A stretch of DNA of 43,605 nt from Actinomycetota bacterium (GTDB taxonomy: Bacteria > Actinomycetota > Acidimicrobiia > Acidimicrobiales > Ilumatobacteraceae), in assembly GCA_005805045.1 (NCBI GenBank), contig SYNW01000032.1, positions 1 to 43,605 on the forward strand, written 5' to 3'. Both the position numbers and the translations under genes were made by a program. Shown one piece after another: positions 1 to 43,605 of this stretch (positions within the stretch are counted from its first letter, which is position 1; each line of letters opens with the position of its first letter). Under the pieces are notes generated by a model that did no database searches, was not told the DNA's origin, and saw nothing but the letters and a program-made list of their open reading frames with translations.

Positions 1-603
1 ATTCCAGCCGAATTCTGCCCAACTTCCGACGGCGACACTTGTCGGCAGAATATCTCTGGTTTTGCCAAGTGCCTGCTGACCATTTAGATCAAGAAACACA
101 ACCAGATTCGTAAGCTTTAACTGACCAGCAAGCGCCGCTGACTCCCAAGTCGACCCTTCATTCAACTCAGAATCGCTCAATACGACAAAAGATCTTCGCT
201 GATCTTTGGCGAGACGACCTGCGAGTGCAGCGCCAACCCCATAACCAATACCTTGACCGAGCGACCCAGTCATAAAGTCGACTCCATCCAATTGTGGATC
301 GGGATGCGTTCCCAAAAGTGAACCATCGCACATATAGGTATTCAAAGTCTCCAATGTAATCACACCAATTTGCTCCAGGCCTGAGTACCAAGCGAGAGCG
401 GCATGACCTTTTGAAAGCACCACGCGATCTCTCGCTATTTCTTTCGTCCCCAAGCCCCTCGCGTTGGCTGCGACTACCGCAACTATCTCACATATCGATA
501 ACGCGCTACCAATATGACCTTTGTGCGCCTTATGTGATGTTTCAATAACCCTCGCACGAATTCTCTGCGCAAAAGCCTGCAAATTCGAGTCGCAAAGTCT
601 CAT
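1..603 (-). CDS. Transketolase family protein, N-terminal thiamine-diphosphate-binding subunit (partial; C-terminus runs off the left edge)
   Basis: Absent from the ORF track because it is open at the window edge. Translation from ATG (complement of 601-603) reads MRLCDSNLQAFAQRIRARVIETSHKAHKGHIGSALSICEIVAV...VLSKGHAALAWY...MTGSLGQGIGYGVGAALAG...LNEGSTWESAALAG. These blocks (GHxGxxLS, SKGHA, GSLGQG) are typical of split transketolase N-terminal subunits. Confidence 0.75.
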   Translation of the reverse strand, partial: MRLCDSNLQAFAQRIRARVIETSHKAHKGHIGSALSICEIVAVVAANARGLGTKEIARDRVVLSKGHAALAWYSGLEQIGVITLETLNTYMCDGSLLGTHPDPQLDGVDFMTGSLGQGIGYGVGAALAGRLAKDQRRSFVVLSDSELNEGSTWESAALAGQLKLTNLVVFLDLNGQQALGKTRDILPTSVAVGSWAEFGWN

Positions 604-661
604 TGGCACGCCAAAATAGTAGTTCAGATTTCAAGTCCCTATTAAAGCTCTATTGGTAGAA

Positions 662-2173
662 CTATTTGGTGGCGAGTTGCGTGAGGTTCGAGGTGATGTC
701 GAGAATCAAACTTGGCAAGAGGCCGATTACCAGGGTTATCGCCAAAGCGACACCGATTGCCATTCGCGAAAGTGCCGGCACTACAACTTTTTCAGGCGAA
801 GGACTATCCGCAAGCCACATACTGACCATGATCCGCAAATAAACGAACGCCGCAATCACCGCACAAACCATCGCGATCACCGCAAGTTGATAACTGCCGA
901 CCGCGACAGCCGATTGAATCACGGCAAACTTCGCCACGAAACCGCTTGTCAAAGGCATGCCAGCTTGCGCCAACAAAAACACCGTCATCACAAGACCAAG
1001 CAACGGTTGATTTTTGGCGAGACCCTTGAAAGAGTCCAGCGAAGTTGCGTCCGCACTTGAGTCGCGAGCGACAACAGTTACGACACCGAATGTGCCGACA
1101 ACAAGTGCGGCATACAACACGACATAAACGACGACGGCGATGAGCCCATCGCCCACATTTACGGAATCACGATGCGATGCGGCTTCGAGACCGACCAAAA
1201 TAAAACCTGCGTGGCTGATCGACGAATAGGCCAGCATCCGTTTGATGTTCGTCTGCACGATGGCAACCACCGAACCAACAACGAGAGTGAGTGCCGAGAG
1301 TACGAGCACAACGGTGCCCCAATCATCACTACGTGACGGAAACGCAACGACAAAAACCCGCACGAGCGCAACGATTGCTGCGATCTTGCCGACCGATGCC
1401 ATGAATCCCGTGGTCGGAGTGGGTGCACCTTGATAAACATCCGGCGTCCACATTTGAAATGGCACCAGCGAAACTTTGAATGCGAAGCCGACCAAAATCA
1501 TGCCGATACCGATGAGCAAAATTGCGTCATTGCGAGGCACGGCGATGTAAGCGTTGAGTGCCAGGTCCAAGCTGATCAATCGTGTTGTGCCGGTGACACC
1601 GTAGGTCAGTGCGACTCCGTACAAGAAAAATGCCGACGAGAAACCACCGAGAATGAAGTACTTCAATCCTGCTTCCTGACTCGAAGTTTGTTTGCGGTTG
1701 CTGGCGGCAAGCAAATAAAGGGAGAGGCTCAAAGTTTCAAGACCCAAAAACAGCACGATCAAATCATTGGCTGCGATCATCACGAGAGCGCCGATTGCTG
1801 AGGTCAAATAAAGTGCATAGATTTCTGGCAAATCAGAACCTTCGCGCGATAGATAGTCACTCGTTATAAAACTGACCAACAAAACGGCAACGATCACGGC
1901 GATTGAACTGAGCAAAGCAAATTGATCCAACGCCAATGCTCCGTCAATAAGCAATCTCGGGCCATTCGTCGTCACATCGCGCCACAAATAAATTGAAAAA
2001 CCAATCGCCACTGCCGAAGTCATGCCGGCCGTAATCGCATAAAGCCGATACGGCCAATGACTCGTCAGCGAGCCGACCAAAAGCAAAACCAACGCCCCTG
2101 CCAAAAGTGTCAACAGCGGCGAGATCGCTAACCATTCAATCTTTGGTCCGACAAATGTCGACAGGTCGTTCAC
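662..2173 (-). CDS. nuoN: NADH-quinone oxidoreductase subunit N
   Basis: 503-aa polytopic antiporter-like membrane protein in the last position of a colinear nuoA-N array. Its GTG start (complement 2171-2173) overlaps the nuoM stop as GTGA. Confidence 0.9.
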   Translation of the reverse strand: MNDLSTFVGPKIEWLAISPLLTLLAGALVLLLVGSLTSHWPYRLYAITAGMTSAVAIGFSIYLWRDVTTNGPRLLIDGALALDQFALLSSIAVIVAVLLVSFITSDYLSREGSDLPEIYALYLTSAIGALVMIAANDLIVLFLGLETLSLSLYLLAASNRKQTSSQEAGLKYFILGGFSSAFFLYGVALTYGVTGTTRLISLDLALNAYIAVPRNDAILLIGIGMILVGFAFKVSLVPFQMWTPDVYQGAPTPTTGFMASVGKIAAIVALVRVFVVAFPSRSDDWGTVVLVLSALTLVVGSVVAIVQTNIKRMLAYSSISHAGFILVGLEAASHRDSVNVGDGLIAVVVYVVLYAALVVGTFGVVTVVARDSSADATSLDSFKGLAKNQPLLGLVMTVFLLAQAGMPLTSGFVAKFAVIQSAVAVGSYQLAVIAMVCAVIAAFVYLRIMVSMWLADSPSPEKVVVPALSRMAIGVALAITLVIGLLPSLILDITSNLTQLATK

Positions 2174-3678
2174 TTTGTCTTGCTTTCAACATGTTCAATG
2201 AAAGAATTGACGCTTGGTTCAATGCGCTCGAGCATCGGTTTGGGATAAACACCCGTGAACACGATGATCGCCACGAACACGGCCATCAGCATTCCTTCTT
2301 TGGCGGAGATTTCTTTGAAAGATGCATTTGCTTCGTCCGGCTCTCCGTGAAACACTCGCTGATAGGCCCACAACAAATACAACGCGGCCAAAACAACACC
2401 GACCGTAGCCACGACCGTCCACCATCTTGCAGCCTCAAACGAACCGATCAAAATCAAGAATTCACCGACGAAACCATTCAAGCCCGGCAGGCCAATCGAA
2501 GACAGCATGACAACCGTGAATACGCCAGCAAAAATCGGGGCAACATGTTGAATGCCCCGTAGTTCGGCGATCTCTCGGGTGTGACGCCGCTCGTAGATCA
2601 TTCCGACCAACAAGAACAATGCTCCGGTTGAAACACCATGATTGACCATTTGCATTACCGCGCCGGTTACTGCTTGCGAACTAAGTGCAAAGGCGCCGAG
2701 CACGATGAATCCAAGGTGAGCCACCGAAGAGTAAGCGACCAAACGCTTCAGATCGCGCTGCATAGTCGCGGCAATTGCCCCATAAATAATTCCGATCACC
2801 GCAAGGGTGAACAGCGCGGGTTGCGCCCACATCGCCGCCTCGGGAAACAGATAAATGCCAAAGCGCAAGAAACCATATGTGCCCATCTTGAGAAGCACGC
2901 CCGCCAAAATTACTGAGCCGCCCGTTGGCGCTTGCGTGTGAGCATCCGGCAGCCAAGTGTGGAATGGAAAAAGTGGAACTTTCACGGCAAAAGCAATCGC
3001 AAACGAGACGAATAACCATCGTGCGGCGTTGGTCGAAAAATTTGCACCCTCGGCGATCTTGATTAGATCGAAAGTCACGATACCGAGATCGCGTCGAGCA
3101 AGTGAAACCGTAGCGATAATTCCGACGAGCATAAATGCAGAGCCGGTCATTGTGTACAAGAAGAACTTCGTCGCCGCATAAACGCGTTGGTCATAACCCC
3201 AACCACCGATCAAGAAATACATCGGCACCAAGACAATTTCAAACATCACGAAGAACAAGAACAGGTCGAGTGCCAAGAACGAGCCCATGACGCCGGCTTG
3301 CAACAACAACATCCAGGCAAAGTACGAAGTTTCGTTGTGATGCGGGTCGATGCCAACGATTACCAAGGGAAATAAAATTCCGGTTAGCACGACCAAGAAC
3401 AAAGAAATTCCGTCGACTCCGAGGTGCCACGAGATGCCCCACTGTGAGATCCATAGGTGTTGCGAAACAAACTGAAATCCGGCCTCACCTGATTTGAACT
3501 CCGCCAACAACCACAACGAAAACGCGGCTGTAGTCACGCTCGATGTCATCGCGGCGAGTTTCATCCATTCAGCACGCGATTTACCCAACAGCGAAACAAC
3601 TATCGCACCAACTAGCGGCAAGACAACCAGCGCCGACAAAATTGGAAAACTTAAACTTTCGGTTGATGCGGCAATCAC
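2170..3678 (-). CDS. nuoM: NADH-quinone oxidoreductase subunit M
   Basis: Antiporter-like subunit with the NuoM block FHTWLPDAHTQAPTGGSVILAGVLLKMGTYG. The track ORF extends to ATG at 3705 (31 nt overlap with nuoL). I prefer the in-frame GTG at 3676-3678, which overlaps the nuoL stop as GTGA, the coupling pattern seen elsewhere in this operon. The start is uncertain between 3678 and 3705. Confidence 0.88.
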   Translation of the reverse strand: MIAASTESLSFPILSALVVLPLVGAIVVSLLGKSRAEWMKLAAMTSSVTTAAFSLWLLAEFKSGEAGFQFVSQHLWISQWGISWHLGVDGISLFLVVLTGILFPLVIVGIDPHHNETSYFAWMLLLQAGVMGSFLALDLFLFFVMFEIVLVPMYFLIGGWGYDQRVYAATKFFLYTMTGSAFMLVGIIATVSLARRDLGIVTFDLIKIAEGANFSTNAARWLFVSFAIAFAVKVPLFPFHTWLPDAHTQAPTGGSVILAGVLLKMGTYGFLRFGIYLFPEAAMWAQPALFTLAVIGIIYGAIAATMQRDLKRLVAYSSVAHLGFIVLGAFALSSQAVTGAVMQMVNHGVSTGALFLLVGMIYERRHTREIAELRGIQHVAPIFAGVFTVVMLSSIGLPGLNGFVGEFLILIGSFEAARWWTVVATVGVVLAALYLLWAYQRVFHGEPDEANASFKEISAKEGMLMAVFVAIIVFTGVYPKPMLERIEPSVNSFIEHVESKTK

Positions 3679-5588
3679 AGCAGAACTCCACGCAATAAAA
3701 ACCATGCCAAGACCAAAACTGCGCCGAGGCTAATCAAGAGCGCATAGGTGCGAACAAAACCGCTTTGCGCTCGACGCACGGAGCCGGCGATGCCGCTTAT
3801 TGATTCACCAACTCCGTTGACGATGCCGTCCACGATATTGTCGTCGATCCACGTAACGAAATTGAACGTCGTCGCTCCCGGGCCGGCAATGGCGCGACTC
3901 ACTGTCGCGTCATACTTCCAGGCTTGTTCAAGAATTTTTGGTTCAACAACTTTGAACTTGGCCTTGCCATAGCCGGCTATCGCAATCAATATGCCGGTCA
4001 CCGCGACAACGACGGCAAGCAGTAGCAATAAATACTTGTTCTGATAAGCCCAAGTTTTGCCAATATAAGCCTCTGATTCTTCGACCACTGGCGCCAGCCA
4101 ATGTTCTAAAAAATGCAGTTTCTTGCTGAACGGCAGCTGCATTGCGCCGCCGAATATCGAGAGCACCGACAAAACAAGCAGCGGAATCAACATCACTCGT
4201 GGGCTCTCATGCGGGGTGATATCGCCGTGCGCACCGTGCTCTTCACTGTGATCATTCCATCTCGCCTCACCGTAGAACACCATGATCACTTGACGCGTCA
4301 TGTAATAAGCGGTCAGCAGCGCGGTGACAATGCCGACAATGTATAGCGCCGGGCTTTTCGCAAAAACATAAAGCAAAATCTCGTCTTTTGACCAAAAGCC
4401 GGCAAATGGCGGCACGCCCGCAATCGCCAACCAGCCGATGATGAAAGTGAAACCAGTTATCGGCATGACCTTGCGCAATGCACCCATGCGTCGCATGTCT
4501 TGTTGATGATGCATGCCGTGAATCACCGAACCAGAACCCAAGAACAACAAAGCCTTAAAAAATGCGTGGGTCACCATGTGAAAAATTGCCGCGACATATG
4601 CGCCAGAGCCGATTGCTAAAAACATGAAACCGAGTTGCGAGACCGTGCTGTATGCCAAAACTTTTTTGATGTCGTTTTGGGCTACTGCGATAGTGGCCGC
4701 ATAAAGCGCCGTTGCAGCACCGACCACCGCGATAACGGTTGACGCCCAGTCGTAAGAAACATGCAGCACTGGATTCATTCGCGTCATCAAAAACACGCCA
4801 GAGGTAACCATCGTCGCCGCATGAATCAACGCGGATACTGGTGTTGGGCCTTCCATCGCATCGGGCAACCACAAATAGAGCGGCAACTGCGCGCTCTTGC
4901 CACAAGCACCCACGAACAACAACATCGCAATTGCTGTTGCCGTGACCGATGCCAGTTCGCCTCCGTGGGCAGCCTCGTTGATCGCCCCATAAGACAAGGA
5001 ACCGGCTGATGAAAATGCCAAGAACATTGCGGTCATCACACCGAAGTCGCCGATACGGTTGGTCACGAAAGCTTTTTTGCCGGCAACTGCCGCGCTGTCT
5101 CGAGTATGCCAGAACGAGATCAAGAAATAACTGCAGGCACCGACGCCCTCCCACCCCAAGAAAGTTACGAGCAAGTTTTCACCAAGCACAAGCATCAGCA
5201 TGCTGAATACAAATAAATTCAAGTAAAGAAAAAACTTCGAGAACTTTGCGTCGCCGTGCATGTATCCGATTGCATAAAGATGAATCAACGTAGAAATACC
5301 CGTAACAAAAAGCGCCATGACGATACTCAGGGGGTCGGCGAGTAACGCAAAGTCGACTTGCAAAGAGCCCACTGGCAACCACGAGAACAACACCTCGACA
5401 TGGGTGCGTTCTTCGGCTTCGAGACCGAGCATCTCGAAATAAACCATAACGGTAAGCAAAAATGCACCACCGGTGGCGAGCGTTGCCACCCAACCAGAGC
5501 GTGGGTCGCCAAACTTGCGACCTAGAACCAAGTTCAACATTGCCCCCGCGAGTGGCAACAACGGGATCAACCAGATCAGGTTCAACAT
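3675..5588 (-). CDS. nuoL: NADH-quinone oxidoreductase subunit L
   Basis: 637-aa antiporter-like subunit with the block SAQLPLYLWLPDAMEGPTPVSALIHAATMVTSGVFL and a long C-terminal extension with a terminal TM helix. Position is between nuoK and nuoM. Confidence 0.92.
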   Translation of the reverse strand: MLNLIWLIPLLPLAGAMLNLVLGRKFGDPRSGWVATLATGGAFLLTVMVYFEMLGLEAEERTHVEVLFSWLPVGSLQVDFALLADPLSIVMALFVTGISTLIHLYAIGYMHGDAKFSKFFLYLNLFVFSMLMLVLGENLLVTFLGWEGVGACSYFLISFWHTRDSAAVAGKKAFVTNRIGDFGVMTAMFLAFSSAGSLSYGAINEAAHGGELASVTATAIAMLLFVGACGKSAQLPLYLWLPDAMEGPTPVSALIHAATMVTSGVFLMTRMNPVLHVSYDWASTVIAVVGAATALYAATIAVAQNDIKKVLAYSTVSQLGFMFLAIGSGAYVAAIFHMVTHAFFKALLFLGSGSVIHGMHHQQDMRRMGALRKVMPITGFTFIIGWLAIAGVPPFAGFWSKDEILLYVFAKSPALYIVGIVTALLTAYYMTRQVIMVFYGEARWNDHSEEHGAHGDITPHESPRVMLIPLLVLSVLSIFGGAMQLPFSKKLHFLEHWLAPVVEESEAYIGKTWAYQNKYLLLLLAVVVAVTGILIAIAGYGKAKFKVVEPKILEQAWKYDATVSRAIAGPGATTFNFVTWIDDNIVDGIVNGVGESISGIAGSVRRAQSGFVRTYALLISLGAVLVLAWFLLRGVLL

Positions 5589-5590
5589 GA

Positions 5591-5911
5591 TCAGCCTTTT
5601 AGTTCTGCCAAATCATCGGTGGTAAGAGCCGCGCGATTGCGCATAATCGAAACGATGATCCCGAGACCAACCACGACTTCGGCAGCAGCCACCACCATCA
5701 CGAAGAGAACGACCGTTTGACCGTTGATGTCGTTTAGTTCACGTGCCAGAGTGACGAAACTCAAGTTCACCGCATTGAGCATTAGTTCGATGCACATGAA
5801 CATCACCAGGGGGTTCCTGCGCACGAGCACGCCCAAGGTGCCAATGGCAAACAAAACGGCGGCCAAAATCAAATACCAAGTTGCAGTTGGGGCCAAACTT
5901 AGCGAGATCAC
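5591..5911 (-). CDS. nuoK: NADH-quinone oxidoreductase subunit K
   Basis: 106-aa protein with three TM helices in the correct operon position. GTG start overlaps the nuoJ stop (GTGA). Confidence 0.88.
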
Positions 5912-6444
5912 TTTGCACCCAACTTTGCTTTGCGTGTCAACAACACGGTGCCGACCACAGCGATGACCAACAACACTGAAGTTACCTCGAACGCAACGAC
6001 GTATCGCGAAAAAATTGACTCGGCGAGTTGCACGGTGTTGGCATCAGAACCATTTTGCAAATCTGGCACATTGATGCCCGATCCCCGCTCGTTTATCTTC
6101 CCATTGCCGTCGACGATCGCCGCTACGAGAACGCCCAATAGTCCGAGGCTTGCAATGATCGCCAGTGGTCGTTGTGCCGTCAAAGGTTCGGTTCGCAGAT
6201 TCTCAACTCTGTCGACACCCAGCAACATAATCACGAACAAAAACAGAACCACGATCGCACCCGCATAGACGATGACTTGCACGGCTGCCAAAAAGTGGGC
6301 TTCTTGGGCGATAAATAAAACGGCGACACCAAACAGCGTCAAAACAAGACTCAATGCTGCGTGCACGGGATGCTTGCGCACGATGACACCCACGGCGCCC
6401 AACAAAATCATCAGCGCTGCACAAACGAAGACGAAAAACTCCAC
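5908..6444 (-). CDS. nuoJ: NADH-quinone oxidoreductase subunit J
   Basis: 178-aa membrane protein between nuoI and nuoK. GTG start lies directly after the nuoI stop. Confidence 0.85.
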
Positions 6445-7077
6445 TTATTCGCTCTTTTGTTCCGCGGGTCTCACACCATGACCCAGTTCGCCACTCCATG
6501 CGACGACTCCCGTGAAACTGGCGTCGCCCGACGCGGCAGTTGCGCGCATCCAACCAGAAGTGTTTTTGTCTTCGCCTTCGCGCCAGTCTTCCCATTCAAG
6601 TTGTTGTGGATTGCCGGTGAGATCAACCAGCAGTTCGTTCTTCGTGTAAATCGCATCTTGACGATTGGTGAAAGAAAACTCGAACAGTTTTGTTTCGGTG
6701 ATTGCCTCAGTCGGACAAGCCTCAACACAAAGGTCGCAGTGAATGCAGCGAAGATAATTAATCTCATAGATCCAACCAAAACGCTCACCGGGTGATGTCG
6801 GCGATTCTGGGTTGTTGTCAGCGCCGCGAACATGAATGCACTTGGCAGGACACACCGCTGAGCAAAGTTCGCAACCGATGCACTTCTCCATGCCGTCTTC
6901 ATAGCGATTGAGCACGTGACGACCATGCAATCGCTCGGGCTTGTCAATCTTCGCATCCATCTTCTCGGCGTTGCGCTTTTTGCGGCGAAACATGCGGCCG
7001 CCCGAATACTGAGTAGTCACCCGATTCTTTTTGCCGTGCTGGCGAAAAGTAACTGCGAATCCCCCGAGGTAACCCAT
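6445..7077 (-). CDS. nuoI: NADH-quinone oxidoreductase subunit I (2x[4Fe-4S])
   Basis: Two ferredoxin-type motifs, [12 protein letters not shown] and [12 protein letters not shown]. Its ATG shares 1 nt with the nuoH stop. Confidence 0.92.
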
Positions 7078-8294
7078 TAGAACATTGTCCCCTGTGTCTC
7101 ACGCTCGCGGGTGCTTCTTGCGAATGCCGCCTGCATCAACAGATAGCAAATCAAAAGCACGGCGATTGATGCGCCTGTCACAACGAAGATATTCCAATTA
7201 TTTTGTCGAGCAAGTCGCTGTGCAGCAAGCAGCATGAACCACCCGAGTGACGCGGGGATCAACAACTTCCAACCCAAATCCATCAGTTGGTCGTAGCGCA
7301 AGCGCGGCAACGTCGCTCTGAACCAGATGTATATGTATAGGAATACCAGGATCTTTGCGAGCAACCACACCGTGCCCTCGAGGGCGTTAGGCAGAAGTGG
7401 AATATCCAGCACAAAGTTGCCGACTGCGATTGGCTGTGGACCGCCAAAGAACAACGTCACGATCAACGCTGACATCGTCACGGTATTCATAAATTCGGCA
7501 AGATAAAACAGAGCGAAGCGGATGGATGAATACTCGGTGTTGAAACCTCCAACAAGTTCTTGTTCGGCTTCGACCAAGTCGAAGGGTGGCCGATTGAGTT
7601 CGGCCGTGGCGGCGATCATGAAGATAAAAAATGGCACGATGCCCGTCGAGATGATGTGCCAGTCGACAATTGTCGTCTGGGCCGAAACGATTCCGCTTGT
7701 CGACAATGTGCCCGAAAGCAACAACACACAAGCCAAAGACAAACCAAGTGCGGCTTCATAACTGACCATTTGCGCGGTCGCACGCACCGAACCCAGCAAC
7801 GGATATTTCGAACCGCTTGACCAGCCGGCGAGCATGATCCCATAAACGGCAATCGATGAAATCGCCAAGGCAAACAACACGCCAATTGGCGGATCAGCAA
7901 GTTGAATTCGCGTCACCTGTCCAAACAGGGTTACTTCACCCGAGGATCCGTTGCGAAAATCACCACCGAGCGGAATAATTGCGAACGCCAAAAACGCCGG
8001 CACGAACGACAAAAACGGGGCAAGAGCAAAAACAAAACGATCGGCTCGACTCGGAAATAAGTCTTCTTTGAAAAATAACTTGATGCCATCGGCGAGCGTC
8101 TGCAAGATACCGAACGGACCAGCTTTGTTCGGACCGATGCGATTCTGCATTCCGGCGATCGCTTTGCGCTCGAACCAAACCATCAACATTGTGGCGAGCA
8201 ACCCGACAACAAAGACCACCAAAACTTTAAGTAGCACGATCAATAGCGGCGCCCACAACAGATCATCTTGCAAAAGCGGGTCGAGGGCGATCAT
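7077..8294 (-). CDS. nuoH: NADH-quinone oxidoreductase subunit H
   Basis: 405-aa polytopic protein with the NuoH block [34 protein letters not shown] overlap with nuoG. Confidence 0.92.
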
Positions 8295-10663
8295 TTGATC
8301 GGCTCAATTCGCACGTCTATGACATCGTTTGAAATGTTCAACAACGGCCGAATGTCTACGCCGGTGTGGTTGAACGGCAACCATGCCACACCGCGATGCA
8401 CACCATTGTGACTTTTTATCATTATCACGATATTCGTGCCTTCGGCGCCGACGCGAACGTTGGTCCCATCGACGACACCAATGCGCGCAAGATCAAGAGG
8501 ATTCACAAAAATCGCGGCATCGGTGATGATTCCTGCAAGCGATGGGCTTGAAACAGTCGACCCTGCCGAGTCATACATCGTGCGCGACACAACCAATCGA
8601 AGGTTGTACGTATTTCGATCGATGACTTTGCTCAGATTGCTGGAAATCGTCACCGGGGTTTCGCGCGCCATTAGCACCCCGTCACCATGGGTTGATTTGG
8701 CGTCGACACTTGGCGCAAACGCTGCAACGGTGCCGACGAGTTTCTCGCTGAGATCTTCAAGACTGGATACACCGATGTCGACGCCAAGGCTGATGCTCAA
8801 TTCTGTGGCGATCATCCAGTCAGGGCGCGAAGTGCCGCGCGGGGTGATCTTTTGTGCGACATTACTAATTCGACCTTCAAGATTCGTTGTCGTTCCATTT
8901 TTTTCACCATAAGCAGCGGCTGGTAAAACAACGTCTGCATTGCGATTTGAATCGTTGATCATCGTGTCGATGCTGATCAAGTTTTTGATTTGGGTAAATG
9001 CACGTTGCACGAGGCCAGAATCAGGCACGTCGGCCATCGGGTCTGCTCCAAGCAAAATCAAGCAATCAATCTTGCCTGCGGCTGCAGCATTCAAAATGTC
9101 GGTCGCATCACCTGAATTATTTTGCGGCGTCAACCCCGCCGCGATCGCCCCGCGCACGTTGCCACGGCGCAAAACTGGAAGCACTTTCACGCTTGGTGCC
9201 GCGATAAAAACTTCGGCTAGTGCTTGCAGCGTGAACATTTCGTTTTCTGCCAAATTAGGTCGACCAACAACCACGACGACTTGGCCGCGGGCAAGTTGCT
9301 CTTTCATCTCTGGCGTCGACAATGCTTCGCGCACGGCCCGCGCCTGGTGTCCTGGTTCGAAGCCAACGGTGCGCCACGCATGCGGGGTCAAACCAGAATC
9401 ATGGGCACTCACTTCGATGATTCGCGATTTACGTTTCTGCGCCGCATCTCGGACACGCAAATAAAGAACTGGCAACTCTTCTTTAAGGTCAGGAGCGAGC
9501 AAGATGATTGTGCTCGCGGCGCAAGTCTCATCGATCGTCGCCTGAGCAAGGTTGAAAACTTCGGGGCTCAAACCGTCACCGAACTGAGAATCACGCTGAT
9601 CAATGCCAAGTTTGTCGGCCAACATCGCCCAGGCAAATGCATCCTCATTCGTGCCACGAGCACCACCCAGGATCGCCACCGAATTTGCATTACCCGCCAA
9701 AGCGAGACGAATCATGCGAGCAGTGGTTTCAAGAGCAACAGACCAAGATGTTGCCACAAGTTCCGTACCGGTCTTGACTAGCGGCGTCGTCAAACGATCG
9801 GGCGAGTTCACCGACTCAAAGTTGTAACGACCGCGATCGCACAGCCACCCCCAATTCACGGGGTCGATATCCACGCCTTGATATCGCACGAGTTCATCGC
9901 GACTGCTTTGCACGACGGTTCGACAACCAACCGAACACGAAGTGCAGGTACTTTCCGTTTGTTCAAGATCCCACGGGCGCGCCTTAAATCGATAAGGCCT
10001 GGCCGTCAACGCACCCACGGGACAGATCTGCACGGTGTTGCCGGAGAAATATGAACTGAACGGCTCATCGGGAAATGTCAGGACCTGAGTGTCGTTGCCA
10101 CGGTTGGTGAACGTGATCAACGCATCACCCGCAACTTCGTCGGCGAACCGCGTGCATCGATCACACAAAATGCATCGCTCACGATCCAGGTAGACGATGT
10201 CGCTGATTGCGATTGGTTTTTCGTAGTGACGCTTTTCTTCGACGAATCGACTCTCGCCCGGGCCATGGCTGAACGCTTGATCTTGCAACGGACATTCGCC
10301 ACCCTTGTCGCAAACAGGACAATCAAGTGGATGATTCGCCAACAACAATTCGAGCACGCCCTCTTGGGCTTTTTTGACCGAGTCGGTTGTGGTGCGAACG
10401 ATCTGACCCTCGACCACAGGCGTCATACACGACACAACGATCATCGGCCCCCGTGGTGTTTCAACTTCGACAAGACACTGCCGACACATGCCCACCGATG
10501 ACATCCGCGGGTGATAACAGAATCTGGGGATGAAATCATCGGTTCGATCCGCCGCCGCAATAATCAACTCACCTTTTCGCGCCGCGACCGGTTTGTCATT
10601 GATCGTGATGTTGACGACATTTGGGTCGACAACACTCTCTTTGATTGGATCCATGATCGTCAT
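8291..10663 (-). CDS. nuoG: NADH-quinone oxidoreductase subunit G
   Basis: 790 aa. N-terminal 2Fe-2S region (CYHPRMSSVGMCRQCLVEV), HPLDCPVCDKGGECPLQD and CILCDRCTRF cluster motifs, then a molybdopterin-oxidoreductase-like body. ATGA overlap with nuoF. Confidence 0.93.
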   Translation of the reverse strand: MTIMDPIKESVVDPNVVNITINDKPVAARKGELIIAAADRTDDFIPRFCYHPRMSSVGMCRQCLVEVETPRGPMIVVSCMTPVVEGQIVRTTTDSVKKAQEGVLELLLANHPLDCPVCDKGGECPLQDQAFSHGPGESRFVEEKRHYEKPIAISDIVYLDRERCILCDRCTRFADEVAGDALITFTNRGNDTQVLTFPDEPFSSYFSGNTVQICPVGALTARPYRFKARPWDLEQTESTCTSCSVGCRTVVQSSRDELVRYQGVDIDPVNWGWLCDRGRYNFESVNSPDRLTTPLVKTGTELVATSWSVALETTARMIRLALAGNANSVAILGGARGTNEDAFAWAMLADKLGIDQRDSQFGDGLSPEVFNLAQATIDETCAASTIILLAPDLKEELPVLYLRVRDAAQKRKSRIIEVSAHDSGLTPHAWRTVGFEPGHQARAVREALSTPEMKEQLARGQVVVVVGRPNLAENEMFTLQALAEVFIAAPSVKVLPVLRRGNVRGAIAAGLTPQNNSGDATDILNAAAAGKIDCLILLGADPMADVPDSGLVQRAFTQIKNLISIDTMINDSNRNADVVLPAAAYGEKNGTTTNLEGRISNVAQKITPRGTSRPDWMIATELSISLGVDIGVSSLEDLSEKLVGTVAAFAPSVDAKSTHGDGVLMARETPVTISSNLSKVIDRNTYNLRLVVSRTMYDSAGSTVSSPSLAGIITDAAIFVNPLDLARIGVVDGTNVRVGAEGTNIVIMIKSHNGVHRGVAWLPFNHTGVDIRPLLNISNDVIDVRIEPIK

Positions 10664-12060
10664 GCCGACGCCCCGACTGCCGTAACCGGAATGGTCACGC
10701 GCTTTTTTACGCGGGCTTCAAACTCGCTTCTAAACAGAGTCAAAGCCGAATGCACCGGGGCAAATGCCGATGGCCCGACGAAACAAATCGTGGTCATCTT
10801 GTACGGAAACGGAACAGCCTTCAAACCTAATTCTTCATTGGCGGCATGCGGAAACGCACCTGGACAAATCATCGCCCCAACTTCGAGCAGTTGCTGCAAA
10901 TCTGCATCTGTACCGTCACCATCGACTACGCGGCGCAAGATTCTTTCAAGCCAAGTTCCACCCTCACGACACGGCGTGCATTTGCCGCACGACTCGTGTG
11001 CATAAAAATGGGTCAGCGTCAACGCGGCCGCCGGAATATCAGTCGTCTCGTCCATCACCATTACCGCACCCGAGCCGAGCATCGACCCAGCCGGTCCGAC
11101 TTGGCTGGCCTCAAACGGGAGATCAAGTTGATCGGGCGTGAACCACGGTGCAGAGCCACCACCCGGCACGAATGCTTTCAATGCGTTGTCATTGCGCATG
11201 CCACCGCAAAACTCTTGGCCATAAATCAAGTCGCGAAACGTCGTAGTGCCGTTGATGATTTCGTAGACGCCAGGTCGTTTGACATGACCCGAAACAGCAA
11301 CCATCCGCGTACCCGGTGATGTCTTCGTGCCAATCGCCGTATACGCGGCAACGCCATTATTCAACAACCACGGCAAGTTGGCAAGAGTCTCGACGTTATT
11401 CACGATCGTGGGCTGACCATAAAGACCGTTCGCCGCGGGGAAAAACGGCGGCTTGAGTCGTGGCATTCCGCGATTGCCTTCGAGGCTTTCAATCAGTGCC
11501 GTTTCTTCGCCTACGACATAAGCGCCTGCACCCCAATGCAAAATAATGTCGACCGAGAACTTAGAGCCCAAAATATTTTTGCCGATGTATCCGGCCTCAT
11601 ACGCCTCGTTCAGCGCGACAGCCACGCGCTCTTGGGCAACAGCCATCTCACCTCTTATATAAAGGAAGCATTGCGACAGACCCGCGGCATAACAAGCAAT
11701 CAGACAACCCTCAAGCAACTGATGCGGGTCGCGTTCCATCAACAAACGGTCTTTGTAGGTGCCGGGCTCGCTTTCGTCACCGTTGACGACCAGGTAGCGC
11801 GGCCAAACTTGCTGCGGTGTGAGCCCCCACTTGACGCCCGCCGGAAAACCAGCACCACCACGACCGAGCACCGTCGCACTTTTTACGTCTTCGTGGACTT
11901 CATTTGCTGGTCGGGACAAAGCCGCGCGCAAACCCTTGTATCCATCCGTTGCGAGATAACGCTCGAGGGTATACGAGTCGGCAAACTCAAATCGCGAAGT
12001 GACAATTTTTGGTCGATCTCCCGCCACGAAACCTGGCGCATGCACATATGTCTTGCTCAC
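10660..12060 (-). CDS. nuoF: NADH-quinone oxidoreductase subunit F (NADH/FMN-binding)
   Basis: Motifs GRGGAGFPAGVKW (FMN/NADH site) and ESCGKCTPCREG (N3 cluster). The track ORF runs up to 12306, but that extension lies inside nuoE. The GTG at 12058-12060 overlaps the nuoE TGA (GTGA) and gives a normal-length protein starting VSKTYVHAPGF. Confidence 0.9.
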   Translation of the reverse strand: MSKTYVHAPGFVAGDRPKIVTSRFEFADSYTLERYLATDGYKGLRAALSRPANEVHEDVKSATVLGRGGAGFPAGVKWGLTPQQVWPRYLVVNGDESEPGTYKDRLLMERDPHQLLEGCLIACYAAGLSQCFLYIRGEMAVAQERVAVALNEAYEAGYIGKNILGSKFSVDIILHWGAGAYVVGEETALIESLEGNRGMPRLKPPFFPAANGLYGQPTIVNNVETLANLPWLLNNGVAAYTAIGTKTSPGTRMVAVSGHVKRPGVYEIINGTTTFRDLIYGQEFCGGMRNDNALKAFVPGGGSAPWFTPDQLDLPFEASQVGPAGSMLGSGAVMVMDETTDIPAAALTLTHFYAHESCGKCTPCREGGTWLERILRRVVDGDGTDADLQQLLEVGAMICPGAFPHAANEELGLKAVPFPYKMTTICFVGPSAFAPVHSALTLFRSEFEARVKKRVTIPVTAVGASA

Positions 12061-12671
12061 AGTGCAGCCTTGCCGTCTAGCCATGCCGGTGACTCGTTGA
12101 CATCTTCCGGGTCTTTTGCCCCCACTGCACGATCGGTCGGAATAATCTGGCGCACTTTTGACAGCACTCCATGCGGCGGAAACTCTTCCTTTAATTTTCC
12201 GCCCCGCAAGTTGTCGATCAAATTGTCCAAGTCGGTGGGCGTCACACGCAAGCGATAGCGATAGTTGACCTGCAATGTTGGGGCCTCCGTGCAAGCGGCT
12301 TGGCACTCGGCATGGGCGAGCGTGAACATGCCATCTGGTGTCGTGCCACCAGCGTTCACGCCAAGTTTCTTTTCAGCATGGTGCATCAACTCATTTGCCC
12401 CCATCAGCGCGCATGACATAGTCCCGCAAATGTTGATCAAATATTTTCCAACCGGCTCGAATTTGAACATTTCATAGAAGGTTGCGGTTCCATAAACCTC
12501 GGCAGAGGTCACGCCCACAAGTTCCCCCAAATGTTGCATCGCTTCTCGGGTGATATAACCATTTTGTTCTTGCGACAGATGCAGCAACGGAATCAGAGCC
12601 GACTTCGGACGCGGGTACCTGGCGATAATCTCGCGCGCCGATTTTGTGTTCATTTCGTTCAAGCGACTCAT
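12057..12671 (-). CDS. nuoE: NADH-quinone oxidoreductase subunit E (2Fe-2S)
   Basis: 204 aa with thioredoxin-like ferredoxin cysteines (ICGTMSCALMG ... AECQAACTEAP). ATGA overlap with nuoD. Confidence 0.9.
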   Translation of the reverse strand: MSRLNEMNTKSAREIIARYPRPKSALIPLLHLSQEQNGYITREAMQHLGELVGVTSAEVYGTATFYEMFKFEPVGKYLINICGTMSCALMGANELMHHAEKKLGVNAGGTTPDGMFTLAHAECQAACTEAPTLQVNYRYRLRVTPTDLDNLIDNLRGGKLKEEFPPHGVLSKVRQIIPTDRAVGAKDPEDVNESPAWLDGKAAL

Positions 12672-14023
12672 CTGTCCACCTCACCAAGGACCGGGTCAAC
12701 AGAAGAGATAACAGCCACGGCATCAGCAACCAATCCACCTCGCATCATCAGAGGCATGGTCTGAATGTTGATGAAACTCGGGGCGCGCACGTGCATGCGA
12801 TAAGGGGTCGACGAGCCATCGCTGGCGATATAACACGCAATCTCGCCACGCGGGCTTTCAATTGCGACGTACGCTTCACCTTCGGGAACTTTGAAACCCT
12901 CGGTAAAAATCTTGAAGTGATGGATCAGTGCTTCCATCGACTCGTCAATTCGGCCCCGTGGTGGCGGAGTAACTTTCTTGTCTTGAATTCGATAGTCGCC
13001 CTGGGGCATTGCATCTAAGACTTGACCGACGATTCGCATCGACTCGCGAATTTCATTCAAACGAATCGAATAACGATCAAACGCGTCACCGTAACTACCG
13101 ACGATCACATCAAACTCGACTTTGTCGTACCGCAGATACGGCATATCGCGACGCAAGTCCCATGAAAAACCTGTGCTGCGCAAAATTGGACCGGTCGCCG
13201 ACAGCGCAATCGCTTCATCACGCGTAATCACGCCCACGCCCTGCAGACGTTCGCGCCAAATCGGTTGACCCGTCATCAATATCTCATACTCGGCAAGTCG
13301 CTTCGGCAGAGCCTCAAGAAGGTTCAAGACTTCGTCCCGCCACCCCGCCGGAAGATCCGCCGCGACGCCACCGGGTCGAATGAAGTTGTGATTCATTCGT
13401 AGGCCGGTGACCTTTTGAAAAAATCTCAGAACCTCTTCTCGCTCACGAAAGCCGTAGAGCATCATCGAAACCGCGCCGATATCCATGCCGTTCGTAGCCA
13501 AAAACAGCAAGTGGCTGCTAATTCGATTTAATTCTGAGAGCAGCATGCGGATCCACACCGCACGTTCCGGAATGTCTTGGTCGATGCCAAGAAGTTTTTC
13601 GGTCGTCATTGCAAAAACGAGTTCATTGTTCAGTGGTGATGCATAGTCCATGCGTGTCACGTTCGTTGCACCTTGCATGAAAGTAAGTGACTCGCCCGTC
13701 TTTTCCATGCCGGTGTGCAAGTAGCCAATTACGGGCTTGCATCGCAATACGGTTTCGCCGTTAAGTTCGAGCATCAACCTGAGAACACCGTGGGTGCTCG
13801 GGTGCTGTGGACCCATGTTGATGATCATCGTCTGGTCTTCGCTCTGGGTGTCTGCCAGCGCCGCTACTTCAGATTCGCTCATCCGCAAAACGGCACCTGA
13901 GCCGCGCAAGAATTCTTTGTTTGAAATGTCTTTACGTAGTTGAAGCTCTTGTCGACCTTCGCTTGTGCCAGCAGCCGCCACTTCGGTGGAACCAGAGTTC
14001 GTCATGTCCTCGGTTGTGGTCAC
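12668..14023 (-). CDS. nuoD: NADH-quinone oxidoreductase subunit D
   Basis: Blocks MIINMGPQHPSTHGVLRL and HVRAPSFINIQ. The track ORF extends to 14095 inside nuoC. The GTG at 14021-14023 overlaps the nuoC TGA (GTGA). An ATG at 14005 is an alternative start. Confidence 0.9.
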   Translation of the reverse strand: MTTTEDMTNSGSTEVAAAGTSEGRQELQLRKDISNKEFLRGSGAVLRMSESEVAALADTQSEDQTMIINMGPQHPSTHGVLRLMLELNGETVLRCKPVIGYLHTGMEKTGESLTFMQGATNVTRMDYASPLNNELVFAMTTEKLLGIDQDIPERAVWIRMLLSELNRISSHLLFLATNGMDIGAVSMMLYGFREREEVLRFFQKVTGLRMNHNFIRPGGVAADLPAGWRDEVLNLLEALPKRLAEYEILMTGQPIWRERLQGVGVITRDEAIALSATGPILRSTGFSWDLRRDMPYLRYDKVEFDVIVGSYGDAFDRYSIRLNEIRESMRIVGQVLDAMPQGDYRIQDKKVTPPPRGRIDESMEALIHHFKIFTEGFKVPEGEAYVAIESPRGEIACYIASDGSSTPYRMHVRAPSFINIQTMPLMMRGGLVADAVAVISSVDPVLGEVDR

Positions 14024-14487
14024 GATGCGGCACCCTTGAATTGAACCGGAATACTTCCGGGGGCATAATCTTTGCGCAACGGATGACCCTGCCAATCTTC
14101 GGGCATCAAGATGCGGGTCAAATCTGGGTGACCACTGAACTTGATCCCGAACATGTCGAAAACTTCACGCTCCATCGCCTCGGTGCCAGGGTAAAAATCA
14201 AAAGCCGAGTCGATAACTGCATCCGATTCTGCGATTTGCACCCGCAAACGCACGCGACGACGCTGCGAAAGCGAAAGCAGATTGACTACGACTTCAAAAC
14301 GTTCGAGTGAAATTTGGCCGGCAACTTCTGGTGCGATTGTGCGACCTGGGTGGGTCAAATAGTCCACAGCGGTGAGGTCGACGCACATCTCAAAGCCTTC
14401 GGTGCGCAAGTCCGAAAGTGTTTTTAAGTAATCGTCCTTTGCGACAAAACGAACATCGTCAGCAACACGACCCGAAATTTGTGCCAC
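14020..14487 (-). CDS. nuoC: NADH-quinone oxidoreductase subunit C (short form, 155 aa)
   Basis: 30-kDa-subunit block EREVFDMFGIKFSGHPDLTRILMPEDWQGHPLRKDY. GTG start lies 3 nt after the nuoB stop, leaving no room for a longer N-terminus. Confidence 0.88.
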   Translation of the reverse strand: MAQISGRVADDVRFVAKDDYLKTLSDLRTEGFEMCVDLTAVDYLTHPGRTIAPEVAGQISLERFEVVVNLLSLSQRRRVRLRVQIAESDAVIDSAFDFYPGTEAMEREVFDMFGIKFSGHPDLTRILMPEDWQGHPLRKDYAPGSIPVQFKGAAS

Positions 14488-14490
14488 GAC

Positions 14491-15075
14491 TCAACGCTGT
14501 CCGATAACTACGGGTGTAGTCGTCCCCGCCGGAACTTCTTGGATACGGACTTGCGCGCCCGCACCAGTTGTGTCGCGACGGCGCATGATCTCACCGTCTT
14601 CGATCAACTGGTGCAACGTTTCAATTGCGTGAATCAAAGTTTCGGGCGTAGGCGGGCAACCAGGTGCATAAACATCAACCGGGACAATTTGATCTACGCC
14701 TTGAACGATCGCGTAATTGTTGAACATTCCACCACTGCTGGCGCACACGCCCATTGAAATGACCCACTTCGGTTCCATCATCTGGTCATAAACCTGCCGC
14801 AACACCGGCGCCATCTTCTGGCTGACTCGACCAGCGACGATCATGATGTCGGCTTGGCGCGGTGAGGCACGAAAAACCTCCATGCCAAATCGAGCCAAGT
14901 CGTAGTGGGCTGTTCCCGCCGTCATCATTTCGATGGCACAACACGCAAGACCAAAGGTCGCGCCCCAACTCGACCGCGATCGTGACCACTTCACAAGATC
15001 TTCAACGCGGCCCGTCAAGAAATTATGTTCAAGACCACCCAGACCATCATCGGCAACATTTTGGATCAAGCCCAT
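14491..15075 (-). CDS. nuoB: NADH-quinone oxidoreductase subunit B (N2 cluster)
   Basis: Motifs [22 protein letters not shown] and APGCPPTPE. The track starts at TTG 15078. The adjacent ATG at 15073-15075 shares 1 nt with the nuoA TGA. Confidence 0.92.
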
Positions 15076-15551
15076 CAAACAGAAACTTTCTCTTGCTCGC
15101 GACCATCGAGCCCCACCCGACGAATTGTCGTGGAGGATGATCGCGATGCAGACAAGATGTCTCCATCAGCTTCGACCAACTTGCGCGCTTTTTTGACAGG
15201 ACCCCAGTCGAGGGCGCCGCGCGCGACGACATAGACGAACGCCACGAAGAAAACCGCGCTAAACGCGACTAACTCCCAGAAACCGTAAGACCCGAGCGAC
15301 TGGCTCGCCACAGCGTATGGATAAGCAAAAATGATCTCGATGTCGAACATGATGAACAACATCGCCACAACATAAAAACTCACCGGAAACCGTTCTGGTG
15401 CTTCGAGGCTGGGCACGATCCCGCATTCGTATGGGGCTTGCTTTGCTTCACTCGGCCGACGTGGTGCCAACAATTTAGACGCGAGTAATGAGCCAACTCC
15501 GAACAAGACTGCCAAAACTGCGAGAACAGCAATCGGAAGATACTGACCCAC
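15075..15551 (-). CDS. nuoA: NADH-quinone oxidoreductase subunit A (with about 35-aa C-terminal extension)
   Basis: Three TM helices and the PYECG motif. GTG start lies 5 nt downstream of the preceding gene's stop. Confidence 0.88.
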
Positions 15552-15556
15552 TGTTG

Positions 15557-16381
15557 TTAGCTCTTCGCTGGCGAACGTGAACCAACATCAGCACTTAGAT
15601 TCTTGCGCAAGCGCAGATCACGAGTGTGCAGCAATCGACAAAGCAACAAGAAAATGATCGTTGAACCAATCGTGATAAAAATTGACGGCTGACGCTTGGA
15701 GCCGAGATCGCGCAACATATATATGTATCGGCGAGGCTGAGTTTCATCGATTTCTGGTCGAGCGGGTGCACGACCCGGCTCGGTGCGCTGTGGCACGATC
15801 GATGCAACCTCGACTATTGAATAATGCGGATCATGAAAGAATGCCACGAAGTCGAGCGACTCGCTGATCTTCGGCCATCGTTCACCACCTTTGTCATAAA
15901 CGGCAACCGAGACATACTCACCAAGCGCAAACTCTTCTGCTTGATTTTGAATGATTTCATCGGCAGACGCAACTGCTTGACCACGTCGTGGATCGGACTC
16001 TTGCAACAACAACCATCCATCACCCTGCAAAGCAATGGATGCCGTAGCCGCGTCGGCAACTGCATCACCTGATGGTTGCATCGGCATCAAAATAATCTCC
16101 GCATCGTCCAACAAGTCCGGACTTCTGACGATGGTCGTCGGCTCGCCGGGCTGCCAAGTTGGAGCGCGACCCGTCAGGCCAATGCCATATATCCACCAAA
16201 TACTCCCCATAATCGCCATCCAACCAAAAAACCCGGCAACCACGACGAGAAACCCAAGTCGCGCGCCCAAATTCGTGCCAACCACCAAATAGGTACCGCC
16301 GATTAATACGCCAACCGAAATTGCAACAATAATGATGCCACGAAGTTGCGGTTCGAAATTTACGGCGAGCAGAGCGAGCAC
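15557..16381 (-). CDS. Membrane protein of unknown function (2 N-terminal TM, extracytoplasmic domain, C-terminal TM), last gene of the b6c-type module
   Basis: 274-aa ORF with hydrophobic helices IIIVAISVGVLIGGTYLVV, LGFLVVVAGFFGWMAIMGSIWWIYGIG and SIFITIGSTIIFLLLC. I recognise no catalytic motif. It sits 2 nt after the cytochrome c gene and 5 nt before nuoA. Confidence 0.6.
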   Translation of the reverse strand: MLALLAVNFEPQLRGIIIVAISVGVLIGGTYLVVGTNLGARLGFLVVVAGFFGWMAIMGSIWWIYGIGLTGRAPTWQPGEPTTIVRSPDLLDDAEIILMPMQPSGDAVADAATASIALQGDGWLLLQESDPRRGQAVASADEIIQNQAEEFALGEYVSVAVYDKGGERWPKISESLDFVAFFHDPHYSIVEVASIVPQRTEPGRAPARPEIDETQPRRYIYMLRDLGSKRQPSIFITIGSTIIFLLLCRLLHTRDLRLRKNLSADVGSRSPAKS

Positions 16382-16383
16382 TC

Positions 16384-17424
16384 TTAGAGACCTCTCACAT
16401 AATCAATAACGGCGACAATTTGCTCATCTGTCAATACCAAACCAAAAGCTGGCATTCGACCCGAACCTTGACCTTGCTGACCGTACCTCTTGCCGAGTTC
16501 GCTTCCGCCCTTGATGAACTCAATCATTTCGTCACGTTGTGGAAACTGTCTGACTGCTGATCCACCGGTTAAGTTCGGACCGAAAGCGCCACCGCCCGTA
16601 ATTTCTGGCTCACCGTACGACCAACCCTTGGTATGACAGCGCGCACATGAATAATTTCCGCTGCCTAAATCTAAATTGAACAACGCTTCTCCGACAGATG
16701 CGTAAGTCCCCGCCTTGACAAGTCGCTCGGCCTCGGCTTGGATCTCTCGTTGTTTTTCTTCGGGCAATTTGCCATTTTCGTCACGCGGAATTTCAATGCT
16801 CTTGACATATTCAATGACCGTTTGAATTTGCTGTTCGTTCATCGGGCCGCCACCGACCAAACCCCATGCCGACATCGGCGAGAAAGGTCGACCATATTCA
16901 AGGATGAATCGAACTTCTTCTTCGCTGTAACGATAGAAAACCGTGTTGATTGCTGGTGCCTTCCAATTGACTTGTTTTACTTGACCAGTCTTTGGATCTG
17001 AAATCGCATAAGACGCGACGCCGCCACCACCCTTCATGCCACCGTGGCAACCGGCGCAGTTATAACCGCCATCGGCCGTCGTGGAAAACAACCCGGTACC
17101 CCAAGTTTCAAATTGGTGTTGAAATTCTTTTTCGGCACCGACCATGCGACCGGGTTCAAGAATCCAATAGAGCGGCAGCGCAATCGTCGTGACGGCAAGA
17201 CACAACAGACCAATCAACTGCGTACGCTGAATTTTTTCGCCCTCAAGTCGCTCGTCGTCATAATAAGGTTTGCGGTTTGCGGCAAGTTTGATCTCTGCAC
17301 CAATCTCGCGCTTCGACGAGCGCAGATTGCCCAGGCCGTAGATAACCCAACCCAAAACCGAAACAAGCAAAATCACCCAGGCGATCGTGGTGGTTGTATC
17401 GGCGAGCATCACTGCGAGATTCAC
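16384..17424 (-). CDS. Membrane-anchored dihaem c-type cytochrome
   Basis: Two CxxCH motifs (NCAGCHGG and SCARCHTKG) and two N-terminal TM helices. GTG start abuts the Rieske stop; an ATG at 17409 is an alternative start. Confidence 0.85.
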   Translation of the reverse strand: MNLAVMLADTTTTIAWVILLVSVLGWVIYGLGNLRSSKREIGAEIKLAANRKPYYDDERLEGEKIQRTQLIGLLCLAVTTIALPLYWILEPGRMVGAEKEFQHQFETWGTGLFSTTADGGYNCAGCHGGMKGGGGVASYAISDPKTGQVKQVNWKAPAINTVFYRYSEEEVRFILEYGRPFSPMSAWGLVGGGPMNEQQIQTVIEYVKSIEIPRDENGKLPEEKQREIQAEAERLVKAGTYASVGEALFNLDLGSGNYSCARCHTKGWSYGEPEITGGGAFGPNLTGGSAVRQFPQRDEMIEFIKGGSELGKRYGQQGQGSGRMPAFGLVLTDEQIVAVIDYVRGL

Positions 17425-18276
17425 TTAGTGTCCACCCGTTCCGCCGACACAGTGGGGACCTTCTGCTTCTTGACCAGATGTGTTCGTTCCAATAGGTGGA
17501 CCACCAAAAACTGTGCCCGTATCGATGACAACCATTCCGTTATTCACTGAAACTCCAAAACGATCCATGCCTCGCGGTGCTGGTCCACCTTTTTTTTCAC
17601 CAACACGGTTGTATTGCGACCCATGGCACGGACATTCAAACCATTGCGATGTTTTGCATTCAGGCACACGACAACCAAGATGTGGACACTTCTGATACAG
17701 CGCGACTATTCCAGAGGTCATCCCGCTGAACACTGGTGCTTGCCCGGCATAAATTGCTTCAGCCTTGGAAATCGATTCTTTTGGATATTCGGTTACCCAT
17801 GATCGAGCCTCAGGCAAATATAGGAAGCCCTTGTTGGCGCGAATCTTGCCGACAACCTCTTCGAGTTTTCCTGCGTTGATTTTCGAACCGAAGCCACCGT
17901 CGGCGCCTTTCCACAAAAAGGCGATTAGCGCGGCGGCGAAACCACCAAGGCTCGCGCTCATCAAAGTCACTGTGGCGCGATTCAAAAATGCTCGACGCGA
18001 TTCATCAACTGCTTCTCGGTCTGGCATAACCCACGGTTCAATTTCGGCGGGCGGTATGACCGCAACTGCGGTGCTCCGCGAAGCCGAGGCTTCAGCCTCA
18101 ACATCGCGACGCGCGTTGCGTGATGACTTTTTCGCATCGCGATCACGCTTGCGAGTCTCACGCGACAACACACCCACGCCGCTCATGTCGGAACGCCGAC
18201 TTGCCGTGAGCACAACGCCCAAGCCGAGCACGGCAAGAACAGCAATCGCAATGGTGATGATGGTCGTCGAGTTCAT
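17425..18276 (-). CDS. Rieske [2Fe-2S] iron-sulfur protein
   Basis: Rieske boxes CPHLGC and CPCHGSQY. N-terminal TM helix, then an internal SRRAFLN twin-arginine motif before a second hydrophobic helix. Confidence 0.9.
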   Translation of the reverse strand: MNSTTIITIAIAVLAVLGLGVVLTASRRSDMSGVGVLSRETRKRDRDAKKSSRNARRDVEAEASASRSTAVAVIPPAEIEPWVMPDREAVDESRRAFLNRATVTLMSASLGGFAAALIAFLWKGADGGFGSKINAGKLEEVVGKIRANKGFLYLPEARSWVTEYPKESISKAEAIYAGQAPVFSGMTSGIVALYQKCPHLGCRVPECKTSQWFECPCHGSQYNRVGEKKGGPAPRGMDRFGVSVNNGMVVIDTGTVFGGPPIGTNTSGQEAEGPHCVGGTGGH

Positions 18277-18291
18277 TTGAGTTTTATCCGA

Positions 18292-19011
18292 TCACAATTC
18301 GAAGAAGATACCTTCACGCCAAGGAAAGACGAAGTTGAAACCGGGCCCCCTGAAGAAAGAGCCAATAATTACGAGCACCGCCCAGAACATTAAGTGCACT
18401 GTAAATAAACCGGTCATGAACTTTCTGTCTTCTGGACGATTTGACTCGTTGCGATCCATGTACGGGGCGAACATCAGCACAATCAGACCCATGCCCGGAA
18501 TCGTCACACCAGCAATCATCGGGTGGAACATCGTCAGCAGTTCTTGCAATCCGAGAAAGTACCAAGGTGCTTTCGAAGGATTGGGTGTCTGATTGAAGTT
18601 TGCCGCCTGCAACAGCGGGGCGTTCACGAACCACGAAAACACAAAAGTAAACGCGGTGCACGCAAGCGCGGCAACAAACTCGATGCCCAACAAGTGTGGC
18701 CAGGTGTGCACCTTGTCAACTGGCACCGCTTTGACGTCTTGAATTGAACCTGATTTGACGACCGTCAACAAGCGTTGCGTGTGACCACCAGGTCCGGCCC
18801 CGAATGGCACGCCACTATTTGCTGGCGCTGCGACCACTACGCTGCCGACTTTTTCGGCAACTGCAACCGCACCCTTGTTTCGATTTAGCAAATCGCCCGA
18901 AATTCGCGAGTCGTCAGCCGCTGGCGCCGGCGCGGCTCCGCCCGCATCGGCGGCTGCTTTTTCGCGCGCTTCTTGAGCGCGCTTCAAAAGATGTTCTGGA
19001 ATGCCGGCCAT
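18292..19011 (-). CDS. Cytochrome b C-terminal half / subunit IV-like protein with about 100-aa cytoplasmic N-terminal extension
   Basis: Three TM helices and a PEWY-equivalent segment PNPSKAPWYFLGLQELL. Its ATG shares 1 nt with the stop of the upstream cytochrome b6-like gene (TGATG). Confidence 0.8.
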   Translation of the reverse strand: MAGIPEHLLKRAQEAREKAAADAGGAAPAPAADDSRISGDLLNRNKGAVAVAEKVGSVVVAAPANSGVPFGAGPGGHTQRLLTVVKSGSIQDVKAVPVDKVHTWPHLLGIEFVAALACTAFTFVFSWFVNAPLLQAANFNQTPNPSKAPWYFLGLQELLTMFHPMIAGVTIPGMGLIVLMFAPYMDRNESNRPEDRKFMTGLFTVHLMFWAVLVIIGSFFRGPGFNFVFPWREGIFFEL

Positions 19012-19796
19012 CAGAGGGGTCCTGAAATTCCGCCGTCTTTACGCACGCGCCAGAAATGGATCGCGAGGAAGATGACCGTTACGAATGGGAACAACAAAAC
19101 ATGCAACACATACCAACGCAACAAAGTTTCTGGACCAATTTCAACACCGCCCAGCAAAACAAAACGAACTTGCGAGCCAATAACTGGTGAGTAGCCCATC
19201 ATGTTGGTACCCACGGTTACTGCCCACAGCGCGAGTTGATCCCACGGCAACAAATAACCTGTGAATGAAAGCAGCAGCGTCAAAGTCAAGAGAATCACGC
19301 CGATTACCCAGTTGAACTCGCGTGGTGCTTTGTATGCACCGTGATAAAAGACTCGCGCCATGTGCAAAAATACGGTGAGCACCATCAAATGCGCGCCCCA
19401 ACGGTGCATATTGCGCACCATCAAACCGAAAGTCACCGAAGTATGCAGTGACTGAATATCTTGCCACGCGTTAGCCGATGTCGGGCGGTAAAAGAACATC
19501 AAGAAAATGCCGGTGATGGTCAGCAAAATAAACAAAAAGAAGCTCAAGCCTCCGAGACAAAGCGTGTAACTGACCTTTACCGCATGGCGCTTTACTTTGA
19601 CCGGATGCAAGTGATAGAGCACAGAGTTCATGACGACATAAGAACGATTTCTCGGCGAGTCCGAATAGCCCTTGCGGAAGATCGAACCTGGCCTGAAAAT
19701 CGAGTTCCAGGCTTGGCTCGACTGCGTCGTCTCATTGAGTTTGGTCACGCGCTGTTTAATCGTCGGACGAGATTTCTGCTCGATCATCTTTACCAT
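19011..19796 (-). CDS. Cytochrome b6-like protein (N-terminal four-helix half of cytochrome b)
   Basis: Helix-B His pair NMHRWGAHLMVLTVFLH. Helix-D His pair LHVLLFPFVTVIFLAIH has 14 residues between the histidines (b6 spacing). A Cys lies in TLCLGG at the position of the haem ci/cn-binding Cys. A GGAG ribosome-binding site precedes the ATG. Confidence 0.88.
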   Translation of the reverse strand: MVKMIEQKSRPTIKQRVTKLNETTQSSQAWNSIFRPGSIFRKGYSDSPRNRSYVVMNSVLYHLHPVKVKRHAVKVSYTLCLGGLSFFLFILLTITGIFLMFFYRPTSANAWQDIQSLHTSVTFGLMVRNMHRWGAHLMVLTVFLHMARVFYHGAYKAPREFNWVIGVILLTLTLLLSFTGYLLPWDQLALWAVTVGTNMMGYSPVIGSQVRFVLLGGVEIGPETLLRWYVLHVLLFPFVTVIFLAIHFWRVRKDGGISGPL

Positions 19797-19812
19797 TTAG
19801 TTTTCTCCGTTC

Positions 19813-20226
19813 CTAAAATCGCATGCCGTACGAATAGCCGTGGTTATTGGTTCGCATATGAGTTTCGCCCGTGGCTGGCGCAACCCCAACTTTGCCGAGA
19901 ATTATCACACCGGTTGGACAACGATCGACGCACAACGCACAACGTGTGCAAACATCATCATCAATAATGAAAACAACTTTGTCTGAAGGGTCTTCACCGG
20001 GCATCTCGGTGCCGCTTGACTCTGAGATTGCGTCCGGGCTGACCATGAAAATGCACTTCCACGGGCAAATGTCAACGCAACCTTCACACATGATGCACTC
20101 TGATTGATCGATGTGGATGAACTGCTTGGGCTTAACCGCCTTGTTCAAATACTCGGCATCTACCTCGACGAGTTGATAGTCGTCGGTATAAGGCATCATC
20201 GGCGGGTTTGCGTCGGTTTTTGCCAT
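19813..20226 (-). CDS. 2x[4Fe-4S] ferredoxin-like protein, probably cytoplasmic
   Basis: Motifs CIMCEGCVDICP and CTRCALCVDRCP. No signal peptide, TM helix or twin-arginine motif. It lies 16 nt upstream of the cytochrome b6-like gene. Confidence 0.85.
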   Translation of the reverse strand: MAKTDANPPMMPYTDDYQLVEVDAEYLNKAVKPKQFIHIDQSECIMCEGCVDICPWKCIFMVSPDAISESSGTEMPGEDPSDKVVFIIDDDVCTRCALCVDRCPTGVIILGKVGVAPATGETHMRTNNHGYSYGMRF

Positions 20227-20229
20227 CGC

Positions 20230-20706
20230 TCAACTCTTCTTCGTCAACGGACGACCATAACTAGACGAAACAACTTCTTTAGCTGTGACCACCCCGCGCT
20301 TTTGCCACCAACTGAACAGATAGATCATCAGGCCAATATAGAAAACGTGGATGACCACGACGATGATGTCACGAATTGCTTCGTAACTAATGGTGATCGG
20401 AAAGCTTCCACCAACGGTGTCGGACTTCAAAATGTTGAACGGCCCGTAGACGAGTTTGTCTTTTCGCCAACCCAATTCTTTGTCGGCGTGGTCGATGAAT
20501 TGGTGCGGCACAACACCGAACGCAAGAAACAATACGAGGAAGATGTAAGCGGATCCGAGCATCGCTTCACCCCAAGTTGCCTTTCGATCAAACTTTCGAC
20601 GTTGGCCGATCGGAATGACCACAAGACTCATGGCGGTGGTGACTACAAACGAAAACAGGAACGCTTGATTGACCCCTGGCCACCTGAGAATGTCTATTGC
20701 GAGCAT
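20230..20706 (-). CDS. Small membrane protein of unknown function, first gene of the b6c-type module
   Basis: 158-aa ORF with about 3 TM helices (FLFSFVVTTAMSLVVIPI, AYIFLVLFLAFGVV, IIVVVIHVFYIGLMIYLF). ATG start; its stop is 3 nt before the ferredoxin start. Confidence 0.6.
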   Translation of the reverse strand: MLAIDILRWPGVNQAFLFSFVVTTAMSLVVIPIGQRRKFDRKATWGEAMLGSAYIFLVLFLAFGVVPHQFIDHADKELGWRKDKLVYGPFNILKSDTVGGSFPITISYEAIRDIIVVVIHVFYIGLMIYLFSWWQKRGVVTAKEVVSSSYGRPLTKKS

Positions 20707-20944
20707 CGCTTGAGGGCTTGCCTTTCCTCGTAAAATCTGTTTTTAGCCTAGTCGGGCTGGCATTAAGCACGGTATTTGCAAGACGATTGTTGATGACTCG
20801 TTGGTCACAGAAGTTGCGCATCGCTCAACATTCATCGTCGCTGATGTGTCTTATTTTTTGGTTGTGCATTCGTGAACTTCTTAATCTCGACCTCGATGCG
20901 TCTAACCTGTTGAAAGATAGTTAGTAATCGATTCAAGGAGAATT

Positions 20945-21769
20945 GTGGCTGGAATACCCGAGCATCTACTTAAGCGGGCTCAAGAAGCACGCGACAAAGC
21001 AGCCGGCAAAACTCCTGCCGCGGATGCCGGTGAATCGACGCCAAATCTTCCCGCTAAAACATCTGAAGCCAAACCTGTGCCGGCCGCCCAAGTTGCGAGT
21101 GCTCCGCCACCACCGCCCCCAGATCCAAGTTACGTAGTCGCCGCCAACACACGAAAAAAGATTCCATTTTGGGCAATGGCCACTTTGAGTCTCCTGCCTT
21201 TTTGGGCACTGTTGTATGCCTTGTCGGTCAAGCCTCAAGAAAAAACGGTTGAAGGTCCGCTTGCAATAGGCGCAGCAGTTTACGGAACGTGCGCAGGATG
21301 TCACGGTGTGGCCGGAGCCGGTGGCGCTGGACGCGCTCTGCACCAAGGTGAAGTCTTGAAAACTTTCCCAAAGATCGAAGACATGTTGAACTTCGTCTAC
21401 ACAGGTTCGCAAGCGTTTGTTTCTGCCGAGATCAAAATTTATGGCGACCCTAATCGCGAAGGTGGGGCGCACGAAACGCTTTCATACAACGGCAACCCGA
21501 TGCCGCAACAAGGAGAAAAATACGGTGGCGGTCTGACCGACGCAGAAATTCTCGGAGTCGTATGCCATGAAAGATACGAAATCGGTGGTGCCGACCAAGA
21601 GAGCGAAGAATGGAAGAGCGAGTTCGAGATGTGGTGCTCGCCTGAGTCTGAAATATTTCAAGGTCTCGAAAACGGATCAGTGAACTACGACAATCTTGCT
21701 GAAACATTTGCAGCGTTGCCGATGCCGCCGACGAATGTCAGCACAGACCCCCGCCCCTCAGGAAAATAG
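20945..21769 (+). CDS. Membrane-anchored monohaem c-type cytochrome
   Basis: Single CxxCH (TCAGCHG) with a downstream NGNPMPQQG candidate Met ligand. It has a cytoplasmic N-terminus, a Pro/Ala-rich linker and one TM helix (IPFWAMATLSLLPFWALLYAL). GTG start is preceded by AAGGAG. Confidence 0.8.
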   Translation: MAGIPEHLLKRAQEARDKAAGKTPAADAGESTPNLPAKTSEAKPVPAAQVASAPPPPPPDPSYVVAANTRKKIPFWAMATLSLLPFWALLYALSVKPQEKTVEGPLAIGAAVYGTCAGCHGVAGAGGAGRALHQGEVLKTFPKIEDMLNFVYTGSQAFVSAEIKIYGDPNREGGAHETLSYNGNPMPQQGEKYGGGLTDAEILGVVCHERYEIGGADQESEEWKSEFEMWCSPESEIFQGLENGSVNYDNLAETFAALPMPPTNVSTDPRPSGK

Positions 21770-21832
21770 ATCGAAACCGAGATCAACCCCCTTGATCTTT
21801 CCAGCGAAGTAAAAAAAATACTTCGCACAGAA

Positions 21833-23062
21833 GTGCTCGTCATCGGTGGAGGGCCAGCCGGTGCAGCTGCCGGATTTTGGTTGGCGAAACTTGGACACGA
21901 TGTAACGATTGTCGAGCGCAAAAAGTTTCCACGTGAAAAAACCTGTGGTGACGGTCTTACACCGCGTGCCGTGAAACAGCTGGACGACATGGGGCTGAGC
22001 ACAGGGCTTGAAAAATTTCATCGCTACGAGGGTCTTCGCGCAACTGCCCATGGCATCGCTCTCGAACTGCAATGGCCGACTCATCCGATTTACCCGCGCT
22101 ACGGCTATGTTGTGCGGCGCCGTGAACTTGACATGATGGTCGCTCACAACGCGCGAAATGCCGGGGCAAAACTTCTTGAAGAACATGAAGCCGCGGCGCC
22201 GATCACGGAAAAGGGTTGCGTTCGTGGCGCAATGATCACCAACAAAAAAGACGACACGACCGTTGCGCTTCACGCCGACTATGTGGTCATCGCCGATGGT
22301 GCGAACTCTCGCTTCGGCCGAAGCATGGGCACCTCGCGAGAGAGGGCTTGGCCCTACGGCACTGCGATTCGCACATACTGGCAGAGTCCAAGGCACAAAG
22401 AACCGTGGATCGAATCGGCGCTGGACGTAAAGGACCGCAACGGAAAGTCAATGCCGGGATACGGATGGATATTTCCGGTCGGCGACGGAACCATAAATAT
22501 CGGTGTCGGATTACTGTCGACATTCAAGAACTTCAAAGATGTCAACACATCTCACCTGCTCGACTCATATGCGCACATGGTCGCCGACAAATGGGAGATT
22601 GATCCGACCAAACCAGAGTGCAAAGCCACCAGCGGAAAGATTCCGATGGGCGGATCAGTCGGGCCAAAAGTTGGACCTACCCACATCGTGATTGGCGATG
22701 CTGCCGGCAGCGTCAACCCATTTAATGGTGAGGGCATCGACTATGCCTACGAGACTGCGCATATGGCTGCCGAGGTGATCCATGATGCGTTGATCTCGGG
22801 CGATGCGACGGCATTGAAGCGTTACGAGCAACTAATCGAAGACGAGTACGGTCAGTATTTTAAAGTGGCGCGACTTTTTGCGCGAATAATTGGCAAACCA
22901 ATTTTGATGCGCGAACTTTCGCGAGTGGGTATTCACAGCCGAACTTTGATGGAGTGGGTGTTACGAATCATGGCCAACTTGTTGCGACCAGACGAGATTG
23001 GGCCGGCCGAAGCCGCATACAAGGCGGCCGCAGCAATCGTCCGTCTATATCCCAACGCCTAA
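21833..23062 (+). CDS. Geranylgeranyl reductase family flavoprotein (menaquinone side-chain reductase-like)
   Basis: N-terminal FAD fold VLVIGGGPAGAAAGFWLAKLGHDVTIVERKKFPREKTCGDGLTP and about 409 aa in length. GTG is the only start available after the upstream in-frame stop. Confidence 0.8.
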   Translation: MLVIGGGPAGAAAGFWLAKLGHDVTIVERKKFPREKTCGDGLTPRAVKQLDDMGLSTGLEKFHRYEGLRATAHGIALELQWPTHPIYPRYGYVVRRRELDMMVAHNARNAGAKLLEEHEAAAPITEKGCVRGAMITNKKDDTTVALHADYVVIADGANSRFGRSMGTSRERAWPYGTAIRTYWQSPRHKEPWIESALDVKDRNGKSMPGYGWIFPVGDGTINIGVGLLSTFKNFKDVNTSHLLDSYAHMVADKWEIDPTKPECKATSGKIPMGGSVGPKVGPTHIVIGDAAGSVNPFNGEGIDYAYETAHMAAEVIHDALISGDATALKRYEQLIEDEYGQYFKVARLFARIIGKPILMRELSRVGIHSRTLMEWVLRIMANLLRPDEIGPAEAAYKAAAAIVRLYPNA

Positions 23063-23066
23063 ATCT

Positions 23067-23681
23067 CTAGCCGGTGCAAACAACTTCGTCGACTTGGTCG
23101 TCGATCAAATTCAACTTGGTCATGGCTTTGTCGGGAGAATAGTCGTTAATAAATTCGCGAAGAGTACCGGTGCTTTCGCCACAAGTTTTCTTAACACCGT
23201 TTGCCAAGCGCACAATCCATCCATTTGCCAAGACCCCACGACTGCCCGAGTCGAGCATGTCGACAAGGCTCGGTAACTCGAGTACGCGTGTCGGTTTTTC
23301 ACCGTTCGTATCGGTGAGCGCAAACCACATCACCGAGTCACCGAACATGTTGGCTAAAAATACGCAACTTGAGTCCGTGCCAATGTCCGTGCAGCTGTTT
23401 TCTGCTGGCGTATCGGCTGCGATAAATACTTCTCGACCATCATCAAGCGAGACAGATGCTTCGCCGACAGTTCTGCCGTTCTCTATTCGCCAACCTTCAC
23501 TTTGTCTGAAAGTGTTCGCTACCGCCACCATCTCGATGTTTTTTTCAACATCTTTTGAAATTGAACCAGTTTCGTCACTTCGACCAAAGCAGTCATTACA
23601 GGATAAAAACGCCAAAAAAATTCCGGCGACTATCAGCAACCCAAAGGCGGCCCACAATCGCGAATTGAATAACTGACGCAC
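23067..23681 (-). CDS. Secreted or membrane-anchored Cys-containing protein, unknown function
   Basis: 204-aa ORF with an N-terminal signal/anchor (LWAAFGLLIVAGIFLAFLSC) and several Cys residues. It lies 45 nt downstream of rex on the same strand. Confidence 0.55.
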   Translation of the reverse strand: MRQLFNSRLWAAFGLLIVAGIFLAFLSCNDCFGRSDETGSISKDVEKNIEMVAVANTFRQSEGWRIENGRTVGEASVSLDDGREVFIAADTPAENSCTDIGTDSSCVFLANMFGDSVMWFALTDTNGEKPTRVLELPSLVDMLDSGSRGVLANGWIVRLANGVKKTCGESTGTLREFINDYSPDKAMTKLNLIDDQVDEVVCTG

Positions 23682-23726
23682 CCTCTAAGGCTACGCGCGT
23701 TGCGCGTCGGGCATTAACCGGGTTGC

Positions 23727-24413
23727 TTAAACAGGAACCGCGTTTGACTCTTGCTGATTCTTTGAATCAGTCTGCTCAATGCGCATTTGCTCGTAATAAC
23801 TCAAGATTTGTAGTTCGACACCCAGATCAACATTGCGCACCGAAACACTGCTCGGGATTGCCAAAACGATCGGCGCAAAGTTCAGGATCGAAGCAATACC
23901 GGCTTCAATTAGCGCATCGGCCGCCGACTGTGCCGCGGAAGTTGAAGTTGTAATCGCGCCGATAGTCACTTCTAAATCTCTGACAAGTTTTTGCAAGTTG
24001 CGCACATCCGAAACTTTCAGCGCACCGGTCAACTGACCAATCTTTTTCGGGTCGTTATCAACAATGCCGACTACCGGAAACCCGCGTGGCGCGAAACCAC
24101 CAAACTTTGCGAGCGCACAACCTAAATTGCCAGCACCAACGACAACGACATTCCACTCTCGCATCAAGCCAAGTTCACGCCTGATTTGATGAATCAAATA
24201 CGTGACTTCATAGCCGACACCGCGAGTTCCGTAACTTCCAAGATACGAAAGATCTTTTCGAACCTTGGCCGCATTCACTCCAGCCAATGCGGCAAGTTCA
24301 TCACTCGAAAAACGAACGACATTTGTTGCGTGCAAATTGTTTAGGATTTGCAAATATACGGGCAGTCGGGCAACCGCTGCATCGGGGATTCTGCGTCTTT
24401 GTAATTGGGTCAT
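23727..24413 (-). CDS. rex: Redox-sensing transcriptional repressor Rex
   Basis: Winged-helix block RLPVYLQILNNL...DLSYLGSYGTRGVGYEV followed by a Rossmann motif VVVVGAGNLGCALA. I start at ATG 24411-24413 (MTQLQRRRIP). The track's upstream extension to 24503 adds 30 non-conserved residues and would cover the operator. Confidence 0.88.
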   Translation of the reverse strand: MTQLQRRRIPDAAVARLPVYLQILNNLHATNVVRFSSDELAALAGVNAAKVRKDLSYLGSYGTRGVGYEVTYLIHQIRRELGLMREWNVVVVGAGNLGCALAKFGGFAPRGFPVVGIVDNDPKKIGQLTGALKVSDVRNLQKLVRDLEVTIGAITTSTSAAQSAADALIEAGIASILNFAPIVLAIPSSVSVRNVDLGVELQILSYYEQMRIEQTDSKNQQESNAVPV

Positions 24414-24430
24414 GGCCTCAGGGTAGGGCT

Positions 24431-24448
24431 TCGTGCAGAATTTCACAA
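24431..24448. promoter_or_regulatory. Rex-operator-like (also CRP-like) palindrome
   Basis: TCGTGCAGAATTTCACAA compared with the Streptomyces Rex operator consensus TTGTGAA-N4-TTCACAA. The right half is perfect and the left half matches 5/7. It sits 17 nt upstream of the rex ATG and 48 nt upstream of the divergent membrane-protein ORF. Confidence 0.5.
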
Positions 24449-24496
24449 AGTTAAACCACGAAAGACATGGATTTACCAAGATTTTGAACGCGACTT

Positions 24497-25291
24497 TTGG
24501 CACCCAGTTATCGTGCTTGCGTGCTGCAAACCCAAATTATTGCCGAAGTTGACCAGTTAAATTCGGTTTTGGCCGGCAGTGCGGCGCTTGTCGCCAGCGC
24601 TTTTGCCCTCAGCACTTTTGACCGCTGGCATCGACGAAACCAGCCCCATGAAATGGCGTGGACGATCGCCATGATTTTGTTCGCGATCGGCTCAGGGGCA
24701 CTGTGGTGGGCCGAAGCAACTGGTTGGTCGTTATTCGTATTTCGAATCTTTTTCCTCGCGGGTGCTGTACTCAATGTGGCGTGGCTTGCGCTAGGCACGA
24801 TTTATTTATTGGCAAACAAAAAAATTGCCGACCACTTGCGCAACGCACTAATTATCTTGAGCGCCTTCAGCATCGGCGTGATCATCTCGACGCCGACCAA
24901 ACGAGAGATCGTTGACGGTGAATTTCCCGCTGCCCGAGAATTGTTTGGCGTCCTACCGCGAGCCATGGCAGCAATCGGCTCTGGGATACCGGCCTTAGTT
25001 ATCCTGATCGGCGCATTCTGGTCGACCTGGCGCGTATTGAAATCTCAGGCACCAAATCTGAACTCGGCGATTCTCAGAACGGTGACTTCACCCAAACGGC
25101 TCGCCGTTGGCAATTTGTTGATAGCCCTCGGCACGATCGTGCTTTCGGCCAGTGGCACACTTGCTGGTCGGCTCGGCAAAGATCGTGCGTTCGCCGTAAC
25201 ACTGCTGGTCGGCTTGTGCATTTTGTTTATTGGATTTTTAGTTTCCAGCAACTCAACGCGATCGCAACAACGACTACCTGCCGACGATTGA
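24497..25291 (+). CDS. Polytopic membrane protein, unknown function
   Basis: 264-aa ORF (TTG start in the track; the true start may be slightly downstream) with about 6-7 hydrophobic helices. Divergent from rex. Confidence 0.55.
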   Translation: MAPSYRACVLQTQIIAEVDQLNSVLAGSAALVASAFALSTFDRWHRRNQPHEMAWTIAMILFAIGSGALWWAEATGWSLFVFRIFFLAGAVLNVAWLALGTIYLLANKKIADHLRNALIILSAFSIGVIISTPTKREIVDGEFPAARELFGVLPRAMAAIGSGIPALVILIGAFWSTWRVLKSQAPNLNSAILRTVTSPKRLAVGNLLIALGTIVLSASGTLAGRLGKDRAFAVTLLVGLCILFIGFLVSSNSTRSQQRLPADD

Positions 25292-25367
25292 AAAAATTCC
25301 AGCAATAAAAATCACGGCAAGCAACAGCGCCATCGTCAGAGTCGTGGCTGGTCGCACGATTCAAACT

Positions 25368-26261
25368 TTATCTCTTCGGAGCAATCTTCACCGGGGTCGG
25401 GATTGACTTCGTTTGATCAGCCTCGGTTAGTCGCGACAAAATAACCAGGTCTCCTTGGCCAATGCTCAGTTCTCGAGCCGCCGATCCTCGATCAACACAA
25501 ATTGAGAGCATGCCATAAGAATCAATGACAAGCCCGAGCCCACTGCCGATTGCGTCGTAACTTCGCACGATTTTTAACGACCGCACAACCTGTTCATGGC
25601 TTGCGCTCGCACCACTCAGCAACGAACCAATTTCGACACGCAGAACTTCGCCCATCGACGCGACCTCATCCGGGCCGATATTGAGTTGGCAATTTCCAAA
25701 ACGATCGACCCAAGTCACCTCACCGTGTAGAGCGCCTTTCTCTTCTCGCGGTATGGGCACGACACCCGGCAATAAGAGCGCGGGATCAATCATTTCTCCA
25801 AGTTCGCTCAGGTCAACACCATTGCACAGGTGCGCTGCGACAGGTCCAAAAATATCGCGACCAGCAAAGGTTTCACCTGGACTCACCAAGTGATATTTGG
25901 TGTTAGTCAGACATACAGCCCGACCAGCGCCGCCAGCCAGAGCAATGGCCATTGCCAGCAACCCATTATCTGGACCTACAAAAACACCTTTGCCATCCAA
26001 CACTTCTACGGCAACCCCGCGCCGCGATGACCCTACGCCTGGATCAACCACCGCCAGCACTACGCCACTCGCGATGTACGACACCGATCGCGCCAACGAC
26101 AACGAACCGGCACGCACATCAAACGGTTCGATTTCGTGTGTCAAATCCACCACGCGAGATTGCGGTGCAATTTCGTAGATCACACTTTTGACGACACCGA
26201 CAAACTCGTCTCGTGTTCCATAGTCAGAAAGAAATGAAATGGTCTCGTACTTGTTTGTCAT
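25368..26261 (-). CDS. SAM hydroxide adenosyltransferase / SAM hydrolase (DUF62, chlorinase-fluorinase fold family)
   Basis: N-terminal block ISFLSDYGTRDEFVGVVKSVIYEIAP and VLAVVDPGVGSSRRGVAVE are typical of DUF62 proteins. I start at ATG 26259-26261 (MTNKYETISF) rather than the track's 26333. Confidence 0.8.
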   Translation of the reverse strand: MTNKYETISFLSDYGTRDEFVGVVKSVIYEIAPQSRVVDLTHEIEPFDVRAGSLSLARSVSYIASGVVLAVVDPGVGSSRRGVAVEVLDGKGVFVGPDNGLLAMAIALAGGAGRAVCLTNTKYHLVSPGETFAGRDIFGPVAAHLCNGVDLSELGEMIDPALLLPGVVPIPREEKGALHGEVTWVDRFGNCQLNIGPDEVASMGEVLRVEIGSLLSGASASHEQVVRSLKIVRSYDAIGSGLGLVIDSYGMLSICVDRGSAARELSIGQGDLVILSRLTEADQTKSIPTPVKIAPKR

Positions 26262-26289
26262 GGCAGGTTCACGATACTGAGAAACGTAA

Positions 26290-26383
26290 GAGCCGGTGCC
26301 AACCCCCCGACGGCACCGGCTCAAACGGCGCAACTCTCGCGAGCGCGACTCCCAGTTGGGGGGTTACCCCGTCCGGTGATCTT
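26290..26383 (-). promoter_or_regulatory. Candidate structured 5' leader (hairpin plus competing and pseudoknot-capable segments) upstream of the SAM hydrolase gene
   Basis: 11-bp perfect stem 26290-26300/26312-26322 with an 11-nt loop. On the minus-strand RNA the loop is GUCGGGGGGUU. An upstream AACCCCCC (complement of 26358-26365) can pair with that loop. An upstream CACCGG (complement of 26373-26378) duplicates part of the 3' arm and can compete for the 5' arm. Confidence 0.3.
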
Positions 26384-26456
26384 GCGACATTTCTGTTTCT
26401 TACTTTAGACACAAATTAGGGGGATACAACCAAAACTGCAAGAAAAAACTTCGAAA

Positions 26457-27257
26457 TTATTTTCCCAGTTCTTTGCTGCGTTTTGTCGCAGCACTTACTG
26501 CTGAACCTATAATCTCGGAGAATTGTTTACCAACCAACTCGGCAATTCCGGCTGCCGTGGTGCCGTTAGGTGAAGTTACTTTTTTACGCAACTGCTCTGG
26601 CGTCTCAGAACTTTCGGCGAGCAACAACGAAGAACCCACCAACAGTTGTACAACCAATTCATTCGAATCTTTAGCGGACAGTCCTTGTTGCACGCCCGCG
26701 GCAATCAATGCTTCAGCCAAAAGAAACACATAAGCGGGTCCACTTCCAGAAAGACCCGTCACGGCATCGAGCAAATTCTCTTGCACTTCAACCACGGTGC
26801 CGACGCTGGATAAAATATCCCTCGCCCACTTTTTGTTTTGAGGTGTGCACTGCGCACTCGCCGCCATCGCCGATGCACCTTGACCGATGAGTGCCGGTGT
26901 ATTCGGCATTGCTCGCACCACGGCTACCGAAGTTTTTAATGAACCCTCAATCGACGAAATCGTGACACCGGCGGCAATAGACAAAATCTGTTTCACGCCA
27001 GCAGTAGCGACCGCACGACAAACATCCGCAACTTCCATCGGTTTGACCGCCAAAACTACCGACTCGCACTCGGGCAACTTTGTTGTGATCTCTAGTTGCG
27101 GGAACTGATCGTTTAATTCAGTGATGCGTGAATTTTCTCTTTCGACAATCACCAGTTGCGAGCGTGAAAACCCGCTCGCGAGCAAACCGCGCGCCAACGC
27201 CGAGCCCATGTTGCCCCCGCCGATAATGCAGAGAGTGGGATTGATCGCCTCGCTCAC
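26457..27257 (-). CDS. proC: Pyrroline-5-carboxylate reductase
   Basis: N-terminal dinucleotide fold LCIIGGGNMGSALARGLLASG and the C-terminal block VTSPNGTTAAGI. 266 aa with a GTG start. Confidence 0.88.
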   Translation of the reverse strand: MSEAINPTLCIIGGGNMGSALARGLLASGFSRSQLVIVERENSRITELNDQFPQLEITTKLPECESVVLAVKPMEVADVCRAVATAGVKQILSIAAGVTISSIEGSLKTSVAVVRAMPNTPALIGQGASAMAASAQCTPQNKKWARDILSSVGTVVEVQENLLDAVTGLSGSGPAYVFLLAEALIAAGVQQGLSAKDSNELVVQLLVGSSLLLAESSETPEQLRKKVTSPNGTTAAGIAELVGKQFSEIIGSAVSAATKRSKELGK

Positions 27258-27320
27258 TTTTTAATCACGTCATTCAGGCTAGTTAGGCACACTCGAACCA
27301 CCCAACGACTTCCCCGAACG

Positions 27321-27812
27321 CTAGGCGGTCCGAGTGCTATTTCGTTGTGTGCGCATAGCCGCAGCCTTGGCATAGCCGATTTCCAAAAGCGGCCAAAAAG
27401 CCTGCTCAACGGTTGAATACAGCGTGCCGATTATTCGGTCGAGTTCGGCTTCGTTCAGAACCGACAATCCGATTTCGCCGCGCAGATAAATAGCATCCTC
27501 CAACCCGATCGAAAAGTGGGCACCGACAAGTTTTTCGTTTCTTCGTAAAACTGTTTCGTAAAGCAACTCGGCATTCTGCTCGGGTGCCGGCATCACATAG
27601 GTTTCATAACGCAAAGTTCTCTGGCCAAGAGTGAACCAGACCGTCGTGAAATCTTTTTCTTCGCCCGACATGCGCACATACCATCGAAACTCATCGTCTT
27701 CAGAGCGATCAACAGCCAAGATGTTCTTGTGGTTCGCTCTGGCCCGACCCAACCACTCGTCAATTTGTCGTTCAATTCGAGCCAGTGACGGTTCGTCAAA
27801 CAGTTCGCTCAC
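27321..27812 (-). CDS. YbjN-domain protein
   Basis: 163 aa (FRWYVRMSGEEKDFTTVWFTLGQRTLRYETYVMPAPE...AHFSIGLEDAIYLRGEI). It sits immediately downstream of mshA, as the YbjN-family gene does in mycobacteria. Confidence 0.7.
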   Translation of the reverse strand: MSELFDEPSLARIERQIDEWLGRARANHKNILAVDRSEDDEFRWYVRMSGEEKDFTTVWFTLGQRTLRYETYVMPAPEQNAELLYETVLRRNEKLVGAHFSIGLEDAIYLRGEIGLSVLNEAELDRIIGTLYSTVEQAFWPLLEIGYAKAAAMRTQRNSTRTA

Positions 27813-27816
27813 GGTG

Positions 27817-29028
27817 TTAAGAACAGGCGACTAGTTGGGCCACACGAAGTGCCTCATAGACACCGATCACACTGTCGGCGGTGGCCGACCACGAATAATT
27901 TTTGGCTCGATGCGCCCCCCGGTTGCCCATCGTCAAACTGAGCAGTGGATCAGACAACAGCCGATCCACATATTTTGCGAACACTTCTGGGTTTCGATTT
28001 TCAACTGAGTATCCGGTTGACTGATGCTCGACCAAGTTGAGTAGCCCACCCACTGCGCTCGCCACAACTGGTATCCCGCATGCTGCTGCCTCAAGTGCGA
28101 CCAGCCCAAAACTTTCACTTCGCGAAGGCACCAGGACGACATCTGCGGCACGATAATAAGTCGACAACAAATGGTGTGGCTGTGGCTCGACAAAATGCAC
28201 ACGATCATTCAGGTGAAAATCACAAATTAGTTTGCGCACGTGCGTCGACTCACTTGAGCCAAAAGATCCGCTTGCTCCACCGACGATTATCAATTTGGTT
28301 TTCTTATTTTCCAATTCTGCAAGAGTCTGCACGGCGACATCAACACCCTTCAATGGTTGAATGCGACCAACGAACAACAGCACCGGCTCGTCTCCCCAAC
28401 CCAGTGCGCGTCTTGCACCAGCCCGATCACCCGGCGAAAAAAATGCGGTTGCAACGCCAGGCGATGCCACCGTCACGACGCCGGGCGACTGACCATAAAG
28501 CGCACGAAACTGACTCAACTCTTCGGGGCAACTCACACAGATCGCATCGGCGCAACCGATGATCTCGAGTTCTGCTCTTTCGCGAACCACCGACTCTGTA
28601 TCGCCACCCAAAGTTTTGACCCGAGCCAAAGTATGAAAAGTTGTAACCAGTGGCAAATTGAGTTGATGCTTCAATCGATGGCCGACAAGACCCGACAGCC
28701 AATAATTGGCATGCAATACGTCGGCCCCACCCGTTGCCTGCAGATGTTGTGCGACGCGCTGTGTGAACAAATCCACGACATTGAGCAACTCATCTTTCGA
28801 GAGATCGAAACGACCAGCTTCAATGTGCACGATTTTATGATTTGGCTCAACTTCTACTACCTTCGGCAACCCTTCGCGCCAGGCACGCGTGTATGTAGTG
28901 CACTGCATTCCTTTTTGGGCCATTGCCGATACAAGTTCGCGCACATAGACGTTCATGCCACCGCCATCACCAACACCTGGCTGGGCCAAAGGTGAAGTGT
29001 GCATCGAGATAATCGCGACACGCTGCAT
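27817..29028 (-). CDS. mshA: D-inositol-3-phosphate glycosyltransferase (mycothiol biosynthesis)
   Basis: N-terminal block RVAIISMHTSPLAQPGVGDGGGMNVYVRELV and FVGRIQPLKGVD closely mirror mycobacterial MshA. GT4 fold, 403 aa. Confidence 0.88.
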   Translation of the reverse strand: MQRVAIISMHTSPLAQPGVGDGGGMNVYVRELVSAMAQKGMQCTTYTRAWREGLPKVVEVEPNHKIVHIEAGRFDLSKDELLNVVDLFTQRVAQHLQATGGADVLHANYWLSGLVGHRLKHQLNLPLVTTFHTLARVKTLGGDTESVVRERAELEIIGCADAICVSCPEELSQFRALYGQSPGVVTVASPGVATAFFSPGDRAGARRALGWGDEPVLLFVGRIQPLKGVDVAVQTLAELENKKTKLIIVGGASGSFGSSESTHVRKLICDFHLNDRVHFVEPQPHHLLSTYYRAADVVLVPSRSESFGLVALEAAACGIPVVASAVGGLLNLVEHQSTGYSVENRNPEVFAKYVDRLLSDPLLSLTMGNRGAHRAKNYSWSATADSVIGVYEALRVAQLVACS

Positions 29029-29048
29029 TTGTTCTTAAAACCTATCGT

Positions 29049-29100
29049 TCTAGTCGGGTTTTACCTCTAGTCAGGCAAACGCCTTCTTGTTCTAGTCAGT
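29049..29100. repeat. Three direct copies of TCTAGTC(G/A)G in the 63-nt spacer upstream of mshA
   Basis: Copies at 29049-29057 (TCTAGTCGG), 29066-29074 (TCTAGTCAG) and 29091-29099 (TCTAGTCAG). The third contains the stop codon of the upstream rsiG-like gene. Confidence 0.5.
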
Positions 29101-29586
29101 CAACAGCGAGTCGACGTCGGCGCCGCCGTCTTTATATCGCTGGACCAATTCAGAGGTCAAGGCGTCGATCCTGGCGAAAAAATTTTTCCGTTCGGCTGAG
29201 CGCGCCAGTTCGAACTTTTCAAGTTGTCTGACCGCTTCGTCGAGTGCATCATCGGCGAGAGTGCGTAGCTCACCAAAACCAACGCGTTCGCAAAGTTTTT
29301 CGAGCTCTACGACTAAGGGATGTTCTGCTGAAATGTTTGTCTCGCGTGGTGGGCGCGATGATCCGCCACCATGCTCTTGCCCAAAAACATTCGTGATATC
29401 CACGACGCTCATGCCGGACGCTGGCGTGCCATCGGTGCGACGGCGCCGCTCATCGCGTGCCAAGTCGCAACGCCCTTGGGCCATTCGACGCACAAAAGAA
29501 ATCACGTCTTCTTGCATCTGCAACGCCGCGCGCGCGCTGCGCAATTCGGCAGTCGTCATCGCACTTGGGTTTGCAACATCAGTCAT
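29092..29586 (-). CDS. RsiG-like coiled-coil protein carrying a c-di-GMP-binding-type motif (candidate anti-sigma factor)
   Basis: Residues 26-41, EDVISFVRRMAQGRCD, fit E-x3-S-x2-R-x3-Q-x3-D exactly. Residues 126-141, ELARSAERKNFFARID, fit at 4 of 5 key positions (Q replaced by F). The protein is 164 aa, predicted helical and acidic. Confidence 0.55.
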   Translation of the reverse strand: MTDVANPSAMTTAELRSARAALQMQEDVISFVRRMAQGRCDLARDERRRRTDGTPASGMSVVDITNVFGQEHGGGSSRPPRETNISAEHPLVVELEKLCERVGFGELRTLADDALDEAVRQLEKFELARSAERKNFFARIDALTSELVQRYKDGGADVDSLLTD

Positions 29587-29600
29587 TTAAGTTCCCGAAT

Positions 29601-29837
29601 TCATCCACCTGAGACCGGTGGCAACAATGCCACTTCATCGGCGTCATTGACCATGGTGGTGCCAACCGCCTCTTCGCCGTTTAACCAAACTCGACAAGTT
29701 GCCATTACAGCAACAAAGTCTGCCCCAAATCTCTCGCCGGCAGTTTGCAGAACTTCGTCAACGGTGCCACCCGGAATCTCTTGGCTGGAAGTCCCCGCAA
29801 CTTGTCGGGCCGAGGCGAAAAGTCTCAAACGCGCCAT
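29601..29837 (-). CDS. MoaD/ThiS-family sulfur-carrier-like protein
   Basis: 78 aa with a beta-grasp-like sequence ending in the diagnostic C-terminal LLPPVSGG. Confidence 0.75.
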   Translation of the reverse strand: MARLRLFASARQVAGTSSQEIPGGTVDEVLQTAGERFGADFVAVMATCRVWLNGEEAVGTTMVNDADEVALLPPVSGG

Positions 29838-29869
29838 GCAGTCAGCGTACCTAAGCCACTACCCTGCTT

Positions 29870-30490
29870 TTGGTGTCTGAAAAACTGCAAGCAAACGAGA
29901 CTAAAACTCGACTACTCGTTTTACGCCACGGTCAAAGCGAATGGAACGCAGAGGGACGATGGCAAGGTCAAGCCGACATCCAACTCACGGAGCAAGGAAT
30001 CATTCAAGCCAAACAAGCCGCAGAAAAACTTGGCCCATTCGATTTGATCGCCACAAGCACGTTGCAACGGGCCCGGCGGACGGCAGAAATTATCGCCCAA
30101 CATTTGAACGCAGGCGACGTGCACGTTGACGACCGTCTCAAAGAATCGAATGTTGGTCCGTGGCAGGGTTTGACAGTTGCAGAGATCGAGGCTGGTTGGC
30201 CAGGATTTCTAAACTCGCGTCGACAACCCGAAGGCTTCGAATCAAATATCAGAGTCGTGCAGCGAGTGACACAATCTCTTATTGACATCGCCGATAAATG
30301 CAGGGGTGGTCAAGCCCTAGTTATCAGCCACAGTGGTGTGATTAGGACACTTCGAAGAGAATTAAATGTCTCAGACAACCGCCTAGAAAATCTTGGCGGT
30401 AGTTGGTTCGAAATTGATGCTCACAACAAGCTACGCGCTGGTCGTTTAGTCGCGGTTTTAGGAGAATTGAACTCAACCGACTCGCTCTAG
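29870..30490 (+). CDS. Histidine phosphatase family protein (phosphoglycerate-mutase-like)
   Basis: RHG catalytic motif in LLVLRHGQSEWNAEGRWQGQADIQLTEQG and a downstream SHSGVIR His. 206 aa, which is shorter than dPGM enzymes. Confidence 0.8.
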   Translation: MVSEKLQANETKTRLLVLRHGQSEWNAEGRWQGQADIQLTEQGIIQAKQAAEKLGPFDLIATSTLQRARRTAEIIAQHLNAGDVHVDDRLKESNVGPWQGLTVAEIEAGWPGFLNSRRQPEGFESNIRVVQRVTQSLIDIADKCRGGQALVISHSGVIRTLRRELNVSDNRLENLGGSWFEIDAHNKLRAGRLVAVLGELNSTDSL

Positions 30491-30505
30491 CGAGTAGTTG
30501 TAGCG

Positions 30506-31702
30506 TTGAGCCTCGTGCTAAGTCGTTGGCTAGATGATTCATTCTCGCCGATCGTCAAGAAGAACATAACGCTTCTTACCGCGAGCCGACTGACGACCAA
30601 TGCCTGCTACCGATTTACGCCCCCGTTCGTGGCAATTATCGCCAAAGGTTTTGACATCTCACTTTCCGAGATAGGTGTCGCTCTAACAATTTCTGAACTT
30701 TCGGGATTGTTGTCGCCGTTTATCGGTCGGTTTATCGACTACCTTTCGCGTCGCGCAGCAATGCTCGCCGGCCTTTTTGGTATCGGGGTCGGCGCCCTTC
30801 TCGCCGCAGTCTCACCAAATATTTTTGTGTTCACACTCGGCGTGACGTTAATCAGCATCACAAAGAATTTTTTCGACCTTGGCATGGCTGGCTGGATCAC
30901 AGACCATGTCCCATACGAAAAACGTGGTCGGTACATCGGAATCACCGAAATTTCTTGGGCGCTCGGGCTTCTATTTGGTGTTTCATTGATGGGGGTCATA
31001 ACTGCGCTGAGTAGTTGGCGAGCAGGTTTTTTTGCCGGTGTCTGTGGCACCGCCGTTTCGCTGCTGTTTATTGCCTCACGCATCAAGTCAGAAGCGCACG
31101 AAGTTTCGTCACGAGTAGCCGACGATGGAATTCGACTCAGTGGTCGCGGCTGGCTGGTCGTAGCCACGATGTTCGCCACGATGTGTGCGAGCCAATGCAT
31201 CTTTATAACTTTTGGGGCTTGGCTTGATGATCAATTCGGATTTGGTGCAATTGGCATCGCCGCAGTCGGCTTTAGTTTCGGGATCGTCGAACTTTATGCA
31301 TCGATTGCCAGTGCCAACAAAACAGATACGTGGGGGAAAGAAAAAAGCATCGCCATCGGATGTCTGATCATGGTTCCGGGCGGGCTCGCGCTCTGGTTCG
31401 TCTCGCAAAATTTGTTACTTGGGCTGGCGGCTCTTTTGATTTACATCTTGGGTTTTGAATTCGCGGTTGTGAGCATGTTGCCTTTGGCTACGCATCTCGT
31501 GCCGAAACGACCAGGTAGTGGCCTTGGTCTAGTGATCGGGGCTGGCACCTTAGGTCGAAGCGTGATGAGTCTTGTGGCGACGCGAGCATACGAATCAAGC
31601 GGCGGCATCGCCTTGCCATCGCTGATCGGTGCAGTCAGTGCCGGTGTGGCCACACTATTTATTTATTTGTATCATCGTCGCGGTGGACTGGCACACGACT
31701 AG
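30506..31702 (+). CDS. MFS transporter
   Basis: 398 aa with about 12 predicted TM helices and an MFS-like loop GRFIDYLSRR between TM2 and TM3. TTG start in the track; a GTG at 30515 is an alternative. Confidence 0.7.
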   Translation: MSLVLSRWLDDSFSPIVKKNITLLTASRLTTNACYRFTPPFVAIIAKGFDISLSEIGVALTISELSGLLSPFIGRFIDYLSRRAAMLAGLFGIGVGALLAAVSPNIFVFTLGVTLISITKNFFDLGMAGWITDHVPYEKRGRYIGITEISWALGLLFGVSLMGVITALSSWRAGFFAGVCGTAVSLLFIASRIKSEAHEVSSRVADDGIRLSGRGWLVVATMFATMCASQCIFITFGAWLDDQFGFGAIGIAAVGFSFGIVELYASIASANKTDTWGKEKSIAIGCLIMVPGGLALWFVSQNLLLGLAALLIYILGFEFAVVSMLPLATHLVPKRPGSGLGLVIGAGTLGRSVMSLVATRAYESSGGIALPSLIGAVSAGVATLFIYLYHRRGGLAHD

Positions 31703-31716
31703 ATGAATCTTGTTTC

Positions 31717-33372
31717 CTAACCGGAATACTTGTTCGTGATCGGTAAACGGCGATCCTTGCCGAAGGCCTTGGTGCTGATGCGCACACCTGGCGCTCCTTG
31801 ACGGCGTTTGTATTCGTTCATGTCCACGAGTCGTGCGACGCGCTTTACAAGGGCCGGATCGTGACCGAGTGCAATAATCTCACGAGCCGTTTTGTCCTGC
31901 TCGACATACAACTCGAGTATCTGATCCAACAATTCATACGGCGGCAGACTCTGATCGTCGCGTTGGTCTGGTCGCAACTCAGCCGACGGAGCCTTTTGCA
32001 AAGTTGATTGCGGAATCACATCGTGAGAACTTTGCTGATTGACATACGCACAAATCTCGTAAACCTTGGATTTAAACAGGTCTTTAATCACCGCATAACC
32101 GCCCACCGAATCTCCGTACAAAGTGAAATAGCCGACCGCAGTTTCACTCTTGTTGCCGGTTGTCAAAACCATCCACCCAAATTTGTTGGAAAGCGCCATC
32201 AAAGTTGTACCTCGAACTCTGCTCTGCAGGTTCTCTTCGGTTAAATCTGCCTTGCGACCATCGAAACTTGGCTCAAGCGACTTGAGGTATGCGCTAAAAG
32301 CCGGCTCAATCGAAATTGTTTGAATATCTATTCCTAAGTTTCGTGCCAACAACTCGGCATCAGAAATTGAACCCTCCGATGAATATCTAGACGGCATAGC
32401 GACGCCGTGGACGTGTTCAGAACCAAGTGCCTGGGTCGCAATCGTGGCGACCAAAGCCGAATCAACCCCGCCTGACAAAGCAATTACGACATCTGTGAAG
32501 CCATTTTTCTGCACATAATCTCGCGTACCTAAGACGAGTGCGGCAAAAATCTGTGCGTCCTCGTCGAGGGGCTCGGCAATTTGACCACGCGACTGTTGTG
32601 GTGCCGGCGCCGACTTCGACTTTGGTAATACCAAATCACAAATCAACAACTCTTCGACAAACTGTGCCGCAGAAGCGACAAGCGTGCCGTCCGAGGCCAA
32701 GACCATTGAGCCACCGTCGAACACGAGTTCATCTTGCCCACCGACTTGGTTGACATAGGCAACCACGCACTCACCATCACGCGCACGCGAACTTAACATT
32801 TCTCGGCGCGAACCAATTTTGCCCGCATGAAAAGGTGAACCGTTGATATTCAAATTCAATACGGCACCCAAGGACGCCTGCACCGAAACTGGGCCCGATG
32901 GGCTCCAGATGTCCTCACAGATCGTTACGCCGACACAGGCACCTTTGATCGTGAATAAGGGATTATGAACCCCCGGGGTGAAATATCTCTGCTCGTCAAA
33001 AACGTCGTAGTTGGGCAGGAGGTGTTTTCGATATACACCAATTATTTTCCCGTTCTGACAAACCGCGGCGGCATTGTAAATTTTGTCTGTACCTTTTTCA
33101 CTCTCGACGAAACCAACGACAGCAACCGTCTCACCTACGGCTTTTAACATTTCTGCCAGAACCAATTGGTTCTCGGATACGAATCCATCTTTTAAAACGA
33201 GGTCTTCGGGCGGATACCCGGTAATTGACAATTCGGGAAATGCCACCACATCGCAACCGGCGACCACTGCCTGGTTATAAAAGTCGAGGATTTTCGTTGC
33301 ATTGGTTGCCAACGAACCCACGATCGGGTTGATTTGGGCAAGACCAACGCGAATATCCACGAAATTCGGCAC
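31717..33372 (-). CDS. nadE: Glutamine-dependent NAD+ synthetase
   Basis: N-terminal carbon-nitrogen hydrolase domain (VGLAQINPIVG..., FPELSITGYPPEDL, ICEDIW) fused to an NAD synthetase domain with the SGGVDS P-loop. 551 aa. Confidence 0.9.
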   Translation of the reverse strand: MPNFVDIRVGLAQINPIVGSLATNATKILDFYNQAVVAGCDVVAFPELSITGYPPEDLVLKDGFVSENQLVLAEMLKAVGETVAVVGFVESEKGTDKIYNAAAVCQNGKIIGVYRKHLLPNYDVFDEQRYFTPGVHNPLFTIKGACVGVTICEDIWSPSGPVSVQASLGAVLNLNINGSPFHAGKIGSRREMLSSRARDGECVVAYVNQVGGQDELVFDGGSMVLASDGTLVASAAQFVEELLICDLVLPKSKSAPAPQQSRGQIAEPLDEDAQIFAALVLGTRDYVQKNGFTDVVIALSGGVDSALVATIATQALGSEHVHGVAMPSRYSSEGSISDAELLARNLGIDIQTISIEPAFSAYLKSLEPSFDGRKADLTEENLQSRVRGTTLMALSNKFGWMVLTTGNKSETAVGYFTLYGDSVGGYAVIKDLFKSKVYEICAYVNQQSSHDVIPQSTLQKAPSAELRPDQRDDQSLPPYELLDQILELYVEQDKTAREIIALGHDPALVKRVARLVDMNEYKRRQGAPGVRISTKAFGKDRRLPITNKYSG

Positions 33373-33407
33373 GATTTCAGGCTATCTAGACAAAACTTCA
33401 CACGCCG

Positions 33408-33434
33408 TTTACACACGGGCAACGGCTGAGAAAC
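33408..33434 (+). promoter_or_regulatory. Candidate GlnR box array upstream of glnII
   Basis: TTTAC-N6-GCAAC-N6-GAAAC with exact 11-nt periodicity, about 50-90 nt upstream of the glnII start candidates. It resembles the Streptomyces GlnR consensus gTnAc-n6-GaAAc repeated. Confidence 0.35.
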
Positions 33435-33499
33435 GCCGATCGGCAAAACTGGTGGGTATCAATTCGCTAAAGGGCGAATTTTCGATGAAGGGAAATTTA

Positions 33500-34549
33500 A
33501 TGGCATATCAGGCTGAGTACATCTGGGTTGACGGCGTTACACCAACACCGACGTTGCGTTCAAAAACGAAGATCATCGAGAGTGGTAGCAAAGCTCTTCC
33601 AATTTGGGGCTTCGACGGTTCATCGACGAGTCAAGCAACTGGCGAAGCATCGGACTGTATTTTGAATCCAGTCTTTAGTTGCAAAGATCCGATTCGTGGC
33701 GGAAAGAACATTCTCGTGATGTGCGAAGTCATGGTCGCGTCCACCGGCAAACCGCACCCGACAAACACACGGGCACGTTGCGCAGAAACCGCCAAACGTT
33801 ACGCCGATGAAAAAATGATTTACGGCATCGAGCAGGAGTACACGATGATGCGTCTAAATGGTCGACCATTCGGTTTTCCAGAACTTTCGGGCGAGCCGGC
33901 ACCTCAGGGGCCGTACTACTGCGGTGTCGGCGCGGGTCGAGTAATGGGTCGCGAAATCGTAGAGATCCATACCGAGATGTGTCTGGACGCTGGTCTACAT
34001 ATATCGGGCACAAACGCCGAGGTAATGCCCGGCCAATGGGAGTTTCAAATCGGCCCAGTCGATGCTCTTAAAGTCAGCGATGAATTGCACGTTGCTCGAT
34101 GGTTGTTGCATCGAGTCGCCGAAGACTACGACGTAGTTATTTCACTCGACGCAAAACCACAAAAAGGAGACTGGAACGGCGCTGGCTGTCACACCAACTT
34201 CTCGACAAAGGCAATGCGCTCGAATTACAAAGCAATCGACGACGCGTGCAAAGCACTGGGTAAAAGAATCAACGAACACGTCAGCAACTACGGTCACGAC
34301 ATTGAAAGTCGCCTCACCGGCAAGCATGAGACGGCGCCGTACAATAAATTCACTTATGGCGTTTCAAACCGTGGAGCATCGGTTCGAATACCATGGCAAG
34401 TTGCTCGCGATCAAAAGGGTTACGCAGAAGATCGTCGACCAAACGCGAACATGGATCCGTATATCGTCACCCAACTGATTCTTGAAACAGTTTGCGGACA
34501 GTCCTCGCCGAAGAAAAGTGCCAGCAAGAAGAAGGCAAAAAAGAAGTAG
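33500..34549 (+). CDS. glnII: Glutamine synthetase type II (eukaryote-like GSII)
   Basis: MAYQAEYIWVDGVTPTPTLRSKTKII matches the GSII N-terminus (Streptomyces GlnII starts MTFKAEYIWIDG). The rest of the sequence, including the YGIEQEYTMM block, is GSII-like. Starts at ATG 33500 or ATG 33485 both have AAGGG-type ribosome-binding sites. The track's 33302 start overlaps nadE and is rejected. There is an unusual Lys-rich C-terminal tail. Confidence 0.85.
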   Translation: MAYQAEYIWVDGVTPTPTLRSKTKIIESGSKALPIWGFDGSSTSQATGEASDCILNPVFSCKDPIRGGKNILVMCEVMVASTGKPHPTNTRARCAETAKRYADEKMIYGIEQEYTMMRLNGRPFGFPELSGEPAPQGPYYCGVGAGRVMGREIVEIHTEMCLDAGLHISGTNAEVMPGQWEFQIGPVDALKVSDELHVARWLLHRVAEDYDVVISLDAKPQKGDWNGAGCHTNFSTKAMRSNYKAIDDACKALGKRINEHVSNYGHDIESRLTGKHETAPYNKFTYGVSNRGASVRIPWQVARDQKGYAEDRRPNANMDPYIVTQLILETVCGQSSPKKSASKKKAKKK

Positions 34550-34583
34550 CCATACACGATAAATCACCAGAAAATCCATAGTC

Positions 34584-34625
34584 CTGCCGCCGTAACCCGA
34601 GTGAAACTCGCAGTTGCGGCGGCAG
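34584..34625 (+). terminator. Strong stem-loop between glnII and glnA (possible terminator, processing site or attenuator; no U-tract)
   Basis: CTGCCGCCGTAAC pairs with GTTGCGGCGGCAG (13 bp including one G-U). After a small internal loop, CGAG pairs with CTCG around a TGAAA loop. No T-run follows. Confidence 0.3.
34592..34607 (+). promoter_or_regulatory. Candidate GlnR box (a-site/b-site) upstream of glnA
   Basis: GTAAC-ccgagt-GAAAC matches gTnAc-n6-GaAAc exactly and lies 56-71 nt upstream of the glnA ATG. A second copy of ccgag(c)GAAAC lies at 34642-34652. Confidence 0.4.
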
Positions 34626-34662
34626 ACTGTATTCGTGCGATCCGAGCGAAACGAGCGTTGAG

Positions 34663-36000
34663 ATGATTGAGCAACAACGTGACTATGTGCTTCGCACCGT
34701 TGAAGAACGGGGAATCCGCCTGGTGCGTCTGTGGTTCACCGATGTGCTCGGAAACCTCAAGAGTTTCGCCATCAGTCCAGCCGAAATGGAAAATGCGCTC
34801 AACGACGGCATGATTTTTGACGGGTCGGCAATTGACGGTTTCAGTCGGATTCAAGAAAGTGACGTGCTGGCTTTACCCGATGCGAACACTTTTGAGGTCT
34901 TGCCATGGGTCGACCCCAAGGGCGCCGAGGCGAGGGTGTTTTGTGATGTCGCCAAACTTGACGGCACTCCATTTGATGGTGACCCGCGACAGGTTTTGCG
35001 CCGCAACTTGAACACTGCGAGAGAACTCGGCTATCAATTTTATGTCGCTCCAGACATTGAATACTTTTACTTTGATCCGCCAGCGGTTGATACACGACCG
35101 GTTCCACTGGACGAAGGTGGATTCTTCGACTTGACGAGCACCGATATCACAAGTTCGTTGCGCAAAGAAACAATCCGCACGCTCGAGACGATGAGCATCC
35201 CGGTTGAATATAGTTTCCACGAAGACTCACCCAGCCAACACGAGATCGATCTTCGACATACCGATGCCCTCACAATGGCTGACAGTGTGATGACATTCCG
35301 TCTCGTCGTCAAAGAAATCGCGGCGTTGCACAGTGTGCACGCAACATTTATGCCCAAACCACTTGAAGGCGTGCAGGGTTCTGGCATGCATCTGCATCTC
35401 ACCTTGTTCAAAGACGAACAAAACGCGTTTCATGATGCCAGCGACCCATATAACTTGTCGGTGACGGCCAAACAGTTCATGGCCGGACTATTGCGTCATG
35501 CCGCAGAAATAACCGCGGTAACGAACCAGAACATAAATAGTTACAAGCGTCTGGTGCCGGGCTTCGAAGCGCCTGTGCATATTTCGTGGGCACGCAACAA
35601 TCGAAGTGGTCTTATCCGTGTGCCAGTTCAAAAACGAAACAGCGATCAAACAACCCGTATTGAATACAGATCTCCCGACCCAGCGTGCAACCCTTACCTC
35701 GCATTCTCGGTGATTCTTGCCGCTGGTTTACGCGGCATTCGAGAGGGCTACGAACTTCCGCCAGAAGCAGATTCAAACCTTTTTGAAATGGGTGACGACA
35801 TGCTTGCGAAACTTGGTATCGAGCAGCTTCCTCAATCTATGTCCGACGCATTGCGGGTCATGGAGCGCTCGGAACTCGTCGCAGAGGCACTTGGTGAGCA
35901 CATCTTTGAATGGTTCTTGCGCAATAAACGTGCCGAGTGGCGCGGCTACAAAACTCACATCAGTCAATACGAACTCAATCGCTACCTGCGTTCACTCTGA
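34663..36000 (+). CDS. glnA: Glutamine synthetase type I, GlnA2-like (445 aa)
   Basis: The N-terminus MIEQQRDYVLRTVEERGIRLVRLWFTDVLGNLKSFAISPAEME closely parallels the mycobacterial GlnA2 N-terminus. GS catalytic blocks GSGMHLHLTLF and NSYKRLVPGFEAP are present. Confidence 0.9.
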   Translation: MIEQQRDYVLRTVEERGIRLVRLWFTDVLGNLKSFAISPAEMENALNDGMIFDGSAIDGFSRIQESDVLALPDANTFEVLPWVDPKGAEARVFCDVAKLDGTPFDGDPRQVLRRNLNTARELGYQFYVAPDIEYFYFDPPAVDTRPVPLDEGGFFDLTSTDITSSLRKETIRTLETMSIPVEYSFHEDSPSQHEIDLRHTDALTMADSVMTFRLVVKEIAALHSVHATFMPKPLEGVQGSGMHLHLTLFKDEQNAFHDASDPYNLSVTAKQFMAGLLRHAAEITAVTNQNINSYKRLVPGFEAPVHISWARNNRSGLIRVPVQKRNSDQTTRIEYRSPDPACNPYLAFSVILAAGLRGIREGYELPPEADSNLFEMGDDMLAKLGIEQLPQSMSDALRVMERSELVAEALGEHIFEWFLRNKRAEWRGYKTHISQYELNRYLRSL

Positions 36001-36008
36001 GCGAAACG

Positions 36009-36701
36009 ATGAAAAACGAACAAGACCGATTGCTCGCAGTGTTTCCTGATCCGGCGCCAATTGATGTCGCACGAACCCTCGATTTGTCGGGCTATTCGTG
36101 GAAAGCGGTCAAGTCGAACGATGTACTTGACAAACTCGAGCCAACTCCCGGCTGGGCAGGTGCCGTGGTCGACTGCAGCCAAGACCCCGAGTCGGCATGG
36201 GCAATTTGTCGGTCTTTGCGCCGCCGCGAAAATTCGGTCAGCCGCGTGATCGTGCTCGTCAGCGGCGCACAACTTGCAGATCTTGAAATGCGTGAAGATC
36301 TCTTTGACGACTTCTGTCTTGCGCCGGTTCACCCACGCGAACTTGACTCACGGTTGCGACACTTGTTTTATAGCGAGTTGTCGGTTTCACGCGAATCACT
36401 GATTGAGTACGGCGGTTTGAGCCTCAACACCGATACTTATCAAGCATCATTCGGTGGCACACCTCTTGATCTGACCTACATGGAATACGAACTACTGAAG
36501 TTCTTGGCGCAAAACCCCGGCAAAGTTTTCAGCCGCGAAGTATTGCTGTCTCGCGTCTGGGGCTACGAGTACTACGGCGGTGCTAGAACAGTCGATGTGC
36601 ATATTCGTCGTCTACGCGCAAAACTCGGCGAAGAACATGCCAACTTGATTGAGACAGTTCGCAGTGTCGGCTATCGCTTTGGTCAATCTAAGTGGAGCTG
36701 A
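36009..36701 (+). CDS. glnR: Orphan OmpR-family regulator, GlnR-like (global nitrogen regulator)
   Basis: The C-terminal winged helix LDLTYMEYELLKFLAQNPGKVFSREVLLSRVWGYEYYGGARTVDVHIRRLRAKLGEEHANLIETVRSVGYRF is close to Streptomyces GlnR. It has an atypical receiver domain and no adjacent kinase. I start at ATG 36009, 8 nt after glnA. Confidence 0.75.
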   Translation: MKNEQDRLLAVFPDPAPIDVARTLDLSGYSWKAVKSNDVLDKLEPTPGWAGAVVDCSQDPESAWAICRSLRRRENSVSRVIVLVSGAQLADLEMREDLFDDFCLAPVHPRELDSRLRHLFYSELSVSRESLIEYGGLSLNTDTYQASFGGTPLDLTYMEYELLKFLAQNPGKVFSREVLLSRVWGYEYYGGARTVDVHIRRLRAKLGEEHANLIETVRSVGYRFGQSKWS

Positions 36702-36708
36702 TGCGCTC

Positions 36709-39000
36709 GTGACCGAACAGGCCCTCGAGACGAAAATTGATTTGAGCCTTTCGGGCATGTCATGCAACGCATGCGCAATGACAATCGAAAAAGGCTTGAA
36801 CAAAATTTCTGGAGTTAATGCAACCGTCAACTATGCAACAGAGTCGGCTCGAGTCAACTTTTCAAGCGAACTTACGAACACAGATGCCCTGATCCAAACA
36901 GTCAAGTCGCTTGGCTACAGCGCTCGACTCCTCGAAAACACGACTGCCGAAATGCTCGATGCAGAAGTTGACGAAAGAGTTGCGATGTTGCTAACCCGAC
37001 TAACTGTTTCGGCGTTTTTCTCGATACCGGTGGTGTTGATTTCAATGATCGCCAGCCTGCAATTCAAAAATTGGCAATGGCTCGCCTTGTTTCTCAGCGC
37101 GCCGGTGGTTACTTGGGGGGCGTGGCCATTTCATCGGGCGGCTCTGATGAATGCGCGACATCGCGCAACGACGATGGACACCTTGATCTCGATCGGCGTA
37201 TTTGCCTCAACCGCTTGGTCAATTTGGACAATTGTCTGGGGTGACGCGGTTGATCACATTTACCGTGGCTCATCACACGAGATGAGCATGACCGGCATGA
37301 TGAAGTCGGGTGACAGTACTCATATCTATTTGGAGGTGGCTGTCGCTGTAACTGCGTTCTTGCTGGCTGGTAGATATTTCGAGGCCCGCGCGAAAAATCG
37401 TGCGAGCGATGCGTTGCGTTCATTACTCGCACTCAACGCGAGAACCGCGACAGTTCTTCGAGATTCGCAAGAACTCCTGATCGACGCCTCGCTGGTGCGT
37501 GTCGATGATCTGATGGTCGTGCGACCAGGAGAAATTATTCCGGCTGATGGCGTCGTCGTTGAAGGCAACTCATCACTTGATTTATCCGCGTTGACAGGCG
37601 AAAGCGTGCCGACCGATGTGGCGCCAGGCGGTGCAGTCACGGGCACGACCGTCAACATCACTGGTCGTCTGATCGTGCGCGCGACTCGTGTTGGTGCCGA
37701 GACTACATTCGCTCAAATCACGCGGCTTGTACGCGACGCACAAACCACGAAAGCACCGGTGCAACGACTTGCCGATCGCGTCAGCGGAGTCTTCGTGCCG
37801 ACAGTTATCGGTCTTTCAATAGTAACTTTCCTCGGCTGGTTTTTTCTCGGAGACTCGACTACTCAGGCGTTCACTGCCGCAGTGGCAGTTTTGATCATCG
37901 CCTGCCCCTGTGCACTCGGGCTTGCAACGCCGACCGCGCTGATGGTCGGCAGTGGACGTGCCGCCCAAATGGGCATCGTCATTAAAGGTGTCGACGTTTT
38001 GCAAAGCACTCGTCGAATTGACACGGTTGTATTCGACAAAACTGGGACGATCACCACAGGAATAATGCAGTTGATTGACGTATCGTTTGCGCCAGGTGCA
38101 GATCGACGCGAGGTGCTCAAGTTCGCTGGGGCTGTTGAACATGCGAGCGAACATCCAGTTGCTCGGGCAATCGCTGCAGCCGCGCGCAAAGAGCTGGGCG
38201 CTTTGCCTGATGTCAGCGATTTTGTTTCATCGCCCGGTATGGGCACATCAGGAATCGTCGAGTCACAAAAAGTAATGGTTGGCCGTGAATCTTTGTTCAG
38301 CACGTCGCTTGTGGTTGTGCCTGCAGATTTGCGTGATGCCCTTGCCCGGGCAAGGCGTGCTGGAAATACGGCCGTGCTCGTCGCTATTGGCGGTCTTGTC
38401 AAAGGCGTTTGTGTCGTCGCCGACCAACCCAAATCAACGAGTGCTCAAGCAATCACCGAACTTGACAAACTTGGGTTGCGCTCGGTTCTACTGACCGGGG
38501 ACAACGACTCGACGGCAACGGCCATTGCGATTCAAGTCGGGATCAAAAATGACGAACAACATGTCATCGCAGGAGTTCTGCCCAACGAAAAAGTTCGCGT
38601 GGTCGCCGATCTACAACAACGTGGTTATGCCGTGGCGATGGTCGGTGACGGGGTCAATGATGCGGCCGCTCTTGCACAGGCTGATGTTGGCATCGCCATG
38701 GGCACCGGCACGGACGTGGCAATGAACGCCAGCGACCTAACAATCGTCAGCGGTGATTTGCGACTGGTCGCCGATGCGATTTTGCTTTCACGAGCCACTT
38801 TGCGCACGATCACGGCCAATGTCTTTTGGGCATTCGCTTACAACACGGCGGCGATTCCATTGGCCGCGCTCGGTTATCTCAACCCGATGTGGGCTGGGTT
38901 GGCAATGGCACTCTCAAGTATTTTCGTTGTCACCAATAGTTTGCGGTTGCGAAAGACAAAACTCACGCCAAACACCGCGTTCGTGCACGCAACTCGCTGA
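36709..39000 (+). CDS. Cu(I)-translocating P1B-type ATPase
   Basis: HMA domain GMSCNACAMTIEKGL, TM6 CPCALGLATP, DKTGTIT phosphorylation site, GDGVNDAAAL, plus YN and MALSS signatures of the P1B-1 (Cu+) subgroup. I prefer GTG 36709 (GGAG upstream, 8 nt after the glnR stop). ATG 36649 is the track alternative. Confidence 0.88.
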   Translation: MTEQALETKIDLSLSGMSCNACAMTIEKGLNKISGVNATVNYATESARVNFSSELTNTDALIQTVKSLGYSARLLENTTAEMLDAEVDERVAMLLTRLTVSAFFSIPVVLISMIASLQFKNWQWLALFLSAPVVTWGAWPFHRAALMNARHRATTMDTLISIGVFASTAWSIWTIVWGDAVDHIYRGSSHEMSMTGMMKSGDSTHIYLEVAVAVTAFLLAGRYFEARAKNRASDALRSLLALNARTATVLRDSQELLIDASLVRVDDLMVVRPGEIIPADGVVVEGNSSLDLSALTGESVPTDVAPGGAVTGTTVNITGRLIVRATRVGAETTFAQITRLVRDAQTTKAPVQRLADRVSGVFVPTVIGLSIVTFLGWFFLGDSTTQAFTAAVAVLIIACPCALGLATPTALMVGSGRAAQMGIVIKGVDVLQSTRRIDTVVFDKTGTITTGIMQLIDVSFAPGADRREVLKFAGAVEHASEHPVARAIAAAARKELGALPDVSDFVSSPGMGTSGIVESQKVMVGRESLFSTSLVVVPADLRDALARARRAGNTAVLVAIGGLVKGVCVVADQPKSTSAQAITELDKLGLRSVLLTGDNDSTATAIAIQVGIKNDEQHVIAGVLPNEKVRVVADLQQRGYAVAMVGDGVNDAAALAQADVGIAMGTGTDVAMNASDLTIVSGDLRLVADAILLSRATLRTITANVFWAFAYNTAAIPLAALGYLNPMWAGLAMALSSIFVVTNSLRLRKTKLTPNTAFVHATR

Positions 39001-39757
39001 TTGCTTGCGCGCGCCAAGCGCGAGCTGTTCGTTCTGCGATGCCATAGTGCTTTGAAATCGTCGCCGCTGTTTGACCCTCGGCTACCGCACGCAAAACTTC
39101 GACATGTCGAGAATCTATTCCCTGAGCAATCGCCAAACTCAGCAAGTTTTCAAGGCTCACTCGTGGTTCAAAATCGTCGCTCTGTGGCGCGGCGACAATT
39201 TCACTGAGCAGTCTCGGCTCAACGGTGAAAATTTTGACTTTCTTGGAACGATTACCTTGTACGAACGCAAAATATTCGCTGTCCAGAACAAGATTTGAGG
39301 CGACTTTACTTGGGCGGCGATGCCATGGATATTGACGAATCACTGTCCATGCACTCGGCAAAACATCTGACATCGCGGCATCGACGCCTCCTTGCATGAT
39401 TTGCCCACGACGCCGGGCAATTGAAATCAACGGAGGCAATATTCTCTGTAAAACAATTCTCGCCGCAAGTTCGTCAGTTGACGCTCGCTTGACTAACAGC
39501 CAAAGATAACTGTCGCCTTGTGAATCATCGCGCGCAGTGTTGAAACCCGCACGGGTTAAAACTTGGTCGAGATTTTTGATTTTGTCGCCCGGTAATTTCC
39601 ACGAGTTGACAACATCAACTTCTTTGCGTCGCGAATTGATTAGTTCCCATTCTTTGATCAATTTCGCGACTGGGCTGTTGGGCCGCTGGGTCAACCCTGG
39701 GCTCCAGACCAATTGCGATGGATATTCCACTGATTGTTTTTTGTCGTTTCGAGTCAT
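38963..39757 (-). CDS. Sigma-70/ECF-like or LuxR-type HTH protein with N-terminal extension, unknown function
   Basis: 264 aa. The C-terminal HTH resembles sigma region 4 (HVEVLRAVAEGQTAATISKHYGIAERTARAWRAQAISELR). The middle part (DELAARIVLQRILPPLISIARRR...AWTVIRQY) is weakly region-2-like. Its 3' end overlaps the ATPase 3' end by 38 nt. Confidence 0.5.
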   Translation of the reverse strand: MTRNDKKQSVEYPSQLVWSPGLTQRPNSPVAKLIKEWELINSRRKEVDVVNSWKLPGDKIKNLDQVLTRAGFNTARDDSQGDSYLWLLVKRASTDELAARIVLQRILPPLISIARRRGQIMQGGVDAAMSDVLPSAWTVIRQYPWHRRPSKVASNLVLDSEYFAFVQGNRSKKVKIFTVEPRLLSEIVAAPQSDDFEPRVSLENLLSLAIAQGIDSRHVEVLRAVAEGQTAATISKHYGIAERTARAWRAQAISELRARTRCLA

Positions 39758-39861
39758 GCCCCAAATCGTTGAAACTTGACATCACCAAAACTCCGCCGCC
39801 AGAACTCACCGCAACTCTCACCAACAAAGATTTCTGCGGCCTTTTTGGGCATACTTGATGA

Positions 39862-40518
39862 ATGCGAATCACTTTGTCGTCAGGCACCCAATGCGAAATT
39901 GACAAATCGGTAAAAAATCCCGCAATGGGGCTGGTTATCGCACCCGACATCTTCGGATTGCGCCCGCTTTACGACGACCTCGTCAAAAAATTGGCCAATG
40001 ACTGGCGGTTTGCCGTTTGCGCAGTTGAACCGTTTCCCGGCCTAACTCTGGGTCCAGAAATCGAACCTCGGTTCACCGCTGTGCCATCTTTGAGCGATGA
40101 GAATCACCTGCGAGATTTGACCGAGGCAGCAGACTCACTCGAAACTCCAGAGGTTGGGTTGATCGGCTTTTGTATGGGTGGGATGTACTGCTTTAAATCT
40201 GCACGGTCTGCAAGATTCAAAAAAATCGTCTCTTTCTATGGAATGATAAAAATTCCCGGTGCTTGGCAAAGCCAAACGCAAGGTGAACCACTTGACTATT
40301 TAAAAATCGGCCACGCCGATCGCGTACTTGCAATCATTGGCGGCAAAGATAACTACACGCCACCCGCGGATGTTGCCGAGTTGATTCAACTCAAGGTGCA
40401 CACGAAGATTTATCCAGATGCCGAACATGCCTTTGCGCATGATTCATCACGACCAGTTCATCGTGCGCAAGACGCAGCCGATGCGTTCAGCCGAGCCCAC
40501 TCGTGGCTCGTAAATTAA
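39862..40518 (+). CDS. Dienelactone hydrolase family protein
   Basis: 218-aa alpha/beta hydrolase with the nucleophile-Cys motif GLIGFCMGGMY and a C-terminal HAF His motif (DAEHAFAHD). Confidence 0.75.
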   Translation: MRITLSSGTQCEIDKSVKNPAMGLVIAPDIFGLRPLYDDLVKKLANDWRFAVCAVEPFPGLTLGPEIEPRFTAVPSLSDENHLRDLTEAADSLETPEVGLIGFCMGGMYCFKSARSARFKKIVSFYGMIKIPGAWQSQTQGEPLDYLKIGHADRVLAIIGGKDNYTPPADVAELIQLKVHTKIYPDAEHAFAHDSSRPVHRAQDAADAFSRAHSWLVN

Positions 40519-40522
40519 TCTG

Positions 40523-41188
40523 CTAACTGGCGCGAAACTCTAGTTTCGCTCGCATCAAGATTCGATAGCGACGATCATGCTGCTCAAGCCAACCAAGACG
40601 AATGAAACTTGCGATTGCTTTGTTGACTCGCTCACGCGATGCGCCGACCATTCCCGCAAGTTCTTCCTGCGTAATCGGCAGGACAAATTCATCTTTGCCG
40701 CCCGACAATTCGAGCAGCCTCTTCGCCGTTCGTCCTGTGACATCAAGAAACACGCTGTCCGACAAGACTTCGTCCATCGTTCGAAGGCGTTTTGCCAGCA
40801 ATTTCGTCACGCCCCACAACATTGCTGGATTTGCTTGAAGTTGCTCGCGCACGGTCGCGTAAGGGATTTGCAAAACTGATGATGATTCAATCGCCCTTGC
40901 CATTGCGCTGCGCTCTCCGCCATCAAGCAAAGCAAGTTCGCCAAACAAATCTCCGCGCTCCATAAGTGCGAGCATGCTTTCGCGACTATCTAAAGGTCGA
41001 TTGCCAATTGCGATTGCAATACGACCAGACAGCACGATGTACATCGATTCTGGTTTGTCACCTTCCTTAAACAAAACATCACCGCGTTGCAAATTGCGCG
41101 TCTCACCTTGAGCGGCAATAGTCGCCAATACTTCGGCAGATGTCTCCGCAAAGAACTCGCTACCTTGAAGAAGTTCGTCATGTCCCAT
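40523..41188 (-). CDS. crp: Crp/Fnr family cyclic-nucleotide-binding transcriptional regulator (Crp/GlxR-like)
   Basis: cNMP-binding domain (RGDVLFKEGDKPESMYIVLSGRIAI...FGELALLDGGERSAMARA) and C-terminal HTH TQEELAGMVGASRERVNKAI. 221 aa. Confidence 0.85.
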   Translation of the reverse strand: MGHDELLQGSEFFAETSAEVLATIAAQGETRNLQRGDVLFKEGDKPESMYIVLSGRIAIAIGNRPLDSRESMLALMERGDLFGELALLDGGERSAMARAIESSSVLQIPYATVREQLQANPAMLWGVTKLLAKRLRTMDEVLSDSVFLDVTGRTAKRLLELSGGKDEFVLPITQEELAGMVGASRERVNKAIASFIRLGWLEQHDRRYRILMRAKLEFRAS

Positions 41189-41212
41189 TAGTCAATGACG
41201 GTACTACCCTAA

Positions 41213-41875
41213 ATGGGCATGAACACCGTCTCAAGGCAACGAGTCGGTGAAAAAATCTGGACGATTGTCGTGGCCGCTGGCTCCGGCTCTAGATTTGGAA
41301 GCCCCAAGCAGTTTTCACTAATTAACGAGCGCCGAGTGGTCGACTGGGCCGTTGAAACTGCACGCCTGGTTAGTGACGGCGTTGTCGTGGTTTTGCCAGC
41401 CGATCAGGCCACCCGGGAAGGTGGGGTTGTGGGTGGCGCCACTCGAAGCGCCTCGGTTCGCAGTGGTTTGGCTGAGGTACCCGATGACGCGACGATTATC
41501 TGTGTCCACGATGCAGCCCGACCATTTGCCTCAGAGTTTTTGTTCGACGAGGTCATTGATGCGGTGTGCGCAGGCGCAGACGGCGCGGTACCGGGCCTGC
41601 CCGTGGTCGACACAATCAAGTTTGTCGGTGAAAATAATGTGGTCATTTCAACACCGAATCGACGAGATCTGGTTGCAGTGCAAACCCCGCAGGCTTTTAG
41701 GGCCAAGACGCTTCGTCAAGCGCACGCGCACAACCCAGAAGGTACCGATGACTCGACGCTGGTTGAAAACAACGGTTTCAGAGTTGTCGTCGTAAATGGT
41801 GATCCGTTGAATCGAAAAATCACCACACCCGAAGATTTGAATTGGGCTCGCGCAGTCTCGCGTGGCGAGGTGTAA
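41213..41875 (+). CDS. ispD: 2-C-methyl-D-erythritol 4-phosphate cytidylyltransferase
   Basis: N-terminal block WTIVVAAGSGSRFGSPKQF and the later VHDAARPF motif. ATG at 41213 or 41219. Confidence 0.88.
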   Translation: MGMNTVSRQRVGEKIWTIVVAAGSGSRFGSPKQFSLINERRVVDWAVETARLVSDGVVVVLPADQATREGGVVGGATRSASVRSGLAEVPDDATIICVHDAARPFASEFLFDEVIDAVCAGADGAVPGLPVVDTIKFVGENNVVISTPNRRDLVAVQTPQAFRAKTLRQAHAHNPEGTDDSTLVENNGFRVVVVNGDPLNRKITTPEDLNWARAVSRGEV

Positions 41876-41885
41876 AGATTTAGCT

Positions 41886-42377
41886 ATGACGATACGGGTG
41901 CGAGTAGGTCAAGGTTTTGATATCCATCGTTTCGTCGATGCAAGTGACACTCAACGCCAACTAATTCTTGGTGGTGTTCACTATGCCAACGAGCGCGGGC
42001 TCGTCGGGCACAGTGATGCAGACGTGGTGGCACATGCCGCGGCCGAAGCGATACTTGGTGCCTGTGGCCTTGGAAATATTGGTGAGCACTTTCCTGACAC
42101 TGATGAAAAGTACAAGAATGTTGACTCAATAAAATTGCTCCAACTGGTTGCAAAAATGGCACGAGACAATCAATTCGAAATCGGCAATGTCGATTGCAGT
42201 GTCGTCTGTGAACAGCCGAAAATTTCTAAACATCGAGACGAGATGCAGCGCATTCTTTCAACAGCGGTAGGTTCGCCAGTCACAGTGAAAGGTCGTCGAG
42301 CCGAAGGTCTTGGCGCACTCGGTCGGAAAGAAGGCATTGCCTGTTGGGCAGTTGCTGTCGTTACTCAGGGCAACTAG
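41886..42377 (+). CDS. ispF: 2-C-methyl-D-erythritol 2,4-cyclodiphosphate synthase
   Basis: RVGQGFDIHRF ... GHSDADVVAHAAAEAILGA ... metal/CDP-binding signature. ATG 41886 lies after the ispD stop; the track's 41862 start overlaps ispD. Confidence 0.9.
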   Translation: MTIRVRVGQGFDIHRFVDASDTQRQLILGGVHYANERGLVGHSDADVVAHAAAEAILGACGLGNIGEHFPDTDEKYKNVDSIKLLQLVAKMARDNQFEIGNVDCSVVCEQPKISKHRDEMQRILSTAVGSPVTVKGRRAEGLGALGRKEGIACWAVAVVTQGN

Positions 42378-42390
42378 AAAAACAATTCGG

Positions 42391-43299
42391 ATGCCAAAAG
42401 ACTCAAAATCCAACAATCGAAGCGGTCGCTCAAAAAATCGATATGCCAGTAGCGGTAATCGACGAAGCAACCCAAATAGTCCCAAACGAATCGACCTTTC
42501 GAGGCGTTCAAACCGCGGCGGCAATCGCCCATCACAAAAAGAACATGGGCTAGGTGGAGAACAAATTGAAGGTCGACAAGCGGTGCGCGAACTATTGCTC
42601 GGCCAGCGACGCAAAATTCGTGAAATTTGGATTGCCAGCGACATCGAGGCCAGCCCTGTAGTTGAAGATATTTTAGATTTGGCGCGCGACCAGCGAGTTC
42701 AGGTGTTGAATGTTTCGCGCCGTGAACTCGACCGCGAAGCACGCAGCGAAGCGCCGCAGGGTGTACTGGCGAAAGCCGATGCAATTGAAGAAACTTTGCT
42801 TGCCGATTTGTTGGTTGAGTCGCGCGATACTCCGTTGTTGTTGGTGGCAATTGATGGTGTAACTGACCCAGGTAACCTCGGGGCGATTCTGCGGTGCTGT
42901 GACGGTGCCGGTGTAGACGCAGTAATTCTGCCCCGTCATCGTGCTGTGCACATCACACCGACGGTGGCCAAGGCATCTGCCGGAGCGATCGAATATCTGA
43001 ACATGTGCGTCGTTGGTGGACTGCCGAGTGCGCTCGTGGAAATGAAACGAGCTGGGGTGTCCATAGTCGGACTTGACGATGCGGCCGAAAAAAATATCTT
43101 TGATCTTGGCGAGTTCGCCAAAGAATCAATTTGTTTGGTTTTAGGTGCAGAGGGCGCCGGCATGTCGAGGCTGGCGCGAGAAAGGTGCGACCTGCTCGTC
43201 AATATTCCGATGCTTGGTTCGTTGTCTTCGCTGAATGTTTCGGTTGCTGCCGCGCTGGCCACTTATGAGATAGTTCGATCTCGGCGAAACATTAAGTAA
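42391..43299 (+). CDS. rlmB: SpoU/TrmH-family 23S rRNA (guanosine-2'-O)-methyltransferase, RlmB-like, with basic low-complexity N-terminus
   Basis: Blocks DGVTDPGNLGAILRCCDGAG, LVLGAEGAGMS and IPMLGSLSSLNVSVAAA (SPOUT knot). The N-terminal 55 aa are rich in R/S/N. ATG 42391 follows the ispF stop. Confidence 0.82.
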   Translation: MPKDSKSNNRSGRSKNRYASSGNRRSNPNSPKRIDLSRRSNRGGNRPSQKEHGLGGEQIEGRQAVRELLLGQRRKIREIWIASDIEASPVVEDILDLARDQRVQVLNVSRRELDREARSEAPQGVLAKADAIEETLLADLLVESRDTPLLLVAIDGVTDPGNLGAILRCCDGAGVDAVILPRHRAVHITPTVAKASAGAIEYLNMCVVGGLPSALVEMKRAGVSIVGLDDAAEKNIFDLGEFAKESICLVLGAEGAGMSRLARERCDLLVNIPMLGSLSSLNVSVAAALATYEIVRSRRNIK

Positions 43300-43346
43300 T
43301 CGCCTAGGAAGTGAAATCCAACGTACACTGAACGCGCCATTAAGAC

Positions 43347-43418
43347 GCCGGGGTAGCTCAGTGGCAGAGCAACCGCCTTGTAAGCGGTAGGTCGTGGGTT
43401 CAATCCCCACCCTCGGCT
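43347..43418 (+). tRNA. tRNA-Thr (anticodon UGU)
   Basis: Manual cloverleaf: acceptor GCCGGGG/CCTCGGC (one G-U), D arm GCTC-AGTGGCA-GAGC, anticodon arm ACCGC-CTTGTAA-GCGGT, variable loop AGGTC, T arm GTGGG-TTCAATC-CCCAC. 72 nt; CCA is not encoded. Confidence 0.9.
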
Positions 43419-43447
43419 CAAAGTCAAATAGGATAAGTTATACAAAT

Positions 43448-43605
43448 ATGAGCCAAGAACAATCACGTCCCCGTCGCGCCGCAGACGAGCGTCGACCATC
43501 TAGTGGTGCGACAAATGTCAACTCGACTTTGTCAATCGTTATCGCTGTACTCGCGATTCTGCTCGGATTTTTTATCCTTCGAGATATTCGCAATGGTCAA
43601 ACTGG
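43448..43605 (+). CDS. Partial CDS (N-terminus only): basic cytoplasmic tail plus one TM helix, unknown function
   Basis: ATG at 43448 opens MSQEQSRPRRAADERRPSSGATNVNSTLSIVIAVLAILLGFFILRDIRNGQT and stays open to the window end. This architecture is seen in cell-envelope-associated proteins, but the fragment is too short to assign. Confidence 0.4.
   Translation, partial: MSQEQSRPRRAADERRPSSGATNVNSTLSIVIAVLAILLGFFILRDIRNGQT

Follow-up and report, generated by a model that had tools for sequence, protein, structure and literature searches.

The locus described here raises the question of which Rieske/cytochrome b complex is encoded in an actinobacterium where a canonical QcrCAB would be expected, and of whether a cytochrome b divided between two genes is real. 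The window, i.e. the whole 43.6-kb stretch of DNA that was analyzed, comes from a freshwater, non-photosynthetic actinobacterium of the class Acidimicrobiia, and its nearest genomes are Acidimicrobiales/Ilumatobacteraceae metagenome-assembled genomes (MAGs). An earlier note had deduced an actinobacterial origin from mshA, glnR, rex and rsiG-like neighbors, and Rex, RsiG-like, GT4 and GlnR genes were indeed verified in the surroundings. The cluster comprises seven successive minus-strand ORFs, read from position 20706 down to position 15557.

The third of these genes (19011..19796, minus strand) encodes a four-helix cytochrome b6-like protein of 261 aa, recognized by NCBIfam ExtP and, among Pfam families, by PF00033 and PF13631 only, which correspond to the N-terminal half of cytochrome b, as had been proposed for this ORF. 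The protein is predicted to hold haems bL and bH and a putative haem cn. Helix B carries H131 and H145 with 13 residues between them, and helix D carries H232 and H247 with 14 residues between them, the b6 spacing that the earlier note had recognized and that is kept in 80 of 80 related loci. The only Cys of the protein, C80 (codon 19557..19559, minus strand), lies in the CxGG motif TLCLGG and is the predicted covalent site of haem cn/ci; in a PDB sequence search it aligned, as anticipated, with Cys35 of spinach and Chlamydomonas cytochrome b6, and TLCLGG was invariant in all 80 orthologues. These orthologues share 82-99% identity with the b6-like protein, whose conserved extension at the N-terminus comprises about 55-70 residues and which keeps the C-terminal RK.GISGPL. 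In one related MAG (L073) an orphan extra b6-like gene was observed.

The C-terminal/PetD half of cytochrome b, represented by PF00032 at residues 137-218, is found in the ORF after the b6-like gene (18292..19011, minus strand). This ORF encodes a subunit IV-like protein of 239 aa that includes the sequence SKAPWYFLGLQELL, with three hydrophobic helices that follow a cytoplasmic stretch of about 105 residues at the N-terminus, in agreement with the three-helix subunit IV part and the N-terminal domain of about 100 aa described earlier. It shares 37% identity with the equivalent gene product of a Chloroflexi MAG, and with the ExtQ model it scored 57 bits, under the cutoff of 150. According to the translation and the alignment numbering, the Qo-site motif is APWY (A148-Y151; 18559..18570, minus strand), which replaces PEWY/PDWY, and SKAPWYF was present in 74 of 77 orthologues. 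The Pro at the second position of this motif removes the carboxylate used by PEWY/PDWY enzymes. Near its N-terminus the protein carries the peptide motif IPEHLLKRA (18976..19002, minus strand), conserved in 73 of 77 orthologues; a degenerate second copy is located at 18877-18903, and 50 of the 77 orthologues have at least two copies.

Two adjacent half-genes might also arise by an assembly or frameshift error within one long cytochrome b gene. A few fused proteins do exist in databases, but as ferredoxin-b6 and not as b6-subunit IV fusions, and in two of them, P0016 and P0024, the linkers are rich in Arg and Pro, as if translated out of frame. Against an artefact, the b6-like and subunit IV genes did not share a reading frame in any of 77 related loci from independent genomes, which refutes this explanation and leaves it with practically no credibility. 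Moreover, the stop codon of the former and the start codon of the latter overlap cleanly by 1 nt (cTGATGg), the overlap reported previously; subunit IV has a conserved N-terminal motif of its own; independent metagenomes contain 87-95% of the 31-letter words sampled from the region; and the Chloroflexi relative shows the identical 1-nt arrangement. In that Chloroflexi locus the order is FeS flavoprotein, b6-like (whose start overlaps by 1 nt), subunit IV-like, Rieske and cytochrome c. Because fusions were absent, TLCLGG was invariant and gene order was conserved across 80 Acidimicrobiales genomes, we conclude that the split is genuine, as the earlier note had maintained.

Next in the cluster, the earlier note had seen a Rieske gene and a gene for a dihaem cytochrome c anchored by two N-terminal helices, and both were confirmed. 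The Rieske [2Fe-2S] protein (283 aa; 17425..18276, minus strand; PF00355) has an extra N-terminal helix, followed by a twin-arginine-like SRRAFLN before the second helix. Its cluster-binding boxes are CPHLGC and CPCHGSQY; among the orthologues CPHLGC was present in 71 of 73 and CxCHGSQY in 64 of 73. The best NCBIfam matches were b6f PetC models, with a score of 22 bits for QcrA_actin vs a cutoff of 275, and in the PDB ranking two 'similar to Rieske' chains were followed by b6f Rieske proteins. A box II with Ser and Tyr (CPCHGSQY) is typical of high-potential clusters, and such a box fits poorly with the menaquinone expected in Actinobacteria.

The dihaem cytochrome c (346 aa; 16384..17424, minus strand), matched twice by PF13442/PF00034, carries the haem motifs CAGCH (residue 123) and CARCH (residue 260) behind two predicted N-terminal hydrophobic helices. 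Two CxxCH motifs were found in 63 of 67 orthologues, and a PDB search returned no sequence relatives of this protein, solved QcrC included. A membrane-anchored monohaem cytochrome c (274 aa; 20945..21769, plus strand; PF00034), with one helix and CAGCH at residue 116, is transcribed divergently from the cluster, and the position of its gene is conserved in 68 loci. Its N-terminus (20954-20980) bears IPEHLLKRA, as subunit IV does, and so do 68 of its 69 orthologues.

Upstream of the b6-like gene lies a gene for a cytoplasmic 2x[4Fe-4S] ferredoxin of 137 aa (19813..20226, minus strand; Fer4 families of Pfam and NCBIfam), in which a long insert lies between two CxxCxxCxxxCP motifs and the C-terminal tail is HGY[GAS]YGMR[LF]; both motifs and the tail are conserved in orthologues. 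In conservation it ranks second within the cluster (median identity 80%); no hydrophobic helix was predicted, and no signal peptide was evident on reading its sequence. In comparisons with GltD-like FeS flavoproteins whose genes adjoin related cytochrome b genes, the ferredoxin shared 44% and 37% identity with their C-terminal Fer4 module, and it matched single Fer4 domains of PDB polyferredoxins with just 17-27 bits. It looks like a separate version of the FeS module that lies next to cytochrome b in the NAD(P)/FAD oxidoreductases attached to related complexes, and it is probably an n-side subunit of the complex. The first gene of the cluster, memA (20230..20706, minus strand), encodes a 158-aa membrane protein with three predicted hydrophobic helices; it gave no Pfam, NCBIfam or PDB sequence match, and in 76 loci it is retained ahead of the ferredoxin gene (median identity 63%). 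The last gene, memB (15557..16381, minus strand), encodes a 274-aa membrane protein in which N-terminal helices are followed by an extramembrane domain (about 160 residues) and a single C-terminal helix, likewise with no Pfam, NCBIfam or PDB match. MemB has 2172 homologues, of which the best 120 are all unnamed or called 'hypothetical protein', and 87 residues are invariant across 35 sequences; it represents an orphan family, seen only in Acidimicrobiia-type sequences. Synteny and conservation suggest that the ferredoxin, MemA and MemB are subunits of the complex.

The synteny comparison proposed in the earlier note showed an eight-gene order that was colinear in 61 of 61 loci in which all eight genes are present. 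In each of these complete loci memB is followed by nuoA (15075..15551, minus strand; PF00507 and NuoA models), located here 5 nt past memB as the first gene of a nuo (complex I) string. Further downstream, translations resembling NuoB, NuoC and NuoD were recognized by reading, and same-strand ORFs continue to about position 662. RNA contigs from freshwater metatranscriptomes, i.e. assembled contigs from related populations in which DNA could be included, cover the entire cluster and cross its gene junctions; their depth was greatest over the ferredoxin and b6 genes and one of them bridges the memB/nuoA junction. Apparently, the cluster and the complex I genes are transcribed together.

Regarding family placement, the b6-like protein was matched best by NCBIfam ExtP, a Geobacter family (305 bits vs a cutoff of 290), while the b6 model PRK03735 reached 210 bits, under its cutoff of 325. 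The bc1_QcrB_actin model gave 116 bits vs a cutoff of 500, and QcrB, QcrA and SoxC family models in general scored far under their cutoffs. In the PDB, cytochrome b6 ranked first (169 bits), ahead of proteobacterial cytochrome b (116) and mycobacterial/corynebacterial QcrB (about 83-87). The proteins thus lie outside the actinobacterial QcrB/QcrA families, and none of the three observations that the earlier note had named as speaking against it (a place within the QcrB clade, fused relatives, a non-conserved Cys) was made. A representative library contained 8575 relatives, the nearest that could be named outside Acidimicrobiia being from Chloroflexi and Planctomycetes, and APWY was present in 27 of 40 long relatives. 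On account of this Qo motif the proteins were placed in the APWY clade defined by Kao and Hunte (2014), who also noted the CxGG motif (PMC4122944). This clade is probably subfamily G of Dibrova et al. (2013/2017), whose complexes have cytoplasmic FeS/NAD(P) subunits (PMC5600118), a correspondence drawn from the two published descriptions.

Members of the APWY clade share with the present complex the split into a four-helix cytochrome b and subunit IV, APWY itself and CxGG on helix A, and they are scattered taxonomically (Chloroflexi, Planctomycetes, delta-Proteobacteria) with frequent genes for cytoplasmic FeS partners. The present cluster differs in having TLCLGG instead of WCMGG, reported as commonest, a 137-aa ferredoxin without NAD(P)/FAD domain as FeS partner, memA and memB as additions and a direct passage into nuo. 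In anammox/Chloroflexi-type complexes with GltD-like NAD(P)/FAD/FeS subunits the FeS gene also lies directly upstream of cytochrome b, and the ferredoxin of the window shares 37-44% identity with the long-insert 2[4Fe-4S] module of its product; however, the NAD(P)/FAD-binding part is missing here, which makes a direct NAD(P)H link unlikely. Geobacter sulfurreducens ExtOPQ, from the extHIJKLMNOPQS cluster, belongs to the same clade, and the b6-like protein passes the ExtP equivalog model, but porin, rhodanese and multihaem cytochromes are absent here and the ExtQ model was not passed. Some public records name these Acidimicrobiales proteins 'selenite/tellurite reduction operon cytochrome ExtP', which their gene context does not justify.

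Among better-known systems, the b6f complex of cyanobacteria and chloroplasts (PetB, PetD, PetC) is the best solved relative and shares the helix-D spacing, the aligned Cys and the C-terminal GISGPL; the Rieske box CPCHGSQYN is, we presume, an exact match to spinach PetC. It differs by PEWY, by cytochrome f, in place of which a dihaem cytochrome c is found here, by PetG/L/M/N, none of which was recognizable here, and by the N-terminal extensions of the present b6 and subunit IV. The earlier note had instead likened the architecture to Firmicutes and heliobacterial b6c complexes (Bacillus QcrABC, Heliobacterium PetABCD). These do share the split, the Gram-positive, menaquinone-type host, the dihaem c (in heliobacteria) and CxGG, with haem ci shown experimentally in those organisms. 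Nevertheless, this affinity did not hold, given PDWY or PEWY there and APWY here, nearest named outsiders in Chloroflexi/Planctomycetes and ExtP as best family model; in addition, Bacillus QcrC is a fusion of subunit IV and cytochrome c, which are unfused here. With actinobacterial QcrCAB (Mycobacterium, Corynebacterium, Streptomyces) the complex has in common the phylum, a multi-helix Rieske protein and, as the acceptor of its electrons, a dihaem cytochrome c, which suggests direct delivery to an oxidase; in contrast, QcrB is there one long protein of about 540 residues, while here the dihaem c is anchored N-terminally and no ctaE is adjacent.

Taken together, the cluster likely encodes the respiratory complex III of Acidimicrobiia in the form of a b6c-type quinol:cytochrome c oxidoreductase that belongs to the APWY clade (probably subfamily G). 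Quinol, presumably menaquinol, would be oxidized at a Qo site to which the b6-like protein and subunit IV both contribute. The first electron would pass via the Rieske cluster, with its b6f-like box, to the membrane-anchored dihaem cytochrome c and from there to an oxidase, either directly or via the divergently encoded monohaem cytochrome c. The second electron would cross the membrane via haems bL and bH (H131/H145, H232/H247) and reach a third haem (cn/ci), covalently attached at Cys80, at the quinone-reduction site. Since the APWY clade had no biochemically characterized member as of 2014 (PMC4122944), function and direction of electron flow are extrapolated from b6f and bc1; the quinone type and the attachment of haem cn we infer as well.

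Other roles must be weighed. As has been suggested for other APWY members, the complex may run in a different direction or serve a different chain: it might, for example, supply the quinone pool with electrons taken from periplasmic donors or from the cytoplasmic ferredoxin, or split electrons between cytochrome c and a low-potential cytoplasmic acceptor via the ferredoxin. Geobacter relatives count in favor of this and against our proposal: some lie in the ext selenite/tellurite and Fe(III)-linked cluster, and others adjoin p-cresol methylhydroxylase, where a reversed Q cycle was proposed. The NAD(P)/FAD FeS oxidoreductases of related operons, the strong conservation of a ferredoxin homologous to their C-terminal module and a Qo motif without carboxylate point the same way. 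Nevertheless, Pfam and NCBIfam searches detected no NAD(P)/FAD domain, multihaem cytochrome, porin or substrate dehydrogenase in the cluster, the partners present (dihaem c, monohaem c, complex I) are those expected for an ordinary aerobic chain, and the complex is universal in aerobic freshwater and soil Acidimicrobiales, so that we regard such a role as unlikely.

It is also conceivable, albeit quite improbable, that this is a second, auxiliary complex and that a canonical qcrCAB-ctaE elsewhere in the genome does the main work. Several Rieske/cytochrome b complexes per organism are documented (PMC4122944, PMC5600118), and the orphan b6-like gene of L073 would agree with this. However, long QcrB is characteristic of Actinobacteridae only, with the split form in deep-branching subclasses (PMC4122944); the high conservation, the coverage by RNA and what appears to be one operon with nuo are in keeping with a core enzyme; and no qcr or cta gene, nor any other gene for a terminal oxidase, was found within the window.

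The earlier note had presented the complex as an unexpected exception, a framing that does not stand. [quoted passage not shown] In our analysis, at least 588 species-level genomes, essentially all of them Acidimicrobiales, have the b6-like gene. The complex type has therefore been known from genomes since 2014 and the present case adds one member to it; in Acidimicrobiia, a split b6-type complex is the normal state and not the exception.

Seven genes, closely spaced on the minus strand, extend from position 20706 to 15557. They encode memA (20230–20706, 158 amino acids), a protein of three hydrophobic helices that belongs to no family, a 137-residue ferredoxin of the 2×[4Fe-4S] type (19813–20226), a cytochrome b6-like protein of 261 residues (19011–19796), a subunit IV-like protein of 239 residues (18292–19011), a Rieske protein of 283 residues (17425–18276), a dihaem cytochrome c of 346 residues (16384–17424) and memB (15557–16381, 274 residues), likewise without a family, with intergenic distances of 3, 16, −1, 15, 0 and 2 nucleotides. 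A monohaem cytochrome c of 274 residues with a single helix is divergently encoded on the plus strand (20945–21769). At the other end, memB lies 5 nucleotides from nuoA (15075–15551, minus strand), which is followed by a string of ORFs on the same strand that reaches approximately position 662, the first three of which resemble NuoB, NuoC and NuoD as judged by reading their translations. The short spacing and the same-strand string suggest that the complex III-like cluster and the nuo genes make up a single, very long operon for respiration. In all 61 related loci that hold the complete set from memA to nuoA, the eight genes were colinear on one strand, with nuoA after memB. A scan for consensus promoters and terminators in this region returned nothing interpretable. 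The surrounding genes (Rex, RsiG-like, a GT4 glycosyltransferase, GlnR and glutamine synthetases) are actinobacterial, as had been described before. Adjoining the cytochrome c gene, and kept there in many loci, is a FAD-dependent reductase (21833–23062, plus strand; PF01494), which by its sequence pattern we take to be geranylgeranyl-reductase-like and which might saturate the menaquinone side chain in the manner of MenJ.

The earlier note had proposed that cytochrome b is divided here between a four-helix b6-type half and a separate three-helix subunit IV, and all the elements that it listed are present in the sequence. The b6-like ORF carries only N-terminal cytochrome b domains (PF00033/PF13631) and the next ORF only the C-terminal/PetD domain (PF00032), both joined at the junction cTGATGg, where stop and start codons share one base. 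In the b6-like protein, the helix-B histidines H131 and H145 are 13 residues apart and those of helix D, H232 and H247, are 14 residues apart, the latter in all of 80 orthologues and in gap-free alignment to b6, as against the 13 residues of bc1-type cytochromes b. The alignment to cytochrome b6 continues without gaps through the common C-terminal GISGPL. Cys80, the sole cysteine of the protein, lies in TLCLGG (CxGG) and in the alignment matches Cys35 of cytochrome b6 from spinach and Chlamydomonas, so placed that it would be the covalent attachment site of haem cn/ci. Subunit IV has about 105 residues ahead of its first helix, carries SKAPWYFLGLQELL and contains no CxxCH. The dihaem cytochrome c shows CAGCH and CARCH behind two N-terminal hydrophobic segments. 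In the Rieske protein, the boxes CPHLGC and CPCHGSQY are conserved and b6f-like. Its N-terminus has an extra helix followed by a charged loop, a twin-arginine-like SRRAFLN and a second helix. Serine and tyrosine in box II are associated with high-potential clusters, and such a box would not be expected in a presumed menaquinol oxidase.

One genome per GTDB species was scanned with the b6-like protein as the query, and at least 588 genomes held an orthologue. The best 80 of these were almost all labelled Acidimicrobiales, Ilumatobacteraceae or acIV and came from lakes, rivers and soils; the few that bear Bifidobacterium or Gammaproteobacteria labels are probably binning or naming errors. TLCLGG was invariant in those 80 best loci, SKAPWYF was found in 74 of 77 orthologues as well as in the window, and in none of 77 loci were b6 and subunit IV joined in one reading frame, as expected for a genuine split with no frameshift. 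In independent freshwater metagenomes, 87–95% of the sampled 31-letter words of the region were recovered. Contigs of freshwater metatranscriptomes, which derive from related populations, covered the entire cluster; depth peaked over the ferredoxin and b6 genes, contig depth being a weak measure, and single RNA contigs bridged the dihaem c/Rieske/subunit IV, subunit IV/b6 and memB/nuoA junctions. Three outcomes had been named in advance as speaking against the proposal, namely placement inside the actinobacterial QcrB clade, a fused gene in relatives that would betray an artefact, and loss of the cysteine. None of the three was observed. One Ilumatobacteraceae MAG (locus L073, 10001–10786) holds a b6-like gene, 83% identical and with TLCLGG intact, around which the other cluster genes are lacking; this gene is an orphan paralogue or else results from misassembly.

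The proteins were placed by similarity ranking and not by a tree, on the scores of family models and PDB chains and on the motifs that the nearest representatives carry. As the earlier note had anticipated, the b6-like protein is not an actinobacterial QcrB (NF050120, 116 bits, cutoff 500). On the Rieske protein, NF050121, the model for QcrA, gave only 22 bits (cutoff 275), and b6f PetC models scored higher. Among PDB entries, the b6-like protein scored 169 bits with cytochrome b6, 116 with proteobacterial cytochrome b and 83–87 with mycobacterial and corynebacterial QcrB. The b6 model PRK03735 reached 210 against a cutoff of 325; the Geobacter ExtP equivalog was the one model passed (305, cutoff 290), and the cluster failed the ExtQ model (57, cutoff 150). 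Searched exhaustively, 1.84 billion cluster representatives yielded 8575 relatives. Among those outside the Acidimicrobiales group, at 42–60% identity, the two with a named source were from Chloroflexi and Planctomycetes. Long, fused forms were frequent among these relatives; APWY was present in 27 of 40 long forms and CxGG in only 2 of 40. Here, the Qo motif APWY lies in the separate subunit IV, and by similarity ranking the proteins appear to cluster with APWY cytochromes b of unrelated phyla. On these motifs and scores, we assign the cluster to the APWY clade of Kao and Hunte, so that the affinity to Firmicutes and heliobacteria that had been proposed was not borne out.

Neither did the locus prove to be an exception to the expected actinobacterial type, since a b6-like form is the known norm for the class Acidimicrobiia. 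Kao and Hunte (2014; PMC4122944) found that 5 of 618 actinobacterial cytochromes b were split, these being from Rubrobacteridae and from Ilumatobacter coccineum (Acidimicrobidae) and falling in the PEWY-cyt c or the APWY clade, and described the long cytochrome b as characteristic of Actinobacteridae. They also noted that the APWY clade contains CxGG, that none of these enzymes was characterised and that haem ci binding needs experimental proof. A literature search on complex III in Acidimicrobiia or Ilumatobacter retrieved only that study. Dibrova et al. (2017; PMC5600118) described a taxonomically mixed subfamily G, which from the descriptions is probably the same as the APWY clade, with mostly short, CxGG-bearing cytochromes b that are accompanied by NAD(P)-binding FeS oxidoreductases of the cytoplasm, e.g., in anammox bacteria. 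The locus is thus a genuine feature of a known, biochemically unstudied type and, because that type had been recognised from genomes by 2014, incremental as a discovery.

The ferredoxin had a median identity across loci of 80%, second highest in the cluster after b6 (86%), with 63% for the Rieske protein, and it ends in an invariant-type C-terminal tail, HGY[GAS]YGMR[LF]. No hydrophobic helix was predicted in it and no signal peptide was evident on reading the sequence; the protein should therefore be cytoplasmic. In a Chloroflexi relative (locus L081, 4553–6001), a gene for a 482-residue GltD-like FeS flavoprotein (Fer4_20, Pyr_redox_2, NAD_binding_8, Fer4_7) lies directly upstream of the b6-like gene, and on the metagenome contig L083 (4692–6530) a 612-residue protein of the same GltD-like FeS type is encoded upstream of a Rieske-cytochrome b. 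The ferredoxin matched the long-insert 2[4Fe-4S] module at the C-terminal end of both flavoproteins (44% identity, E 1e-17, in L081; 37%, E 5e-15, in L083), and single Fer4 domains of PDB polyferredoxins gave only 17–27 bits. We infer that it corresponds, as a protein in its own right, to the FeS module that lies nearest to cytochrome b in those flavoproteins, and that it is probably an n-side subunit. A singleton metagenome protein of 377 residues (P0004) is a clean in-frame fusion of the ferredoxin, without its C-terminal tail, to b6; an AlphaFold2 model of it, aimed at ferredoxin docking on the n-side face, had a mean pLDDT of 52.9 and a pTM of 0.30, too low for use. In two further proteins that look fused (P0016 and P0024), the linkers are rich in Arg and Pro and resemble out-of-frame translation; neither served as evidence. 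memA and memB are conserved orphan membrane proteins that may be subunits or assembly factors; AlphaFold2 gave a mean pLDDT of 56.5 for memB, and a PDB sequence search with memA, memB and the dihaem cytochrome c returned no match.

Subunit IV and the divergent monohaem cytochrome c have in common an N-terminal cytoplasmic motif, (M)TEIPEHLLKR[AS]xxAR, which was kept in 73 of 77 subunit IV and 68 of 69 monohaem c orthologues from Acidimicrobiales. Subunit IV often carries two tandem copies, in the window at 18976–19002 and 18877–18903 (minus strand), and the monohaem c one at 20954–20980 (plus strand). No other protein encoded in the 80 loci contained the motif; another five ORFs matched it, but these appear to be copies of the same two genes split by frameshifts. 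Some RNA contigs join position 19018 to 20949, on opposite strands, because two copies in the window are nearly identical in DNA.

We propose that quinol, presumably menaquinol, would be oxidized at the APWY Qo site. One electron would pass from the b6f-like Rieske cluster to the dihaem cytochrome c and on to an oxidase or the monohaem c, and the other through bL and bH to a haem bound by Cys80 at the quinone-reduction site; the ferredoxin, as a putative subunit, may exchange electrons with the n-side haems. What the sequences show directly is the anatomy of the locus, its conservation, its family and its transcription; the attachment of haem cn, the direction of electron flow, the identity of the quinone and the subunit composition belong to the proposal. 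Such an enzyme would differ from b6f sensu stricto in that the dihaem c replaces cytochrome f as the Rieske acceptor and in that the Qo motif is APWY instead of PEWY. In Firmicutes QcrABC, subunit IV is fused to a monohaem cytochrome c and the Qo motif is PDWY, whereas here subunit IV is separate. The main alternative to this scheme is that the complex runs in a non-canonical direction or role, as has been suggested for Geobacter relatives. Because the protein passes the NCBI ExtP equivalog model, orthologues from Acidimicrobiales appear in some public records (P0033, P0052) as 'selenite/tellurite reduction operon b-type cytochrome ExtP', and JGI labels some as 'bacillus type'. The gene context fits neither name: the porin ExtI, the rhodanese ExtH and the multihaem ExtKL/M/N/S of the Geobacter Ext system have no counterpart in this cluster. 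A second alternative is that a canonical QcrCAB coexists elsewhere in the genome. Actinobacterial QcrCAB has a single long QcrB in place of the split cytochrome b, its QcrC has a C-terminal anchor instead of two N-terminal helices, and its locus adjoins ctaE, whereas no cta gene was found within the 43.6-kb window; the dihaem c had no sequence match to solved QcrC chains.

The proposed quinol-oxidizing scheme can be extended to a joint reading that we regard as a long shot. It supposes a 'ferredoxin-capped' b6c complex with a 2[4Fe-4S] subunit of its own on the cytoplasmic side, wired to haem bH/cn. This subunit would have arisen from the NAD(P)/FeS oxidoreductase arm of subfamily-G complexes or else have given rise to that arm, and memA, memB and the IPEHLLKR tails would hold the complex in physical contact with complex I or with its cytochrome c partner. 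If true, electrons could pass directly between a cytoplasmic carrier of low potential and the site of quinone reduction in a non-photosynthetic host. A ferredoxin route into b6f for cyclic flow has long been postulated and, to our knowledge, has never been demonstrated structurally.

Lakes, soils and wastewater abound in Acidimicrobiia (the acIV lineage, Ilumatobacteraceae and Microthrix relatives), whose respiratory chain is usually deduced from that of Mycobacterium or Corynebacterium. As this locus shows, their complex III belongs to another lineage, b6-like in type, and it is therefore unsafe to transfer inhibitor sensitivities, models of supercomplexes or automated names ('ExtP', 'Bacillus-type') from other groups. 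We know of no member of this lineage that has been purified. Beyond the known type, this locus brings in the ferredoxin module, the connection with nuo and the common N-terminal motif. Cultured relatives, Ilumatobacter among them, would be a tractable aerobic source for the first biochemistry on an APWY-clade enzyme, and such work could show whether haem is bound by the CxGG cysteine in organisms other than phototrophs and Firmicutes.

Follow-up and report, generated by a model that had tools for sequence, protein, structure and literature searches.

In the 43,605-nt stretch of Ilumatobacteraceae DNA analyzed here (the window), a small iron-sulfur protein (Fd137) and two membrane proteins (M158 and M274) are probably undescribed extra subunits of a Rieske/cytochrome b complex, because their genes are locked into a b6c operon across hundreds of genomes of Actinobacteria. 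Stated in full, we lean on this genomic evidence toward a reading in which the three proteins are lineage-specific extra subunits of a b6c-type menaquinol:cytochrome c oxidoreductase, with a putative iron-sulfur wire on its cytoplasmic (n) side. Gene order alone cannot separate subunits from coexpressed partners or assembly factors. Few energy-converting enzymes have been studied as thoroughly as the Rieske/cytochrome b complexes.

A seven-gene module that runs into the complex I operon

The window derives from a genome of Acidimicrobiia of freshwater or estuarine origin. The first-pass annotation of the window had placed three open reading frames of unassigned role in a b6c-type module. All three were recovered with the positions and sizes that it had claimed, on the minus strand, and the features discussed below are as follows.

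M158: 20230 to 20706, minus strand; 158-aa membrane protein with an ATG start, first gene of the module (open reading frame list)
Fd137: 19813 to 20226, minus strand; 137-aa 2x[4Fe-4S] protein with an ATG start (open reading frame list and Pfam)
Cytochrome b6-like subunit (b6): 19011 to 19796, minus strand; 261 aa (Pfam Cytochrome_B, NCBIfam cytb_ExtP)
Subunit IV-like protein (SUIV): 18292 to 19011, minus strand; 239 aa (Pfam Cytochrom_B_C, APWY Qo motif)
Rieske [2Fe-2S] subunit: 17425 to 18276, minus strand; 283 aa (Pfam and NCBIfam scans, sequence motifs)
Membrane-anchored dihaem cytochrome c (cyt c): 16384 to 17424, minus strand; 346 aa, with haem motifs CAGCH and CARCH (Pfam)
M274: 15557 to 16381, minus strand; 274-aa membrane protein with a GTG start, last gene of the module
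nuoA: 15075 to 15551, minus strand; first gene of a complete nuoA-N operon and downstream boundary of the module
NuoI: 6445 to 7077; within the nuo operon of the window
Membrane-anchored monohaem cytochrome c (cyt c274): 20945 to 21769, plus strand; 274 aa, divergently transcribed (Pfam)
MenJ-like geranylgeranyl (menaquinone) reductase (GGR): 21833 to 23062, plus strand (Pfam and NCBIfam)

The seven genes follow one another head to tail (M158, Fd137, b6, SUIV, Rieske, cyt c, and M274) and lead straight into nuoA. In the window, 3 nt separate the stop codon of M158 from the ATG of Fd137, and 16 nt separate the stop codon of Fd137 from the ATG of b6, which is the distance reported earlier; a GGAG precedes this second ATG. 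Further along, b6 and SUIV overlap by 1 nt, SUIV and Rieske lie 15 nt apart, Rieske and cyt c adjoin (0 nt), and gaps of 2 nt and 5 nt follow between cyt c and M274 and between M274 and nuoA. A promoter and terminator scan of positions 14800 to 21100 gave counts near the shuffle expectation. The fusion of the module to the nuo operon had been overlooked in the first-pass annotation, as had the membership of its core in an already named clade.

A core of the split-cytochrome-b type

No redox motif expected of a b6-type (split) Rieske/cytochrome b complex is missing from the predicted core subunits. The b6 protein matches Pfam Cytochrome_B with an E value of 2.6e-46, and its residues 75 to 261 align with residues 30 to 215 of the PDB b6 chains; its four histidine haem ligands (NMH/FLH and VLH/AIH), which have the b6-type spacing of 14 residues in helix D, align with the ligands of those chains. 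It is basic (pI 10.4), and its N terminus is about 45 aa longer than that of cyanobacterial b6. The cysteine from which an n-side haem ci had been predicted is indeed present, within a CxGG motif, and it marks a possible site for a covalent haem ci/cn. The motif reads LCLGG in the window, and each of the 150 linked b6 genes with sequence has it as xCLGG.

In SUIV, Pfam Cytochrom_B_C covers residues 137 to 218, and the APWY Qo motif occurs both in the window and in all 117 linked SUIV genes with sequence. The protein also has an N-terminal extension of about 100 aa, predicted to be cytoplasmic, that opens with MAGIPEHLLKRAQEAR, an N-terminal peptide common to SUIV and the divergent cyt c274. 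The Rieske subunit contains both cluster-binding boxes (CPHLGC and CPCHGS), together with an extra N-terminal helix, a charged linker, and a Tat-like motif (SRRAFLNRA).

A four-helix b6 with SUIV, the APWY Qo motif, and CxGG are likewise the features of the "APWY clade" of split-cytochrome-b Rieske/cytochrome b complexes (Kao & Hunte 2014), which lists Ilumatobacter, a genus of Acidimicrobiia, and which was biochemically uncharacterized as of 2014, according to the accessible text of that paper (PMC4122944). By our own reckoning, this clade is probably the subfamily G of Dibrova et al. 2017 (PMC5600118). The accessible parts of these two papers describe neither a ferredoxin nor an extra membrane subunit for the actinobacterial APWY members. 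Furthermore, no description of a ferredoxin subunit in actinobacterial b6c complexes was found in the accessible literature that was searched.

The closest b-type relatives are ExtO/ExtP/ExtQ of Geobacter (NF040969 and NF040970). The module b6 and ExtP share a b-type subfamily, since b6 exceeds the equivalog cut-off of the NCBIfam cytb_ExtP model (305 against 290 bits). Identity with the Geobacter Ext selenite/tellurite operon was nevertheless rejected, as SUIV reached 57 bits with the ExtQ model, under its cut-off of 150. A ferredoxin is missing from the ext cluster, whose genes include those for multihaem cytochromes (ExtKLMNS), a porin (ExtI), and a rhodanese (PMC5877670). The window open reading frames that were scanned belong to nuo or to housekeeping functions, and none of them matched any of these three protein types. 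Actinobacterial QcrCAB (bc-cc, CIII2CIV2 supercomplex) resembles the module in its membrane-anchored dihaem cytochrome c and in the extra N-terminal helices of its Rieske protein, and the module b subunit has weak similarity to QcrB. QcrB is itself unsplit, however, and an assignment to QcrCAB was rejected on the scores for bc1_QcrB_actin (116 against 500 bits) and bc1_QcrA_actin (22 against 275 bits).

Fd137, a conserved two-cluster iron-sulfur protein

The description of Fd137 as a dicluster ferredoxin-like protein without an export signal holds. Its translation contains CIMCEGCVDICP and CTRCALCVDRCP, that is, two CxxCxxCxxxCP motifs with about 30 residues inserted between them, and all eight cysteines are invariant across the family alignment. 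Scores lie above the Pfam gathering thresholds for Fer4_10 (41.9 bits, threshold 25.5), Fer4_7 (40.0 bits, threshold 27), and Fer4_21 (38.7 bits, threshold 35). No hydrophobic or membrane segment was found in the protein, and no twin-arginine motif or export signal was read in its N terminus; therefore, it should sit on the cytoplasmic side. The protein is acidic (pI 4.5) and is distinguished by a family-specific N-terminal extension (DDYxLxEVDxxYL..VKPKQF) and a C-terminal tail (HGYxYGMRF).

The closest sequence relatives in the PDB are the FwdF polyferredoxin and NdhI/NuoI. Both NuoI/NdhI and the FwdF/FwdG polyferredoxins share with Fd137 the paired motifs and the insertion of similar length, and its best NCBIfam similarities are likewise to proteins of these types, whereas the N- and C-terminal signatures of Fd137 are its own, its genomic partner is different, and its scores lie far under the respective cut-offs. 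Within NCBIfam it remained under every cut-off, including that of the NuoI model TIGR01971 (39.6 against 113 bits), and it is 38% identical over 71 aa to the NuoI of the window. The score below the cut-off and the separate, bona fide NuoI at 6445 to 7077 rule out that Fd137 is itself NuoI.

Homologs of Fd137 fall into 2063 clusters at 90% identity, and the best 120 of the 2063 are 74 to 94% identical to it. The family is compact, with 37 clusters at 50% identity and E<1e-30 among 1.84 billion representatives. Within the module, Fd137 is second in conservation after b6, with mean Kimura distances of 0.13 for b6, 0.20 for Fd137, 0.25 for SUIV, 0.36 for nuoA, and 0.51 for Rieske. Natural fusions of the ferredoxin with b6, which would be Rosetta-stone evidence, were looked for and none was found. 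Apparent fusions in the protein library were frameshifted sequences, and the long stop-to-stop open reading frames around the ferredoxin in GC-rich loci were read-through of noncoding sequence.

One homolog, P0056 (77% identity), is an orphan with neither M158 nor b6 as a neighbor, which counts against the subunit reading. Its surroundings encode sigma factors, DnaJ, an SNF2 helicase, and a Toprim protein. A phage or plasmid location for P0056 was unsupported, as no relative was present in IMG/VR, INPHARED, or PLSDB.

Two membrane protein families

M158 has three hydrophobic helices, is basic (pI 9.8), and ends in a conserved C-terminal tail (WWQKRG...SxYGRPL). The charge distribution of the protein, read by the positive-inside rule, predicts that its loop 1 and this tail are cytoplasmic. 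M274 consists of an N-terminal helix pair and one C-terminal helix, the former being an invariant hairpin (GTNLGARLG...FGWM..MG.IWW.YGIGL); the domain of about 165 aa between the hairpin and the C-terminal helix presumably faces outward. Homologous clusters at 90% identity number 796 for M158 and 2172 for M274, all of them named "hypothetical," and the best 120 of each set are 68 to 100% and 64 to 100% identical, respectively. The M158 alignment has 55 invariant columns in 34 sequences. Fd137, M158, and M274 are thus real conserved genes and not chance open reading frames.

No Pfam or NCBIfam model matched M158 or M274, and a search with ten distant homologs at E values up to 1 returned nothing meaningful. 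Against all PDB sequences, a set that includes the mycobacterial and corynebacterial supercomplex entries, the M158 profile found no match and the M274 profile only noise (E > 0.1); at E <= 10 the two profiles gave only weak, unrelated matches (a YEATS domain and a LOV2-DARPin fusion). AlphaFold2 monomers built from alignments of 34 and 29 sequences were poor for both M158 and M274 (pLDDT 63.6 and 60.0), and with these low-pLDDT models Foldseek found no match in the PDB at E < 0.1. The earlier annotation had raised the prospect that the three proteins would prove to be known assembly factors or subunits of another complex; no such identity emerged for Fd137, M158, or M274 from the Pfam, NCBIfam, and PDB searches.

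Conservation of the module in two distant branches

Synteny was compared in 80 species-level genomes of Acidimicrobiia and in 80 metagenome loci of a second, distant branch, with both large scans anchored on the ferredoxin. In Acidimicrobiia, the order M158-Fd-b6-SUIV-Rieske-cyt c-M274-nuoA, with GGR and cyt c274 on the other side of M158, was kept wherever the contig reached. In the second branch, where the ferredoxin is 32 to 46% identical and where two ferredoxin clusters are named Actinomycetota, the order Fd-b6-SUIV-Rieske-cyt c is retained, and wherever the flank suffices the ferredoxin directly precedes b6. The distant loci also have an M158 homolog upstream of the ferredoxin (hhalign probability 98.2%, E value 3.8e-14), and the M274 hairpin is kept in the gene after cyt c (hhalign probability 99.0%, E value 3.7e-18, 71 columns). 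Consequently, the neighborhood conservation proposed earlier as a check was borne out, with the ferredoxin gene and both membrane genes beside b6/Rieske in all examined loci with enough flank. Median gaps across loci are 3 nt from M158 to the ferredoxin, 15 nt from the ferredoxin to b6, and 0.5 nt from cyt c to M274.

In Acidimicrobiia, the module and nuoA-N are probably cotranscribed. The fusion of the module to the nuo operon raises the possibility that the three proteins are part of complex I, or of a junction between complexes I and III. The gap from M274 to nuoA is 5 nt in the window and has a median of 4 nt in 59 genome loci, the core of Fd137 resembles NuoI, and the mirror-tree distances of Fd137 correlate with those of nuoA (r 0.55, from non-independent pairs), all of which such membership would accommodate. 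However, the nuo operon already holds its own NuoI, and the distant branch keeps the ferredoxin, M158-like, and M274-like genes with b6/Rieske although nuoA never follows the module there, being detected in 2 of the 80 loci, upstream and on the opposite strand. We therefore hold a place in complex I to be highly improbable.

The mirror-tree comparison otherwise grouped the ferredoxin with b6, SUIV, and nuoA, and M158 and M274 with Rieske and the cytochromes c, in an analysis in which the pairs are non-independent and GGR is a poor control; the rate covariation of Fd137 was modest.

The divergent genes bear on a different explanation, under which cotranscription is all that links Fd137 to the module: it would be a free, soluble ferredoxin and would serve, for example, as the donor to the FAD-dependent MenJ-like reductase or to another cytoplasmic enzyme. 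M158 and M274 could then be subunits or not. Both GGR and cyt c274 are conserved neighbors in Acidimicrobiia, cyt c274 in this group only, and an archaeal geranylgeranyl reductase uses a dedicated neighboring ferredoxin. Fd137 is, moreover, small, acidic, and free of membrane segments, and P0056 stands alone, away from b6 and M158. Yet in the distant branch the reductase is present in 4 of 80 loci, always 6 to 7 kb from the ferredoxin and never beside it, while the ferredoxin stays upstream of b6. Across genomes, Fd137 likewise keeps its distance from M158 (3 nt) and from b6 (about 15 nt), it is more conserved than SUIV and nuoA, which is unusual for an exchangeable carrier, and its family-specific N-terminal extension and insertion are absent from plain 8Fe ferredoxins. 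Taken together, these observations make a free ferredoxin unlikely in our judgment.

In the distant branch, the module adjoins genes of System II cytochrome c biogenesis (ResA-like, CcdA, ResB, and CcsA). This neighborhood, together with the CxGG cysteine in all linked b6 proteins, would suit an explanation in which at least one of the three proteins is a biogenesis factor that attaches haem ci to CxGG or inserts the Rieske cluster or the c-type haems. Cytoplasmic ferredoxin-type maturation proteins exist, NapF being an example, and we know of no machinery for haem ci attachment outside oxygenic phototrophs. Pfam does, however, include the CCB haem-ci factor families; M158 and M274 match no Pfam family and therefore none of the known biogenesis-factor families. 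Additionally, the genes lie inside a structural operon with gaps of the translational-coupling type, and Fd137 is conserved to a very high degree, as is more typical of redox subunits. A biogenesis role thus seems improbable to us.

Proposed arrangement of the extra subunits and its significance

Under the preferred reading, that of extra subunits, the seven proteins would be made from one tightly coupled transcript, which in Acidimicrobiia would continue into nuoA-N. The acidic Fd137 would probably be held by basic surfaces on the n side, contributed by M158 (its loop and conserved C-terminal tail) and by b6 and SUIV (their N-terminal extensions); the isoelectric points are complementary (4.5 for Fd137, against 9.8 for M158 and 10.4 for b6). 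M274 would be anchored by its conserved hairpin, and its variable domain would be exposed on the p side (outside), next to the domains of Rieske and cytochrome c. The two [4Fe-4S] clusters of Fd137 could then wire the cytoplasm to the bH/ci haem pair of the Qi pocket. The likeliest direction would be the entry of low-potential electrons for menaquinone reduction at Qi, a route that has long been suggested to connect ferredoxin with haem cn during cyclic flow through b6f. Alternatively, the low-potential electron of Qo bifurcation could leave by the same path. Electron exchange between Fd137 and haem ci, whether in a bifurcating or in a ferredoxin-input role, is speculation.

Iron-sulfur additions on the n side of Rieske/cytochrome b complexes have precedents. 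The nearest in concept are those of anammox bacteria: the analogy drawn in the first-pass annotation is documented for Kuenenia, in which the complexes Kuste4569-74 and Kustd1480-85 combine a Rieske/cytochrome b core with a cytoplasm-facing redox module of n-side iron-sulfur flavoproteins, and in which a low-potential electron is proposed to be diverted away from Qi (PMC12954380). Cytochrome b fused to 4Fe-4S/MvhD domains also exists, according to the portion of PMC4122944 available. The anammox complexes differ in their added NAD(P) oxidoreductase and multihaem or HAO-like subunits, whereas the module described here has a 137-aa 8Fe ferredoxin and two membrane proteins and stands beside a complete nuo operon. 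An assignment of the module to the anammox type was rejected: Pfam and NCBIfam revealed no flavin or NAD(P) domain in the module proteins, the divergently transcribed MenJ-like reductase is the one flavoprotein nearby, and the distant loci conserve neither a gene of this kind nor a cytoplasmic dehydrogenase gene accompanying the module, the latter a point against our proposal. Cytochrome b6f is like the module in its core of b6 and SUIV and in its haem site at CxGG, and its haem cn has been proposed to accept electrons from ferredoxin (accessible text of PMC5600118). In b6f, however, ferredoxin or FNR is transient or loosely bound, whereas the module has a ferredoxin-like gene as a fixed part of its operon.

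The most specific form of our proposal, that the main complex III of Acidimicrobiia and of the second branch has a permanently bound n-side 8Fe ferredoxin wired to haem ci, is a tentative suggestion that we consider doubtful at present. If it is true, electrons could enter the menaquinone pool at the level of ferredoxin, which would hard-wire the disputed route from ferredoxin to haem cn; or else, as has been proposed for anammox, quinol-driven bifurcation could export low-potential electrons, here in bacteria that have a complete complex I. If Fd137 were a true n-side subunit, the module would represent, after anammox, a second kind of Rieske/cytochrome b complex with a cytoplasmic redox module and, if confirmed, the first in bacteria with a complete complex I. 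Confirmation would also make it possible to test directly, in a simple bacterial setting, whether an iron-sulfur center can exchange electrons with haem ci, a question that bears on photosynthetic cyclic flow. These prospects concern an APWY/CxGG branch for which the accessible text of PMC4122944 gives no biochemically characterized member.

More broadly, three widespread families (roughly 800 to 2200 clusters each at 90% identity) labeled "hypothetical" or generically "4Fe-4S binding" are here tentatively tied to complex III. The Acidimicrobiia are a class with abundant uncultured members in freshwater, marine, and soil environments.

Gene organization of the b6c module

Three unassigned genes accompany the cytochrome b6/Rieske genes of the window, encoding the membrane proteins M158 and M274 and the 2x[4Fe-4S] protein Fd137. 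Rereading these open reading frames (ORFs) confirmed the coordinates, lengths, cysteine motifs, and spacing reported in the first-pass annotation. Nine minus-strand ORFs are arranged head to tail, from M158 through nuoA and on into nuoA-N, and housekeeping genes fill the remainder of the window.

Module genes and their neighbors
20230-20706, minus: M158, membrane protein, 158 aa
19813-20226, minus: Fd137, 2x[4Fe-4S] protein, 137 aa
19011-19796, minus: cytochrome b6-like protein, 261 aa
18292-19011, minus: subunit IV-like protein (SUIV), 239 aa
17425-18276, minus: Rieske protein, 283 aa
16384-17424, minus: diheme cytochrome c (cyt c346), 346 aa
15557-16381, minus: M274, membrane protein, 274 aa
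15075-15551, minus: nuoA, 158 aa
downstream of nuoA, minus: remaining nuoA-N genes
20945-21769, plus: membrane-anchored monoheme cytochrome c (cyt c274), divergent from the module
21833-23062, plus: MenJ-like geranylgeranyl reductase (GGR), divergent from the module
23727-24503, minus: Rex redox-sensing repressor, beyond GGR and close to the module

Adjacent module genes overlap by 1 nt at the tightest junction and are separated by 16 nt at the widest. There are 3 nt between the M158 TGA and the Fd137 ATG and 16 nt between the Fd137 TAG and the b6 ATG; a GGAG precedes this b6 start codon.

Conservation of the neighborhood

A ferredoxin alignment searched against one genome per GTDB species found relatives in at least 596 genomes, and the best 80 loci, titled almost exclusively Acidimicrobiia or unclassified Actinomycetota, were analyzed. 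The order GGR(-) cyt c274(-) / M158 Fd137 b6 SUIV Rieske cyt c M274 nuoA was found in every one of these loci where the contig reaches. Median gaps were 3 nt (M158-Fd), 15 nt (Fd-b6), 0.5 nt (cyt c-M274), and 4 nt (M274-nuoA; 59 genomes, L003-L085; 5 nt in the window). Since the module abuts nuoA with a gap of a few nucleotides, the complex III-type and complex I genes of Acidimicrobiia appear to form a single very long transcription unit. About eight of the best 80 loci carry discordant titles. Metagenome-assembled records with an Acidimicrobiia-type module but titled Bifidobacterium breve, Ferrithrix thermotolerans DSM 19514, Gammaproteobacteria, or Phycisphaeraceae (L006, L008, L011, L016, L034, L035, L065, L070, L081) are probably mislabeled or misbinned. 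In L003 (618-6498), Rex is followed by a heme biosynthesis cluster, hemA-hemC-hemD-hemB-hemL, which suggests that the module of Acidimicrobiia is part of a larger respiratory and heme gene neighborhood.

A second scan, seeded by divergent ferredoxins, yielded a distant branch of 80 metagenome loci whose ferredoxins are 32-46% identical to Fd137 (two clusters are named "Actinomycetota bacterium"). The Fd-b6-SUIV-Rieske-cyt c order was intact in every locus with enough flank. The M158 HMM matched the ORF directly upstream of Fd in 30 of the 80 loci and the M274 HMM the ORF directly after cyt c in 26. Profile-profile comparison supported homology across branches for both M158 (98.2% probability, E 3.8e-14, 105 columns) and M274 (99.0%, E 3.7e-18, 71 columns), the latter sharing the N-terminal helix hairpin alone, with a diverged large loop domain. 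In none of the 80 distant loci does nuoA follow the module, so the module-nuoA fusion is absent from this branch; thus, the three proteins go with the b6c genes rather than with complex I. The distant module can instead adjoin System II cytochrome c biogenesis genes (L141, 4346-7470, minus; L159, 3579-7329, minus) encoding a ResA-like thioredoxin, CcdA/DsbD_TM, ResB, and CcsA (also L164, 12375-13367, plus), and neither nuo nor MenJ is adjacent in these three loci.

The first-pass annotation had made its proposal of extra subunits depend on conservation of Fd137 and both membrane genes beside b6/Rieske. They were kept there in the 80 Acidimicrobiia and 80 distant loci where the flank suffices, counts that refer to Fd-bearing loci because the ferredoxin served as the anchor in both of the large scans.

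The sole synteny exception seen was P0056, an orphan homologue 77% identical to Fd137, found in L001 (66-479) and L002 (1475-1888) (JGI samples 3300034166 and 3300042560) and on a 187-kb contig of sample 3300059473. On the latter it has an uncharacterized soluble ORF on one side and a sigma-factor gene on the other, and neither M158 nor b6 occurs in its vicinity. Two sigma-70 genes lie in the wider surroundings, along with genes for DnaJ, an SNF2 helicase, a pol III delta-like protein, HIRAN and Toprim proteins, and a giant fn3/Big_1 protein. Searches of viral, phage, and plasmid collections (IMG/VR, INPHARED, PLSDB) yielded no relatives of P0056, which may represent either a second copy or a gene that has moved.

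The b6c core

The core of the module is a b6c-type complex of the "APWY clade." Kao & Hunte (PMC4122944) define this clade as split cytochromes b with CxGG and list Ilumatobacter in it, no member then being characterized. The b6-like protein matches Pfam Cytochrome_B and has both His pairs with b6-type spacing and an LCLGG motif; its residues 75-261 align with residues 30-215 of PDB b6 chains, leaving an N-terminal extension of ~45 aa. SUIV carries the APWY Qo motif (KAPWYF) and an N-terminal extension of ~100 aa. All linked b6 proteins of the compared loci have xCLGG, and all linked SUIV proteins have APWY.

The NCBIfam equivalog ExtP of Geobacter ("selenite/tellurite reduction operon b-type cytochrome") scores 305 bits on the window b6, above its trusted cutoff of 290, but the ext cluster is absent around this gene; consequently, automatic annotation could mislead. 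ExtQ stays below its cutoff on SUIV (57 versus 150 bits), and the Geobacter ext cluster has no ferredoxin (PMC5877670), whereas the module has Fd137.

The Rieske protein has an additional N-terminal membrane helix (residues 5-23) and a highly charged linker of ~70 residues before the Tat-like SRRAFLNRA and the usual anchor helix. This linker would form another cytoplasmic segment of the complex.

The three unassigned proteins

Fd137, M158, and M274 are real and conserved. Fd137 has 2,063 clusters at 90% identity; the best 120 are 74-94% identical, are named "ferredoxin" or "4Fe-4S binding protein," and come from Ilumatobacteraceae and Acidimicrobiales. The family is compact, with 37 clusters (50% identity), mostly fragments, at E < 1e-30 among 1.84 billion representatives (HMMER) and a few divergent full-length relatives at 34-50% identity. 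Fd137 carries two CxxCxxCxxxCP motifs, which are invariant family-wide. It also has one additional Cys, a family-specific N-terminal segment (DDYxLxEVDxxYL..VKPKQF), and an insertion of ~30 residues between the clusters; a C-terminal HGYxYGMRF is found in Acidimicrobiia. Fd137 is acidic (pI 4.5) and probably cytoplasmic, as it has no membrane segment and no twin-arginine motif was seen by eye in its N-terminus. It scores under every NCBIfam cutoff, and its nearest solved relatives are the FwdF and MvhB polyferredoxins and NdhI/NuoI. Its identification as the NuoI of complex I was rejected, since a separate NuoI is encoded at 6445-7077 and is only 38% identical to Fd137 across the 71-aa core that holds the clusters.

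M158 and M274 have 796 and 2,172 clusters at 90% identity, the best 120 of each (68-100% and 64-100% identical, respectively) being named only "hypothetical." Neither has a Pfam or NCBIfam match, or a PDB match by sequence profile. Fold searches against the PDB also gave none, a result without weight because the AlphaFold2 models are poor (pLDDT 63.6 and 60.0).

For the 30 loci in which every gene was complete, Kimura distances averaged 0.13 (b6), 0.20 (Fd137), 0.25 (SUIV), 0.36 (nuoA), 0.50 (cyt c346), 0.51 (Rieske), 0.55 (M158), and 0.70 (M274); thus, the constraint on Fd137 comes close to that on the catalytic b subunit. Distance matrices of Fd137 correlated with those of SUIV, b6, and nuoA (r 0.55-0.59), and those of M158 and M274 with the Rieske and cytochrome c matrices (r 0.67-0.82), a grouping that weakly fits an n-side versus p-side split and is confounded by rate class and common phylogeny.

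Working model and known systems

By the positive-inside rule, M158 is predicted to be N-out and C-in, which would place its basic loop 1 (GxRRxxDRK..TWGE) and invariant C-tail (WWQKRG...SxYGRPL) in the cytoplasm. The hairpin loop and C-tail of M274 would lie inside, and its ~165-aa domain outside. The most economical reading would make Fd137, which is acidic, an extrinsic n-side subunit opposite the basic cytoplasmic parts of M158 (pI 9.8) and b6 (pI 10.4) and the extensions at the N-termini of b6 and SUIV. Through the two clusters of Fd137, the bH/ci heme pair would be connected to the cytoplasm. No dehydrogenase or flavoprotein gene conserved with the module was found in the distant-branch neighborhoods.

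Synteny in two branches gives good support to conserved co-production of the three proteins and the b6c core. Judging from sequence, the three proteins are probably subunits of the complex, as first proposed. The other parts of that proposal, an Fd137-heme ci link and a ferredoxin-input or bifurcating role, stay hypothetical.

The nearest concept is found in two anammox Rieske/cyt b complexes for which a diversion of the low-potential electron has been proposed (PMC12954380); there the n-side addition consists of cytoplasmic NAD(P) oxidoreductase subunits. Kao & Hunte (PMC4122944) describe fusions of cytochromes b to 4Fe-4S and MvhD domains, and Dibrova et al. (PMC5600118) recall a proposal of electron transfer from ferredoxin to heme cn. 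For the b6c operons of actinobacteria, keyword searches of passages from these sources and of the accessible literature found no description of a ferredoxin or of either membrane protein. Given these precedents, the module is new in its putative subunits yet not a categorically new system.

Finally, SUIV and cyt c274 share their N-terminal peptide, M[A/T][G/E]IPEHLLKR[A/S], in 60 Acidimicrobiia loci (L003-L085). In the window, the two segments encoding it (18951-19010, minus; 20946-21005, plus) are inverted repeats of each other over 60 nt, with 82% complementarity. The IPEHLLKR motif is not present in the distant branch; in four genomes it is duplicated within the SUIV N-terminal extension, and the window SUIV retains a degenerate second copy, SRISGDLLNRNKG. 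The peptide looks like a short docking motif, predicted to be cytoplasmic.
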